Of a stretch of DNA of 64,000 nt, positions 1-64,000 are shown piece after piece. The stretch spans positions 8,076-72,075 of the forward strand of contig RDOA01000015.1 of assembly GCA_011364925.1 (NCBI GenBank), given 5' to 3'. The position numbers were made by a program, and so were the translations under genes. Positions within the stretch are counted from its first letter, which is position 1. Every line of letters begins with the position of its first letter. This DNA is from Promethearchaeota archaeon (GTDB taxonomy: Archaea; Asgardarchaeota; Lokiarchaeia; Sigyniarchaeales; SOKP01). Under the pieces are notes generated by a model that saw only the letters and a program-made list of their open reading frames with translations, was not told the origin of the DNA and searched no databases.

Positions 1-1455
1 ATCAGGAACGCCAATTACCGCGCATTCTTGAATCGCTGGATGTTCGTATAATACTTCCTCAATCTCCCTCGGATAAACGCTATGTCCTTTGTATTTTATT
101 AGATCTTTTATCCGATCTAATAAAAATAAGTAATATTCGTTATCAAGCCTTCCATAATCACCAGTACGCAACCATTTATAGCCACCCGCTTCAAAAAATA
201 CAAGTTTGTTTTCCTCTGGTCTGTTGTGGTATCCCACCATTACTTGCGGTCCAGATATAACAATCTCTCCCTCCTCGCCGATTGGAACGAATTCAAGATT
301 CTCATTTACGATACCTACAAGAGTATTGGTGAATGGATGTCCTACAGAGCCTCGTTTTAATTTTGACCATATTGTAGCTGTTATAGCGCCTGTACTAGTT
401 TCGCTAAGGCCATATCCTTCTGCCATTCTGAAACCCGTTCGTCGCTCCCATTCCAAGGCTAGCTCGTCAGGAAGCGCACCAGCACCACAGTTTGCGAATT
501 TCAGGCAAGTCATATCTACATCTTTCATATGAGGCGAGTTTAAAATGTTCACAAACATCGTGGGCACTCCAAGTAACATATTTGGACGCCATTTTTTGAT
601 TACCTCTGCAATTCTTTGAAGATCAAATGAGGGAAGGATGTACGCTTTTGATCCAACTAAACAACCCATTAATAGTTCACAAGCTTGTCCGTAGATATGA
701 TACCAAGGTAATATAGAAAGACCTTTTATATTTTCCTTAAGGTAATTCTCGATCATATAATCAGTAGTTTGTTTTATTGCCCAAAGCATTGATACCACAT
801 TATAATGCGATAAACAAGCACCTTTTGGAAGTCCAGTCGTTCCTCCTGTATATTGAATTATAGCAATATCTTCTTTTGGATTAATTTTGACTTCAAATTC
901 AAGAGGTTCTTGATATTTGTCCATTAATTTATCGTAATGAGTGATGATGTCTGTCTCAGGGACTGTAATTTCTTCTCCCATTATGTTCAATATAATTACT
1001 TTGTTAAGCGATATTTTTTCGGCAACTTTTTCGTATTCCCGGACGAATCTATCCATGGTAACTAAAATACTAGCACCAGAATCTTCGATTTGATAAGCAA
1101 GTTCTCTTCCAGTAAATAAGGGGCTAATAGCTGTTAAAGTAGCTCCGAGATAAATTGCAGCATAATACGCAATAGAGAATTGAGGACAATTAGGAAGCCA
1201 TAATGCAACAATATCCCCTTTCTTTACACCCAAATCTTTTAACACTGCAGCAAATCTTCTAGTTAACACATCTAATTGTTTCGTATTAAATTCTTTCCCA
1301 AAGAAATCCATTACAACTTGGTCAGGAAAATTTTCACCGCGATACTTCCATACATCAATCAACGACATGTTTTTAGGTAGTTCTAAGTCTACTGTTAGAC
1401 CATCCGGTAAAAATTCTTCCCAACTACGATTTTTTATATAGTCTGGAAGTTCCAT
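1..1455 (-). CDS. AMP-forming long-chain acyl-CoA ligase (3' end runs off the window)
   Basis: Not in the ORF track. Manual translation from ATG at 1455 (MELPDYIKNRSW...) gives the ANL motifs QYTGGTTGLPKG, EGYGLSET, WLRTGD and SVYPREIEEVL. Confidence 0.93.
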   Translation of the reverse strand, partial: MELPDYIKNRSWEEFLPDGLTVDLELPKNMSLIDVWKYRGENFPDQVVMDFFGKEFNTKQLDVLTRRFAAVLKDLGVKKGDIVALWLPNCPQFSIAYYAAIYLGATLTAISPLFTGRELAYQIEDSGASILVTMDRFVREYEKVAEKISLNKVIILNIMGEEITVPETDIITHYDKLMDKYQEPLEFEVKINPKEDIAIIQYTGGTTGLPKGACLSHYNVVSMLWAIKQTTDYMIENYLKENIKGLSILPWYHIYGQACELLMGCLVGSKAYILPSFDLQRIAEVIKKWRPNMLLGVPTMFVNILNSPHMKDVDMTCLKFANCGAGALPDELALEWERRTGFRMAEGYGLSETSTGAITATIWSKLKRGSVGHPFTNTLVGIVNENLEFVPIGEEGEIVISGPQVMVGYHNRPEENKLVFFEAGGYKWLRTGDYGRLDNEYYLFLLDRIKDLIKYKGHSVYPREIEEVLYEHPAIQECAVIGVPD

Positions 1456-1465
1456 TTATTGTAAT

Positions 1466-1471
1466 ACCTCC
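1466..1471 (-). promoter_or_regulatory. Shine-Dalgarno-like GGAGGT upstream of the acyl-CoA ligase
   Basis: GGAGGT on the minus strand, 10 nt before the ATG at 1455. Confidence 0.5.
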
Positions 1472-1595
1472 AATTTTATTTTTCAAAATCAATTAATTGT
1501 TAGTCTAAAGATTCTCATATCATATTTAAGTTTTATTTGAAGATGGAGATGTAACTTAGTACTAAAAAAAACAATGTTTATAGAACAAGATAATT

Positions 1596-3068
1596 TCATA
1601 ATAAATCTAAAAATTTCGTAATTCGCAACTGTTTTTTATCATCTAGATATCTTAAAAAACCTTTGGTGGGAGCACCAGCTCGTAATGCTATTTTAGAACT
1701 TGTTTCCTCGTATCGCTTGATACTTTTAAAATCAAAATTGAACTTTGCCATAGAATCTCTCACTTTCAATTGCCACTTTACAAAATTTTTATATAATCGA
1801 TTATTCACTCTCGCTCGGGAGATGTAGTGATTTTCATAATATTGAATTTCCCGAAGGTTATAATTTGTATAATATCTGAAGTTTTGCCCCATCCAGAAAA
1901 AATGTGAAACTAATTCTGAATATTTCCCAAGACTACAACCTACTAATTTTAATACCTTGAGAAAAGGTAAATCGTTTAAGTATTCGGGTATTTCTTTAAT
2001 TTCAACATTCCCAGATAAATCGAGCCATTCTAAATTCTTTAATTGACTTAAACCTTTGACATTTTTTATGTAGTTATTCTTTAAGTTCAGCTTTCTCAAA
2101 TTTTTTAAACGATCTAATCCTTTTATTTCAGTAATTTTATTATTACTTAAATCTAAATGCTCTACCTTTGTTTCAATATCCTCTAATCCTTTTATTTCTG
2201 AAATATTCTCAATTGTTTTGTTAGAAAGGTTTAAAAGATTGTTTTGTAGCATTCCAATAAAATTATTTTTATATATAATGAGTTTTACATCTAAACAATC
2301 ATAATTAATTATCGCTTTATTAAGGAATTTAAGGAGAGGAAAACTCTTGTTTTTTTTATACCGATTATAAATAATTTCAATAAAGGATTGCTTGAACTCG
2401 TCAGGAATGTTTTCAATTGATTTAATTAAAATTAAATATTTATAAGACAGCCGAAAGGATCCTAAAAATTGCGAAACAAGCGATTGAATTTGCCGTTCAG
2501 AATCGGAATTTATACCCCCTTTTAGATGTGAAGTAATCTTCTTTGAAAATTCTTCTATGCTTGGAAAATCAATATCGACCAGGATACTTTCAAATTCATC
2601 TTCTGTTAAGTAATTTAGATAACCATTTTGGGTTAAAAATCGAACTACGGTAGGATGACCAGTAGCGTACCTCATTGCTATTTCTTCTTTAAATTTTCGT
2701 TTAGCTATTATATCTCCCGCATCACACAACGCTTTTAACAGAGGAAAAGCTAAATTACGATGAAGAATTCGAGTATCATAATCATTATCAACCCACGCTT
2801 GGATGTTTGAACAATGACCCCAGAACTCTGTTTCAGGCGGGACTAATCTGTGATTGCGTTCCATGTTGCGACTCAACCTTACTGCAGCTTCGTCTATTGA
2901 TCTTATTTCATCATATCTTTCTATTTCGTGAACGGGAATATCCAGTAGTAGATACATGCATTGTCTGAAAGGTCGACCATTTACATAAATGATCGTTCTT
3001 CCACCCTCCAGTTTTAAGGTTAAAAGGTCGTTAATCTTAAAATCCTTTTTAGTCGTGGGAGCATACAT
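1596..3068 (-). CDS. Leucine-rich repeat protein with Lokiarchaeia-type N-terminal domain
   Basis: N-terminal FWGHCSNIQAW..YDTRILHRNLAFPLLKAL..FKEEI motif; LRRs (LDLSNNKITEIKGL, LNLKNNYIKNVKGL, LDLSGN). Confidence 0.85.
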   Translation of the reverse strand: MYAPTTKKDFKINDLLTLKLEGGRTIIYVNGRPFRQCMYLLLDIPVHEIERYDEIRSIDEAAVRLSRNMERNHRLVPPETEFWGHCSNIQAWVDNDYDTRILHRNLAFPLLKALCDAGDIIAKRKFKEEIAMRYATGHPTVVRFLTQNGYLNYLTEDEFESILVDIDFPSIEEFSKKITSHLKGGINSDSERQIQSLVSQFLGSFRLSYKYLILIKSIENIPDEFKQSFIEIIYNRYKKNKSFPLLKFLNKAIINYDCLDVKLIIYKNNFIGMLQNNLLNLSNKTIENISEIKGLEDIETKVEHLDLSNNKITEIKGLDRLKNLRKLNLKNNYIKNVKGLSQLKNLEWLDLSGNVEIKEIPEYLNDLPFLKVLKLVGCSLGKYSELVSHFFWMGQNFRYYTNYNLREIQYYENHYISRARVNNRLYKNFVKWQLKVRDSMAKFNFDFKSIKRYEETSSKIALRAGAPTKGFLRYLDDKKQLRITKFLDLL

Positions 3069-3223
3069 AATAAAATGATTTCAGTTGAATAGAAATTTAT
3101 TAAATGGATTTACTGTCTAACTGATGAAGTATTCAGTTGATAAATAAACAGTTTGTTAAAATTTTTAAAAGAAAAGAGAGAATTAATTTTCAAAAAAAAA
3201 TCAATATGTATAAAATTTTAAAC

Positions 3224-4324
3224 TTAGTTGTCAATAAGAGTTAGAGTGTTTAGGTTCACAGACTCCATTTTTGTACCTTTAAAAATTACTTCTCTTAATA
3301 ATTTTCCTTCTTTAGACATTTCAAGTTTACGAGATTGAGTTAAGCCCTCCATTAACTTATCCCTTTCGATGTTCAAGAATCCCATCTCTATAGCATTATT
3401 AATAATTAGATTTAGTACTAATAGTTGAAATTGTTCCATTATTTCGTCCCATAATAACCCCATTTCCTTTAATTCTACGGTGATTTCTTCAGACATTACA
3501 TCTAAATCGTAAATCTGATTTGAAATTCCTTCTTGTAAGTTAATTATCTCGTCTATTAATCGATCTTTTATCAATCTTAAGGTTGTAGTCCCAAGTAAAT
3601 CTTCCTCGTGAAAGAAAAAATCGCTATCAGCTCGTTTGATAAGGTAAAAACCAAATTCATGTTTTATGAGTTTTATTCTTGCTAAATAGGTAATTGCCTC
3701 TCTATCAACTTTAAAAGTTTCACAGAATTGGTCCAAATCTAATTTGTATCCCTTAAAATTTGGTGAAGGGATGTCAAATCTCCAATATTTTTTTGCAAAA
3801 GCACCTTGTCCGAGGATTGAATTATAAAAAATATAAAAAAGCGACATGTATAAGTCCCTATCTTGCTGTAATTCAAAGAAGTTATCGCCAATTTTTGAGA
3901 CTATTCTTACGATGTGAATAATAAAAGCTGCTTCTAAATTTCTCTGTTTATAAAAATCGATTAAATCCTCGAGCTTTCTTACGTTTTCTTTAAGTTCATG
4001 GACAACAAATAGTTCGTCCTTCAATTGTAGTGGTTCCTCGCCTAATTTCTCTACACCCTTGTCAGTAATGACATAGAAACGATATTGTTTATTCGAATCT
4101 TTATCTGTAATAAGCCTTTGTTCTATCGTCTTATCTTTACTATGTAATGTAAGATATTTAGATACAGTTGACCTGCTTAATTTTGAGTGCTTAACCAAAT
4201 TTGTAAATCTTTGCGGTCCTAAATTTCTTAAAATGAACAAAATTCTTCGACTGTTATCTTGAATATTATCAGATTTCGTTAACAATTCTCTTTTTAATTT
4301 TTCAGAGATTTTCCAACTCTCCAT
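3224..4324 (-). CDS. Winged-HTH (ArsR/MarR-like) domain protein
   Basis: RFTNLVKHSKLSRSTVSKYL...YVITDKG. ATG at 4324 preferred over TTG at 4339. Confidence 0.7.
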   Translation of the reverse strand: MESWKISEKLKRELLTKSDNIQDNSRRILFILRNLGPQRFTNLVKHSKLSRSTVSKYLTLHSKDKTIEQRLITDKDSNKQYRFYVITDKGVEKLGEEPLQLKDELFVVHELKENVRKLEDLIDFYKQRNLEAAFIIHIVRIVSKIGDNFFELQQDRDLYMSLFYIFYNSILGQGAFAKKYWRFDIPSPNFKGYKLDLDQFCETFKVDREAITYLARIKLIKHEFGFYLIKRADSDFFFHEEDLLGTTTLRLIKDRLIDEIINLQEGISNQIYDLDVMSEEITVELKEMGLLWDEIMEQFQLLVLNLIINNAIEMGFLNIERDKLMEGLTQSRKLEMSKEGKLLREVIFKGTKMESVNLNTLTLIDN

Positions 4325-4606
4325 ATTTATATTATACAAATTTAATATTTTAAATCTATACTTTTTTTTTGGACTTATACTAAAAGATTTCTAAAAAACA
4401 AAAAATATTAGTTTGAGTATAGTATTAAAATCGGAGATAAAAAGCCATAGCCCAGCAACAAGAAAAAATATATACCCAAATATTACTTTCCTTAAAAATA
4501 AAATATGATTTAGACTTAAGTATGAACAATAAGACCACATTCTTTAAAATATTGAATTCTAATAATATTATTAACAATAATAAAAAAAATATAAAGTGAT
4601 ATTGAA

Positions 4607-4858
4607 ATGACCCAATACAGGTTTAGGCTCACAGGAGTGCCCCCAGATCAAGCAATCAAGCTCATTGAAGTAGATCCTAATCAATCAATCGCAGAGATTA
4701 AGAAAACAGTTCAGAGAGAGTATAAACTTAATCCTATTCTAGCGATTCAATTTATCTTCAAAGGAAAAGTACTCCCTGATCAGTTAAAATTCGCTAAAAT
4801 TGGAATTCATCCAAAGAAGGATGTTATAACCGTTATGGCTACACAAGCTGGCGGATAA
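4607..4858 (+). CDS. Ubiquitin-like (beta-grasp) modifier ending in Gly-Gly, UFM1/ubiquitin-like
   Basis: 83 aa; QFIFKGKVLPD resembles ubiquitin LIFAGKQLED; terminal QAGG-stop. Confidence 0.88.
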   Translation: MTQYRFRLTGVPPDQAIKLIEVDPNQSIAEIKKTVQREYKLNPILAIQFIFKGKVLPDQLKFAKIGIHPKKDVITVMATQAGG

Positions 4859-4863
4859 AAAAT

Positions 4864-4888
4864 ATTTTTTTCTCTTTTTATTTTGTTT
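4864..4888 (+). terminator. T-rich archaeal-type terminator candidate
   Basis: Oligo-T tracts directly after the Ubl stop codon. Confidence 0.4.
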
Positions 4889-4924
4889 CGAAATCTTTTT
4901 ACTTCTTATATATGATTTTTTATT

Positions 4925-6148
4925 ATGGACTCTATAACTAAAATTGGAATTCAGAAAATTGAAAATGACAATGTAAAAGCAGCTGTATTTTCAACTCTCA
5001 AACTCATAGATGCTCAACAACTAATGCGTAAAGAAAATATGGTAGTTGTGTTAAAACCAAATCTATTAATGGGTAAACCAGCTGAAAGAGGTGTTAACAC
5101 TCATCCAGAAGTTGTTCGAGCTGTAATTCAATGGGTAAAACAATTCAATCCATCAAAGATTTACGTAAGTGATTCTGCTGGAGGTCAAAAACCAGGAATC
5201 ACAGAATTGGCTATGAAAGAGAGTGGAATTCAAGAAATTTGCGACCAAGAAGGAGCAATTTGTGTACCATTTGAAAAAACGGAGAGAGAAATTTATGAAG
5301 TTAAAGATGCTCTTGAATTAAAAGAAATTTCGAGTTCTCGATTGCTTAAAGAAGCTGATTTAATTATAAACATCCCCAAAATTAAAACTCATTGGCAATG
5401 CACTTTAACATGTTGTATTAAAAACATGTTTGGAACTATGCTTCTTGCAAATAAAGCGAAAACTCACGCTCAAACTGCAGTTTTGGAACGCTTTTGTTCA
5501 GCGTTAGCTGATATTTATTCAGTCTCTAAGCCACAATTAACGGTAATAGATGGATATTATTGTATGGAAGGTCAAGGACCATCGAGCGGTGATGTAGTTA
5601 AGTTAGACATAATTATGGCGGGATATGACGGTGTTGCTTTAGATACAGCTGTTTGTAAAATAATTGGATTTGATCCATCAGAAATATTGTATCTGGGTAA
5701 AGCGGTAGAAAAGAATTTAGGTACTACAAATCTTGAAGAAGTGGAAATCTTAGGTGAGACAATTGAATCCGTTTATCGAAAATTTAAACGACCAAAGCTT
5801 AAACCAATTTCAATGCCTCTACCAAAATGGTTCGCAGATTATATTGGGAAAACAATATTTAGAGCTAAAGTTAAATTCGATAAAAAAAAGTGCAAATTAT
5901 GTGCTACTTGCTGGACAAATTGCCCAGTAAGTGCGATCACACCCCCAGATGAGTTAAAAAAAGGAAATGTCCCAAATTGGGATAGTAAGAAGTGTATTAC
6001 CTGTTTCTGTTGCGTGGAGTTGTGTCCTCATGAAGCGGTTAAGTTTAAAATCAATTACATTAAAAATGTTCTAGCTTCATGGTTAGGATTGGGTTGCATT
6101 ATAGTCTTAGGTTTAATAACGATTCTTATTCTATGGTTAACTCTTTAG
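4925..6148 (+). CDS. DUF362 protein with 2x[4Fe-4S] ferredoxin domain and C-terminal TM helix
   Basis: LKPNLL, THPEVV, PKIKTH, IKNMFG, MEGQGPSSG; CKLCATCWTNCP and CITCFCCVELCP; hydrophobic tail. Confidence 0.9.
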   Translation: MDSITKIGIQKIENDNVKAAVFSTLKLIDAQQLMRKENMVVVLKPNLLMGKPAERGVNTHPEVVRAVIQWVKQFNPSKIYVSDSAGGQKPGITELAMKESGIQEICDQEGAICVPFEKTEREIYEVKDALELKEISSSRLLKEADLIINIPKIKTHWQCTLTCCIKNMFGTMLLANKAKTHAQTAVLERFCSALADIYSVSKPQLTVIDGYYCMEGQGPSSGDVVKLDIIMAGYDGVALDTAVCKIIGFDPSEILYLGKAVEKNLGTTNLEEVEILGETIESVYRKFKRPKLKPISMPLPKWFADYIGKTIFRAKVKFDKKKCKLCATCWTNCPVSAITPPDELKKGNVPNWDSKKCITCFCCVELCPHEAVKFKINYIKNVLASWLGLGCIIVLGLITILILWLTL

Positions 6149-6230
6149 AGATCTTCAATTGTGTCTTAGCTTTTCTTAAAATTGTAAAAAATTCTAATTG
6201 AACAATAAATGGGCCCACTCTTCTATGATA

Positions 6231-6992
6231 TTAACGACCCTTGAATATAGGCTTCCTATTTTCCTTAAGCGCTGCCTTTCCTTCTTTGAAGTCTTCGCTG
6301 ACTAATTGAGGTTGAATAAAAGTATTAAATTCCTCCTGTGCTAAACGCATAGCCTTTCTTCCTTCACTCTCCATGCTTTTGTAATGCCCATATTTAATAG
6401 CTTTTAGTGATAGTGGTGCATTATCCCGTAATATTTGAGCCATTTTAATAGCTTCTATCATAAGTTCTTCTTTATTTTTTGTTACATGATTGATTAGACC
6501 TAATTCATAAGCTCTTTGAGCACTCATCGGTTTCCCTGACATGTAAAATTCCATAGAAGCCTTGAAAGGCATATAGGGTTTATATTCTACAACAGCACCA
6601 ACAATTCCAACATAAACCTCACCAAAAATAAACTGAGTATCTTCTGTCGCATAAGTTATATCTGTGCTTAAAACTCCGAGCCCATATCCACTACCAATTA
6701 CATTTCCATGAACCGCTCCGATGATTGGTTTCAGGATTTTGGTACCATTTGGAGGAAAAGCTTTAAGAAGATCTTTTAACAAGCCCTTGACAAAAATATC
6801 TGCACCACGACTAAAATCGGGACCTTTTGCACTGAGAATTGCCACTCTACTTTCTGCATCTTTCGCAAAACGCTCCCATGCTTCTCCTAAAGCTCTACAT
6901 AAAGGGGGATCCAATCGATTATTCTCTGGATTGTCAATTGTAATGTAGGCAATCTGATCCTTGACCTCGTAAATTAAAACATCCTTCGTCAT
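6231..6992 (-). CDS. Enoyl-CoA hydratase/isomerase (crotonase family)
   Basis: FSRGADI, KPIIGAVHG, SAQRAYELGLIN, SEDFKEG..KRxP.F.GR-type end. Start moved to ATG at 6992 (MTKDV). Confidence 0.9.
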   Translation of the reverse strand: MTKDVLIYEVKDQIAYITIDNPENNRLDPPLCRALGEAWERFAKDAESRVAILSAKGPDFSRGADIFVKGLLKDLLKAFPPNGTKILKPIIGAVHGNVIGSGYGLGVLSTDITYATEDTQFIFGEVYVGIVGAVVEYKPYMPFKASMEFYMSGKPMSAQRAYELGLINHVTKNKEELMIEAIKMAQILRDNAPLSLKAIKYGHYKSMESEGRKAMRLAQEEFNTFIQPQLVSEDFKEGKAALKENRKPIFKGR

Positions 6993-7316
6993 ATTTTTAT
7001 TCACTTTATAGATATAATACATGTTTAAATGAATGTTATATATATAATTTATAGTTAAATCATAAATCGGAAAAAAAGATAAAAGTCTGGAACACAATCA
7101 TTCTCTATTTGTTCTTATTATTATATTAATTTAAAAATTTAAATATAATTGTAATTAAATCTACAGAGAGTATAGATCAGTACTTATAGAGTTTCTAAGA
7201 AAAGGAGTGGACAAAGATTAATAAAAAGAAAAACATTAATTAAAGAATTATTTCCTTTTTTTACACATTTTATAGTTTATTACAGAGAATAACAATCGAA
7301 GAGGAAAGAGCCGAAG

Positions 7317-7661
7317 ATGAGTAAAGAAAAGACTGTCCATGAGACAAAAGGTGTTGCGGTGAAGCTACTAGCAACATTTGACCTTGGCCCTGAAATAGAG
7401 GGGATGGAAGGGCGTCAATTTCGAATGCGTATGGTGACCTTCGAACCTGGCGGTGTCTTCGGTCCGGTTCACGACCACAAAGACAGGCCGGGTATGGTCT
7501 ATATACTGCAAGGAACGATCACAGACCATCGAAACGGAGTAGCTACGGACTATGGGCCAGGAGTGGGCTGGCCTGAGGATAAGAACACCACACACTGGCT
7601 TGAGAATAGAAGAACAACGCCGGCAGTGGAAATCTCAGTCGATATCGTCAAACAAGAGTAA
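7317..7661 (+). CDS. Cupin domain protein
   Basis: HDHKDRPGMVYILQG and THWLEN cupin motifs; GC well above the flanks. Confidence 0.88.
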   Translation: MSKEKTVHETKGVAVKLLATFDLGPEIEGMEGRQFRMRMVTFEPGGVFGPVHDHKDRPGMVYILQGTITDHRNGVATDYGPGVGWPEDKNTTHWLENRRTTPAVEISVDIVKQE

Positions 7662-7729
7662 GTCATATTTTATTCACTTTTTTTAAATTTAAAGAAATTT
7701 CTTGACAGATATAGAGAATATTATTTCTT

Positions 7730-7820
7730 CTAAAAAATAAAAGGCAACCAATCATACCATCGATCGCGTTCTTTGATTCTAGTAGAGCCACATTTAGGGC
7801 ACCTAAGATATTTTGTTTTT
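7730..7820 (-). pseudogene. Zinc-ribbon gene fragment
   Basis: KYLRCPKCGSTRIKERDRWYDWLPFIF*: one CxxC knuckle and no credible start codon. Confidence 0.3.
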
Positions 7821-7892
7821 CTAAAGGAATAAATTAAGATCTTTAACCATATAATATAAAAAAAAAGGGTATTATAATTTGAATTTTTAATC

Positions 7893-10370
7893 TTATAGCC
7901 ATAAATTATATCTCCAAACAGACTCAGCAACTCTCTTAATGTCACTGAAACGGAAGAGAACTGGTTTATAAGTCCAAGTGTCGTATAGTGGTAGTTGATC
8001 ATAGGCATGAGGGCTTGGTCCAGTTAAAGCACTAAAGAATCCACTTTGACCTGGTGGAATTACATTTACGGCGTGAGGCGTTGATTTTTGGAACCAGTGG
8101 CGCCAACTGTATTTTGGCATTTCAGCTATGTGATTATAAGTTCCTCGATTCATGTAATGCATTGTTGGAGTGGGTAATGCTCCTAAGGAATTAAGTTTTA
8201 CGATAATGACTGGTGTAAGCCATTCATCTATATCATCACCTCTCGTTGCTTTTAAGTCAGCTATTGCCATTTTTAAAGCACGATTAATTACCACGTTTCT
8301 ATCTTCTCCATTAAGATAATCAAAATTAAGCGGTAATTTTGAATTAGCTCCATCAAAAACATGAATAAGGGTACTTGGGTTTCCATTTACAGCAAGTTCA
8401 TCAAATACTTCATCAAAAATCCTGTTGTACCACGCATCAAATATAGTTAATCCTGGATCGTCATATGTTGCATCGGGGTCGGGATAAATTGGAGCTATCT
8501 CATCGTTATAATGATGATTCCACGCTTCAAGATAGGGAAAAACATCCTTTATCTCCTGATCATCTGATGTACCAGCAGCTTCTACAAGATAATGGAGAAA
8601 ATTCATCCCTGCAATATGATTGTATCCTGCTTCCATGTTAATCCTATTCATATCTTCAAATGTAAATTTATCTCCAGCTGCCAAGACTTCTTGGATCCAT
8701 TTAACACGATGTCCCTCACCCCAATCTGCTTCTGAATATGGCCAATTAGCAATAGGTTTATTATTCCAGTTTGCCATATAACCTTGAGTTGGATTAACTG
8801 CTTTAGGCATTTCTTTAAAGCCAGTTAGACCAATCCATTCTTCTTCTCCAGTTCCGTATAATGGGAATCGATCATCGATTAATCTTGGGCCATCTCCAAA
8901 ATCTTTACCATAAGTTGGTTTAATTGGGTATTTTCCAGAATGCCAATATGCAATATTTCCACATCGATCAATCCAATAGAAGTTATGACTTAAATCTACT
9001 CTTTTAGCAGCCTCTTGCATGTCGTATAGATTTTCAGCTTGTTGAAAGAGCATCCAACCTTCTTCAGCTGTTAATTCGTCTTTGTAGAATGGGACCTTCA
9101 TGGTATACGCACGATTATTTGCTAAATCCCATCCATAAACAGGATGGATGAGGGGTCCGTGTACTGTACGATAAATTGTGTAATCTACAGGGTTCGTTTT
9201 AAAAGGGCCATATATCGTTTCTGTTCTTTGTTCCATATCAACCCATTCACCATTATATTTGTATTGGTATTGATTGGCAGGATTTAATTCCTCAATGTAT
9301 GTATCAACTAGATCTGAAGAACCGGTTGTTGATGTCCATGCACCATCTTTACTCACTCCAATCAAAATTGTGGGAGCCATAGGCATCATCATACCTACGG
9401 CATCTATGCCTGCACCATGAAATCCTATTTCACTAACAATTTGAGGTGTTGAATGGCCCATTTGAGGACCTCCTACTTGCATAGCATTTCTTGAGACCGA
9501 TTTCCATGGATTAACCATCCATGCATTGCTTCCGAATTTTGTTGGTAAACCCATCGAATCAAAAAATTCATCTTGACCCATTCTAAATTCCTCGTAACAT
9601 TGAGCAATATTACCTATATTGCTAGGAAGATGAGATGGTTTGCTACCGTATCCTTTTAAATCAGGGTAACTAGCCCCACTTGGTATGGTAACTTCTGCTC
9701 CTGGATCTTGTTGAGGGTAAAGATCATTAAAGATTTCCCAAGCTAAATCTGGGCCATAAACTGATTCAAGAGCTTCATAACGACTTGCATAGGTTAGTTC
9801 ATTTCCTCCTGTTGCTCCAAATCTCCATGCCATCATCACAAAAAGAGCAACACTATCCTCGATTGTCCATGGTTCGAGTGGAAACCCATAAGCCAGATAC
9901 TCAGCAGGCATAAGAGAGGGATCGCCATTCATGAGAGCCTCATTAGCTTCAGCAATATACAAGTTCAAACCGTCTTTATATGCTACGATCATTTCTTTCA
10001 GCTTTTTTCCTGGAAATGAAGGTTCCCAATTATCCCAAATTTCTCCTAATTCTTCCCTGCTATACCCTAGTGATCTTGTTATATAATCATTATTATAACT
10101 TCCTATACCAAATTCAAAGAGATTACCAAAAGCTTGTTTTCGGAATAGATCTGCTTGCCATAATCGATCTTGACCAATGGCATAACCAGCACCAAAAGCT
10201 AATCCCTCCTTTGTGTTTGCAAAAATATGAGGTACTCCATAATTATCTCGTATTATAGTCACTTTATCTTTTTCTTTTCTCTTTCTACCACATGCATTAG
10301 CAGGTTGGGTGGGTAAGAGCATTAGCAATATTATTACAAAAGTTGTACAAACAATCAGCTTTTTTTTCAT
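7893..10370 (-). CDS. Secreted penicillin/AHL acylase family Ntn hydrolase (S45)
   Basis: Signal peptide ending ANA; IIRDNYGVPHIFA, QDRLWQ, GSNAW (nucleophile Ser), RTVHGP, NWNNKP, PPGQSG. Confidence 0.93.
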   Translation of the reverse strand: MKKKLIVCTTFVIILLMLLPTQPANACGRKRKEKDKVTIIRDNYGVPHIFANTKEGLAFGAGYAIGQDRLWQADLFRKQAFGNLFEFGIGSYNNDYITRSLGYSREELGEIWDNWEPSFPGKKLKEMIVAYKDGLNLYIAEANEALMNGDPSLMPAEYLAYGFPLEPWTIEDSVALFVMMAWRFGATGGNELTYASRYEALESVYGPDLAWEIFNDLYPQQDPGAEVTIPSGASYPDLKGYGSKPSHLPSNIGNIAQCYEEFRMGQDEFFDSMGLPTKFGSNAWMVNPWKSVSRNAMQVGGPQMGHSTPQIVSEIGFHGAGIDAVGMMMPMAPTILIGVSKDGAWTSTTGSSDLVDTYIEELNPANQYQYKYNGEWVDMEQRTETIYGPFKTNPVDYTIYRTVHGPLIHPVYGWDLANNRAYTMKVPFYKDELTAEEGWMLFQQAENLYDMQEAAKRVDLSHNFYWIDRCGNIAYWHSGKYPIKPTYGKDFGDGPRLIDDRFPLYGTGEEEWIGLTGFKEMPKAVNPTQGYMANWNNKPIANWPYSEADWGEGHRVKWIQEVLAAGDKFTFEDMNRINMEAGYNHIAGMNFLHYLVEAAGTSDDQEIKDVFPYLEAWNHHYNDEIAPIYPDPDATYDDPGLTIFDAWYNRIFDEVFDELAVNGNPSTLIHVFDGANSKLPLNFDYLNGEDRNVVINRALKMAIADLKATRGDDIDEWLTPVIIVKLNSLGALPTPTMHYMNRGTYNHIAEMPKYSWRHWFQKSTPHAVNVIPPGQSGFFSALTGPSPHAYDQLPLYDTWTYKPVLFRFSDIKRVAESVWRYNLWL

Positions 10371-10464
10371 TTCATTCAACTTTTTTTTTATGAATTTCTT
10401 TTTTTTTTTAGATTATTTTGTGTATAATTTTTTTTGACATAATTATATATAAATCTTTTTGTTA

Positions 10465-10609
10465 ACTTGTAAAAGCAAGAGCTCGTTTACATCAAGCACC
10501 TTACCAAAACTCCATGTACCCATAACTATCACCCCATAGAAGGAATACCAAAATTGAAGAAGTTGAGACCGAAAACGACTTTGAACCTACCGATGACGAA
10601 GACGATTAA
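10465..10609 (+). pseudogene. Gene remnant with acidic C-terminus
   Basis: Coding-like stretch ending ...KIEEVETENDFEPTDDEDD*; interrupted upstream, no usable start. Confidence 0.35.
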
Positions 10610-10693
10610 ACTTAATTTATATTTTTTTTTTCTTGTTTTAATTTGAAATTTCAAAGCTTAGGATTTTTAAATTGTAAATCATGTACCTTTGAT

Positions 10694-12085
10694 ATGAAAT
10701 TCGTCGTCTTAAATGGCAGCCCTAAAGGTGATGAAAGTGTTACAATGCAATATATTCATTATATCAAGAAGAAACATCCAGAGCACGAATATAATATTAT
10801 TAATGTAGCGCAGCAAATTAAAAAGATTGAAAAAGATGAAGAAAGATTTAATAACATTATACTCCAAGTAAAAGAAGCAGATGGTGTGATTTGGGGGTTT
10901 CCTTTATATGTTATGTTAGTATGCTCCCAATATAAGCGATTTATTGAACTCATCTTTGAGAGGAATGCTGAAGCTGCCTTTGAAAATAAATACACGATTG
11001 TTCTATCAACTTCTATTCATTTCTATGACCACACTGCTCAAAATTATATGCAAAGTATAAGCGACGATTTAAGTATGAAGTACGTAGGGAATTACCCAGC
11101 AGATAGTTGGGACCTTCTGTGGCCAAAGCGCAGGGCTCGATGGTTATTGTTTGCCGAAGAATTTATTAATCATATCGAAAACAACTATCCCACTTCAAGA
11201 CATTATACTCCTTTAAATCCAAGAGACTTTGAATACAAACTTGGTAAACGTTTAGATGATTCCGAGAAAATTGATACAAGTGGTAAAAAGATTCTTGTTC
11301 TAAGCGATGAAACCGGTGAGAATACGAATTTGGGAAAGATGATAAAGAGATTTAAAGATTCTTTTTCGAGCGAGATAGAAGTTATTAATCTTTACGATGT
11401 AGATATAAAGGGCGGATGCATCTCTTGTTTACAATGTGGTTACGATCATCAATGTTCATATATCGGAAAGGATGGTTTTATCGATTTCTGGGAAAGTAAG
11501 GCAATGACTTCTGATATTCTGGTTTTTGCTGGTGTAATAAAAGATCGATATCTCTCAGCAAGATGGAAAATGGTACAAGATCGTGCCTTTTACATGACGC
11601 ATACACCCTCACTAATAGGAAAACAGATGGGTTACATTGTCTCTGGACCGTTAAGTCAAATTCCAAATCTTGCTGAGATGTTTCAAGCTCACATAGAATT
11701 GCAAGGCTCAAATTTTGTGGACATTATTACTGATGAATTTGGGACGTCGGAAGAGATAGATGCTTTACTTCACGATTTTGCTAGAAGGTTAGTTAACTTT
11801 TCCAATGTTGATTACTTTAAACCCTTAACATTTTTAGGAGAAGGAGGACAAAAGATATGGCGCGATGATGTTTATGGAAGAGATCGATTTGTATTCCTAG
11901 CTGACCATGAGTATTACGAGAAACATGGATACTATGATACATTTCCGCAAAACGACGAGCGTGCTAAAAAGATGAACGAAAAATTAATCCCGTTAATGAG
12001 AATAGATAAAATAAGAAAGAAAACTAACATGAAACAAGAATTTCTTCGTCCTTTTCTGAGAGTAATTGAGGATCCTAATAAATAA
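10694..12085 (+). CDS. Tandem flavodoxin-fold NAD(P)H:FMN oxidoreductase / iron-sulfur flavoprotein
   Basis: MKFVVLNGSPKG start; second domain has GGCISCLQCGYDHQC. Confidence 0.85.
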   Translation: MKFVVLNGSPKGDESVTMQYIHYIKKKHPEHEYNIINVAQQIKKIEKDEERFNNIILQVKEADGVIWGFPLYVMLVCSQYKRFIELIFERNAEAAFENKYTIVLSTSIHFYDHTAQNYMQSISDDLSMKYVGNYPADSWDLLWPKRRARWLLFAEEFINHIENNYPTSRHYTPLNPRDFEYKLGKRLDDSEKIDTSGKKILVLSDETGENTNLGKMIKRFKDSFSSEIEVINLYDVDIKGGCISCLQCGYDHQCSYIGKDGFIDFWESKAMTSDILVFAGVIKDRYLSARWKMVQDRAFYMTHTPSLIGKQMGYIVSGPLSQIPNLAEMFQAHIELQGSNFVDIITDEFGTSEEIDALLHDFARRLVNFSNVDYFKPLTFLGEGGQKIWRDDVYGRDRFVFLADHEYYEKHGYYDTFPQNDERAKKMNEKLIPLMRIDKIRKKTNMKQEFLRPFLRVIEDPNK

Positions 12086-12107
12086 TACATAAATGAATTG
12101 AGTATTA

Positions 12108-12290
12108 ATGGCATGGGGAGGCTCGTTAAATAAGGAAGGTTCTGAACATCTGAGAAATCTAAGAGAAGCTGATAAAGTATTAAAGTTTCTTGAGGGATTA
12201 AAGCAAGAATTGAAAGCTGATGATCAATCGATAGTATCAGAAACAATCAAAATTATTGTAAAGCACTACACAAAAAAGTCTGGAAGTTAG
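12108..12290 (+). CDS. Small hypothetical protein
   Basis: 60 aa, ATG start, fills the gap, helical charged composition. Confidence 0.6.
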   Translation: MAWGGSLNKEGSEHLRNLREADKVLKFLEGLKQELKADDQSIVSETIKIIVKHYTKKSGS

Positions 12291-12859
12291 ATGGATTGAA
12301 TTAATTTTTTAATTACTTTTATCAGTTTATCAGCTTCATCTTTTATTGTTTTAGTAAGATTTATTTCGAAGAACGGGAGCTCAATGTTATTCGATCGCTC
12401 TTCAAGAGATATAGTTTCTTCTTTATAGAGCTTTAGATCTTTAAACCCCTCTAAACTTTCGGGAACAAATCCGATCATAAAAACATTTAACTCCGATAAT
12501 TTTTCTACAATTAAATCAATTACAATATGTACGGGAATAGTGTGAGTAGATATTGGCACATATTCCTTAATCGATTCACGTTCCAATATAGATATTGTTC
12601 CCGGAGGTTTGTTCAGAGTGCAAGTGTCAATTAGGATGAGATATTCTGGATTGAAGTTAACGACATCATCAACTCGAGCCATAGGATCTGTTCCGGCGTT
12701 TAGAAATAGGAACTTTTCGTTATCAGCCCAAGGAAGGAGCTCACTAATAATATAGGGCCCAACCCCGTCGTCGGATAATTTCTCTTCTCCAATCCCCATA
12801 AAGACTATCCTGTCAACTCCACTTAGTCTGTCTAAAAATAAGCGGTATAGTTCATCCAC
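12287..12859 (-). CDS. Hydrogenase maturation protease (HycI-like)
   Basis: MGIGEEKLSDDGVGP, LILIDT, STHTIP. GTG start at 12859 preferred. Confidence 0.85.
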   Translation of the reverse strand: MDELYRLFLDRLSGVDRIVFMGIGEEKLSDDGVGPYIISELLPWADNEKFLFLNAGTDPMARVDDVVNFNPEYLILIDTCTLNKPPGTISILERESIKEYVPISTHTIPVHIVIDLIVEKLSELNVFMIGFVPESLEGFKDLKLYKEETISLEERSNNIELPFFEINLTKTIKDEADKLIKVIKKLIQSI

Positions 12860-12957
12860 AATAATTTTATGAATTGTTTTTTTTACATTAATTTTTGTGT
12901 TTGAAATGAAATACAATTTAGTAATTTTTTTTATGAATACTATACTCTTTTTTTATT

Positions 12958-13842
12958 ATGTTATTAAAAGGGAAAAATATAGTAGTTACTGGTAGCGGAA
13001 GGGGTATTGGAAAATCTGTAGCAATTGCATGCGCTAAAGAAGGAGCAAATATAGGATTGATATCAAGAACATTAGAAGAATTGGAGGATACTAAACAAAA
13101 AATCCTTGATCTTAACACAGGAGTAAAGGTTGTCTTAAAAACAGCAGATGTCACAAAATTTGAAGATATTGAGAATGCGATTAAGAGTTTCGCAAGTGAG
13201 CTTGGTTCACTAAATGGTGTTATCGCGAATGCGGGTTATTCCCGTATGTGGGCAACTCATGAATTTGATAATGAGAAGTTTTCTCAGATCTTGGATGTTA
13301 ATATTTTGGGTGTTTTTCATACATTTAAAGCATCATATCCTTACATGAAAAAAGATGATAAAAATGATAAAGCAAGATTTGTAATCACTGGTAGTGAGGC
13401 ATATCCTAACGCACCATCAAGACTTATTGCGTATGTTGCTAGCAAATACGCAGTGGTAGGAATGCAAAAAGCATTAGCAGCGGAGTATAAACGAGAAAAT
13501 ATCAATTTTAACATGGTCTTGCCTACACAGGTAGATACGCGTCTATTAAGAGGAAAAAATGCTGGAGATGGTAATAAAGCGGCTCATGTCTTAAATCCAT
13601 GGGATTTGAACGAATTCTATGTCTTTCTTTTAAGTGATTATGCCAATAGAGTTGACAATGCTTTGATTTTTACCCAGGATTTAAACGAAGTCAAAAAACT
13701 ATTAGCTGAAGCCCCTGCTGGAAAGAAAGAAAATTGGGAAGTTTTTAAAGATTATTTAGAAGAAATAGCTCCTCAAATTTTTGAAAATGTAAAAAATCTT
13801 GGAAAACTAGTGGATTTTATCATTGAAAGAATGAATAAATAA
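12958..13842 (+). CDS. Short-chain dehydrogenase/reductase
   Basis: TGSGRGIG, ANAG, YVASK. Confidence 0.93.
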   Translation: MLLKGKNIVVTGSGRGIGKSVAIACAKEGANIGLISRTLEELEDTKQKILDLNTGVKVVLKTADVTKFEDIENAIKSFASELGSLNGVIANAGYSRMWATHEFDNEKFSQILDVNILGVFHTFKASYPYMKKDDKNDKARFVITGSEAYPNAPSRLIAYVASKYAVVGMQKALAAEYKRENINFNMVLPTQVDTRLLRGKNAGDGNKAAHVLNPWDLNEFYVFLLSDYANRVDNALIFTQDLNEVKKLLAEAPAGKKENWEVFKDYLEEIAPQIFENVKNLGKLVDFIIERMNK

Positions 13843-13941
13843 GTGCTACCTATTTTTAATCTAGTAGATATACTGTAAGAATTATTTAATGCTAAAAATG
13901 ATTAGATTCTTTAAAAATGAAATCCTAAAAATCATAAGCAG

Positions 13942-14559
13942 ATGACCGAAAAACGGAATGAAGAAGCGGAAAAAGCAGAAAAAGCTCAGTTTGAAGGGAT
14001 TCTTCAAAAAGATAAGTTAATTATCTCTAATCTAGATGGCATTAATGAAATCTATTTTAATTCTTACATCGGTACTTTGGAAAAAAATGATGATAATAAG
14101 GAAATATTAGTTTTAGATCCTGTAGAAGTTTTATTATTATGTGAACGAAAGCGGATTTTAGTATATTCTGACATAATCAGAACAGAAGAAAATCTATACG
14201 AATTCGAAGATTTGTTGGAATATTTTAGCCAATTTGACGATCGCTTATGGCAGAAATACATTATCTACATGGATCTTCGCAAGAGAGGTTATATCGTCCG
14301 AGCGGGATACGGAGAAGGCATCGATTTCCGTGTATATAAAAGAGGAGCTGATTTTGAAAAAGATTCGGCGAAATTTTTGATATATCCCGTTTTTGAAGGT
14401 TATCCTATCGATTTAAGAGACCTTGACAAAATGTCGCGAGTAGCGATGAGCTCACGCAAAGACCTCGTAGTAGCTACTGTTGACAGACTGAGTAAACCAA
14501 TTTACTACAGTGTTAATAAATTTGAAATTATGAATAAAGTGGAAGAGGAGGAGGAATAG
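13942..14559 (+). CDS. endA: tRNA-splicing endonuclease subunit, probably the structural non-catalytic type
   Basis: YMDLRKRGYIV, DFRVYKRG, RVAMSSRK; Ser at the catalytic His position. Confidence 0.85.
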   Translation: MTEKRNEEAEKAEKAQFEGILQKDKLIISNLDGINEIYFNSYIGTLEKNDDNKEILVLDPVEVLLLCERKRILVYSDIIRTEENLYEFEDLLEYFSQFDDRLWQKYIIYMDLRKRGYIVRAGYGEGIDFRVYKRGADFEKDSAKFLIYPVFEGYPIDLRDLDKMSRVAMSSRKDLVVATVDRLSKPIYYSVNKFEIMNKVEEEEE

Positions 14560-14560
14560 A

Positions 14561-16222
14561 TTGTCAGAAAAGTATGCGTGTGATACTTCAATCATATTCA
14601 ACGGAATCGTGTTAGAACTGATAAATGATGGCGACTTAGGTGATATGCCAGAGATATATGTCCCTAACGTAGTTGTTGCTGAAGTTGAATATCGGACCAA
14701 TGTGCAAAAAGAAATAGGATTTTACGGTTTAAATGTGTTAAAAGAACTAAGGCAATTACACAACGAAGGTAAAATAATTCTTCATATAGTAGGAAAGCGT
14801 CCTACTAGAGAAGAAATAAAAATGAGTCCGGGTGGAGAACTTGATGCCCTCATTAGAAAATCAGCGTTAGAATACAACGCAACTTTAATTACTGCAGATA
14901 GGATACAAGGCGATGTTGGCATTTTCGAAGGACTTAATATCATGTATGCAAAAGAAAAGATAATTCCTAAGAAAAATGAACCACTTTCGTTGAAATTACT
15001 AGAATATTTTGACGAAAATACAATGAGTGTGCATCTTAAGCAAGGATTGCCTCCATATGCTAAGAAAGGTAGCCCAGGGAACTGGTATTTAGAAAAGATA
15101 GGAGAAGAACAAATATCTGCAAAACTAATAGATGAAATTGCTATTGAAATAATAGAAATGGTTAGAGAAGACGAACATTCATTTGTCGAAATTGAAAAAA
15201 TTGGTGCTGTAGTCGCTCAATTGCGAGAATTTAGGATCGTGATAACCCGTCCTCCATTTTCTAACGATGTTGAAATCACAGCAGTTCATCCACTTGTGAC
15301 GCTTGCATTAAGAGACTATGCCATTGATTCTCGACTCCATAAAAGATTAGAAAAAGCAGAAGGAATTTTAGTAGCGGGAGCTCCTGGTGCAGGAAAAAGT
15401 ACTTTTTCAGCAGCTTTAGCAAACTTTTATTTAGAAAAAGGTAAGGTTGTAAAAACATTAGAAAGCGTTCGAGATTTACAAGTTAAAGATGAAATCACGC
15501 AGTATACTAAATTAGAAGGAAGTCTCGAAAATTCCGCCGATATCCTCTTATTAGTAAGACCTGACTTCACAATTTTCGATGAAGTTCGTACAACGAATGA
15601 TTTTCAAATCTACGCTGATTTTCGACTTTCAGGTGTAGGCATGGTCGGAGTCGTTCATTCTTCCTCTGCTATTGATGCAATTCAGAGGTTTATAGGTCGA
15701 ATTGAGCTTGGAATGCTCCCATCGATAATAGACACGATTGTTTTTATTGAGGGTGGAGATATTTCAACAGTTTTAATTCTTAAAATGACAGTAAAAGTTC
15801 CACATGGATTTAGAGATAAGGATTTGGCCAGGCCTGTTGTAGAAGTGAGAGATTTTAAAACTGACCGATTAGTTTATGAAATTTACTCTTTCGGTCAAGA
15901 TATTGTAATTAATCCAATAAATCCTATTGATCATAAAAGTTCTTTTAAACCCAGAGAACAATATCGAATCGATCACTTTGGCAGAAAGAAAAAAGAAGAG
16001 GAGATTGAATTAGATGTCGAGATCACAAAGCAGAAAATAGTCATAAAAGCGAGCCCTGAATACGCAAGTAGCAACATTATTGTATATGCTAATGGGTATG
16101 AAATCTTTACTGGCTCTTTAAGTCGTTCTAGCAGTATTACGCTCTCTCTTTCGAATAAGGAAGGAAGGAGGGTTCTAAAAGAATTCGATAGAAATAAAAA
16201 ATTATACGGAATTTTAAAATGA
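14561..16222 (+). CDS. PIN-domain ATPase (PINA family)
   Basis: N-terminal PIN domain (CDTS, EVEY, LDALIR, LITAD), MSVHLK, Walker A GAPGAGKST, DEVR. TTG start 1 nt after endA. Confidence 0.92.
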   Translation: MSEKYACDTSIIFNGIVLELINDGDLGDMPEIYVPNVVVAEVEYRTNVQKEIGFYGLNVLKELRQLHNEGKIILHIVGKRPTREEIKMSPGGELDALIRKSALEYNATLITADRIQGDVGIFEGLNIMYAKEKIIPKKNEPLSLKLLEYFDENTMSVHLKQGLPPYAKKGSPGNWYLEKIGEEQISAKLIDEIAIEIIEMVREDEHSFVEIEKIGAVVAQLREFRIVITRPPFSNDVEITAVHPLVTLALRDYAIDSRLHKRLEKAEGILVAGAPGAGKSTFSAALANFYLEKGKVVKTLESVRDLQVKDEITQYTKLEGSLENSADILLLVRPDFTIFDEVRTTNDFQIYADFRLSGVGMVGVVHSSSAIDAIQRFIGRIELGMLPSIIDTIVFIEGGDISTVLILKMTVKVPHGFRDKDLARPVVEVRDFKTDRLVYEIYSFGQDIVINPINPIDHKSSFKPREQYRIDHFGRKKKEEEIELDVEITKQKIVIKASPEYASSNIIVYANGYEIFTGSLSRSSSITLSLSNKEGRRVLKEFDRNKKLYGILK

Positions 16223-16254
16223 ATCTTAGAAATTTTGATAATTGCTCTTTCTAA

Positions 16255-16635
16255 TTATTTGGATAATGCAATTCGAGCTCTTTTTATATCATCTACTCCA
16301 ATGACAATTTTGTTATGCTCCGCTAAATAGATGAGATCAATATTAACACCAACATTGCCTATTTTACGGGCCAATTTCCCACCAGATCCTGGCTTTCCTG
16401 CAATATTGCCAATATCTAATACTAATACCTCGCGTACTGCACTAACTTTAAAACCAGCGGATTCTAATACGTATTTGGCAACAGTTTCATCATCAACTAA
16501 TATATGAATAATTCCTTCATCATTAAGGGGAATGCCACACAAACCATTCATATTTATACCATTTTTACCTAAAAGTTCTCCCATATCAGCTAACGTGCCA
16601 GGACTATTTTCCAATATAACGGTTATATCTTTCAT
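16255..16635 (-). CDS. Tandem ACT-domain protein
   Basis: LENSPGTLADMGELLGKNGIN and KPGSGGKLARKIGNVGVNI repeats. Confidence 0.88.
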   Translation of the reverse strand: MKDITVILENSPGTLADMGELLGKNGINMNGLCGIPLNDEGIIHILVDDETVAKYVLESAGFKVSAVREVLVLDIGNIAGKPGSGGKLARKIGNVGVNIDLIYLAEHNKIVIGVDDIKRARIALSK

Positions 16636-16733
16636 TTTTTTTCCTCTATAGTGATTTTTTCTATTGCTTAATTATGTCGACTCTATATTTAAGCTTTCTT
16701 TTGAGGTTGCATTCGATTCTTTCATAATTTGTG

Positions 16734-18629
16734 CTATTTTGAGATATCAAGTGTAAATAAGACTTCTCCATATTCTACATTTTTTGATTTCATAGGATAT
16801 CCACTATTATTAAGAATATAGAGCATTGGTTTGTTTTCGAGAAGAATAGAACCTGTAAAATATTTGTAATTAAGCTCTCTAGCGATTGTAATTAGGTACT
16901 CTAGTAAAAATTTAGCGATTCCCGACTTACGAAAATTTTTCTTAACAACTATACCCAATTCAACAGTAGAAGGTTGATGAGTTTTAAAAAAAGCTGCGGA
17001 AGCGACAATTTTCTGTTCACCTTCTTCAATAGTTTCTCCTACTATTATCATATCAGTTTGATAATCGATATTGACTAAAGGTTGCACAAATTTATGGGGG
17101 AATTGTCGATCGTGAGCGAAGAATCTTAAATATCTATCATTTTCGTCCAAAGAGTAATAAAGACCTTGCAATAATCGTTCATCCGTAGGTTTAACAGGTC
17201 GGATTTTAATATTTGTACCGTTTTGCATTTGAAAGTTTGTTTCATATTTATCGGGATACAAGCTTAACCTCCCATCGATAGATATTGGTAATTTTTGGTC
17301 GGAATATACATAGTTTATTTTTTTTGCATATCCCAAAAGTTCTTCTCTAAAATCTGGATGAGCTACATTAACAAGTTGTAAAACTCGTTCTCTTATACTC
17401 TTTCCGAAAAGATAAGCTATTCCCCATTCAGTCACAACATAGTGGATGTCTCCCCTTGTTATAACTACTCCCGACCCAGGTTCAAGATATGGAACTATCC
17501 TAGAAATTACAGTCCCATCCTTTAAGGTAGCTGTACTTGGAAGCACAGCTATAGGTTTTCCGTCTTTAGAATGGTTTGCTCCTCTTACGAAATCTACTTG
17601 ACCGCCTATTCCGCTATAAAATACATGTCCTAACGAGTCAGCGTTCACTTGTCCCGTTAGATCAATGGTTAGAGTAGCATTAATTGCTACTTGTTTCTTA
17701 TTTTGACTAATTATAAATGGATCATTGCAGTAATTACTCGGATGGAACTCTACAAAAGGATTGTTATCTACAAAATCATAAAGCTTTCTTGATCCCATGA
17801 CAAAGGAACAGATAATTTTGCCCTTATGAATTGATTTCTTTTTACATGTTATTACTCCCTTCTCAACTAGATCAACGATACCATCTGAAAATACTTCACT
17901 ATGAACTCCTAAGTCTTTTTTATCATCTAATTCTGCTAAAACTGCATTTGGTATTGTTCCAATACCAGTCTGTATCGTCGATTCATCTTCTATAAGGGAT
18001 GCAACATATTTTCCTATTTTTGTAACTGTCTCGTCCGGAGGATCGTAAGTAAACTCAATAATATCGTGATCTGCTATAACAAACGCGTCGATATCATCCA
18101 TATGAATAAATGAATCACCTAGCGTGCGAGGCATTTTAGGATTGATCTCAGCTATCACAAATTCAGCTGACTCTGCAATAGGTTTAGCAATATCTACATT
18201 TATTCCATAGCTACAAAAGCCGAATTCATCAGGAGGACTTACTTGAATTAAAGCGGTCTTTAAATGCATTTGCCCTCGTTCAAAAAATTTTGGAATGTCT
18301 GAAAGTAACATGGGGGTGTAATCTGCTAAACCATGTTTGACAGCGTCTCGAAGATTTTCGCTTATAAAAAATACATTATGTCGAAATAAATCTTCTTTTC
18401 CTCCCGCAGTTTTATAATAATCGAGATCAGACAAGCTTATAAAATGGATCATCTCGACATCTGAAAGCTGAGGTCCAAGTTCAATAAGTTTTGATGTGAG
18501 ATTAATTGGTTCAGAACATCCAGAATCGATAAAAATGCGATCTCCCGGTTTGATGTATCTTTTGATAGCATCTTCCACATTTACATGTTTACGTTTATAT
18601 TTTTTAGTATTCATTAAATCAATTGACAT
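16734..18629 (-). CDS. Acetyl-CoA hydrolase/4-hydroxybutyrate CoA-transferase fused to a Pat-type GNAT
   Basis: QTGIGTIP, LGVHSE (catalytic Glu), SGIGGQVDF, VVTEWG; C-terminal IRPVKPTD..YLRFF..RKSGIA..ENKPM. Confidence 0.92.
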   Translation of the reverse strand: MSIDLMNTKKYKRKHVNVEDAIKRYIKPGDRIFIDSGCSEPINLTSKLIELGPQLSDVEMIHFISLSDLDYYKTAGGKEDLFRHNVFFISENLRDAVKHGLADYTPMLLSDIPKFFERGQMHLKTALIQVSPPDEFGFCSYGINVDIAKPIAESAEFVIAEINPKMPRTLGDSFIHMDDIDAFVIADHDIIEFTYDPPDETVTKIGKYVASLIEDESTIQTGIGTIPNAVLAELDDKKDLGVHSEVFSDGIVDLVEKGVITCKKKSIHKGKIICSFVMGSRKLYDFVDNNPFVEFHPSNYCNDPFIISQNKKQVAINATLTIDLTGQVNADSLGHVFYSGIGGQVDFVRGANHSKDGKPIAVLPSTATLKDGTVISRIVPYLEPGSGVVITRGDIHYVVTEWGIAYLFGKSIRERVLQLVNVAHPDFREELLGYAKKINYVYSDQKLPISIDGRLSLYPDKYETNFQMQNGTNIKIRPVKPTDERLLQGLYYSLDENDRYLRFFAHDRQFPHKFVQPLVNIDYQTDMIIVGETIEEGEQKIVASAAFFKTHQPSTVELGIVVKKNFRKSGIAKFLLEYLITIARELNYKYFTGSILLENKPMLYILNNSGYPMKSKNVEYGEVLFTLDISK

Positions 18630-18662
18630 TAAATCAACCTATTTTTTAATTTGATTAGAATT

Positions 18663-19418
18663 TTAATTTGAACTCATCATTTCTTTTACTCTCTCAATAA
18701 TTTTAGGAAGTACTTCTCCAATTTGCTCGAAAAACCTTAAATCAACTACGTCATCATAAGGTGTCTCGCCTTGATTTAAAATTATCAATTTTGCTCCGTT
18801 TCTCCATGCGATTCCTGGCATATTTGCTGCGGGAGTGACAACCAAGGATGACCCGACTACGAAAAAAACATCAGAACTTTGAGATCTTCTCTCTGACTCT
18901 AGGAGTTCGTCCATTGGTAAAGAATCACCAAAGTTAACTATGCTTGAAATTAACCTGCCTCCGCAATCTGGACAATTTGGTTGATTTTTGCGAACTAATC
19001 CCGTCCTGTATCCCGAACCCCACTTTTTTTTATCCCAACCGGCTTCTTCAAAAGTGAGTTTTTTTCCGCAAGCTAAACACTTCATGAAATACATATTACC
19101 ATGGAGTTCAGCTAATTTGTCAAATGGTATGCCTGATTTTGCGTGGAGTCCATCTACATTCTGAGAGATTAGATAATCTAACTTACCTAATTGAAGTAAT
19201 TCTAGAATGGCATAATGTCCTTGATTTGGTTTAACTTGGTCCCATGGTGGTGATTTTGGGGGAGGCAAGCCTTTATCCCGACGAGTCCAGACTCCATCTG
19301 GACCTCTATAATCTGGTAACCCACTTTCTGTAGATATTCCAGCACCAGTGAATACAACAAGGTAATTAGATTCGTAAATCCATTTTGCGGCTAATTCAAT
19401 TTTTTCTTCGAGTTCCAT
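18663..19418 (-). CDS. NAD-dependent protein deacylase (sirtuin), class IV-like motifs
   Basis: [36 protein letters not shown], CxxC..CxxC zinc site, GSSL. Confidence 0.95.
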   Translation of the reverse strand: [251 protein letters not shown]

Positions 19419-19563
19419 ATTAATAGAATGAGTTTTTGAGAATAAAAATATAATTCATTCAGTTTCTTAAGAAAGTTTAATGATAATAAGTAAATATATT
19501 GAACTCCCATTTTATTTTAGCTTTAAAATTGAATAATCTAGATATGACATTAATTTCTTTTCC

Positions 19564-20298
19564 TCACGCGGGACTTTTCTTATCTAGTGAATCTACTAAA
19601 TTGTTAAGATTCTCTTCCAAATTATAGAATTCTATCATTCTATATGCACTTTCTATATCTCTCAAGCTTGATATATGATGAGAATCACATCCAATTGACA
19701 CTTTAATGTTATATTCCTTCAATTTTTTAAAGAAGATTTCTTGTTTTGGAGAGTAAAATTGTGGATAACTTGAATTAAACTCTATTATTACATCATATTG
19801 TTTCAAAAAATCTACTAAGGTATCTAATCCTCTAATTATAAAAAATGAAGGATCAAAGTGAGCAAGCCCGACAATTGGGAAAATTGGGTATTTTTCTTCC
19901 CAATAAGTGAAAATCTTTTTTAGGAAAGCTATTCCTTCTAATGATTCGAGATATTCGAATAAAATCAAATCAAACCTGTTAGGAATGATATTATTAAGAA
20001 TAAAATTTTCGGAACTACCCAAATCTATTTCAATTCCTTTGAGTAGTGTTAAATTTTTGTTCTCTTTTGAAATAAGTTCTTGATAGTACGTTATTTCGTC
20101 TAAATATCTCATAATTTTATCAAGGTTATTAAGATTAGGGATGTGATCGGCTTTCCATGAATCTGTAAAATGATCTGTTATACAGATGTATTCTAGATCA
20201 GTTTTCAAAGCAGCTTTTACTATTTGCTTAATTGAGTTTCTACCGTCTGAATAAGTCGAGTGAGTGTGTAAGTTTAATTTAGGGTAATCTATGTTCAT
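19564..20298 (-). CDS. PHP-domain phosphoesterase
   Basis: NLHTHSTYSDG, ITDH, GIE, LAH, GCDSH. Confidence 0.9.
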   Translation of the reverse strand: MNIDYPKLNLHTHSTYSDGRNSIKQIVKAALKTDLEYICITDHFTDSWKADHIPNLNNLDKIMRYLDEITYYQELISKENKNLTLLKGIEIDLGSSENFILNNIIPNRFDLILFEYLESLEGIAFLKKIFTYWEEKYPIFPIVGLAHFDPSFFIIRGLDTLVDFLKQYDVIIEFNSSYPQFYSPKQEIFFKKLKEYNIKVSIGCDSHHISSLRDIESAYRMIEFYNLEENLNNLVDSLDKKSPA

Positions 20299-20343
20299 TG
20301 TATCTATTTTAAAATATTTGAGAGAAATTATACTTTAGGTAAA

Positions 20344-22218
20344 TTAAATCCCTAAAGACTTTACTTCTATATTACGATACCAAGATAATATTCCATAAAT
20401 AGTAAGAATTGCCCCAAAAATAAAAAGAATTGAAGTAAAAAGAATTGTTCCTGCAATACTTGAGATATATGTAATAGAAGAACCTAAGTAAACAGTTAAA
20501 TCTTGGATTACGAAGGATTTATTAACGAACATAAATACTACACCAAAAATAATTACTCCGGAGATGATTTGTAAAGCTGCGATTATAAGATTTATATTAT
20601 GGATTGCTCTAGATCTTTTTTTGCCTAAATCAATAATCTGAGCATTCCCAATATTAATTGCAACTTTTTCTCTGTCGACAAATTTAACATAATAATAAGC
20701 TAATTCTCTAAGAGGCAATAAGTCAAGTATAACTGTTATTATAGTAAACACGCATATTCCAATTACAATTCTATTTATAATAATTAAGTCAGGAGCGACT
20801 ACGGAAAAATTATTTATAGCCATTATAAATAATCCTAATGCTAGAGAAAAGACGAATTTTATACCTGTTAAGGTCAGATTCTTGGAGGGTTTATCAGTCA
20901 TTATCAATAACTGATATGTAAAACCAATTATCACTATTATAAGTCCCATAACTAAGGCAATTGGTTCAATTATAATACCTAGAATTACGGCGAAAGCTAA
21001 GAAGCATATAAAAATAAAGATAGGTAAAAATGGAAAAAATGGTGCTTTAAACGGACGATCTAATTCTTTTCTTTTTCGTCTTAACTTTACTGCTGCATAA
21101 TTTACAAAAGCTAAAGCAAAAAAGTAGATAAAGTTAGTTATATTAGCAGCTAAAAATTTTGCACCGGCAAAAATCGTGAATAAAAGGATTATAACCACAG
21201 AAATTACCAATCCTAATATTGGTAAATCTGATTTAGATTTAGTTTCTCTAACTTTTTCGGGTATAAATCGATCTCGTGCTAATGCAGTTATAATACTTAC
21301 TGCTGAACCTAATGCAGCATTTATCGCAATCATAGTTGAGATTAAGGCGGCAATAACCATGATATAAAAACCAAATGAACCGATGATACTTTCAAATACA
21401 TTAGCTAATAATATGGGACCTTCAACTAACTCTACTGGAGTTCCTCCCATATTAACTAAAACAACAAGAGTAATTAATATGTATATAATTAATGTAGAAA
21501 GTATAGCATACATATTCGTTTTTGGAATATTTCTTGAGGGATTTTTTATCTCAGGGTTTAAGAGTGCTAGATTTGTAGTGATCGAAGGATATAAAATAAA
21601 TAGAAATAAAAAGCCCGGAATGATTCCTTCGCTTTTAATCGGTGGAAGAAGAAAATTAGGATTTGTAATAGGTTGGAGTAATAATCCCAAAACGATAAAA
21701 AGCGCAAACAAGCCTATTAGTATGAAAGTTAACACCAATAATGCATTGGTAGCGATTGTTTTTTTCCTAAAAATAATTATACTTGTGAAAAGAATAGGTA
21801 CAATAGAGATTCCTGTTACAATAATATCTGAAATTGGTAGGTTTAATTTAATAAAAACATCCTGAATCACAATAGCAAATATTTGGGCTGAAAAGGCACA
21901 TGCTGCGATGTTTGCTATCCATAAAAAAAAGCCGATAATAAAAGCTAAGAACCCACCAATTCCTTCTTTACCAAAATTGTAAACACCTCCTGCTACTGGA
22001 AGGCTAGTAGAAACCTCGGCATAATTTAATCCAGTAAAAAATATCAATATTCCTCCTAAGAGTAAACTAAAAATTAGTCCCGATCCTGCCTCATTAATTC
22101 CTAATCCTAACAGTGCGAATATGGAACCACCTATTCCACATCCTATACCATAAATTACCCCTTGAGATAATTTTAATGTTCTTTCCGGCAGAACTTCTTT
22201 TGGCTTTACCTCATTCAA
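20344..22218 (-). CDS. APC-family amino acid permease with extra C-terminal TM helices
   Basis: GIGGSIF, YAEVSTSLPVAGG, EIKNPSRNIP, ALARDRFIP, RPFKAPFFP. Confidence 0.88.
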   Translation of the reverse strand: MNEVKPKEVLPERTLKLSQGVIYGIGCGIGGSIFALLGLGINEAGSGLIFSLLLGGILIFFTGLNYAEVSTSLPVAGGVYNFGKEGIGGFLAFIIGFFLWIANIAACAFSAQIFAIVIQDVFIKLNLPISDIIVTGISIVPILFTSIIIFRKKTIATNALLVLTFILIGLFALFIVLGLLLQPITNPNFLLPPIKSEGIIPGFLFLFILYPSITTNLALLNPEIKNPSRNIPKTNMYAILSTLIIYILITLVVLVNMGGTPVELVEGPILLANVFESIIGSFGFYIMVIAALISTMIAINAALGSAVSIITALARDRFIPEKVRETKSKSDLPILGLVISVVIILLFTIFAGAKFLAANITNFIYFFALAFVNYAAVKLRRKRKELDRPFKAPFFPFLPIFIFICFLAFAVILGIIIEPIALVMGLIIVIIGFTYQLLIMTDKPSKNLTLTGIKFVFSLALGLFIMAINNFSVVAPDLIIINRIVIGICVFTIITVILDLLPLRELAYYYVKFVDREKVAINIGNAQIIDLGKKRSRAIHNINLIIAALQIISGVIIFGVVFMFVNKSFVIQDLTVYLGSSITYISSIAGTILFTSILFIFGAILTIYGILSWYRNIEVKSLGI

Positions 22219-22278
22219 GATTAATCTTTATATATTGTAATTTTTTTGGTGTGTATTCTTGAGATTATGAATCTACAC

Positions 22279-23733
22279 TTAAGATTTTTCAAGATGGAAA
22301 ACTCCGCTAGCGATTGAGAAAACACCTGCGATTATTAGGATAAGAAAAAGCAAGCTTTCCATGTCGCCAAAGTTTAATACTCTAGTGTAACCGAGGAGTA
22401 CTATTATTATTATAAGGATTCCAACTCCAATGAGGATGCCCCCGAAAAATTTCGATAATCTATAGACTAATGAAAGGAATTCTAATCTGTGGATCCTGCT
22501 TTCTTTATCACGAATTTCTTCCTCTTGGGTATCTAGTTCTAACTTTAATTTCTGAAGAAGATTTTTAGCATCATTAGTACTCTGCTCAATAACTTCTTTC
22601 GATTTAACGAGTCTTTCATGCTCTTCATTCATATAGTTTAATTTCTCAGTAATAGAATCTAATCGTTCTTCTCGTTCAGCATATTCAAGATTGGAAGTTT
22701 CAATATTCTTTTTCAGATCTTCTAATCTAGTTTGGTTTGCTTTAATTAAATTTTCTTGACTTGCTATTTGCTCAACAATAGAGTTCATTGCATCTTTTTG
22801 TTGTTGAACTCGTGATTCGACATCAATTAATTGTTCTTGCTTTTCTGTTAGCTGAACCTTGTATTTTGCAATAAGTTCTTCGTAAGTTTCTCTTTGTTTT
22901 TCCATTTCTGGAAAACCATCCTTATAATCCTCTATTGTTTTCTCAATGATTTTGATCCTAGCCTCGTTTTTTTCAATCTGTTCGTTCAATAACTTTTTCT
23001 CTTCTTCTTTTGCTTCTATTTCATTGTTAGTATGCTCTAATTCATACTTATTTTTACCTATTGAAACTTGAAGCGCTTCTTTCTCAGCAGTTAAACTTTT
23101 AATCCTTTTTTCCAACGCCTCAGCAGCTTCTCTTTGCCGTTCGCGTAAACTTTCTTTTTCTTGTATTTCTTGGTTCAGTTTTGTGATGCTATTTCTGAGT
23201 TCTTCTTGATTAGCTACTTTCTCTTTTACACTATCCGTTAAAACAATTAAATCTACCTGTCTTGTTTCAAATGTGTTGACCAATTGTTCATTATTTTTTA
23301 ATAATTCTTTATACTCATCCTCTAAGTTTTCTTTACTCTTCTTGATTATTTCGAATCGTTCTTCTAAATTATGTAATTCCTCATTTTTTGTATTGTATTT
23401 ATCTTCATGTGTCTTTATTGTCTCTTCAATCGCAGCTAAATATTCCTCTTTATCATTGATCTTACTTTGAATTGATTCTAGCTTTTCTTGGGCTTCCTGG
23501 ATTTCTTCAGTAACTTTTTCGTTTTTGCGTTCTCGCTTTTCTGGTTCTGTTTCACCAGTTTTAATTGTTTCTGAAATGTCTTCAATACTATTTTCGAAAG
23601 TCCTAAGTTTCTTTTCTATCATATCTCTTGAATCCTTAGCTTTTGACAAATATTCTTTATCTACTTTTTCAACTTCCTTTTCCGACTTTTCTCCCGATTT
23701 TTCTAGTTCTTCTTCGATCTCGTCGTCTGTCAT
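22279..23733 (-). CDS. Long coiled-coil protein with C-terminal TM hairpin
   Basis: About 400 aa of E/K/Q/L-rich heptads followed by two hydrophobic helices. Confidence 0.85.
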   Translation of the reverse strand: MTDDEIEEELEKSGEKSEKEVEKVDKEYLSKAKDSRDMIEKKLRTFENSIEDISETIKTGETEPEKRERKNEKVTEEIQEAQEKLESIQSKINDKEEYLAAIEETIKTHEDKYNTKNEELHNLEERFEIIKKSKENLEDEYKELLKNNEQLVNTFETRQVDLIVLTDSVKEKVANQEELRNSITKLNQEIQEKESLRERQREAAEALEKRIKSLTAEKEALQVSIGKNKYELEHTNNEIEAKEEEKKLLNEQIEKNEARIKIIEKTIEDYKDGFPEMEKQRETYEELIAKYKVQLTEKQEQLIDVESRVQQQKDAMNSIVEQIASQENLIKANQTRLEDLKKNIETSNLEYAEREERLDSITEKLNYMNEEHERLVKSKEVIEQSTNDAKNLLQKLKLELDTQEEEIRDKESRIHRLEFLSLVYRLSKFFGGILIGVGILIIIIVLLGYTRVLNFGDMESLLFLILIIAGVFSIASGVFHLEKS

Positions 23734-24149
23734 ATTACGATTATTATTTTTAGATTTTTAATTTTGCATTTAATAAAAGGAGAATTTGAAATTTATAATT
23801 TAATATTTATTTATATACAAGAAATATATTTTATTTTGCTCAACGATTTGTTGATACAAATAAATCTGCATTTTCTACATCAAAACTAACTTCTTTATAA
23901 AATATACCCTTTCCAAATATTTAAACTTTTGACATTAATTTATTTTGAAGGACTATCGTTTCAAGATCTAGCGATAAATTTATATAAGAGTATCTATGGA
24001 AAGATAGAGTGAAGAGGTTTTTCAAAGCTCTAATTTTCAGAAACTATAATCCAGATTACGGATTATCTTTTTTAACATTATCTAAAAGGTAAATATATTA
24101 TCCTCCTTAGAAAAATAGTTTATTCTATTTTATTCTGATTATAGGAGAC

Positions 24150-25643
24150 TTAATTAAAACGTTGCTGTTTTATATCCACTTCTTTGATCAACTTAACCTT
24201 AACATTAATAAAAAAAGTTCTTGGTCCAAAAGTTACTAAGGTATAGTAATTTTCACGACTCCCAATTTCTAATTTTCTATCAACAATTGGTAATATAAAT
24301 TGGCGCTTTCCATAAATGCTTGCTAACTCATGATCATAGTGGTTAAAATCAGCTCGATTTTCGAGTGCTCTTACTGTATGCAGAAATTGGGAGCTATCTC
24401 TTGAGGACATTTCAGCAAAAAAATAATGCAGATCAAGATAATTTCCATATTCATGCTCATTCATAAGTAAACTTACGGTTGTATGGTAAGGTCTAATGAC
24501 TAATTCTCCACTTTTTAGATCTGGATTATCCTCTAAAGTTGAATTTAAGATTTTTTCGAGAATGTTTGTAATAAGGAGTAATTGGGTTACACCAAAGCTC
24601 CTTAACTTAATTTTATAAGAAAAAATTAATTCATTTTTATTTTCAATTCGATCTATTTCTTTAATTTCTTTCAATGGTTCAAATATTTTAGGATCAATAG
24701 AAGGCGTAAAATAAATTGGATTTAACCTAGTTACATTTCTAAAACCCCAAGTTTTCAAAATATTTTTATGCGAGAAATTTAGAGTTTCAATAGCTTCCAA
24801 GAATCCCCTCATCATTTGAGATACTTCTAAAGTCGGAGTAGCACTTCCAATCGTAATTCTATGCCATGAGTTTTGAATAAATCCCGGCATCGAAAATAAT
24901 TGACGAAAGGAATTAGTAGGCGTCATCCCCCCAAAAGTTCTTGGGTCGATTTCAATCCACACATTATTATAAAGCCTTAGGAGTTGATAATACAAATTAA
25001 AATCACCTGAAATATCAAGACCACTTAAAATTGTAATAATACCTGTGTGTTGGGATAAGAATGACTTGATTTTATCATAAGTAACATACTGAGCGTGATT
25101 GTCAGGGATACTAGTATTTCCGACGTCTAATTTAAGAAACAAATGGTGTTCTTTACAATATTCAATTAGTTCGTTGAGATTTTGGTTATCGTTTTTAGTT
25201 ATATCTAATTCTATAAAGGAGGGATAAATTACAATACCAACAACCGGAATCTCATCTTGGATGGCTTTTATTGATAAAATCACACTCTCTTTAAGATCAA
25301 ACGATAGAATTGCTTTAAATAATTCAGGGTCTTTTTTTACAACCGTGATGACATCTTCATTAGTTATTCCATAAGATCTATTCATTTCCATTGCTTGAAT
25401 TAATCCGTATTTCATATCTGAGCAAATTAGTTCTAGTTTTTCATCCTCTAAAGATATTTTTCTGGTATAAAACAAATTATTCCCATAACTGTCCTTAAGT
25501 TTAAATAGATTTAATAGAGCATTAGAGGGTTCAAAATCGGTAAAAATTGGCCAGATCAAACTATCTATTTGACCGTAAATAAAAGCACTGGCGTATTCTT
25601 CTCCAAATATCGAACTAAAATCTGGCTGATACAACCTTTCCAA
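24150..25643 (-). CDS. Amidohydrolase-like barrel fused to a YjbQ/UPF0047 domain
   Basis: C-terminal HTTVSLLMNE, DHELASIYG, PIVDRKLEIG, GPR; N-terminal part resembles amidohydrolase_2 (VVGIVIYP, YNNVWIEI, RITIGS). Confidence 0.65.
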   Translation of the reverse strand: MERLYQPDFSSIFGEEYASAFIYGQIDSLIWPIFTDFEPSNALLNLFKLKDSYGNNLFYTRKISLEDEKLELICSDMKYGLIQAMEMNRSYGITNEDVITVVKKDPELFKAILSFDLKESVILSIKAIQDEIPVVGIVIYPSFIELDITKNDNQNLNELIEYCKEHHLFLKLDVGNTSIPDNHAQYVTYDKIKSFLSQHTGIITILSGLDISGDFNLYYQLLRLYNNVWIEIDPRTFGGMTPTNSFRQLFSMPGFIQNSWHRITIGSATPTLEVSQMMRGFLEAIETLNFSHKNILKTWGFRNVTRLNPIYFTPSIDPKIFEPLKEIKEIDRIENKNELIFSYKIKLRSFGVTQLLLITNILEKILNSTLEDNPDLKSGELVIRPYHTTVSLLMNEHEYGNYLDLHYFFAEMSSRDSSQFLHTVRALENRADFNHYDHELASIYGKRQFILPIVDRKLEIGSRENYYTLVTFGPRTFFINVKVKLIKEVDIKQQRFN

Positions 25644-25750
25644 TTTAATGACCCATTCTTCTAATTTGAACCATAAATTAAGGACATTTTAAATAAATTA
25701 TTTTAATGTAGGAACCCAAATAATAATTATTAAGTTAATTCGACTTACTA

Positions 25751-27751
25751 TTGATTATTGTATCAATGATCGATCTCACATTAGGAAATTATCCGATAAT
25801 AATATCTCCGAACTTAGGGAATCCAATCTTACTCAATTTAAGAAATAATAAAGACCATTCTCAATTTCCAGTAAAGAATTTATCTTTTAAGGCTCTCGTA
25901 ATTGCTTCTAAGTCTTATTCAATTAAAAAAATTTTGGAGAACTTTCACCAGAATCTATTTATACAACCAATTTTGAAGGATAGTGGCGATTTTTCAAAAA
26001 GAAGAGGAGAATTGATAGATTTACATCTCGTTGAAATTAAAAAAGTTGAAAAACTAGATTTCAGAGACGAACCCGTTTTAGAGGAGGAAAACTGCATTAT
26101 TTGGGACATATTTAATTGTGTCTTTAAACATGATGACGTTTTCGGAAAAAGAAAAGAGCTATATAAGATAAAATTAGAAGTGAGAAATCTCCCAAAAATT
26201 GAACAATTATTAAAAGATTCTGACAGAGATTTTCTACTCTTCGATATTGTTCACGATATCCCTAATCTAAGCGAGAATAAGGTAAATTACCATAGTATCG
26301 CTGTATTTAATAAAGATTGGAAGGATTTCAAATTCATACATGCTTCAGATTTTCATGTTGCGAGGAGAAATGATTTCATTATAAATTATTTAAGGGAAAA
26401 TGTAAGATCTAAATTAGAGAGGTTTGATTCAAAAGAAAAGAAATTATCAAAGATCGATAAATTTGTGTTAACACGAGATTTTGAATTTAAAGAAGAATTC
26501 CAAGAAGAACGATACGAGGAACTAAGATATGCAAAGTATAATTTCAATTATAGTCTAAGGAAATTAATAGAATTTGCAAATATGGAAGTGTCAGAGAAAA
26601 ATCTCGATTTCATGCTTATGACGGGTGATTTAATTGATTATTTAGACATAGCAAGAGGGAATTATCAATACAAAAATAATTATTTAGTGTTTTTAGACAT
26701 ATTGCTTGGTTTGAACAAAGGTCTAGAAGATCCTCCATACTTGGGTAATGATGATGAATTTATAAATAAACAAGAGATTTTAGTCCCTATTTTTACTATT
26801 CCGGGTAATCACGATTACAGAAAAAACCATTACGGAATGCGTTTCGGCCAAATTCACAAAATTTTTGGAATGACTCATTCAGATGTAAAAGGATATTACG
26901 ATCATAAATTTTTCAATTATCTTACTGCTCTTAGGGCTAATGAGAGATATTTGAAAGATTATCTCAGATACATAAATCCTAATCTTAATTTTAATCTTAG
27001 AATAGGTGAGAATTATAATTTCATTTTTCTTGATACTGGACAAGACTCTGTAGCAGACATGCATGATTTGCTTAAGGGTGGTCCTAGTACAAAGGGGATT
27101 AAAGATTATCAGGTTGACTTATTACGAGCGTATATCAAATTAGCACATAATGAAAAGATTATAGTCGTTATGCACACTCCTCCAGTTTCTCCCAATCTTA
27201 ATGCCAATAAAAGAAGAAAGTATAAGAAGAAATTAAATATAAAAAATAGGCCACTAAAATGGTCAGATTTCTACGAAGAAAATTTAAAGAGCCACGATGG
27301 AACTGGAAGGTTAGATAAAATGTTAAATCTAAAATATCAGACTATAATGTATAATTGGGCTACTGTCTTGAGGATTTGTACTGGTTCAGATAAGGAAATT
27401 AGAAGAAAAGTAGATCTTGTAATTTGCGGACACACGCATACGTTAAAAGAATATCGTTTGAAAGAGGCAAAAGAAACCGAGCGAATAAATTTTGGGTTCT
27501 TGATTTTTCCTATCTACATAGAAGTACCGTGTGAAGTATATACTTCTCGATATAGAGATAAATTTAAAGAAATAAAAGATCCAAAAGATTTACAAATTTG
27601 GTTTGATGTGAATAAACCCTTTGTTCTTCAAACGCAAGCAGTTGGACCGCTTTCGGCAAGCTTTAAGTTTAAACCGCCAGGATTTAGACTTTATACAATA
27701 AAAGAGAACCAAATAGTTAGTGCAAAAGTATTTTCATTACATCTAAAGTGA
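25751..27751 (+). CDS. Calcineurin-like metallophosphoesterase
   Basis: SDFH, TGDLID, PGNHD, MHTPP, CGHTH. Confidence 0.88.
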   Translation: MIIVSMIDLTLGNYPIIISPNLGNPILLNLRNNKDHSQFPVKNLSFKALVIASKSYSIKKILENFHQNLFIQPILKDSGDFSKRRGELIDLHLVEIKKVEKLDFRDEPVLEEENCIIWDIFNCVFKHDDVFGKRKELYKIKLEVRNLPKIEQLLKDSDRDFLLFDIVHDIPNLSENKVNYHSIAVFNKDWKDFKFIHASDFHVARRNDFIINYLRENVRSKLERFDSKEKKLSKIDKFVLTRDFEFKEEFQEERYEELRYAKYNFNYSLRKLIEFANMEVSEKNLDFMLMTGDLIDYLDIARGNYQYKNNYLVFLDILLGLNKGLEDPPYLGNDDEFINKQEILVPIFTIPGNHDYRKNHYGMRFGQIHKIFGMTHSDVKGYYDHKFFNYLTALRANERYLKDYLRYINPNLNFNLRIGENYNFIFLDTGQDSVADMHDLLKGGPSTKGIKDYQVDLLRAYIKLAHNEKIIVVMHTPPVSPNLNANKRRKYKKKLNIKNRPLKWSDFYEENLKSHDGTGRLDKMLNLKYQTIMYNWATVLRICTGSDKEIRRKVDLVICGHTHTLKEYRLKEAKETERINFGFLIFPIYIEVPCEVYTSRYRDKFKEIKDPKDLQIWFDVNKPFVLQTQAVGPLSASFKFKPPGFRLYTIKENQIVSAKVFSLHLK

Positions 27752-27768
27752 AAAAAGTATAGTATACT

Positions 27769-28731
27769 TTACTTTTGGGATTTCATTAATTCAATAACTT
27801 CCTCGAATGATGTGTCTGGCATAGGACCGAAAAATTGAACTTTTAATGCACCAGCAGCGTTTGCAAACATTCCTATTTTCTTTAAATCCCACCCTGCTAA
27901 GTATCCAACGATAAAGGCTCCATCAAACGAATCACCTGCACCCGTTGGATCTATTTCCACAGCATTGTAACCGGGAATTTTAATTCCGTTAATATTTTCT
28001 CGAGAAAATATAGTACAACCTTCCTTGCCTTGTTTTAAAACTACCAAATTTAAACCTTTCTCTAATAACTTTTTACATGCATTTATTTCTCCTTTCACTC
28101 CCGCTAACATTTCTACTTCTTCTCCGCTTGGGAATAAGACAGTAGCATTATCTAAGATAGGTTTGGAAATGTCTAAAATCGTGTTTAGATCTAGCATCTC
28201 AGGTCTTAAGTTAGGATCAAATGATATTATCACATTTGGATTTATAGTTTTTGCAATTTCTATTGCTTTATAACAGGAATTCCGAGAAATTTTGCTTATT
28301 GAAAGGGAACTTCCCATAATATGAAGAGCTCTAACATTCGAAAAATAATCTTCATTAAGATCTTCTGGAGATACTTGTCCTGCTGCACCCGTTGCGAAAA
28401 TAAACTTACGAGAACCGTCAGAGTTATATTGATTAAACGCAATTCCAGTCGTGCAATTATCATTAACTTTTATCTTGGATACATCAATATGATCAGATCT
28501 CAGTTTTTCGAGTATTACCTCACCAAACTCATCATTTCCAATAGTACCTATAAACCCTGTTGAAAAGTTAAACGGGATCGCCATTCGAGCTACAGTATCT
28601 ATGTAGATTGCCGGAGCTCCACTAGGAAATGGTCCATTATATTGATGACCAATTATTCTATGTGGTACATCCTTCTCTGTTCTCATAATTTCAACGAGTA
28701 GCTCGCCTAAACAAATAATCTCGGGATTCAT
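27769..28731 (-). CDS. PfkB-family sugar kinase
   Basis: GTIGNDEFG, FDPNLR, KQGKEG, DPTGAGDSF. Confidence 0.93.
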   Translation of the reverse strand: MNPEIICLGELLVEIMRTEKDVPHRIIGHQYNGPFPSGAPAIYIDTVARMAIPFNFSTGFIGTIGNDEFGEVILEKLRSDHIDVSKIKVNDNCTTGIAFNQYNSDGSRKFIFATGAAGQVSPEDLNEDYFSNVRALHIMGSSLSISKISRNSCYKAIEIAKTINPNVIISFDPNLRPEMLDLNTILDISKPILDNATVLFPSGEEVEMLAGVKGEINACKKLLEKGLNLVVLKQGKEGCTIFSRENINGIKIPGYNAVEIDPTGAGDSFDGAFIVGYLAGWDLKKIGMFANAAGALKVQFFGPMPDTSFEEVIELMKSQK

Positions 28732-28896
28732 CTTTAAATTTAAATTTTTTTACTTTTATTAAATTAAAATTAAGGTATCCTATAAATACAAGAGATTTAG
28801 AATTTAATTTCTGTATTTAAAGATTCAAAAAGGTTATTTACTTCATTTCATAATATTTTCATAAGAAAACTATAATTACTTTAATAGGGAAAAAGA

Positions 28897-29931
28897 TTGG
28901 GTTTAAAAACTAGCATAACCGAGATGTTTGGGATTAAATATCCTATTTTAGCCGCCCCAATGGGTCCATTTTACACCACAGATTTGACTGTAGCTGTTTC
29001 TGAAGCAGGAGGTTTAGGGGTTCTCAGCCATACTAATTTGTTTGGAAAAAGTAGCTTAGCTGAAATGAAGAAAAATATGGAATTTGTTGTAGAGCATACT
29101 GATAAACCTTTTGGCTTCAACATAAGAACCTCAAGATTACAACTTGATGCTCCTGGGCTTTGCAGGGCAATTCCTAGATTCATTAATAATAATCCTAAAA
29201 TTAAGGAACAGTGTTTATATGTAATTACTAGCGCGGGTACTCCAAAGATGCTATATAATAACGCTTTTAATAAATTAAAAGAAGGAGGATCAAATATAAA
29301 GCATTTTCACGTTGCTCCTGCTCTCTGGTTGGCAGATAAGTGTGTAGATGCGGGATGTGATGGAGTTGTCGTTACAGGTTGGGAAGGCGGAGGCCATCAA
29401 TCGTATGAAAAAATAAGCTCGTTAGTACTTCTACAACAAGTTAAAACTAAATATCCAGACCTCCCACTAATAGCATGTGGAGGAATTGCTACTGGGGAGG
29501 GGATGGCTGCAGCTCTATCGCTTGGAGCTGGAGGAATTGCTATGGGATCTAGATTTATAGCCTCAAAAGAAAGTGAATTTCACGATAATTATAAAAACAT
29601 TATTCCTAGCGCAGAAGCAAGTGATACTATATGGGTTACAGGCGTATTAGGTCCTATTCGCCTTTGGAAGAATAATTATTCACAAAATCATGGCGTAGTA
29701 AGTTCTAAGGATGAAAAGATGGCTCTTGAAGCTCAAATTACTCCTGAAAAGGCTTTAAAAGACCAAAAGCATTACGAAATGACGTACAAAGGAAATATTA
29801 ACGATGGTGCGGTGTTATTAGGACAAAGTATTGGAGTTATTAAATCTATTGAAAGTGTCAAAGATATCTTGGATAAGATGGTGAAGGATGCCGAGAAAGC
29901 TTTAATTAATGCCTCAAAAATGGTAATCTAG
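28897..29931 (+). CDS. Nitronate monooxygenase / FabK-like flavin oxidoreductase
   Basis: YPILAAPM, AVSEAGGLG, GWEGGGH, ACGGI, MGSRF, GQSIG. Confidence 0.9.
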   Translation: MGLKTSITEMFGIKYPILAAPMGPFYTTDLTVAVSEAGGLGVLSHTNLFGKSSLAEMKKNMEFVVEHTDKPFGFNIRTSRLQLDAPGLCRAIPRFINNNPKIKEQCLYVITSAGTPKMLYNNAFNKLKEGGSNIKHFHVAPALWLADKCVDAGCDGVVVTGWEGGGHQSYEKISSLVLLQQVKTKYPDLPLIACGGIATGEGMAAALSLGAGGIAMGSRFIASKESEFHDNYKNIIPSAEASDTIWVTGVLGPIRLWKNNYSQNHGVVSSKDEKMALEAQITPEKALKDQKHYEMTYKGNINDGAVLLGQSIGVIKSIESVKDILDKMVKDAEKALINASKMVI

Positions 29932-30001
29932 TCTGTATAATGGGTAATTTAGATTAATCATAATTTTTTTTAATAATTTAATTTAAAATTAAGTGATATT
30001 G

Positions 30002-30253
30002 ATGGGAAGAAAACTAAATAATAGGAAAAAAGTTGAATTAATAAATGAAGTATTAGATAGATACGACGAAGGTGCGTGTTTATATTGTGGAGGGACTCTA
30101 AATGGTGACTTAGAAAGCAGTGACTTCGATGAGGGTTATTCAGACGACTGGTGTGGCAATTGCGCGAAGGAAATTGATCCTACTGATGACTGGGAAGAAG
30201 CATGTTTAATCGCAATTGATAAAGTAATTCACGATAAAGAATTTAAGCCATAA
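30002..30253 (+). CDS. Small acidic zinc-finger protein
   Basis: CLYC..CGNC; ATG at 30002. Confidence 0.7.
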   Translation: MGRKLNNRKKVELINEVLDRYDEGACLYCGGTLNGDLESSDFDEGYSDDWCGNCAKEIDPTDDWEEACLIAIDKVIHDKEFKP

Positions 30254-30270
30254 GTACTTACGATTTAAGG

Positions 30271-30750
30271 GTGTTTGACTCTTTGTATAAAAGAATAGAG
30301 ATAAATCCATTTGATTATCTTGACAGTTTTAACAGAAATACTGCTTTAATGGTTACAATAGATAAAGCAGGTAAATGTAATGTTATGGCGCTAGATTGGA
30401 AAAAAATCACTGAGTTTGAAGGTGACCCTGTCATTAGAGCTCAAGTAGCGTATAGTCGATATACATATACTTTATTAACCAAGGGAGAAGCCGAATTTAC
30501 GATTAATATCCCTTCAGAAAGAATTAATAATGCTGTGGATATAGCTGGATCTTTTTCTGGGAGAAATACCGATAAAATCAAAATGGCGAAATTAGAATTA
30601 ATTCCCGGTGGAGCAACTAAAGTTCCTACTTTGAAAAATTGTTTATTGAACTATGAATGCAAGATAATTCATGACGCAAAGTCAGAGATTTCTAGTCATC
30701 ACTATTTCTATGGTAAAATAATTCGTGCTTATGGTTCAGTTGATCTATAG
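30271..30750 (+). CDS. Flavin reductase-like protein
   Basis: CNVM, SRYT, EFTINIP, SGRNTDK, NYECKI. Confidence 0.88.
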   Translation: MFDSLYKRIEINPFDYLDSFNRNTALMVTIDKAGKCNVMALDWKKITEFEGDPVIRAQVAYSRYTYTLLTKGEAEFTINIPSERINNAVDIAGSFSGRNTDKIKMAKLELIPGGATKVPTLKNCLLNYECKIIHDAKSEISSHHYFYGKIIRAYGSVDL

Positions 30751-30789
30751 AAAAATAGATTCATGCTAACCTTTAATGTCGCAAGCAAT

Positions 30790-31410
30790 TTATTCTTCAG
30801 ATTCAATAGAAACGAATATCTTATTAAATACTTGAGGTAGTCCTTCGATTATATTTTTTCTGGAAGCGATAATTAATAGGATTGAAAAAACCGCAGCAAC
30901 TATGAATTGAAAAAAGTTCCCCGGTACTTCTGCTAAAGCAGTAAAAACTCCAAGCCTAAGAATAAATGCTTCGTAAATAAAATAACCAAGAGGAATGAGA
31001 ATTCCACCAATAATTACAGCTAAACCGTCTCGGAGTGAAATTCTTCCTTTACATCCTTTAGGGTTGGAAATTATTCCAATAACGAAACCTTCAATTCCTT
31101 TGATAATTAATGTAGCAGGAGCGTAGATAATGTATGGTCCCGAGAAAAAATCAGCCAACATCGGACCCAAACCGCCAGTAATACCACCTATAATAGGCCC
31201 AAATAGGAGAGCTGTAAACATCACGGTTATATCACCTACATTGATATATCCTCCTGTTGCAGGAATTGGAATTTGAATCCAATAAGTTACTATAAAATTT
31301 AAAGCTGTAAAAATGGCTATAATTGAGATAGATAATACATTGTTGGGTAAAAGATAGCCTAGGAAATTTCGACCTTCCACTATTCTTGTTCTCTCCATAT
31401 TCAAAATCAC
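30790..31410 (-). CDS. ECF transporter S component
   Basis: IPIPATGGYINVGD, LADFFSG, APATLIIKG, PGN. Confidence 0.9.
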   Translation of the reverse strand: MILNMERTRIVEGRNFLGYLLPNNVLSISIIAIFTALNFIVTYWIQIPIPATGGYINVGDITVMFTALLFGPIIGGITGGLGPMLADFFSGPYIIYAPATLIIKGIEGFVIGIISNPKGCKGRISLRDGLAVIIGGILIPLGYFIYEAFILRLGVFTALAEVPGNFFQFIVAAVFSILLIIASRKNIIEGLPQVFNKIFVSIESEE

Positions 31411-31591
31411 TTACTTAATTATTATTTATTTAATTTAAAACTTATCTCTACGCCTTGCGGATTTTTATCAATGGGCAATATTTGGGAAATATATATATTG
31501 AATTATTTTTATTATGTCTTCGAAATAATCTCTAGATTATTTTTTAACCGCAATTATTAGGGTAATATACTCGAAGAGGTAGGTACTTAAA

Positions 31592-33157
31592 ATGGTTCTT
31601 AATAACAACAAGATTGATGATCTAGAAATCGATAACCTCTTCGAAAGAATTATTGCTTTATACAATGCTCTAATGAAGTCATTTCCTGATTTAGTCGTCA
31701 TATTAGGATTAGAAGGAAAAATAATTAATATTTCTCGTAATGTACAAGATTTTTACACCTCCAAGAATAAAGATGATTTTATAGGCAAAAACATTGTCGA
31801 ACTTATTGTACCTGAGGATAGAAACTTAATCGAAAAAAACCTTGCCGAGGCGTTGTCTCAAGGATTTTTAAAAATGATTGAATACACTTTTTTGGGAGAC
31901 AATAACACAGATTTTATAGGAGAGCTAAGTCTTAGTTTGATTAAAGATAAAAATGATAGTCCTAATTTTTTCATTGGGATAATAAGGGATATAACAAATC
32001 AAAAAAGGATTGAAAGCGAGTTAAGAGATAGTAAACAAATGTTCCAGCAAGTAATGGATAATATACCCCAATTAATATCGTGGAAAGACGAAAGCTCAAT
32101 ATATATGGGATGTAATAGTAATTTCGCTAGAGTTGCAGGACTTGAAAAACCTGCTGAGATAACAGGTAAAACCGATTATGAATTGCCATGGAAAGTTACT
32201 GAAGCAGAATCCTTTTATGAAATAGATCAATTAGTCATGGATACCAAGAAAACAGAACAACATATAATATTACCTCAACTTCAAGCAGATGGAAAGCAAG
32301 CTTGGCTTGATGCAAATAAAATACCTCTACTTGATTTAAATGATAAGGTAATAGGTTTGTTAAGCACTTACGAAGATATCACAAATAGAATTAAAGGAGA
32401 AGAAGCTTTAAAAAAATCTGAAAAGAGGTATAGGGAAGCATTTAATAGAGCGGAGTTTTATAAAGATGTTTTTGCACACGATGTAAGTAATATTTTGCAA
32501 GGTATACTCTCTTCCATCGAGATGTGTAAATTGGGGTTAAGTAATCCTCATGGGGAAACAAATCTCTCTAAGTTTTATGATATTATTGAAGATCAAGTAA
32601 ATAGAGGAGTTAAACTTATCTCAAACATAAGAAAAATTTCTTCTATTGATGATATGGAGAATTCTTTTATCCCTATTGAACTATGTAAGATTATTAAGAT
32701 TTCTTTAGAACAGATACACTATCTCTTCCCAAAGAAAATCATTCAAACTAATTATGAAGCAGAATTCGACGAAATATTTGTAATTGCTAATAATCTTTTT
32801 CAAGATGTCGTTGATAATATCCTTCATAATGGAGTTAAACATAACAATAGTCCTGTCATTGAAATTTCAGTGTCTATCTCAAAATTAATCAAAGATAATA
32901 TGAATTACATAAGAATACAATTTATAGATAATGGATTAGGAATCTCAGATACCTATAAGTCTATGATCTTTCAAAGAGGGACATTAGATCCAAAAAATTT
33001 TTATAGATTAGGGTTAGGTTTATCGCTAGTTAAAAGGTTAGTTGAAAGTTATGATGGAGAGATTTGGGTTGAAGATCGCGTGGAAGGAGATTATAAGAAA
33101 GGAAGTAAATTTATTATATTGATCAAAGAATATACAATTCTTTCTGAAAATAAATAA
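31592..33157 (+). CDS. Cytoplasmic PAS-PAS histidine kinase
   Basis: Two PAS/PAC domains, H-box AHDVSN, N-box, DNGLGI, GLGLSLV. Confidence 0.92.
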   Translation: MVLNNNKIDDLEIDNLFERIIALYNALMKSFPDLVVILGLEGKIINISRNVQDFYTSKNKDDFIGKNIVELIVPEDRNLIEKNLAEALSQGFLKMIEYTFLGDNNTDFIGELSLSLIKDKNDSPNFFIGIIRDITNQKRIESELRDSKQMFQQVMDNIPQLISWKDESSIYMGCNSNFARVAGLEKPAEITGKTDYELPWKVTEAESFYEIDQLVMDTKKTEQHIILPQLQADGKQAWLDANKIPLLDLNDKVIGLLSTYEDITNRIKGEEALKKSEKRYREAFNRAEFYKDVFAHDVSNILQGILSSIEMCKLGLSNPHGETNLSKFYDIIEDQVNRGVKLISNIRKISSIDDMENSFIPIELCKIIKISLEQIHYLFPKKIIQTNYEAEFDEIFVIANNLFQDVVDNILHNGVKHNNSPVIEISVSISKLIKDNMNYIRIQFIDNGLGISDTYKSMIFQRGTLDPKNFYRLGLGLSLVKRLVESYDGEIWVEDRVEGDYKKGSKFIILIKEYTILSENK

Positions 33158-33189
33158 ATCTTATTTTTTATTGAGAATAATTTAATCAT

Positions 33190-35784
33190 ATGTATATTTG
33201 TGTTAATAACTTAATTCAAACAGAGCAAAATGTTGAAGAAGTTCTGTTAATTCCCGAACCTCTTCACTTTAAGTTATTGAATTCTAATGGGTTAAAAATT
33301 GGTAAAGGAACTTCAATCGTAACTGATTTACAAAAAGATGATTTACATTTAATCGACAAATTCTTGATACAATTGAATAAATTAGGATTCAATGGAAATT
33401 TAGATGTTATCTATTCTCAAGAATATCCAAGAGTTTCTGACGATTCTACATTATTGGGATTGTGCGAAAAATTATTTCCTGAATTAAATATTAAGCTTCT
33501 AATGCAGCGTAAATTGGCAATTAAACAAGGTTATGTCTTAATTACAGATGGCTCAAGATTATACTTAAAAGGGGAATCCTTACACGGGATTTTTTATGGG
33601 ATTCAAACGCTAATTCAATTATTAAATTCTAATCCAAGCGAAGGATTATTCCCTTCAATAGCAATAGTTGATTTTCCCCTTTTAGAAATTAGAGGTGTTT
33701 CTGATGATATTTCAAGAGGCCAAGCCGCGACAATAGACAATCTTAAGAAGTTTATTCAAGTTCTCAGCCACTTCAAAATAAATCATTATTATCTGGTTTA
33801 TATGCAAGATATGTTTAGATTTGAAAATTATCCAGAAATAGGAAAAGGGAGAGGAGGATACACAAAAGCGGAAATAGAAGACTTATTTAAATTTGCGAAG
33901 GATAACTTTGTAGAATTAATCCCTATATTTCAAACGATCGGGCATTGGGATAATATACTATATCAAGAAAATTTTTGGCAATACGGTGAATTTCCTGGTT
34001 CAAATAGTTTGAACATTGCTAACGAAGAAATTTATCCTATCTTAGATAATATGATAAAGGAATTAAGTGAAGTTTTTAAATCTGAATATTTCCACATAGC
34101 AGCTGATGAAAGTTGGGATGTTGGAAAAGGTAAATCGAAAGAATATATAGAGAAACTCGGAATTGACAAAGCGTATTTGAAACATTACAAGATAATTCAT
34201 GACATAGTAAAGAAGCACGGGTATGATAAAATCATAATATATCACGATATACTTTGCAAATATGATGAAGTGCTTAAAGATTTACCTAAAGATATGATTG
34301 TGATGTATTGGAAATACAATATAAAAGAAAAACATCCACTTTTGGAAAAAATAAAGGAATTTCACCTACCATTCATAGTTAGTCCTTCCATTATGGATTA
34401 TAATCGCGTTTTTCCATCATTAATTCGAGCAGAAAAAAATATCACAAATCTAATAAAGGATGGATACAAAAATGGTGCAATAGGTGAAATAACTTCAAGT
34501 TGGGGCGATTACTATAACAAAGAAATAAGGGAAAATAGAATGTATGGATTTATATACTCGTCTCAAGTAGGTTGGAATCCACAAAAGGGATTTAATATCG
34601 TTAAATACTGGAAAAGCTTTTTAATTCATTTTTTCGGTATATACGATGAAAAATTGTTTAGAGTAATAAAAATCCTAAGATCAATTGAAAGCGAAAGGCG
34701 GTTACATACAAGACCCACATTTTACTATAATCACTTTTTTAGCCATCCATACAATAAAAAAAGTTCTACATATAAAAAAAGCTTAAAAACTTCTAAATTC
34801 GATAAACTAGTCGAAGAATTGGATGAATTAATTGCAATATGCAGTGATTTTGAATCAAAAGTATTAAGAAATAAGGAGAACCTTTTAAATCTTGCTTTTG
34901 TTGCTAAACACATCAAATTTTATTGCAGAAAACGTATAAATTCCAGGAAGTTAGTTGACTTTTCCCCTGCTTTGGCAAAAAATGAATACAAACTACTACT
35001 AATTCAAGAAATTGAGTCGTTAATAGATGAGCTAATGGCTCTCTTAAAAGAATACGAATTACTGTGGTTAAAAGTCGCAAAAAAAGAAGGTTTTGCTCCA
35101 ATAAAAATGAAATACATGTGGTTATCTAATTTTTATACGAGTAAAATTGAAAATTTAAAAAATAATATTGAATGGCAAAATCCGAATATACCCAGCAAAA
35201 CTATATATCTCGATGCAAAAGAACGGCATCAAATTTCAACGACATACTATAAAAAAAATATTACGATAAATGAAGAGATTGAAACAGCACATATCCAAGT
35301 AATGGGAGGAACTTTTGCTAAAGTTTTTGTAAACGATAATTTTGTGGGTTATGTAATTACTCGTCATTCGCTTAATTATGTAATTCTAAAAAACAATATT
35401 AAAATATTTGAGATAAAAGAGTACCTGAAAGCAGGTGAAAATCAAATTGTTATAGAAAATACCGATTATAGCGGTGGCATTGGATTGATTAACATATATG
35501 GTGAGATTCTACTAAAGTCTAATCAAAAAATTCGAATAGTGTCAGACAAATCTTGGCTAGCTGTAAGAAATCGTGATTTAGAATGGGACAAAGTTAGAAG
35601 CTTTGGCTCTCCACCTAAATTTATAGGAGGACTCTGTTATCCAGATTTTAAAAATAATCAACATTCGTTAGAAAGTGATATGATGACTACATTTAATGCT
35701 TTAATTAGTCGCTTTCCAAAAAGATTGTATTGGTTATTAAAGGTAGTCATGAAGTTATTTAACCGGTATAATATTATCGAGTAG
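33190..35784 (+). CDS. GH20 beta-N-acetylhexosaminidase-like protein
   Basis: [30 protein letters not shown] (catalytic DE); C-terminal beta-rich domain. Confidence 0.88.
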
Positions 35785-36015
35785 TTCCTTAAATCTTAAA
35801 AAAATAGAAATTTAAAAATTATTTTAATTTCTTTATAAATCCTAGCTTAGTTTTGCAACTTTTTTGGGTTGATTTCTAATGTGACTTTGGGTTTGCCGTC
35901 AGATGGAATCGATATTCTTTCTATATTAAAAAAAGATATTAGATTCGTGAAAAACTTAAGTAGGAGCTTTTGGAATAAAGAAAATAAAATAAATGAAGTT
36001 TATATTGAAGATTTT

Positions 36016-36972
36016 TTAAAAGTTGGAATAGATCATGAACTTATTTGCCGAACCTAAACTATATATTTCGAATTTTGATCCTTTCTTAGTCTCACAAAAC
36101 ATTTGGATCATAGGAAAGAGATAAATTTGAGTAGTAATTTGAGCTTCTTTATCTTTATCGTAGGTTTTAAAATCGCTTCCTGCGGAACTGATTGTCTTTT
36201 TGATATTTTTATTCCAGTAACCTAAAGATGGCTCGGCTTTAGATTCTAATTCTTTAAAGTCATTAAATCTTATGCCTTCAACTTCTTCGATCATTTGGTG
36301 AAGGTCACGCTCAATCTCTTTTTCATATTTCGTTTGAGCACTACTATGAAGAACTGGGATTCCTGTAACAACAGTTTTATAAGGAACTGGGAGAATTTGG
36401 TATTTGTACAAACTTTTATGTCCTCCACAATCTCTACACGGCTCTTTACTCGTGCCAGAGCCATAACAAACCCCACATGAATAAGAAAACGTTTTATCTT
36501 CTTTTTTTTGTTCTTCTCCCGTTAAGATACCCAACTTCTCTTCAATTTTTCCCGTTCCTTTGCATATTCTGCACTTATCTTCTATATATCCCTTACCATT
36601 ACATTTTTTGCACGAGACAGCCTGAATAGTCTCGTAGGTCGGTACTTTATCATCACCCTTCCAATTTTCTTTATTAACCTTCGATGTTCCCTTGAAAGAA
36701 TAGAATGTTTCTCTCGGTACTTTTGGTGCAAGAACAGTTTTTTCTTCCGTTCCCTTGGGAACTGCGCCTACTGTTTTTTTAATCGCAAAATAGATTGCTG
36801 CTTCTTTTTGTGTGTCTTTGACATATTCTGCTGCACTTATAGCATCTAAAGTAAAAACAGCACCTTTTGTGCCGAATTGTTTTTCCATTTTCTTTTTGTC
36901 ATTTCTGACTGACTGAAGCTTCCATTTTTCAAAAATATCGTCTAGATTAGGAGTTTTTATTCTCACTGACAT
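36016..36972 (-). CDS. CXXCXGXG zinc-finger protein, SSUH2-like
   Basis: CKKCNGKG, CRICKGTG, CGVCYGSG, CRDCGG; no J-domain. Confidence 0.75.
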   Translation of the reverse strand: MSVRIKTPNLDDIFEKWKLQSVRNDKKKMEKQFGTKGAVFTLDAISAAEYVKDTQKEAAIYFAIKKTVGAVPKGTEEKTVLAPKVPRETFYSFKGTSKVNKENWKGDDKVPTYETIQAVSCKKCNGKGYIEDKCRICKGTGKIEEKLGILTGEEQKKEDKTFSYSCGVCYGSGTSKEPCRDCGGHKSLYKYQILPVPYKTVVTGIPVLHSSAQTKYEKEIERDLHQMIEEVEGIRFNDFKELESKAEPSLGYWNKNIKKTISSAGSDFKTYDKDKEAQITTQIYLFPMIQMFCETKKGSKFEIYSLGSANKFMIYSNF

Positions 36973-37180
36973 AATTAATAATCTTCCATCTGGTTTAATT
37001 CTATAATTGAAATTGAATAATAAACATCTAGAATATAAGCTTAATTTTAAAACTATTTATCCTTTTTTTACACCATTTAGTTCAATTTTGAAATTGTAAA
37101 TAGTTAAATTAGAGTAATTAAATTATTTTATATAGAGTTAAAAAATATTCATGTTACAAAATCATATTCCAATTCTTATC

Positions 37181-37348
37181 ATGTCGTCAGAAGAGCGTCA
37201 AGCAGTCGAGTATTTTAAACAGTGGATGAGCCCTAATGGTGGGGGTTTGGCACAGTGGATTGAGCATTTCTTAAATCAAGGCGATGAAGCGAAATTGAGA
37301 CAAATTAAACAGGTTTATGACAAGATAAAAGCTGTATTTGGTTTTTAG
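37181..37348 (+). CDS. Small hypothetical protein
   Basis: MSSEERQAVEYFKQW...; plausible helical protein (alternative start 37151). Confidence 0.6.
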   Translation: MSSEERQAVEYFKQWMSPNGGGLAQWIEHFLNQGDEAKLRQIKQVYDKIKAVFGF

Positions 37349-37399
37349 GTTTTAAATTTATATTATTTTGGCGACACAATCAAGTGTATTATAAGATCA

Positions 37400-40078
37400 G
37401 TGATTTTTCTTTTGATTACCATTTCTAGAGCCTATTTTATTGCTTTCGATAAAAATTGGGAGAGCAAAAAAGAACAAAGCTTTATTGTGAACTTCTTTTA
37501 TTTGAAATCGTTTAAGAAGAAAAGCCAGACATATTCGTACATAAAAAAACCTTTTTTGAAAGGAATCGTAATCTTTGGATTAGACTTTAAAGACAAGATT
37601 CGTCCTGTTAGTTTTTCTAAGATAGAGGTAGATGGAAAATTAGAACCAATTAATCCACGACTTCTTAAAGGTTTTTTAATTGATGAGAGAAATAAGTTTA
37701 TCGCTTTTTCAAGTCAAACTAACCAAGAAGAATTTACTCCTATCATAAAAATGCTTGAAAATCTTCAATATGATAATGATAAAATTATAACTATGACTTT
37801 TTGCAAATCATGCTTAAATGATAAAAAATTTACAATTTTAAGCGAAAAATCTAAGATTAAATCAGTAAATAATCAGTTTCTTTGTCCTGATTGTGCGTTA
37901 GATGCTGTAGTGAATCAAGCGCAAACAATAGGAATCATATCATCTGATAAACTTAGTCCTAAGCTCAAAAATTTCTTCATGCACTTAATACTCAAGTTCC
38001 GAGATATAAATAGAATACTGAACACTTTTAAAGCAGATTTCAACCCAATAAAAGACAGAGAAATGACTATTTATGATATCGAAAAAAATCCATCAATTAG
38101 TAAGAAATATCAAAATTATATGATTGATGATGTAAATATACCTACAAAATTTAATAATTTATTAAAAGAACTTAATATTTCAAAACTCCTACCAATACAA
38201 GCGATTTCAATAGAGAAGGGTTTAATACACAATCACAAAAACCAATTAGTTATGGCTCCAACATCAGCAGGTAAAACTCTTATTGGTGAATTAGCAGGAG
38301 TATCAAGAATTCTAGAAGATCACCGGAAACTTTTGTATTTAGTACCAATTAGAGCCCTTGCAAGTTTAAGAACTGAAGAATTCAAAAATAAATATAAACC
38401 ACTGGAATTGAAAATTATTAAAAGAATAGGAGAATCAATATTAGAAAAAAAAGATTTAGAGACGATAGAGGAATTAACAGATGCTGATATAATCATTGCT
38501 ACATATGAAGCAATTGACTATATTTTAAGAAGCGGAAATAAAGATAAATTGGGCTCTATAGGGACGATAATTATTGATGAAATTCAGACTTTAATTGACC
38601 AAGAGCGCGGATATATATTAGATGGGTTAATAGCTCGTCTAAAATCATTTTTTAAGGATACACAATATTTGTATTTAAGTGCGACAATAGGAGCACCAGA
38701 AGCCTTGGCTAAAAAACTGGACTGCATTTTAATTAAGTACAACAATAGACCAGTTCCAATCGAACGGCATTTAATCCTTTGTTTGAACGAGGCTGTCAAA
38801 TTAAGAATTCTGACTAAATTAGTGCGAGCAGCCTTCTTAGAACGCTCATCATATGGATTTAAAGGGCAATCTATAATATTTACAAATTCAAGAAAAAAGT
38901 GCGAGTCGTTAACGAATTATCTACAAAATAAAGGTTTAAAAGTAAAATCTTACCATTCAGGACTAACTAATGAAGAGAGAGCAGAAATTGAAAATGAATT
39001 TCAAAATCAATATATCTCTGCAGTTGTAGCAACTGCGGCTTTAGCTGCTGGTGTTGATTTACCCGCTAAGCAAGTAATTTTTGAATCCTTAACTATGGGT
39101 ATAAATTTACTGACAGTTGCAGAATTTGAACAGATGTTGGGAAGAGCGGGAAGGTTAAAAAAGCATGATATTGGAAGAGCATATCTTCTTGTCGAACCTG
39201 GAAAGATCTATTCTCATAAAACAAAAATTACTGAAGATAATATTGCTATTAATTTATTAAATGGAAAAATAAAAGATTATGAATTACAACCCGATGGAGA
39301 TAAATCTTTAACTGAACTACTCGCTCTTGTTTCAATGTATCAAGATGGAATCGAACGAGAAAAAATTTATAGATTTAATGAGTATTTAATTAATTCCGAT
39401 TATGAGATAGAGGAATTCTTAAAAAAACTAGTTAACTTTCAATTAGTTAAATTAGAGAGCAGATTTATTTTCAAATGTACCTTTTTAGGCCAATCAATCG
39501 CTAAATCTTTTCTTACCGTTGAAAAAAGCTTGGAAATTGTGGAGTTTCTTAAAAAAAAAGAAAAAACGATAGTTGATATTGTCCTTGAATTGAAACCGCT
39601 CAGAAATGTTTATCTAACAAAGAAAGTAGTTGCTGATTTATCAAAACACAGAGCTGCAAAGTATTCCTCAAATAATTTCTTTAGCGCTAGTGTTCTCTCG
39701 TTGATGGATGCAAATTATGTTAGAAAGAGGAAATCCTTCTCAGATGAGTTTATTGAATATGTAGTAAAATGGACTCAAGAGATTTTTAATTGTGAATGTA
39801 AGGATAAACCCTATTGTGAATGCGGTAGAATTAATCTGGAACGAATAATCTTAGACTTAAGGATTGAAAAAAGATTGTCAATTAGTGAAATTAGTGAATA
39901 TCTCGAAGAAGAGCTAAAAATCTTAATCTATAAAGGAGATATAACTGATTATTTAGAAAATTTAATCTATTCTTTCGAAAGTATACTTAATATTTCACAA
40001 GGTATCCCTAATTTGGACTCAGAATACGAGAAAGAAATCTCTCAGATTCCCAAAATTATTGAAAATATTAAAAATTGA
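37400..40078 (+). CDS. Archaeal SF2 helicase (COG1202/MJ1401-like)
   Basis: APTSAGKT, DEIQ, SAT, YHSG, AAGVDLP, QMLGRAGR; CECKDKPYCECG. Confidence 0.92.
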   Translation: MIFLLITISRAYFIAFDKNWESKKEQSFIVNFFYLKSFKKKSQTYSYIKKPFLKGIVIFGLDFKDKIRPVSFSKIEVDGKLEPINPRLLKGFLIDERNKFIAFSSQTNQEEFTPIIKMLENLQYDNDKIITMTFCKSCLNDKKFTILSEKSKIKSVNNQFLCPDCALDAVVNQAQTIGIISSDKLSPKLKNFFMHLILKFRDINRILNTFKADFNPIKDREMTIYDIEKNPSISKKYQNYMIDDVNIPTKFNNLLKELNISKLLPIQAISIEKGLIHNHKNQLVMAPTSAGKTLIGELAGVSRILEDHRKLLYLVPIRALASLRTEEFKNKYKPLELKIIKRIGESILEKKDLETIEELTDADIIIATYEAIDYILRSGNKDKLGSIGTIIIDEIQTLIDQERGYILDGLIARLKSFFKDTQYLYLSATIGAPEALAKKLDCILIKYNNRPVPIERHLILCLNEAVKLRILTKLVRAAFLERSSYGFKGQSIIFTNSRKKCESLTNYLQNKGLKVKSYHSGLTNEERAEIENEFQNQYISAVVATAALAAGVDLPAKQVIFESLTMGINLLTVAEFEQMLGRAGRLKKHDIGRAYLLVEPGKIYSHKTKITEDNIAINLLNGKIKDYELQPDGDKSLTELLALVSMYQDGIEREKIYRFNEYLINSDYEIEEFLKKLVNFQLVKLESRFIFKCTFLGQSIAKSFLTVEKSLEIVEFLKKKEKTIVDIVLELKPLRNVYLTKKVVADLSKHRAAKYSSNNFFSASVLSLMDANYVRKRKSFSDEFIEYVVKWTQEIFNCECKDKPYCECGRINLERIILDLRIEKRLSISEISEYLEEELKILIYKGDITDYLENLIYSFESILNISQGIPNLDSEYEKEISQIPKIIENIKN

Positions 40079-40203
40079 TTTTATTATTGTAGAATTAAAA
40101 TTTAATGATAAAGATTTAATAAATATATTACTATTCGAATATTAATCGGTTACCAATATTTCTGATAAAAATGTAAGGATCAATTACAATTTTCTGTACT
40201 TAT

Positions 40204-41163
40204 ATGATTTATTCCATTTTTCTTTATCAAAGCCACACTGGATTATTGATTTACGAAAAGAGTTTTCAAGATATTAGTGCGGGAAAAATGGAAATGTTTA
40301 GTTCTTTTTTCTCAGCGATTAAAACTTTTGTTTCTGAACTTGTTTTAGGGGATTCTCAGGATCGCTCAAATGAATTGACAAACATCGAACTAAAAGATTA
40401 TATCATTCTAATCACCTCTTTACCTAAAATTAAAGTCGATATGGCAATTATCGCTGATAAAGAAGATATTAAATCCATAAACAAAGTTATACCAAAATTA
40501 ATTAAATTGTTAAACAAATACGAACAACTATTTCTTTTATGGAATGGAAATAAGGATGAATTAACTATTTTAGATAACCCACTTACAGAATCAATTGTAT
40601 CTAATGTAAAAGTTGTGAGAAAATCTTTGTTAGAACATCCTGGTCAGATGTTAAAATCAATTTGGGCGCATAAAAAGAAACTCTCAGAAGAAAACGTTGA
40701 AAATCTAATCCAAGAACGAGATTTATTAATTTACAAAATTGAGAATATTGGGAATCTCCCAACTAAAATTGCTATGTCTAAAACCGTTATTGATTTATCA
40801 GAGAAATTAAACGATGAATTAACCTTTCTGAAATATCAGGATGAGATTATTAAGCTAAAAAATGAATTAAACGATGTTAAGTTCAAATTGAGCTATTACT
40901 TAGAAAAAACAAGAGAAGCTTTAAATGAGGCTATATGTAAGTTAGGTGATAAACCACTTCATTTAGGCGATTTTAAAAGCACATATCTTAATTTGTATTC
41001 CTTTAGCACAAAGCTGAAATTAATAAAAGAAAGTGGTTGGGAAATCTATCGCGATTCTGCAACTAAATTAATTGAAAAAGACATGGTAAGTGAACATGAT
41101 CTTTCTCAAATTATCCAAGATTTGTTAAAAATGAGTACTAATGTTGAAGATTATTTGAGTTAA
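40204..41163 (+). CDS. Longin-like N-terminal domain plus helical C-terminus
   Basis: GLLIYEKSF..MFSSFFSAIKTFVSEL pattern typical of Asgard longin-like proteins. Confidence 0.7.
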   Translation: MIYSIFLYQSHTGLLIYEKSFQDISAGKMEMFSSFFSAIKTFVSELVLGDSQDRSNELTNIELKDYIILITSLPKIKVDMAIIADKEDIKSINKVIPKLIKLLNKYEQLFLLWNGNKDELTILDNPLTESIVSNVKVVRKSLLEHPGQMLKSIWAHKKKLSEENVENLIQERDLLIYKIENIGNLPTKIAMSKTVIDLSEKLNDELTFLKYQDEIIKLKNELNDVKFKLSYYLEKTREALNEAICKLGDKPLHLGDFKSTYLNLYSFSTKLKLIKESGWEIYRDSATKLIEKDMVSEHDLSQIIQDLLKMSTNVEDYLS

Positions 41164-41191
41164 CTATATCTATTTCAATTCATTCTAATTT

Positions 41192-42394
41192 TTATTTAGT
41201 ATGTAATTCGATTATATCATTTTCTTTTAACTCGTAATTTAAACCAACTTTTTTCTTTTTTTGTTTTACGCCTTTCCGAATAACGATAGCATAATCGAAT
41301 GATTCGTAAAAACTTCGATGTATTTTAATTGCTACATCCCTTATCGTAGGCTGAATTTGGATACAATCAAGAATAAGCGGTTTTTCTGCAATTACACCCT
41401 TATGCATAGTATAAATTTTGATTTTTTTTAAAAAGGTCAGTACGATTTTTCCAAAATCCTCTGGAATTTCCCCCTTTATAGCACTCGTCCCTATTACCAA
41501 TGGGAACTGGTTAGAATAATAATTTTGTAATTCAAAAAATGTATTTTTGGTAAGTGATAAGTCTCCTTTAGTTCCCAATATGATAGCTTTCTTGTATGCT
41601 ACAGAAGGATTTAGTGCATCTACAACCTGATCAAGCTCAATCTGTCCAAAAATTTTAACAATCCCGTTCCGTATACCTCCAGCGTGAACTATTTCTGTAA
41701 TTTTCTCTGTCAATTCTTCAAGATTATTATTTTTTTTAGCTTCACTTGTTAAATAAAATACTTGAATTTTATTGGATCCTGTTTTTTCGATTGTAATTGG
41801 AGGAGGAGGGAGATTAATTCGTATGTGAGATTCACTTAATTCGTTAAGTAGCAAATTCATTTGCTCCTGATAATTACGTGATAAATCAACGCAAAAACAT
41901 ATTAGATCACATGCTCTTAATTGAGAAATTATTTCTTTGCCATTACCTATTCCGTTCGCTGCCCCTTCCATTATGGAAGGCATGTCTACTATTTGGTAAC
42001 GAACTTTATTATACTCATAAATTCCTATTTCAGGTAAAGGTGTAAATTTGCCAATCTTTTCTTTTGCAGTTCCTGTTAATAAATTGAGAATAGAAGTTTT
42101 TCCTACTCCGGGAGTATGATAATCACTTATTAGAATCAATTGGATTCCTTCTTTTTTTATAGAAAAGGGACTAACTTGCTTACCCATAGATTTACTACGA
42201 ATTTTTTGAGCTTCTTGTTCTCTTCTAAGTTTAGCAAGCCGCGATTTGTTTAAGGCAACAATTTTCTCTGTAGCTTTGTGTTTTGGAACTAAGGAAAGAA
42301 ATTCTTCTAAGCGGTTAATCCTTTCATCAATCGTAGTAGCATCTAAATACTTTTGATAAGCGGCTTCAGCTTCTGGTCCTATATTTGAACTCAA
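41192..42394 (-). CDS. DRG/OBG-family GTPase with TGS domain
   Basis: PKHKATEK, PGVGKTS, TKGD, VAIKIH, VGLNYELKENDIIE. Confidence 0.88.
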   Translation of the reverse strand: MSSNIGPEAEAAYQKYLDATTIDERINRLEEFLSLVPKHKATEKIVALNKSRLAKLRREQEAQKIRSKSMGKQVSPFSIKKEGIQLILISDYHTPGVGKTSILNLLTGTAKEKIGKFTPLPEIGIYEYNKVRYQIVDMPSIMEGAANGIGNGKEIISQLRACDLICFCVDLSRNYQEQMNLLLNELSESHIRINLPPPPITIEKTGSNKIQVFYLTSEAKKNNNLEELTEKITEIVHAGGIRNGIVKIFGQIELDQVVDALNPSVAYKKAIILGTKGDLSLTKNTFFELQNYYSNQFPLVIGTSAIKGEIPEDFGKIVLTFLKKIKIYTMHKGVIAEKPLILDCIQIQPTIRDVAIKIHRSFYESFDYAIVIRKGVKQKKKKVGLNYELKENDIIELHTK

Positions 42395-42427
42395 TAAAAA
42401 AGACCTCTCTTAATTTGTATTTATAAT

Positions 42428-42883
42428 TCAAAAAATTGACCGGAATCTATCTTCGGTTTTTAGTTTTAAATCTCCTATTATTTCATTAATTCGAACTTCA
42501 AATTTTTGAAAGAATTTTTCTTTTTTTGAGAAAATATCGTTAAGAGAGTATCTATTTAAAAAACGGGAATTAACTTCCCTTAGATGTTTCTTTACAATGG
42601 TTGAATCTGTTTCTTTTTCAGTTATTGCGAAAGATATCAAAGGTTGCTTGTTCGATTCGTCGTCTGGTAAAGAGATTAAATCACAATAACATACCAGTTT
42701 AAATGAGGCTAGAGAAATGACATTTATATCATCACCAAATACTTCTGATGTGAAACTTTCGAGAGCAGAGAGAAAACCGGCTCTTAATTCGGGATCTAAC
42801 CCCACTCCAGTATCTGAATCATAATACTTTATATTTAAAAGATTCCGTATCCCTAAATTTATTCCAAGTTCTAAGATGGCCAT
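42428..42883 (-). CDS. Stand-alone longin-like protein
   Basis: LRAGFLSALESFTSEVFG..I.L; F..RY and FQKFE in the C-terminal helices. Confidence 0.7.
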   Translation of the reverse strand: MAILELGINLGIRNLLNIKYYDSDTGVGLDPELRAGFLSALESFTSEVFGDDINVISLASFKLVCYCDLISLPDDESNKQPLISFAITEKETDSTIVKKHLREVNSRFLNRYSLNDIFSKKEKFFQKFEVRINEIIGDLKLKTEDRFRSIF

Positions 42884-42984
42884 TTTTCAAATTAGGTCAA
42901 ATTTTAATTCTAACCTTATTAGGTTGTAAGTATAATAATAACTTTTTTGTTTTTTGATATAATATAATCGAGGTTTTATTAAAG

Positions 42985-43842
42985 TCATAGATTCATTTGG
43001 TTTTTATACGCATAGAAAGTGTTTTGTAGTAAGAAGCTAACAGTCATAGGACCCACGCCCCCGGGATTAGGTGTAATCCATGAGCACTTATCGAACACAC
43101 CTTCATAGTCAACATCACCGCATGTTTTTCCGTTAACTCTATTCGTTCCTACATCTAGAATAACAACGCCTTCTTTTATTTTCTCTTTAGTTATGAAATT
43201 GGGTTGACCTACTGCGACTATTAAAAGATCTGCTTTCTTAATAAACTCATTTATATTCACTGTTGATGTATGGCAGATCGAAACAGTAGCATTTCTTTTT
43301 AAAAGCATAAATACTAATGGTTTACCTACTAAATTAGACCGATTAATAATGACAGCGTATTTTCCTTTGATTTCTACATTATAGTGTTCTAAAAGAGAGA
43401 TTATCCCTTTTGGAGTACATGGTACGAGATCTTCCTTGTAGTCAAATAATTTCCCCCGATTGAACGGATGAAGTCCATCTACATCTTTTTGAGGACTTAT
43501 TTTCTCAATAAATTCATTAGTAGAATCTTTTAGTTCCTTTGGAAGAGGAAGTTGTAAAATTATACCATGAACAGAATTATCTTCATTGAACCGTTTTATT
43601 TCATTTAGTAAGGTTTCTTTTGAAGTCTCTTTCTCAAGATTTACAAGTAATGAATCTATTCCAACTTCAGAACAAGTTCTTCTCTTGATATTTAAATACA
43701 ATTCTGAAGCAGGATTATTACCAACAAGAATGCCCGCTAATTTTGGTTTCACACCAGTTTTTTTGGAAATCAATAGTACTTTCTCTTTTAATTCCAAGTT
43801 TAATTTTTGCGACAAGAGCTTTCCGTCTAATACTTTTCCCAT
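42985..43842 (-). CDS. folD: Methylene-THF dehydrogenase/cyclohydrolase
   Basis: GIILQLPLP, KDVDGLHP, PCTPKG, RSNLVGKP, PGGVGPMT. Confidence 0.97.
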   Translation of the reverse strand: MGKVLDGKLLSQKLNLELKEKVLLISKKTGVKPKLAGILVGNNPASELYLNIKRRTCSEVGIDSLLVNLEKETSKETLLNEIKRFNEDNSVHGIILQLPLPKELKDSTNEFIEKISPQKDVDGLHPFNRGKLFDYKEDLVPCTPKGIISLLEHYNVEIKGKYAVIINRSNLVGKPLVFMLLKRNATVSICHTSTVNINEFIKKADLLIVAVGQPNFITKEKIKEGVVILDVGTNRVNGKTCGDVDYEGVFDKCSWITPNPGGVGPMTVSFLLQNTFYAYKNQMNL

Positions 43843-43945
43843 AATAATCTTTACTATCGAAAGTGTTAACTTAATTTAAATTATAAACAAGGTTTTAATA
43901 GAAATAAAAAGAATTATTATAAGCTTATTAAATGATAAAAAGAGT

Positions 43946-45055
43946 TTAAATTCTTCGACGACGCTGAATTATGTAAGCAATCAAAACAATTGCTCCAATA
44001 ACTGTTAATAATATAATTAAAATTATATAATTAAACTCGACCATGAATATATCTTCGTTCAATAAATCTAATAAACCTAGTGATTGTAAAATCTTGAATG
44101 CAGAATAAGTTGTACCAATAGAAGAAAATTTTTGATCAGTCCCTTCAATCGAATCGCCAAAACCACCATCAAGAAAATTTTGATGTTTTAAGACCCAATT
44201 TGAGGTTGCGTCTTTATTTAATTCATTTATATCTATAATTTTAATTCCTTCAACGCAGAGAAGGGTACTTCCTAATAATGTAACTTCAGAAAATAGATCT
44301 GGTAAATATCCACCATAGTTATCAAGATTATTAGAATCTCCGATATAAAGCGACTTAAAGTAATCGAGTGTCGCAGTTGTGTTTACTAAATTACTAATTG
44401 TACCTAATTCGGTTGTTAAATAAACCGCAAAATTGGTTGTTGTTAAAGTAGATGGTAGAGTTTGGTTTCCTCCATAGCCACCATCAGAATTATAGCATGA
44501 TGAGATCCAATTTAAATGTGTTGTCTTATTTTTGACTGGTTCATTAAGCAAAGAATATATATTATAAATGTAGTATGTTGAAACCATGTTAGCATGCCCA
44601 GATTCGTTTGTGGGACTAAATCCTCCACCAATTTGGTAAGTTTCATTTATATATCTATAAATTTTATTATGAAGAGATGTATTTAATGCTGTACTTAATG
44701 GTTCCAATACATTTAAAGCTTCTAAGTTATATTTTATAGTGTATATATCGATTGTTTCAGAAGAAAACATTTGATTAATTTCATTTTTAAGGTAATTTTT
44801 CAATTTGAGGATGTCAACGCTTTTGGTCCCGCTAAATGCGTTATAATAGGCTATAATTTCTATTGCATTAGCAGTTTCTTGGGAATTAACGCCAAAACTT
44901 TGATCTTTATGTTGATATTTGTAAATAAAATCAACTAGATAACTCTCACGGGTTTTCGCGAGCACGATAGGAGTGATACTTAACATTACTATAATAACTA
45001 AAAACACAAATGATAAATTTCGAACTCTCTTATTCAAATCGAAGTGAAACCCCAA
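43946..45055 (-). CDS. Membrane-anchored prenyltransferase/squalene-oxidase-repeat protein
   Basis: N-terminal signal peptide, repeats QIGGGF / NSDGGYG / QNFLDGGFG, C-terminal TM plus RRRR. Confidence 0.8.
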   Translation of the reverse strand: MGFHFDLNKRVRNLSFVFLVIIVMLSITPIVLAKTRESYLVDFIYKYQHKDQSFGVNSQETANAIEIIAYYNAFSGTKSVDILKLKNYLKNEINQMFSSETIDIYTIKYNLEALNVLEPLSTALNTSLHNKIYRYINETYQIGGGFSPTNESGHANMVSTYYIYNIYSLLNEPVKNKTTHLNWISSCYNSDGGYGGNQTLPSTLTTTNFAVYLTTELGTISNLVNTTATLDYFKSLYIGDSNNLDNYGGYLPDLFSEVTLLGSTLLCVEGIKIIDINELNKDATSNWVLKHQNFLDGGFGDSIEGTDQKFSSIGTTYSAFKILQSLGLLDLLNEDIFMVEFNYIILIILLTVIGAIVLIAYIIQRRRRI

Positions 45056-45184
45056 TCTGGTTTTAACTAAAATTTTAATTTTTTAAATTTAACGTATAAT
45101 TAAAAATTAACGATCTTTTGTGTTTTCAGTCAGATTATCTAAGAAATTATATTAGAATAAGATGTAATTTGATAGAAGGTTAAA

Positions 45185-46711
45185 CTAAAAAATTTCACTT
45201 ATGCTCTTGTATAGAGTAGCACTATTGGACTGAAATTGTTCGTGGGTTACAAATAAACTTTGAAAGCTTGGAAGACTCCCAAGTATGCTCGCACCATTAA
45301 ATATAGCAAACTGTAAGTTTTCTGGGACAAAAAATCTTAAAACTTCTTCTGATGATTCGTAGAAACCTGAAAATTCTTTTGCAGGTGTAGTATTCTTAAT
45401 AATCTCGGGAGGAATCTCTGGAATTCTTGTTGTTTGAATACTTGCTCCACAATACGGACAAAAAAATGACTTAACGTCTTCAATTTCTTTATTACAATTA
45501 GAACATAAAATTTTGCCACCTTCAAGCTTGGAATTTTTAGCCATTTTTACACCTCCAATTGTAAGTTCTGGTAATGCGATTCGACCGTTACAAGATGGAC
45601 AAAATTCTTTACCATCTGTAAGATCTACAAGCGTACCACAATGTGGGCATGTATCTTCCTTCTTTTGCGATTTTTCCTTTGGTTTTAACTTTTGCCTTCC
45701 TTCCCGCGAAGGTTGAGTAATTTTAGGTTTAGGGATCTTTCCTAATTGAGGGAGTAATTGGTTTAATTCTAATCTCAGTCTCTCTTCAAATCCAGAATAT
45801 GAGAGATTTCCACCCGAAATCATAATATGAGAAAGAAGATCACTCCAGAAGTATTTATCGATTCCTTGTAAACTATTTATCATTGCCTCTGGTATATTCA
45901 TAATATTATATCCCAATAAATTAGGCTTAAACATTACCTCTGGAGCTTCATGGAAAATATAATTTGGAATATTAATGTTTGAACCATCTGGCATCGCAAA
46001 ACTATAACTTTCATCTACTTTTGGAGGGTTCTCGGGATCTAAAGCAAAAAAACAATTCTTTTCTTTGATATCTTTAACTATTTCATCTACAGCGCTTGAT
46101 TCTATATTGATCCCTTCTCTCATAAGCAAATTTTTTAAATGCTGATTTACATCTATACCAGCTAAAGTTAATTTTTGGACTGATTGCTCAACCATTTCTC
46201 CATTTAGAATCGGGCATACCCAAGTTATCCCATCACCACTTTCTACAACAATTCCAGTCGTAAGACCTACACTGAATAGTGAAAGTATTGGTGTTGGGAT
46301 CATTATTAAACTTTTTACTCTATGCGTTTCAAACAAAACTCGGGCAATGTATTCCTTAGTCTCTCGTTGAACAAATGGAGATTCAGTATATAACACGGGA
46401 TAATTAGCCATGTTTTCGATTCTAAGTAACGAATAAAAGATGTAATTTAATATTTCATAGTAGTCGTTCCAATCCGTTATCGCACCTCGTTCGATTGGGT
46501 GCTTTATTTTTAGAACACCTCTCATTTTTGAAGCGTCTGATCCAATATATATATTTCGAGCTCCCACATCAACCATCACAGCTTTATATTTTTCTGTACC
46601 TGTGATTGTGGGGAACACAAATCTAGGACTGGGCTCTCCTGCGAATCCTATTTTAGTGTAGGCTGATCCAATGTCAACAATAATCGGAGTTCCGGGTAAT
46701 GGGATTGCCAT
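45185..46711 (-). CDS. Actin-related protein with double zinc-ribbon insertion
   Basis: IVDIGSAYTKIGFAGEPSPRFVFP, HPIERG, ESGDG, ISGGN, GASILGSLPSFQ; insert with four CxxC pairs. Confidence 0.95.
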   Translation of the reverse strand: MAIPLPGTPIIVDIGSAYTKIGFAGEPSPRFVFPTITGTEKYKAVMVDVGARNIYIGSDASKMRGVLKIKHPIERGAITDWNDYYEILNYIFYSLLRIENMANYPVLYTESPFVQRETKEYIARVLFETHRVKSLIMIPTPILSLFSVGLTTGIVVESGDGITWVCPILNGEMVEQSVQKLTLAGIDVNQHLKNLLMREGINIESSAVDEIVKDIKEKNCFFALDPENPPKVDESYSFAMPDGSNINIPNYIFHEAPEVMFKPNLLGYNIMNIPEAMINSLQGIDKYFWSDLLSHIMISGGNLSYSGFEERLRLELNQLLPQLGKIPKPKITQPSREGRQKLKPKEKSQKKEDTCPHCGTLVDLTDGKEFCPSCNGRIALPELTIGGVKMAKNSKLEGGKILCSNCNKEIEDVKSFFCPYCGASIQTTRIPEIPPEIIKNTTPAKEFSGFYESSEEVLRFFVPENLQFAIFNGASILGSLPSFQSLFVTHEQFQSNSATLYKSISEIF

Positions 46712-46914
46712 GCTATGATCAATTAAATTTTTTAAAGTTCTATGTTCTTTTATATAAATCTCTTAATATAAGTATTAGTAAAATACTATTATAAATTGAT
46801 TTTCCTTAATTAAATAATTTTTCCAAAAGAAGAAAGATATTTTGAAATATTAAATTAGGATGAATACCTTATTAGTGAGAGAATTAGGCAATACTTTTTT
46901 TGTCAAGAATAAAT

Positions 46915-47337
46915 TTACTCGATTTTTAAAGATTTTTCTAACTTCTTTTCTATATCTTCTAGCTCCACGAAAAGAGTTTTATAAGTTTTAAGTAAATAGT
47001 GACCCCAATCGTTTAATTTAACCCATCCTCCTCCACCAAGACCCCCTTTTTTGGTTTCTACGGGTGATCTTCCTGATCGCTCTTTAATTTTTTTTAAGAT
47101 ATTCCACGCATATTTATAAGAGTATCCACATTCCATTGCCGCTTTGGTTAATGATTTGGGCTCACCCATATCAGCATCATTAATAGAATCAAGTAATTTA
47201 GCCCAGCCTGATCCTAATATGTTTTTGCGATCCTCATCTTGAAATTCTAACCAAAATTTAATACCAAAACCAATTTTACTTTTTAATTTTTCAAAGTTCG
47301 AGTTTTTACTCAATTTTTCACTAGATGGATCTTCCAT
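46915..47337 (-). CDS. ModE-like winged-HTH regulator
   Basis: SLTKAAMECGYSYKYAW, VETKKGGLGGGG. Confidence 0.88.
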   Translation of the reverse strand: MEDPSSEKLSKNSNFEKLKSKIGFGIKFWLEFQDEDRKNILGSGWAKLLDSINDADMGEPKSLTKAAMECGYSYKYAWNILKKIKERSGRSPVETKKGGLGGGGWVKLNDWGHYLLKTYKTLFVELEDIEKKLEKSLKIE

Positions 47338-47443
47338 ATTAATTAATTGATTTCCTCGTTTTAATTGTTTTTTATAGGAGTAAAGAGAAAAACATTAAAG
47401 TTAAGTCAATTTTTATTTTGTAAAATACCGATTGGTGTCGAAC

Positions 47444-48196
47444 ATGTTTTTTTCTGGTTCAGAGAGTCCAGCAAAAAGAGGACAAAAAGTAATTGGAGAA
47501 GTCTATTATTTTGAAGAAAATCCGATGCTAGACTGTAATCAATTCGTGATAAACGACAGAAAAACTGGGGAGCTCGCACTTTTTGATTCTGGAAACGGTA
47601 TATCCTTAAAAAGCCTATTCGAAGGTATGAAAACATTGGGATTAAATTATCAAAATATAACTAAAGTATATCTAACACACGAGCATGTAGATCATGTTCT
47701 TGGGTTATATCCACTTATGAACATTTTGAAAAATAATCCCCCCGAATTGCACGCGTATGGTGAAACAGCTAAGATCTTGCGTGAGGGAGATGAATCAAAA
47801 ATCTTTCCGGGAAATCTAGGAATCAGCCCTAAAATGTTTGGTTTAGAAATTAACCCTTTAGCTATCAATGAACTTGATATTAATGAACCTATTCAAATAG
47901 GGTCAGAAATCTCGTTTCAAGTTTATTATACTCCTGGTCACTCGCTAGGTTCAATTTCTTACTATGAACCAAATAAAAAAATCCTAATTCCCGGAGATTT
48001 AGTGTTTACAGGAGGGAGTTTTGGAAGATACGATTTTCCAGGGGGATCTTTAGGCGCGTTAATTGAATCTATTAAGTTTGTTAATGAATTGGATGTAAAA
48101 TATTTACTTCCAGGACATATGGGGATAAGTGACAATGGAAACCAACAAATCGATTATTCCTACAAAATGGTTCAATCACTTAAAAACTACTTTTAA
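47444..48196 (+). CDS. MBL-fold metallo-hydrolase
   Basis: THEHVDH, TPGHS, GD, LLPGH. Confidence 0.92.
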   Translation: MFFSGSESPAKRGQKVIGEVYYFEENPMLDCNQFVINDRKTGELALFDSGNGISLKSLFEGMKTLGLNYQNITKVYLTHEHVDHVLGLYPLMNILKNNPPELHAYGETAKILREGDESKIFPGNLGISPKMFGLEINPLAINELDINEPIQIGSEISFQVYYTPGHSLGSISYYEPNKKILIPGDLVFTGGSFGRYDFPGGSLGALIESIKFVNELDVKYLLPGHMGISDNGNQQIDYSYKMVQSLKNYF

Positions 48197-48361
48197 CATT
48201 TAATACATACAGCCCAACTATTTCATCTAATTATGAATCTAAAAAACCTAAATTCATATCTCTCTTGATATGTAATTGATAAGAACATTTTTTAAGTCAG
48301 ATTCTATATAAAAGTTAATCACTACATTAAAAAAAATATCAAATTATAATTTGTGATTAAA

Positions 48362-49024
48362 ATGTCTGAAAAAAAAGAAAAAGCGGTAACTGAAATTTAT
48401 CTTAGATCGTACCCAAAAGTTATCTTTTTTTGGCCAACGGCACTTGTATCGTTAGTACTATGGCTTTTGCAATTGATTTATCCAACACCCGTTGCGTGGT
48501 TCGGGAATGTCTGGCTAATAGTATTTTTTGTAAATATGTTTATCGTAGCGTTCGATTTTAGCAGTACGAAATTTTTTGTTTTAATCCTTGTTGTCGTAGT
48601 TGTGATTATACTCCTGATTTTCCTTGTACCAGATTTATTTTCTGGAATTGGGACAGGATCATTTAATCCAGGATTGACTGCAGAATTCTATTTTGTTGTC
48701 ACAATCATAATGGCATTTATTTTAGGGCTTGTTGTATTGGGATCTCGATTCGACTATTGGAAAATTGAAAGAAATGAGATTTACCATAAAACTGGAATCT
48801 TCTCAAGTGCAGAAAGAATTCCTACAAAAAGCCTTAGAATTAAGAAGGAAATCCCAGATGTATTTGAATTTTTCATCCTACGTGCAGGCTCAATTACGCT
48901 TATGCCAGGCCATGGTGATGTCATCCCCTTACAAACCGTGCTTAATGTCAACAAAAAGCAGAAACAGATTGACTTCTTATTAAGTTACGTTTCAGTAGAA
49001 CCCGATGAAGTAGACAACATATAA
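48362..49024 (+). CDS. Membrane protein with about 4 TM helices and a soluble C-terminal domain
   Basis: Hydrophobic segments, then IYHKTGIFS..ERIP. Confidence 0.75.
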   Translation: MSEKKEKAVTEIYLRSYPKVIFFWPTALVSLVLWLLQLIYPTPVAWFGNVWLIVFFVNMFIVAFDFSSTKFFVLILVVVVVIILLIFLVPDLFSGIGTGSFNPGLTAEFYFVVTIIMAFILGLVVLGSRFDYWKIERNEIYHKTGIFSSAERIPTKSLRIKKEIPDVFEFFILRAGSITLMPGHGDVIPLQTVLNVNKKQKQIDFLLSYVSVEPDEVDNI

Positions 49025-49090
49025 AATTGCATTTTTTTTTTTATTTTTTAATTAAATTTATGAAGTAATCTATATTTTTAAGTAATATTA

Positions 49091-49816
49091 ATGACATATC
49101 CTCTTATCTTATTATTCGATTTTGACGGCGTAGTAATTACTCAAAAAGCTCTTGAATTTACTGCTTTAAAATTTCTTAAAAAAGAATTTTATAACTGGAA
49201 AAATACTGAATCATTAAGATTAATAGATTTTGCTCGGCTATTTGAGGAATCAGACTCCAGTAATAGATTAAAAGCACTTTTTAATGTTTATCGCGTATAT
49301 AAAAATTATATCCCAAGTCGATGGAGGCGGATCTTATTTTTTATAAAATTTAGGAGAACTTATCCAAAATATGAAAAATATGAGACTCTTAAACCTAACT
49401 TGAAGGATACATTACTAGAATTAAAAAAAAAAGGAGTAATATTTGGGATTGTATCTAATACAAGTGGAGAAAGAATAGCTTTTTTCAGAAAGGAATTAAA
49501 TTTAGATGAGTATTTTTCCGTTTATATTACTCGTGATGATTCAATAATAAGGAAACCTCATGCTTATCCCGTTTTAATTGCGTTAAGGCAAATCAAAAGA
49601 GTTTTAGATGTCCCTATAGATAAGTCAAAGGTGTACCTAATTGGAGACCTTCCAACTGATATCGAATGCGCAATCAATGCGGGAGTGAAGAGTATTGCGC
49701 TACTTTCAGGTCATGGCACTCAAACTGACTTGGAAATGGCTAATCCAACGATTGTTCTTCAAGAAATTAAGGATATTTTAGAGATTGACCCATTCAAAAA
49801 TTTATTATTAGATTAA
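49091..49816 (+). CDS. HAD-family hydrolase
   Basis: FDFDG, VSN, KPH, IGDLPTD. Confidence 0.92.
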   Translation: MTYPLILLFDFDGVVITQKALEFTALKFLKKEFYNWKNTESLRLIDFARLFEESDSSNRLKALFNVYRVYKNYIPSRWRRILFFIKFRRTYPKYEKYETLKPNLKDTLLELKKKGVIFGIVSNTSGERIAFFRKELNLDEYFSVYITRDDSIIRKPHAYPVLIALRQIKRVLDVPIDKSKVYLIGDLPTDIECAINAGVKSIALLSGHGTQTDLEMANPTIVLQEIKDILEIDPFKNLLLD

Positions 49817-49835
49817 TTATTAAATCTCTTTAATA

Positions 49836-52571
49836 ATGTTTAATCTGGAAGAGTTTGAACAAGATCAAGTAGTATATCCTCTCGTTGAAAAACTTAGTAA
49901 GTTACTTGAAAAGAATAAGATTGATAAGATTGAAAAAGTGATTAAACAGTTAGAAGAACTTTTAAGAGAGGAAGAGCATGCCACAACTGTTTCCTATATT
50001 CTTAGTATCATAGCAGAAATCAATCCTAACTTAATTAGTGAGAGTATACTTACTGAACTAGAAAGCTATATTACCACGGGCAATCCAAAATTAAAAATTA
50101 ATACATTCATTATAATTGGATTTGCAATGCTTTCAGATCAGAAATATCTTGATAGGTATTTACCAGAATTTATTCTCCATCTAAAAGATTTAAACAAAGA
50201 TGTGCGAGGTAATATCTATTACTTTTTACAGGAGGTTGGAAATTCTAAGCCTGAAAGGTTATGCGCTTATAAAATTGATATTATAAATGCGTTAAAAACC
50301 GAAAATGTTGAAGAGAATCTAATTTCGCTAATGAGTTTTCTTGAAAAATGTACGCAATTTGACTTTGAAAACTTATACAATGTTAGAGAAGTTTTAAAAA
50401 CACTCGTTAAACGGTATTATTCCACTGACTCTTCTGCAATTTATAATAAAATATTAAATCTAGTGAAAAAGTTATTTCCATCCATTAATGATTTAAACGT
50501 TGAGGATTATGGATTAGATCAGATTTTAGACGCTGTTCAGAATTGCTTTTTAATGAAGAAACACAATTTTACTGAGATATCTGAGTCACTAAATGTTGAT
50601 TTAAAAGATTACATTAAAAATTTGAGTGAGAAAGACCATAACGACCGAAAGATATCTTTTTACATAAACCAAAAGGAACAAAAAGAAACATATATCTATG
50701 AACTTGAGAAGGAAAAACTATTAGATTTATTCGGAAAGGAAGAAAAATTACAAAAAAAGAATATTCTTCGGGTTTTTTCTCCGATTATTCATACAGAGCC
50801 CGAATTAAGACAATTTATAAATATGTTAATTAAACTAGGGCATATAAAAGGATTTTATTCAAAATTGGGTTTCTTTTACTCGTATAATTATTTAAAATCA
50901 GAAATATTAAATGATTTTTATAATCATGGAACAATTGATCTTACGAAATTTGACTATTTCCCCCCTGAATTCGTTAATAATATTATAAGAGATATATCAG
51001 ATCTAACTAAACAAGTATTTCTGATGGGGAAAAATAACACTACTTACTATTCTTTAAAAAAAATTCAACAAGAAATTAACACTGAAGCAGCGAAGAATAC
51101 TATTATTGATTTAAAAGAATACCGTGAACATCTATTAGAAAAGGATTTTATTCGACTGATCAAAAATCTCCCAAAGGGTTATTTAACTTTCTTTAGATCA
51201 GGGACTCAATGGTTAACAAATGTTGGATTATTGAAGGTTAAAAAAGAGATTGAAAATTCTAAACTTATTGGATATTATTCAATTCCAATGCTCTCAGAAA
51301 AATTACATGTTAAAAGAGAGTTGTTAGTTCAAGTTCTTGAGACCTTCATTGATATTAGAAGTGGAATATTCGATAAAAACAAGGAAATTTTCTATTATAC
51401 TAAGTTTCTAAATCAGGAGATCGAGAAAATTAACACGATAATAGATCAAAACGAGAGAGAGAAACAAATAAACTTAATGGCAAAAAATTTAAACATCGAT
51501 AGGAGTCATATCATTACAAAATTGGACGAGAATTTAAAATCAATAGGGGAAGAAATTAAGGAGATGGACACGATCAAAATTAACGATTATATTGAAAAAA
51601 CAGGCATGTCCTATAACCTGTTTATCGAATTTATCAATGATCTCGGTTTAAATTATTTCAAGAAAGGAGGCGAACTCATTTTTAAGGAGAGTAAAATCGA
51701 AGAATCTAAGCACAATATTAAACTAATGCTGATTAATAAATCTAAATCTGAGGACATCATACATTTGGGAGATCTCGATGTTACTTCTAGTATCGTTGAG
51801 GAATTACTTAAGGAGCTCCAAAACGATGAAAAAGTTAATGGAGTTTTTCATTTTCACGACGGGGAGCTAATTTTTTACACTGAAAAAGGAATTGAAAATT
51901 TAATGTTGGAAAATAGTTTCATGTTTTCATTTAATGATTTTTTTTACGATAAAATCTTGGATGATAAAGAAATAGAAACTTTATTATCTATTTTTAATAA
52001 GTTGGTTAGTAAGAAGCTTTTGAAAGGCACTTTTGATAATGATTCGTTAACATTTGCCAGTTCTGATGTAATCTTCGCACAAGATTATAATAAAATTTTA
52101 TCTCAATTCGAAAAAATAGTAACAGAATATACGACGATTTTTAAAACTGAATTTGAAAAGATTAAGAAGATTTTGACTAAATCTAAAGAAACGATATTTC
52201 CTCAAGAAATTAAATTTATCCAAGAAAGAATTGATTTGATCAACGAAAAGTATATACATTGGAGAAACGGAATAGAATCGTTTGTAAGAAAAGCTAATGC
52301 TTCACTCCTAAAGAAGCAAGGGTTTACCATCAAAAAATACAAAACTATGACGATTTCAGCAGAAAAAAAAGATGAAATTAAGTATTTTGAAGAAGATCCA
52401 TATATTCTTGATTTAATTTCTGAGTTTAATAAATGGGTAAAAGCATTCAATGAGTTAGAATTAAAATATGGGAATGTAATATTTTATCAAAAAAGATTAA
52501 TAAATGATGCAGATAATAAGGACAGTAGGAAAGTATTAGATGATTTATTGAAGAAATTAAACTTAATCTAA
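49836..52571 (+). CDS. HEAT/ARM repeats plus tandem winged-helix (PCI/UFL1-like) scaffold protein
   Basis: N-terminal HEAT-like helices (LKDLNKDVR); repeated WH-like units (LIKLGHIKG, EILNDFYNHGTIDL, LSEKLHV, LVSKKLLKGTFD); helical tail. Confidence 0.65.
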   Translation: MFNLEEFEQDQVVYPLVEKLSKLLEKNKIDKIEKVIKQLEELLREEEHATTVSYILSIIAEINPNLISESILTELESYITTGNPKLKINTFIIIGFAMLSDQKYLDRYLPEFILHLKDLNKDVRGNIYYFLQEVGNSKPERLCAYKIDIINALKTENVEENLISLMSFLEKCTQFDFENLYNVREVLKTLVKRYYSTDSSAIYNKILNLVKKLFPSINDLNVEDYGLDQILDAVQNCFLMKKHNFTEISESLNVDLKDYIKNLSEKDHNDRKISFYINQKEQKETYIYELEKEKLLDLFGKEEKLQKKNILRVFSPIIHTEPELRQFINMLIKLGHIKGFYSKLGFFYSYNYLKSEILNDFYNHGTIDLTKFDYFPPEFVNNIIRDISDLTKQVFLMGKNNTTYYSLKKIQQEINTEAAKNTIIDLKEYREHLLEKDFIRLIKNLPKGYLTFFRSGTQWLTNVGLLKVKKEIENSKLIGYYSIPMLSEKLHVKRELLVQVLETFIDIRSGIFDKNKEIFYYTKFLNQEIEKINTIIDQNEREKQINLMAKNLNIDRSHIITKLDENLKSIGEEIKEMDTIKINDYIEKTGMSYNLFIEFINDLGLNYFKKGGELIFKESKIEESKHNIKLMLINKSKSEDIIHLGDLDVTSSIVEELLKELQNDEKVNGVFHFHDGELIFYTEKGIENLMLENSFMFSFNDFFYDKILDDKEIETLLSIFNKLVSKKLLKGTFDNDSLTFASSDVIFAQDYNKILSQFEKIVTEYTTIFKTEFEKIKKILTKSKETIFPQEIKFIQERIDLINEKYIHWRNGIESFVRKANASLLKKQGFTIKKYKTMTISAEKKDEIKYFEEDPYILDLISEFNKWVKAFNELELKYGNVIFYQKRLINDADNKDSRKVLDDLLKKLNLI

Positions 52572-52588
52572 ACAATTATAATTATCAC

Positions 52589-52939
52589 TTATTTTACTTG
52601 CCCTTCTTCAATTTGAGATATGATTTCCTCAATATCGATTTTTTGGGAAGATTTAATCTTATATGATTTTGGTGAATATGTACCATTCACTTCCAAAATA
52701 CCTTCTTTTTCAAGATAATTAAGAGATCTCCATATAAAATTAATTTTTGAGCGATTTGAGGCTTTAATGTTATTACATCGTCTTATACTCTTAGTGGTAA
52801 CTAAGTTGATGTTATTATCAATTAATTTATTTATTGCTTCCAACGTCTCCCTCAAATTACTTGAAAAAAAGTCCATAGAAAACTCGCTCATCAAAAAAAG
52901 AATTTTACTAATCGGTGTAATTAATTTATTCTTAAGCAT
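52589..52939 (-). CDS. Small winged-helix-like protein
   Basis: FIWRSLNYLEKEGILE..PKSYKI; start uncertain. Confidence 0.6.
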   Translation of the reverse strand: MLKNKLITPISKILFLMSEFSMDFFSSNLRETLEAINKLIDNNINLVTTKSIRRCNNIKASNRSKINFIWRSLNYLEKEGILEVNGTYSPKSYKIKSSQKIDIEEIISQIEEGQVK

Positions 52940-53040
52940 TTAAAAACTTTTTTTCTACGGAAATAAAACAGCTCAAAACATTTATTATGAGATCATTACA
53001 TACTCTATCCATAATAAAAAGGAAAATTAGATTGACATTC

Positions 53041-54639
53041 TTAATGCCGAAAAACTCTCTTACCGCAAAACACTAATGCACAATCTAACTCATTTGCGCG
53101 TTTGATGACAGCGTCATCACGAATGGAACCTCCTGGATTGATGATAGCTTTAGCACCTGCGTTCACAGCTGCTTCTAATCCATCAGGAAATGGAAAGAAA
53201 GAATCTGTACCCATCACGGAATTCTTCAGTTCATTTTCATGTCCAAATTCCAACGCTTTTTGTGCCGCTAATTTGACTACATGTACTCGACTATGTTGTC
53301 CAGCACCTATACCAATTGTATAAATTCCATTATCATAGTATTGAGCAAAACAAGCAGAATTAGATTTTGTCCATTTCGAGACTCTATAAGCAAAAATTAA
53401 CGCTTCCTTTTCTTTGCTAGTTACTTGTTTATTGCTTACAACATTCCATTCTTTAATGATAGGTTTATGGTCATATTCTTGTACTAATATACCACCCAAT
53501 ACCCCCCTGATTTCCAAGTTTTCATATATTAAGTCTCGCTTTTCCAGTAAATCTCCAAATTCAATAATCCTCATATCTTTTTTTTGTCTTAATATCTCTA
53601 ATGCTTCATTTTCAAATGAAGGAGCTAAAATAACTTCTACAAATATCTTTTCTTTGTTTACAATGTAATCTGCCGCATTTACCGTAAGTTCTTTGTTTAC
53701 TCCCCAAATTCCACCGAATGCGGATAAGGGATCTGTCTTGAAGGCCTTCTTAATAGACTCTAATTGGTCTGATTTATCTATGGCGATCCCATTTGGACTG
53801 GTATGTTTCAAAATTGCCGATATATAGGTATCTCGATCGAAATCTAGAAGCATTTGAATACATGCATCAATATCTAAAAAGTTATTGAATGATATTTGTT
53901 TTCCTCCTATTTGTTTAAGATCATGGAGTCCGTATCTACTTGAGAGATCTTTATAATAAGCAGCAGCTTGATCCCAGTTTTCTCCATAACGACAATCTTG
54001 AATTTTCTCATATGCATTAAAAAGGTGGGTTTTCATAAGTTGTCCTGGGTGAAAGTGGTTTTGCAAATAATTCGAAATTGTTGCGTTATAATCAGCCATA
54101 ATTGTGAAGACTTCTTGAGCTAACATTGCTCTCGTTTCGTTTTTAATACCTTTTAATTCTTCTAATTCTTTAATAATTCTATCGTAATACTTGGGGCTTG
54201 GCACAACGACAACATCAGGAAAGTTTTTTGCAGCAGCTCTTATCATTGTAGGACCACCTATATCGATCATTTCCAATGCTTCAGGTAAAGTGATATCTGG
54301 CTTAGAAATTGCCTCCTTAAATTGATATAAATTACAAACAACCATATCAATAGGTGGAATATTATATTTAAGGGCATCTTCGTAATCCTTGATTAGTTCT
54401 CGTCGAAAAAGTATTCCTCCTTCAATTTTAGGATGCAATGTCTTGACTCTCCCATCAAACATCTCTGGTGAACCTGTGTAATTAGAGATTTTCTCAAATT
54501 TGATATCATTTTTCTCTAAAAGCTTTCCTGTTCCACCTGTCGATATGACTTCAATTCCAAATTTAGTCAACGACCTAACAAATTCAATAATGTTATTCTT
54601 ATCAAAGACACTAACAATAGCTCTTTCTATTTTTTTCAT
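53041..54639 (-). CDS. purH: Bifunctional IMP cyclohydrolase / AICAR formyltransferase
   Basis: GRVKTLHP, IDIGGP, RYGEN, PGGSIRD, RVFRH. Confidence 0.97.
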   Translation of the reverse strand: MKKIERAIVSVFDKNNIIEFVRSLTKFGIEVISTGGTGKLLEKNDIKFEKISNYTGSPEMFDGRVKTLHPKIEGGILFRRELIKDYEDALKYNIPPIDMVVCNLYQFKEAISKPDITLPEALEMIDIGGPTMIRAAAKNFPDVVVVPSPKYYDRIIKELEELKGIKNETRAMLAQEVFTIMADYNATISNYLQNHFHPGQLMKTHLFNAYEKIQDCRYGENWDQAAAYYKDLSSRYGLHDLKQIGGKQISFNNFLDIDACIQMLLDFDRDTYISAILKHTSPNGIAIDKSDQLESIKKAFKTDPLSAFGGIWGVNKELTVNAADYIVNKEKIFVEVILAPSFENEALEILRQKKDMRIIEFGDLLEKRDLIYENLEIRGVLGGILVQEYDHKPIIKEWNVVSNKQVTSKEKEALIFAYRVSKWTKSNSACFAQYYDNGIYTIGIGAGQHSRVHVVKLAAQKALEFGHENELKNSVMGTDSFFPFPDGLEAAVNAGAKAIINPGGSIRDDAVIKRANELDCALVFCGKRVFRH

Positions 54640-54790
54640 TGTAGTCTACTCTATTATTATCTAATATTATAAGCAAAATTGACATTATAAAGTAAAGAAG
54701 AGTAATGTTTTAAGTTAATTAATAGGCATTTAATAAAAGTGTATTCTGTTAAGTCTATAATGTTGTAAAAAATTGAAAAATGGATGAACG

Positions 54791-56260
54791 CTAATATCTA
54801 CTAAGGAGATCGTGAGGTCTACTTTCACGCTGCCCAACATAAGAGACAATTCCAACTTTTGCCTTCTTCATCTCATCTATACATTTTGCTCCAGCATATA
54901 TCATACCATTTAAAAGACCTTCCTTTAAGGAGAGCATCACTCCTTCCATATCACCGACAAAAGGGACATAATCGCTAACACCCTCTGGTAGCATCTTTGA
55001 ACTTTCAGTGTATCGATCCGAAACATATCCAGAGGTCCTCGCTTCTTTAGATCCCATGCCCCTATATATCTTTACTTTTCTACCTTGTATAGTGTCAACA
55101 TAACCTGGACTTTCTGTTGATCCGGCAAAGAAATGACCGCTCATAATTAAATCTGCACCAGCAGTAAAGGCTTTAGGTAAATCTCCCGGATTTTTAAATC
55201 CGCCATCCGCAATCAAACTAATCTTGGAATTGTAATCTATTATTGCATCTGCCACTTGAGCTGTCGCAAAGAGAGTAGGAGCACCTACTCCAGTCTGAAT
55301 GGATGTAGTGCAGATTGATCCCGAACCCATTCCAACTTTTATACCAATAAATTTCTCCTTATCAAAATCACCTTTTGAGATAAGGTACTCAGCCGCTTCA
55401 TAAGTTCCGATATTGCCTAATACAAAATCAGAATCTAGAAAATCCATAAGTTTTTTAGTACCTTTTATATCAGACACTTTATAAAAGTCTGCTACATCAA
55501 TAAAGAAGATGTCTACATAATTTTCGATTTCTTTTAATAATTTTTGGGCGTGTGACGATTCAGGAAATTTTGGAGAAATCGCAAGAGCGCATATCAAATG
55601 TCCTTCACTATCCATGGATGCTAAAGGGAACTCTGGAGCTAAATCTTTTTTAGTAATTAATCCTTTTAAATATCCTTCCTTATCTATAATTGGGAGCTTT
55701 TCCTTTCTGGATTCAAAAAGAACATCTAACGCTTTTTCTCTGGAAGCTCCAGGTTCGATAGATATGACTTTTTTTGTCATAAAATTCCTTACTTTACCAT
55801 TATTGATATCATTTTCTGAGAAAGGGATGTCTCGTTTAGTGAAAATTCCACATACTTTATTTTCATCATTGACAACAACGATGCCGCTAATATTGTAGTT
55901 TTCCATCATATATTTTGCTTTTGAAACGGGTTCATTAGGTTGTATCGTAGCCACATCATCAATTACAAACGACCTTGCTCTTTTAACAATCCTTACCATT
56001 TCCAACTGGCGTTCATAGGAGCAATTGCGATGTAATACTCCTAAACCACCAAATAAAGCCATTTTAATAGCCATCAATTCTTCAGTCACAGTATCCATCG
56101 CTGCAGACACTATAGGTAAATTGAATTTATAAGATCCAAGATTAGAAGACATATCTACTTCAGTAGGCTCAAAGTTAGTATAGCCAGGTTGAATAAGGAT
56201 ATCATCGAAGGTAGCTATTAATTCATTATAGTGAACTTTACTGCGGTAATAGTCTGTCAT
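54791..56260 (-). CDS. guaB: IMP dehydrogenase with CBS pair
   Basis: TFDD, SAAMDTVTE, GSGSICTT, IADGG, YRGMGS, PEGV. Confidence 0.95.
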   Translation of the reverse strand: MTDYYRSKVHYNELIATFDDILIQPGYTNFEPTEVDMSSNLGSYKFNLPIVSAAMDTVTEELMAIKMALFGGLGVLHRNCSYERQLEMVRIVKRARSFVIDDVATIQPNEPVSKAKYMMENYNISGIVVVNDENKVCGIFTKRDIPFSENDINNGKVRNFMTKKVISIEPGASREKALDVLFESRKEKLPIIDKEGYLKGLITKKDLAPEFPLASMDSEGHLICALAISPKFPESSHAQKLLKEIENYVDIFFIDVADFYKVSDIKGTKKLMDFLDSDFVLGNIGTYEAAEYLISKGDFDKEKFIGIKVGMGSGSICTTSIQTGVGAPTLFATAQVADAIIDYNSKISLIADGGFKNPGDLPKAFTAGADLIMSGHFFAGSTESPGYVDTIQGRKVKIYRGMGSKEARTSGYVSDRYTESSKMLPEGVSDYVPFVGDMEGVMLSLKEGLLNGMIYAGAKCIDEMKKAKVGIVSYVGQRESRPHDLLSRY

Positions 56261-56446
56261 TTTTTTGTACGATTATTATTATGTATTAAATTATATTGGA
56301 TAAAATTAATCTTACCATTGAAATGTGAGTATTAGTAATAAAGACAATTTTTATTTTAAAATTTTAGGTATTTAGTCTATGGAAAGTATATATTTTTTCT
56401 AAATTTTTATGGTATCTACAAGAAATATAAAAAGAAGGGAACTCAA

Positions 56447-57355
56447 CTACATACGAGTTAGATTTTTTCTTGGTAAATTTTGGATTCTTGGATCATTAAT
56501 GTATGTATCCAATGTTTTGATAAAAGCGTCCCTATCATTTTTAATGTTCAAAGATTCTAAGGAACAATAATTACTTACATGATCATTAAACACTTGTGAG
56601 GTAACATCATCCCCTAAATTAGCGACAATTTCTCGCTCTTCAATAAGGCACTCTACGGGAGATAACAATTCAAAATCTCCACGCTTCCAATCCTCCCACA
56701 GCGGAGTGTTAGGCATTATATTTAAAGTTCTAAATCGAAATATAGTAGGATTAATTTCGGTAAGAACGCTGGCTGTTTCTTTAACATGTTCCTCTGACAA
56801 ACGCTTTCCTCCTAAACCTAACATGATATATAGGCTAAGTTTAATACCAGAGTTTAACACTTTTTTACCCGCTTTTATCATTGATTCTGCGTTGGTACCT
56901 TTTTTCATCATTCGTAAAATTTCACTACTTCCACTTTCTAACCCCATATACACGATATCTAATCCCGCATTTGCTAACCTTTTCAAATCCTCGTCTGTTT
57001 TTCGCAGAATATCTAGAGCTTTTGCGTAACAACTTATCCGTTGCACATTTTTCATTCTTAACCTAATATGTTTGATAATTTTTACCAGATAATCGGTAGG
57101 TGCAGAAGTAGGATTACCACCAGCTAAAAAAACGGGATAACCGTGAAAATTTTTTTCCGCGTAATGATCAATATCTTTTAATACCTCTTCGATAGGGCGG
57201 ATTGCATAGTCTTGAGTTATTCCGTAAATACCTTTATATGTTCCACAAAAACGGCAGCGATTCCAATTGCATCCTCCGGTAACAGCAATGAGAACACTAT
57301 ATGCTTCTACAGGGGGTCTGATAATAATTTGGCTTGGAGGTGATTTAATAACCAT
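56447..57355 (-). CDS. Radical SAM protein
   Basis: RPPVE, GCNWNRCRFC, MGLESG, DHVSNY. Confidence 0.92.
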   Translation of the reverse strand: MVIKSPPSQIIIRPPVEAYSVLIAVTGGCNWNRCRFCGTYKGIYGITQDYAIRPIEEVLKDIDHYAEKNFHGYPVFLAGGNPTSAPTDYLVKIIKHIRLRMKNVQRISCYAKALDILRKTDEDLKRLANAGLDIVYMGLESGSSEILRMMKKGTNAESMIKAGKKVLNSGIKLSLYIMLGLGGKRLSEEHVKETASVLTEINPTIFRFRTLNIMPNTPLWEDWKRGDFELLSPVECLIEEREIVANLGDDVTSQVFNDHVSNYCSLESLNIKNDRDAFIKTLDTYINDPRIQNLPRKNLTRM

Positions 57356-57547
57356 AGCTTTTCCTTATTCTATATGTTAAGTTTTTCTCCTAAAGAATAT
57401 TTTGTCAAGTATTTTTAAGTATTTTTAGCATAAAGATTTGAGTATTATAATTTAACATTAAATTGGTAAATTTTTTTTTTTAACATTAATTATGGAGATT
57501 ATTAACACAAAATACAAATTAATCTAATAGAAAAATCGGTATTTTAC

Positions 57548-58153
57548 TTGATTGACACATATACACAAGCAAAAAAAGTCCTGTATACTTTTAAAACCGT
57601 AATAGTTGGTCCTCCTAGCGCAGGTAAAACTTGCCTTTTTAACCGATTCTGTTTCAATTCTTTCAACTTTGACACTTCTCTCACAATTGGAGTAAATTTT
57701 CATTCTATGGAATTAAGAATCCGTTTGAAGGATGAACCTAACAATCTTAAAGAAACATATAATGTGCAAAGCATTTTCGATTTCGGCGGTCAAGAACGAT
57801 TTAAAGCGTTGATACCAAAATTTTTAGGAGGCGCTAACGGAGTTCTATTTGTTTTTGATTTAACAAATGGACATTCTTTCAAACAGTTAGATTTTTGGTA
57901 TGATCAAGTATTAAAGCATGCTAATGGATTAACAATACCAAAATTATTAGTAGGAAGTAAATGCGATTTAATATCATCTACTCCGATGGAAGCTCTTGTT
58001 CCAGAGGAAAGCATTCTTAAATTTATTCAAGAAAAAGACATGAATGGATTTTTTAAAACATCAGCCCTGCAGAACCAAAATGTATTGATGGTCTTTAAAG
58101 AACTAAATAATTTGATGCTAAAGCATCAGAACTCTCAATATGTAGTATGTTAA
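57548..58153 (+). CDS. Rab-like small GTPase
   Basis: G1 GPPSAGKT, TIGVNF, DFGGQERF, GSKCD, TSA. Confidence 0.93.
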   Translation: MIDTYTQAKKVLYTFKTVIVGPPSAGKTCLFNRFCFNSFNFDTSLTIGVNFHSMELRIRLKDEPNNLKETYNVQSIFDFGGQERFKALIPKFLGGANGVLFVFDLTNGHSFKQLDFWYDQVLKHANGLTIPKLLVGSKCDLISSTPMEALVPEESILKFIQEKDMNGFFKTSALQNQNVLMVFKELNNLMLKHQNSQYVVC

Positions 58154-58170
58154 GATTAAGATTTATAAAA

Positions 58171-59244
58171 TTAAAATTCTCTCATATACATAAAATCAGA
58201 AAATTCATTAAAGAATACTTTTTGATCTTTGTTAAGATCTGGATAAACTTTTTTAAGAGATGCTTTTGCTTGGCTTAGAAGATTTTTAGAAAAATGCTCA
58301 GCTATAATTACCGCGTTTGTTTCAGCGAAGATTGTTTCAACGGTACTTACATCATTTTTAGTTAATTCTTCCTTATGGTATATTTCGTTTAATGTTTTCG
58401 ATTGATCTTCATCTGTATTTTGAACAGCAAAGATATAAACGATTTTTTTCTTCCTTGCTTTAATATCAGTCTTAATGTCTATAATATCATCACGGATCGC
58501 AAATGCTTGTCCTATAAGGTTCATAGCTTGACTTAAGGGTTCAATTTGATAATGTAAATTACCTTTAGCAAAGATTGCACCGATTTTTGCTGATTTTTCA
58601 AGCAGACTTGCCCGTTGCATCTCTGCGATAGTCAAATATTGCTCTAATGACATGGTTATGTTATGATAATTCATATATTCTTCTATGATCTGTCCTTTCA
58701 TTAAACTATCCATTGCAGCAGTGTATTCATTTATCGCTTGGAGTTTTAGATTTTCTGAAAATCTCGAGGCTTTAATTACATTTAGACCCAAAAGATATCC
58801 TTGCGTTCCACCTAATATACTCATATCTCTTCCATACATCTTAATGGTGTCTTCTTTATTTGGGAGTTCTATATTTTCAAATACTTTATTTAATTCATTT
58901 TTAAGTTGAATGTGAAATGTGGGTTTATTTCTGCGTTCTATATCGTTATCAATAAGATCATCATAAATTAAATATCCACTATGCAACAACTCTACTGCTA
59001 AAGAAACTTTTCGTATTTGATCGAGTTGGTTTTGTACATGAATAGGATTCCCAATACCCTTAAATGCAGCAATTAATAGAATTGGATGTAGTCTTTTTGC
59101 TTTCTTATTAAGAACAAATTCTTGAATATAAGCAAAAAAATCTTTTAAAAGAATCTCTTTTTCACTATTGTTAAGTACAGCAAAGTATTCAACTAGTTCA
59201 TTCTCAATTGCATCTTTTTCTGATTTCAAGAATTCTTCTATCAT
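58171..59244 (-). CDS. Polyprenyl diphosphate (GGPP-type) synthase
   Basis: AKRLHP, ELLH, DDLIDNDIERR, GQ, RDDIID. Confidence 0.9.
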   Translation of the reverse strand: MIEEFLKSEKDAIENELVEYFAVLNNSEKEILLKDFFAYIQEFVLNKKAKRLHPILLIAAFKGIGNPIHVQNQLDQIRKVSLAVELLHSGYLIYDDLIDNDIERRNKPTFHIQLKNELNKVFENIELPNKEDTIKMYGRDMSILGGTQGYLLGLNVIKASRFSENLKLQAINEYTAAMDSLMKGQIIEEYMNYHNITMSLEQYLTIAEMQRASLLEKSAKIGAIFAKGNLHYQIEPLSQAMNLIGQAFAIRDDIIDIKTDIKARKKKIVYIFAVQNTDEDQSKTLNEIYHKEELTKNDVSTVETIFAETNAVIIAEHFSKNLLSQAKASLKKVYPDLNKDQKVFFNEFSDFMYMREF

Positions 59245-59386
59245 TTCTTATCAAAGTGTTTGTAAGTATAAGTTCTATTAATAATAATTAATTGATGATT
59301 TATTTATTTGTGTAACCAAGATTTTTATTATTAGATTTACAATGTTTCTTAAATTTGTATAGTAAAATAAAAGAGTTGATTTTAAA

Positions 59387-59896
59387 ATTCTAATAGCAGT
59401 TTTATCGGACACGCACGACCATCGTGATAATATCTTAAAAGCGGTTTCTATTATGAATGAAAAAAAAGTTGACGCTTTAATCCATTGTGGAGATTACGTA
59501 GCACCTTTTGTAAAAAAATGGTTCAATGGCCTCAATGAATCAATAAAAGAAAACTTTTACGGTGTATTTGGAAACAACGATGGGGAAATTTTATATTTAA
59601 CTCAAAATTTAGGTCAGATTTGTAAGTTTGCGAAAAACGGTCATGAATTAATAATTGAGTTAGGAGGCAAGAGGATTTTTGCGTCCCATATGCCAAAACA
59701 AGAAACTATAGACGCATTAGCAGATTCCGGAAATTTTGATATAATCTTATCAGGTCATACCCATAATATGGTAAATACGAAACAGAACGGTGTGTTAATT
59801 GTAAATCCCGGCGAACTCTGCGGATATTTAACAGACAAATCTACATTCGCAATTATAGATACCGAATCTATGAAGGCGGAAATCATCGAAATCTAA
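59387..59896 (+). CDS. YfcE/MJ0936-family metallophosphoesterase, probable ATT start
   Basis: The first motif LIAVLSDTHD lies upstream of the ORF-track ATG (59453); then HCGD, GNND, SGHTH, NPG. Confidence 0.88.
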   Translation: MLIAVLSDTHDHRDNILKAVSIMNEKKVDALIHCGDYVAPFVKKWFNGLNESIKENFYGVFGNNDGEILYLTQNLGQICKFAKNGHELIIELGGKRIFASHMPKQETIDALADSGNFDIILSGHTHNMVNTKQNGVLIVNPGELCGYLTDKSTFAIIDTESMKAEIIEI

Positions 59897-59959
59897 GAGT
59901 TTCTTTATTTATTCATTTTCTTAATTTTTTTATAGTAGTAAGCTTTAATCTATATTATT

Positions 59960-61177
59960 ATGAGTTTACCTTTAGAAGGCATTGTAGTTGTAGATTTAAC
60001 TAGAATGCTACCAGGTCCGTATGCTTCAATGATTTTGGCAGATCTCGGTGCTGATGTTATAAGAGTTGAGGATCCTAAGTATCCATACGGAAGTCCTCCA
60101 CCATTTTTTCAGAAAGGCAGGTATCGTGAAAGTGCATTTAATTCAATTATAATGAGGAATAAAAAATCTATTACCCTGGATCTGAAAAAAGAAAAAGCTT
60201 TAGAGGTCTTTTACAAGCTCGTCGAGAGAGCAGATGTTGTATTAGAAACTTTTAGACCTAAAGTAACAAAAAAATTGAAAATAGATTACGATACTTTGTC
60301 CAAAATTAATAAATCACTAATTTATTGTTCCTTGACGGGATATGGACAGAGTGGTCCATACGAACAAATAGCTGGACATGATTTAAATTACATCGGAATA
60401 TGTGGCATACTCGATCTTAATAAGGAAAGACCTATCGAAGGACAAAAGGAGCACGAGAGAAAACCCATTCTCCCGGGTGTACAAGCTGCAGATATTGGGG
60501 GAGGATTAGTTTCAACCATTGGAATTCTTGGGGCATTACTAGAAAGAAATAAAAATCCTAATAAAGAGGGGCAATACATTGATGTCTCGATGACTGATTG
60601 TGTTTTCTCCTTCATGCCAATGGCGGCTGCGTTTCAATTTTCTAAAGATAAATATGATGGAATTACTAAGCCAAGAAATCCTCTTCACGGTGAAGTTCCT
60701 TTTTATTCTGTTTATAAAACAAAAGATAATAAATATTTATCTGTTGGGGCGATTGAATTGAAATTTTGGAGAGGAGTGTGTGAAGGTCTTGGTCGCAATG
60801 ATTTAATCACTAAAGGGAATGCATTGGGATTAGAAAAGGAGGAAGTGTTTCAAGAAGTACAGAAAGAATTTTTAAAGAAAACTCAAAAGGAATGGATGGA
60901 GATTTTTAGCCAACTCGATGCTTGTGTAATGCCTGTAAAAAGCTTTAGTGAAGCATGCAAGGATTCTCAATTAAAAACTCGAAATATGGTTGTTGAATTA
61001 GACCATCCCGAATTTGGGACTATAAAAAATATCAATTCTCCTATTAAATATTCTCGAACTCCCTTAACCATTCGGAGTTTAGCACCGAAAATCGGTCAGC
61101 ATACGAAGGAAATTCTAAAGGAACTTAACTATACAGAAGACGAGATTAAAAATCTTCGAAAATCAGGTTTATTTTGA
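59960..61177 (+). CDS. CaiB/BaiF family III CoA-transferase
   Basis: DLTRMLPGP, LADLGADVI, RNKKSITLDLK, GHDLNY, APKIGQHT. Confidence 0.95.
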   Translation: MSLPLEGIVVVDLTRMLPGPYASMILADLGADVIRVEDPKYPYGSPPPFFQKGRYRESAFNSIIMRNKKSITLDLKKEKALEVFYKLVERADVVLETFRPKVTKKLKIDYDTLSKINKSLIYCSLTGYGQSGPYEQIAGHDLNYIGICGILDLNKERPIEGQKEHERKPILPGVQAADIGGGLVSTIGILGALLERNKNPNKEGQYIDVSMTDCVFSFMPMAAAFQFSKDKYDGITKPRNPLHGEVPFYSVYKTKDNKYLSVGAIELKFWRGVCEGLGRNDLITKGNALGLEKEEVFQEVQKEFLKKTQKEWMEIFSQLDACVMPVKSFSEACKDSQLKTRNMVVELDHPEFGTIKNINSPIKYSRTPLTIRSLAPKIGQHTKEILKELNYTEDEIKNLRKSGLF

Positions 61178-61394
61178 AGTGTATACTGAAAAAGGATCAA
61201 AAATGCCCTATGAAACAGATTCTTTATCGAACCTGGTTTAAAATTTTCCCGAGAGATTCTTGATTTAGCATAAAAAGCTTAAATAATAAAACATTTGAGT
61301 CCTAATTTCAAAATTATCTAGTTAATTAATCCATAATTTTATTTAAGAATACTATTATGATAAAGTAAAGTAGTGAGTATTACGTGGTTAAACT

Positions 61395-62936
61395 ATGTCT
61401 GAAGATTTTCGAGATAAAGAGGAAAGAAAGCATCCAAGGGAGGATAGTAGTAATAATGAGGATTTAGATAACATCAAAGAGGAAATAATTAGCAAACCAG
61501 TAATCCTTAAAGCAGACGCTTATAAAACAATTATATTATATGCTAGTAGATACGCAAACGCCTCAATACCACCTGAAGATTGGAAAGAAATATACGGTCT
61601 ATTAATAGGATATTACGACGATAATTTCTTATATGTTGAAAGTGCAATCCCGATGACATATGGTCACGATACGGACGTAGAATTTAGTGAAACAGATTAT
61701 GGAGACGTTGAAAAGATACACGAAGAACTAGACAAAGAAGGAAAAGGATACTTTATCGTCGGATGGTTTCATTCTCATCCAGGATTAACCTTATTCTTCT
61801 CTTATATAGATCTTATCAATCAGCTTGGGTTTCAGGGCAAATTTAATGATGCGATAGGATTAGTGTTCGATCATACTCTTCTCGGAAAGAAAAAGGAAGA
61901 AAAGATAGGGAACAATATCCTTACTAGTAATGACACTGGATTTGAGATATATAGACTAACTGATGTATCAATGGATCCTAATTCTGTTAATTTCGAAACC
62001 AATTATCACAAAATTGATTGCGTTGTGGAGGGTTTAAATAAATTCTTTTTTGCTAATGTTCTTACGGAATTATCCTCTTTAGTTTCAGCAGGAAAACCAC
62101 TTCAAGAGGCGTTTAAGGAGAGATATAAGCTTGAATCTAATTATAAAGATTTTGATGAAGTATTAGATGATACTAATGTAGAATTATCACAAGATAATCT
62201 TGTTGACATTCCGTTATCTAATGATATTAATTTTAAAGTCGAAGATATTTTTTTAGAATCTATTATTGATAGCGATAAGATAAAGGAAACGGCGGACCAA
62301 CTTATTTATGAAGGAAATCTAGCTTTTAAAAACAAAGACACATTTACGGGTATAGAAAAGTATCGCCAGGGTATCGAAAAGTATAAAGAGATCAATGATA
62401 TGGAAAGAGTAATGGATTTATTAAGAAAAGTTACTAGATCCTGCATAACAAATAACCATTTAGTCATTGCTAGAGAATTTGCCGATGAACTATTTACATT
62501 AGCGGAATACTACAATCAAATCTTTTATCGAGGTATTGCAAATTATATTATTGGTTACATTATCGTACGGGAAGGAGACCTCGATACTTTAGAGTCCGGC
62601 TTGAAAAAAATTGAAGAAGCAGCTGTAGATTTTATAAAAGTTAAAGATTATGCTGGTGCTGGTATGGCTTTTAGTAAAATTGGATTAAGCTATGAAAAAA
62701 AAATAAAAAACATTGGGACCGCGTGTCTATTTTATCGTGAGGCTATTGAAAATTATAACAATGGGCTGCTTTATAGTTACCCCTTAAGAATTACACCATG
62801 GAGCAAGCCAGATGTGTTAATTGATAAAATAGGCGAATTGAGAGATCTCATAGATGTTCTACTGCCAGAGATAGAAAGCATAGAAATTAAAAAGAAAGTT
62901 GTAAAGGATCTGAAATCGATTCGTTTTAACTTTTAA
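61395..62936 (+). CDS. JAMM/MPN+ isopeptidase fused to a TPR/SNAP-like helical domain
   Basis: EIYGLLIG, VGWFHSHPG..FSYIDLINQ, GLVFD; C-terminal TPR-like helices. Confidence 0.88.
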   Translation: MSEDFRDKEERKHPREDSSNNEDLDNIKEEIISKPVILKADAYKTIILYASRYANASIPPEDWKEIYGLLIGYYDDNFLYVESAIPMTYGHDTDVEFSETDYGDVEKIHEELDKEGKGYFIVGWFHSHPGLTLFFSYIDLINQLGFQGKFNDAIGLVFDHTLLGKKKEEKIGNNILTSNDTGFEIYRLTDVSMDPNSVNFETNYHKIDCVVEGLNKFFFANVLTELSSLVSAGKPLQEAFKERYKLESNYKDFDEVLDDTNVELSQDNLVDIPLSNDINFKVEDIFLESIIDSDKIKETADQLIYEGNLAFKNKDTFTGIEKYRQGIEKYKEINDMERVMDLLRKVTRSCITNNHLVIAREFADELFTLAEYYNQIFYRGIANYIIGYIIVREGDLDTLESGLKKIEEAAVDFIKVKDYAGAGMAFSKIGLSYEKKIKNIGTACLFYREAIENYNNGLLYSYPLRITPWSKPDVLIDKIGELRDLIDVLLPEIESIEIKKKVVKDLKSIRFNF

Positions 62937-63045
62937 TTAAAAATCGAAACTGAATATTAAATTCTTATTTTAGAAGGGAACAATCACAAAAATTAAATTT
63001 TAAGATATATTTATTTTATTAGATACTTCTTTTGGTCGGTTAATT

Positions 63046-63788
63046 ATTCCACGCAAAAAACAAAAAATAAAGTTTTCTCGTAAATTCGCTTGCAAATATC
63101 TCACACCTATGGGAGATATCGCAAATAGTTTACAACCATTATGCTTTTGTCCAGAAAGAGATTTGGTCTTAGGTAAGAAAGCTTATGTCTGCCAAGTATG
63201 TTCGCTATATGTACAGACTAATCAAAAAGTTTCAGATGTCTATGAAGAAAGTAGAAGGGGAGCAGAGAAAAAAATTAAAGAGAAAAAGATTGAGCTTGAA
63301 GCTTTTGAAATTGCTGAACTTAAAGGCGAGAATGATATCGACTTAACTAGCGATGAATTTGAAGAAGAAGAAGAAGAAGAAGTTCCACTTAAATTTGAAA
63401 AGCGAAAATTAGCTAAAGATGAAGTAGAAGATTCCGAGGAGTTTACAGAGGTTGAATGCCCTTTTTGTGGAGAACTTTTTGACGATCTTCGCTCACACCT
63501 ACAAATCTGCGAGTTTGCTCCTGATGATGCAAGTATTGATGATGTGATGCCTAAGCGAAAGAAAAAGAAGAAATCGCCAGCAACTTCAAAAAAAGATAGC
63601 AAGGGAGCACAAGTTTGTCCTTATTGTGGTAAAGAATTCGTTCGATTGGGTCGCCACCTTTCCTCATGTCCTAAAAAGCCTAAAGATGAAGAAGATGAGG
63701 AGACGAGGAAGAAGATGAGGAGGAGGAAGAAGACGAGGAAGACGATGAGGAGGATGAGGACGAGGATTTCGATGAGGATGACTATTAG
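63046..63788 (+). CDS. Tandem C2HC zinc-finger protein with acidic tail (probable ATT start; frameshift near 63701)
   Basis: CPFC..HLQIC and CPYC..HLSSC; frame open upstream to (I)PRKKQKIK; D/E tail continues in the -1 frame to TAG at 63788. Confidence 0.75.
63685..63785 (+). repeat. GAN triplet low-complexity tract (poly-Asp/Glu codons)
   Basis: Run of GAT/GAA/GAG/GAC triplets with one phase break. Confidence 0.85.
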
Positions 63789-63860
63789 AAGGACTAATCT
63801 TATATAAATAAAACTTCAAATTATCCATTTAATAATCTTAACTTTTTTTCAACAATTATT

Positions 63861-64000
63861 ATGACACAAAACGAAAGAATTTATTATTGTGAACCTGTAT
63901 TTCGCCCTCCTTCTGAGCATAATTCACTGTTAATTCAATTGACTGAAGGATGTACGTTTAAATGCGATTTCTGTATGTCAAATCTTAGAAAGAATTTTAT
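63861..64000 (+). CDS. Radical SAM protein, 5' part (same subfamily as 56447-57355)
   Basis: Manual translation: MTQNERIYYCEPVFRPPSEHNSLLIQLTEGCTFKCDFC... Confidence 0.88.
   Translation, partial: MTQNERIYYCEPVFRPPSEHNSLLIQLTEGCTFKCDFCMSNLRKNF

Follow-up and report, generated by a model that had tools for sequence, protein, structure and literature searches.

The window, a stretch of 64,000 nucleotides, encodes an actin-related protein (ARP) of 508 amino acids on the minus strand (45185..46711). The parts of this gene and its two linked neighbour genes described below lie on this strand. The gene comprises an actin core (residues 1-322, 45746..46711), delimited by alignment, AlphaFold and pocket residues, an insert (residues 323-457, 45341..45745) and a C-terminal actin segment (residues 458-508, corresponding to actin 327-375 in the alignment, 45185..45340). 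Residues ~6-326 match actins with E-values of ~1e-70. The best PDB match is the HC1 actin 9wc4 (E 2e-73), and the PDB alignment assigned residues 458-500 to the C-terminal segment of actin. The Pfam family Actin (PF00022) was detected with 1.8e-71 and 241 bits, against a cut-off of 27. AlphaFold modelled the actin core confidently, the ribbons moderately (pLDDT ~66-69) and the linkers as disordered. Superposition on actins gave a TM by target of ~0.9, and a structure search returned the cluster of the protein's own family together with actins. The initial annotation, made from the sequence, had already read an alignment to actin with a full-length D-loop. The actin fold and the full-length D-loop were found, and the loop is closer to that of Lokiactin than to the eukaryotic one.

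The insert replaces the actin 323-326 loop. Between the columns of actin 323 and actin 327, the ARP has 135 residues and Lokiactin has 3. This net insertion of 132 amino acids at about nt 45341-45745 is close to the ~130 amino acids estimated before (approx. 45345-45750). It is organised as linker, ribbon 1, spacer, ribbon 2 and linker. All four CxxC motifs of the annotated ribbons (CPHC/CPSC and CSNC/CPYC) were located, starting at C355, C371, C403 and C418 (nt 45649, 45601, 45505 and 45460). Zinc ribbon 1 (C355/C358/C371/C374) and the conserved short motif that follows it occupy 45557..45655, zinc ribbon 2 (C403/C406/C418/C421) 45449..45505. The DZR profile scored above its cut-off of 27.3 bits, with 28.5 bits for the ARP and 36.7 bits for the insert alone. 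By its sequence, the paired CxxC knuckle is a C4 zinc ribbon/DZR (PF12773, PF13240) with putative zinc sites. Folded alone, the insert gave a low-confidence model (pLDDT 59), and an ESM Atlas feature search with the insert had no usable match.

Across the ARP family, the net length of the insert ranges from 99 to 210 amino acids. Ribbon 1 is present in 71/71 full-length orthologues examined and its cysteines are invariant. Both ribbons occur in 65/71; ribbon 2 is missing in the other six, including the L. ossiferum protein. One orthologue (L081:4013-5532) is split within ribbon 2 into two overlapping frames of 424 and 98 amino acids, probably by an assembly frameshift. Within the genus, ribbon 1 is 80% and the core 83% identical, in contrast to 34%-54% for the linkers. 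Ribbon 1 thus evolves nearly as slowly as the core, and the linkers are the fastest-evolving part of the protein.

Some zinc ribbons bind nucleic acids. The initial annotation had described a basic linker and proposed a nucleic-acid-binding arm; such an arm would couple DNA or RNA to the cytoskeleton. Linker 1 is basic in the window's genus (+7 in the window copy), and a helix-turn-helix gene lies upstream. However, among family members the net charge of linker 1 spans +9 to -10, and linker 2 is mostly acidic. The region of the ribbons has a charge close to neutral. The linkers also change fastest, and similar ribbons sit on many unrelated proteins of the genome. The basic linker is a feature of the genus and not of the family, and a nucleic-acid-binding function is highly improbable. 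The ribbon 1 profile matches ~40 other proteins of the window genome, which suggests that a common Lokiarchaeia module was recruited into the ARP; most simply, it would be a protein-interaction tag. Genome-wide, 107 ORFs contain the ribbon pattern CxxC-x(9-14)-CxxC, a large expansion of the module.

A profile search detected a full-length ARP gene in 133/144 genomes of the window's order, almost always as a single gene, and in 0/7 genomes from other orders of the class. In ~190 other Asgard genomes, the ARP was not found; the best matches were weaker, covered only the core and had the size of Lokiactin. Two genomes without an ARP copy, G100 (100% complete) and G028 (92%), may represent a loss or an assembly gap. 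A lack of read support for the insert had been named as a point of refutation and a survey of its conservation had been proposed. Contigs from other runs bridge both core/insert junctions: a contig of an independent run spans the first with zero differences, a contig of a related strain the second. The survey revealed an order-wide gene with ribbon 1 in all full-length orthologues. An assembly artefact or chance fusion is ruled out by the presence in more than 130 genomes, the independent contigs and an insert GC content equal to that of the core. The first annotation of an Arp with an insertion is supported in that the Arp is conserved, its insert is genuine and its hydrolysis residues are gone.

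Cultured Lokiarchaeia have orthologues. Tree, insert and synteny identified UYP44711.1 (NEF87_000996) of L. ossiferum, QEE17409.1 of P. syntrophicum (MK-D1) and MCF2140085.1 of Ca. Harpocratesius as members of the same family; the latter two were retrieved by exact look-up. UYP44711.1 matches both published qPCR primers, and an exact look-up confirmed the protein. The orthologues share a clade with 100% support, the insert position, ribbon 1 and the downstream gene with the window copy. They are ~36% identical to it, and the L. ossiferum protein has one ribbon instead of two. UYP44711.1 is one of three L. ossiferum ARPs listed, with transcripts assayed by RT-qPCR; Lokiactin transcripts were several-fold more abundant (PMC9834061). 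Zinc or an insert are not mentioned for UYP44711.1 in that study. Databases label relatives as 'zinc ribbon domain-containing protein'. A literature search on Asgard and Loki ARPs, with most subscription journals outside its coverage, found no description of the insert or of a function. The ARP belongs to a catalogued Asgard ARP clade and has an apparently undescribed architecture.

A quick tree search placed the ARP family in one clade (100% support) outside the Lokiactin clade. It is weakly sister to the UYP44126.1-like Loki ARP family (SH-aLRT 86), a grouping that joins two long branches. The clade is apart from unnamed eukaryotic actin-like representatives; named Arp2/3 and nuclear Arps were not part of the tree. 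Lokiactin (UYP47028.1; L051 in the window genome; solved relative HC1 actin 9wc4) and the ARP have the actin fold, pocket residues and a Lokiactin-type D-loop in common, at ~38% identity. In contrast to the ARP, Lokiactin keeps Q137, D154, H161, H73 and the barbed-face contacts at 96%-100% and has no insert.

Residue conservation was scored on 31 representatives of the ARP family with less than 75% identity. Equivalents of actin D11, G13, K18, G156, G158, E214, G301 and G302 are invariant; pocket changes concern G15, R183 and, in part, S14. The protein probably still binds nucleotide. The hydrolysis residues are altered, as annotated: a PDB alignment and a MAFFT alignment with eukaryotic actin yielded T140 for Q137, E157 for D154 and W164 for H161 (segment 46220..46294), the same replacements as in the manual alignment. 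Q137 is present in 0/31 representatives, being replaced by serine, threonine or alanine. H161 is retained in 10% and otherwise replaced by tryptophan, phenylalanine or threonine, and H73 is an arginine in 100%. Both residues that position the attacking water in actin, Q137 and H161 (PMC10062479), are replaced, so poor or no ATP hydrolysis is a reasonable expectation for the ARP. The loss is not special to this protein, because the other two Loki ARP families also lack Q137 and H161. In 14/14 representatives outside the window's taxonomic family (L031-L045 orthologues), S14 is replaced by glutamate or glutamine, beside the invariant R73. The exchanged residue might fill the place of the gamma-phosphate, which would favour ADP or an empty pocket.

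Changed catalytic residues and large inserts at polymer interfaces are also known from nuclear Arp8 and Arp4, and Arp8 shares the H73 to arginine exchange (PMC3510490). The ARP could therefore be a monomeric adaptor in a stable complex away from filament ends, like nuclear Arp4/Arp8. Its actin fold would serve as a scaffold stabilised by nucleotide, with subdomain 2 and the ribbons as binding sites for partners other than actin. Arp8 has changed Q137 and H161 and polymerisation-blocking inserts (PMC3510490), and arginine 73 is invariant in the ARP family. The ARP gene is single-copy and linked to genes for a membrane protein and a helix-turn-helix protein, not to Lokiactin. Against an adaptor, the conserved subdomain-2 residues are those of Lokiactin filament contacts, whereas the pointed end of Arp8 is covered by its insertion I (PMC3510490). 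The tree has no link to the included eukaryotic actin-like sequences, nuclear Arps not being among them. In nuclear Arp8 and Arp4, the inserts lie over the pointed end or the H-plug side and lack zinc ribbons, whereas the pointed face of the window ARP is intact, so the likeness is one of analogy only. We consider the adaptor a serious but rather unlikely alternative.

The filament contacts provided a pattern with polarity. Contact residues were taken by role from an F-actin cryo-EM study (bioRxiv 10.1101/309534). On the pointed face, subdomain 2 with the D-loop (residues 38-68, 46508..46600) has equivalents of K39, Y40, M44, R62, G63 and V64 that are 97%-100% conserved. Among the 31 representatives, the donor positions K39, R62, V64 and D244 are kept in 100%, M44 in 97% and G268 in 90%. 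D244 is part of an invariant P-D-G (actin 243-245, subdomain 4, 45983..45991), which other ARP families also keep, so its conservation is partly structural. Exceptions among donor positions are P38, a glutamate in 77%, and E205, which is lost. Acceptor positions are mostly lost: F/Y169 and E270 are not kept, E167 is present in 16%, H173 in 10% and R290 in 6%, and D288 is variable. On the barbed face of the window copy, the W-loop region (46184..46210) has E167 replaced by asparagine, F/Y169 by glutamate and H173 by glutamine; the subdomain-3 segment (residues 285-289, 45845..45859) has D288 replaced by tyrosine and R290 by tryptophan.

The match to Lokiactin/actin was 0.65 for 13 donor positions and 0.28 for 12 acceptor positions, against a background of 0.48 that includes buried residues (31 representatives). 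Two-sided p-values for the asymmetry were 0.018 for identity, 0.031 for BLOSUM and 0.020 for within-family conservation, in a post hoc test of an asymmetry noticed beforehand and with sequence-clustered, non-independent interface positions. The face asymmetry is therefore a lead. For long-pitch residues alone, it was borderline (p 0.05-0.06 for identity, 0.2 for BLOSUM). A broader interface list had given p 0.003 with hand-picked structural glycines and prolines; it was replaced by the paper-defined lists. The asymmetry is present in the window's taxonomic family and in the other families, each taken separately. The ARP is distinct from Lokiactin in several respects. It forms a separate clade, has changed Q137, H161 and H73, and combines the degraded acceptor face with an insert, versus ~380 amino acids with both faces intact in Lokiactin. 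Among the genomes searched it is restricted to the window's order, while Lokiactin is defined by its presence in all Asgard lineages.

Contact pairs between neighbouring subunits are broken, each on one side only. The ARP has R62 in 100% with D288 mostly lost, D244 in 100% with R290 in 6%, K39 in 100% with E270 not kept, and M44 (97%) and V64 (100%) with F/Y169 not kept. Actin residues 322-325 contact residues 243-245 of the adjacent subunit (PMC7247010). The insertion site of the ARP is this 322-325 contact loop, on the degraded face. The M44 pocket is partly retained (F143, T148, I165), and W290 is invariant within the window's taxonomic family, so the barbed face may bind some partner. N167 and Q169 are conserved in that family as well.

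A remodelled barbed face could also serve a polymer. The ARP would form its own short filament or oligomer, or would be built into Lokiactin filaments with the ribbons pointing outward, like Arp1. The full-length D-loop, the hydrophobic pocket residues partly kept, the residues N167, Q169 and W290 conserved in the window's taxonomic family, and the disordered linkers that attach the insert in the AlphaFold model are compatible with this. Yet the protein lacks conserved residues of opposite charge that could pair with its invariant R62, K39 and D244, the acceptor positions differ between families and the insert is located in a longitudinal contact loop. Polymerisation of the ARP is improbable.

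The UYP44126.1-like family (L054 = UYP44126.1; L050:2928-4037, G000 C91) leans the opposite way. It keeps Y143, Y169, H173, E270, D288 and R290 and loses M44 and R62. Its match is 0.75 for acceptor and 0.51 for donor positions, which alone gives p 0.11-0.15 (n=8 sequences); the contrast with the window ARP family has p ~0.001. From these residues, UYP44126.1-like proteins are candidates for a pointed-end cap or nucleator. Both families co-occur in the window genome and in L. ossiferum. With Lokiactin monomers or a UYP44126.1-like ARP, the window ARP might form a nucleator or length-defining seed comparable to the dynactin mini-filament. In this seed, the window ARP would seal the barbed end, and the second ARP would either seal the pointed end or act as a template for growth. 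The reciprocal face conservation and the weak sister grouping (SH-aLRT 86) would agree with such a seed, but the genes are unlinked and the sister grouping consists of two long branches. The chances of a joint seed are low.

The gene directly downstream (43946..45055) codes for a protein with an N-terminal hydrophobic segment, a prenyltransferase-type alpha/alpha toroid, a C-terminal transmembrane helix and a short basic tail. It is located 41-363 nt downstream of the ARP on the same strand in 62/66 loci, with identities down to 23%. A gene for a small helix-turn-helix protein is upstream in 56/66 loci. In the window it encodes 140 amino acids (46915..47337) of LysR/ModE type; this assignment comes from an HTH_1 match of its positional counterpart in L148, the window copy having no Pfam match. 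The linkage is no proof of a common function, because the toroid family also occurs in Thorarchaeota, in which no such ARP was found, and the synteny around the ARP includes folD as well.

From the architecture, conservation, residue pattern and gene linkage, we infer a non-polymerising, hydrolysis-impaired ARP that caps or anchors Lokiactin filaments at their barbed end and whose ribbons serve as a protein tether. This is our preferred reading and a tentative one, held at somewhat less than an even chance. The Lokiarchaeia-specific ARP would be the terminal subunit at the barbed end. Its conserved pointed face would dock on the filament end as an incoming subunit would. No further subunit would be accepted, owing to a barbed face without partner residues and an insert of 100-210 amino acids in the 322-325 contact loop. 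Via the flexible linkers, the zinc ribbons would connect this capped end with a second protein, perhaps at the membrane. The cap is supported by a donor face kept, an acceptor face lost and an insert on the acceptor face. Further support comes from the single-pass membrane protein gene adjoining the ARP gene, the slow evolution of ribbon 1, the replacement of Q137 and H161 and the opposite leaning of the UYP44126.1-like family. Against a cap, some donor residues are changed, the barbed face may bind a partner, flexible linkers might allow a neighbour subunit to pack, and a single Arp would block the end of just one protofilament. The initial annotation had offered an Arp that nucleates, caps or adapts Lokiactin. 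Capping or adapting fits the face-wise conservation. An Arp2/3-like nucleator is not supported, because it needs the barbed face, which is degraded and carries the insert.

In dynactin Arp11 and in Arp2/3, only one of the two filament-binding faces has been retained. It is the barbed face, with which these Arps bind the pointed end or imitate it. The window ARP also keeps one face, with opposite polarity. To our knowledge, no eukaryotic Arp caps the barbed end; eukaryotes cap barbed ends with capping protein and gelsolin. Asgard two-domain gelsolins (PMC9433394) would have barbed-end capping in common with the ARP as a proposed activity. They differ in fold and are calcium-gated, and E167, with which actin ligates calcium in the gelsolin site, is mostly lost in the ARP. 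If the ARP is indeed a cap, archaea arrived on their own, separately from eukaryotes, at an Arp that closes filament ends. Because the ARP family is lineage-restricted, it informs on parallel cytoskeletal elaboration and not on the direct forebears of eukaryotic Arps.

Lokiactin drives protrusion dynamics in L. ossiferum (PMC13716822). The residues of both ARP families would also be consistent with a pair of actin-derived end caps in Lokiarchaeia. The zinc-ribbon ARP would close and tether barbed ends and a UYP44126.1-type ARP would sit at the pointed end, together setting filament polarity and membrane anchoring in protrusions. Such a pair is speculative and unlikely at present. The near-universal presence of the ARP in the order, including cultured Lokiarchaeia, makes the control of actin filament ends testable in those strains, and the residue pattern gives a polarity-specific prediction for M44, R62 and the ribbon-1 cysteines.

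Several neighbouring features deserve description. The cytoplasmic basic tail of the toroid protein (43946-45055) ends with isoleucine, valine or leucine in nearly all orthologues. Only 13/142 proteins with a C-terminal transmembrane helix in the window genome end like this tail, a possible sorting or binding motif. In many relatives, a small CBS-domain gene is located directly upstream of the ARP (25 loci; e.g., L018:3093-3524); it is missing at the window locus. A promoter and terminator scan of the window, built for bacteria, stayed at chance level. In the window at 40204-42883, a divergent DRG/Obg-type GTPase lies between two longin-like ORFs. In the window's taxonomic family (16 loci), the 151-amino-acid ORF and the GTPase share synteny with the ARP.

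Besides Lokiactin (L051), the window genome encodes a second Lokiactin-like copy and two further ARPs. The second Lokiactin-like gene (L052:3190-4332, G000 C32) is 82% identical to the main copy, with intact catalytic residues, a longer branch and D-loop changes. A third ARP family (L049:3273-4469, G000 C90) is very divergent, with ~26% identity to Lokiactin, and is kept in the window's taxonomic family. Its Q137 is replaced by glutamate, its sensor loop is deleted and extra residues are inserted ahead of the D-loop.
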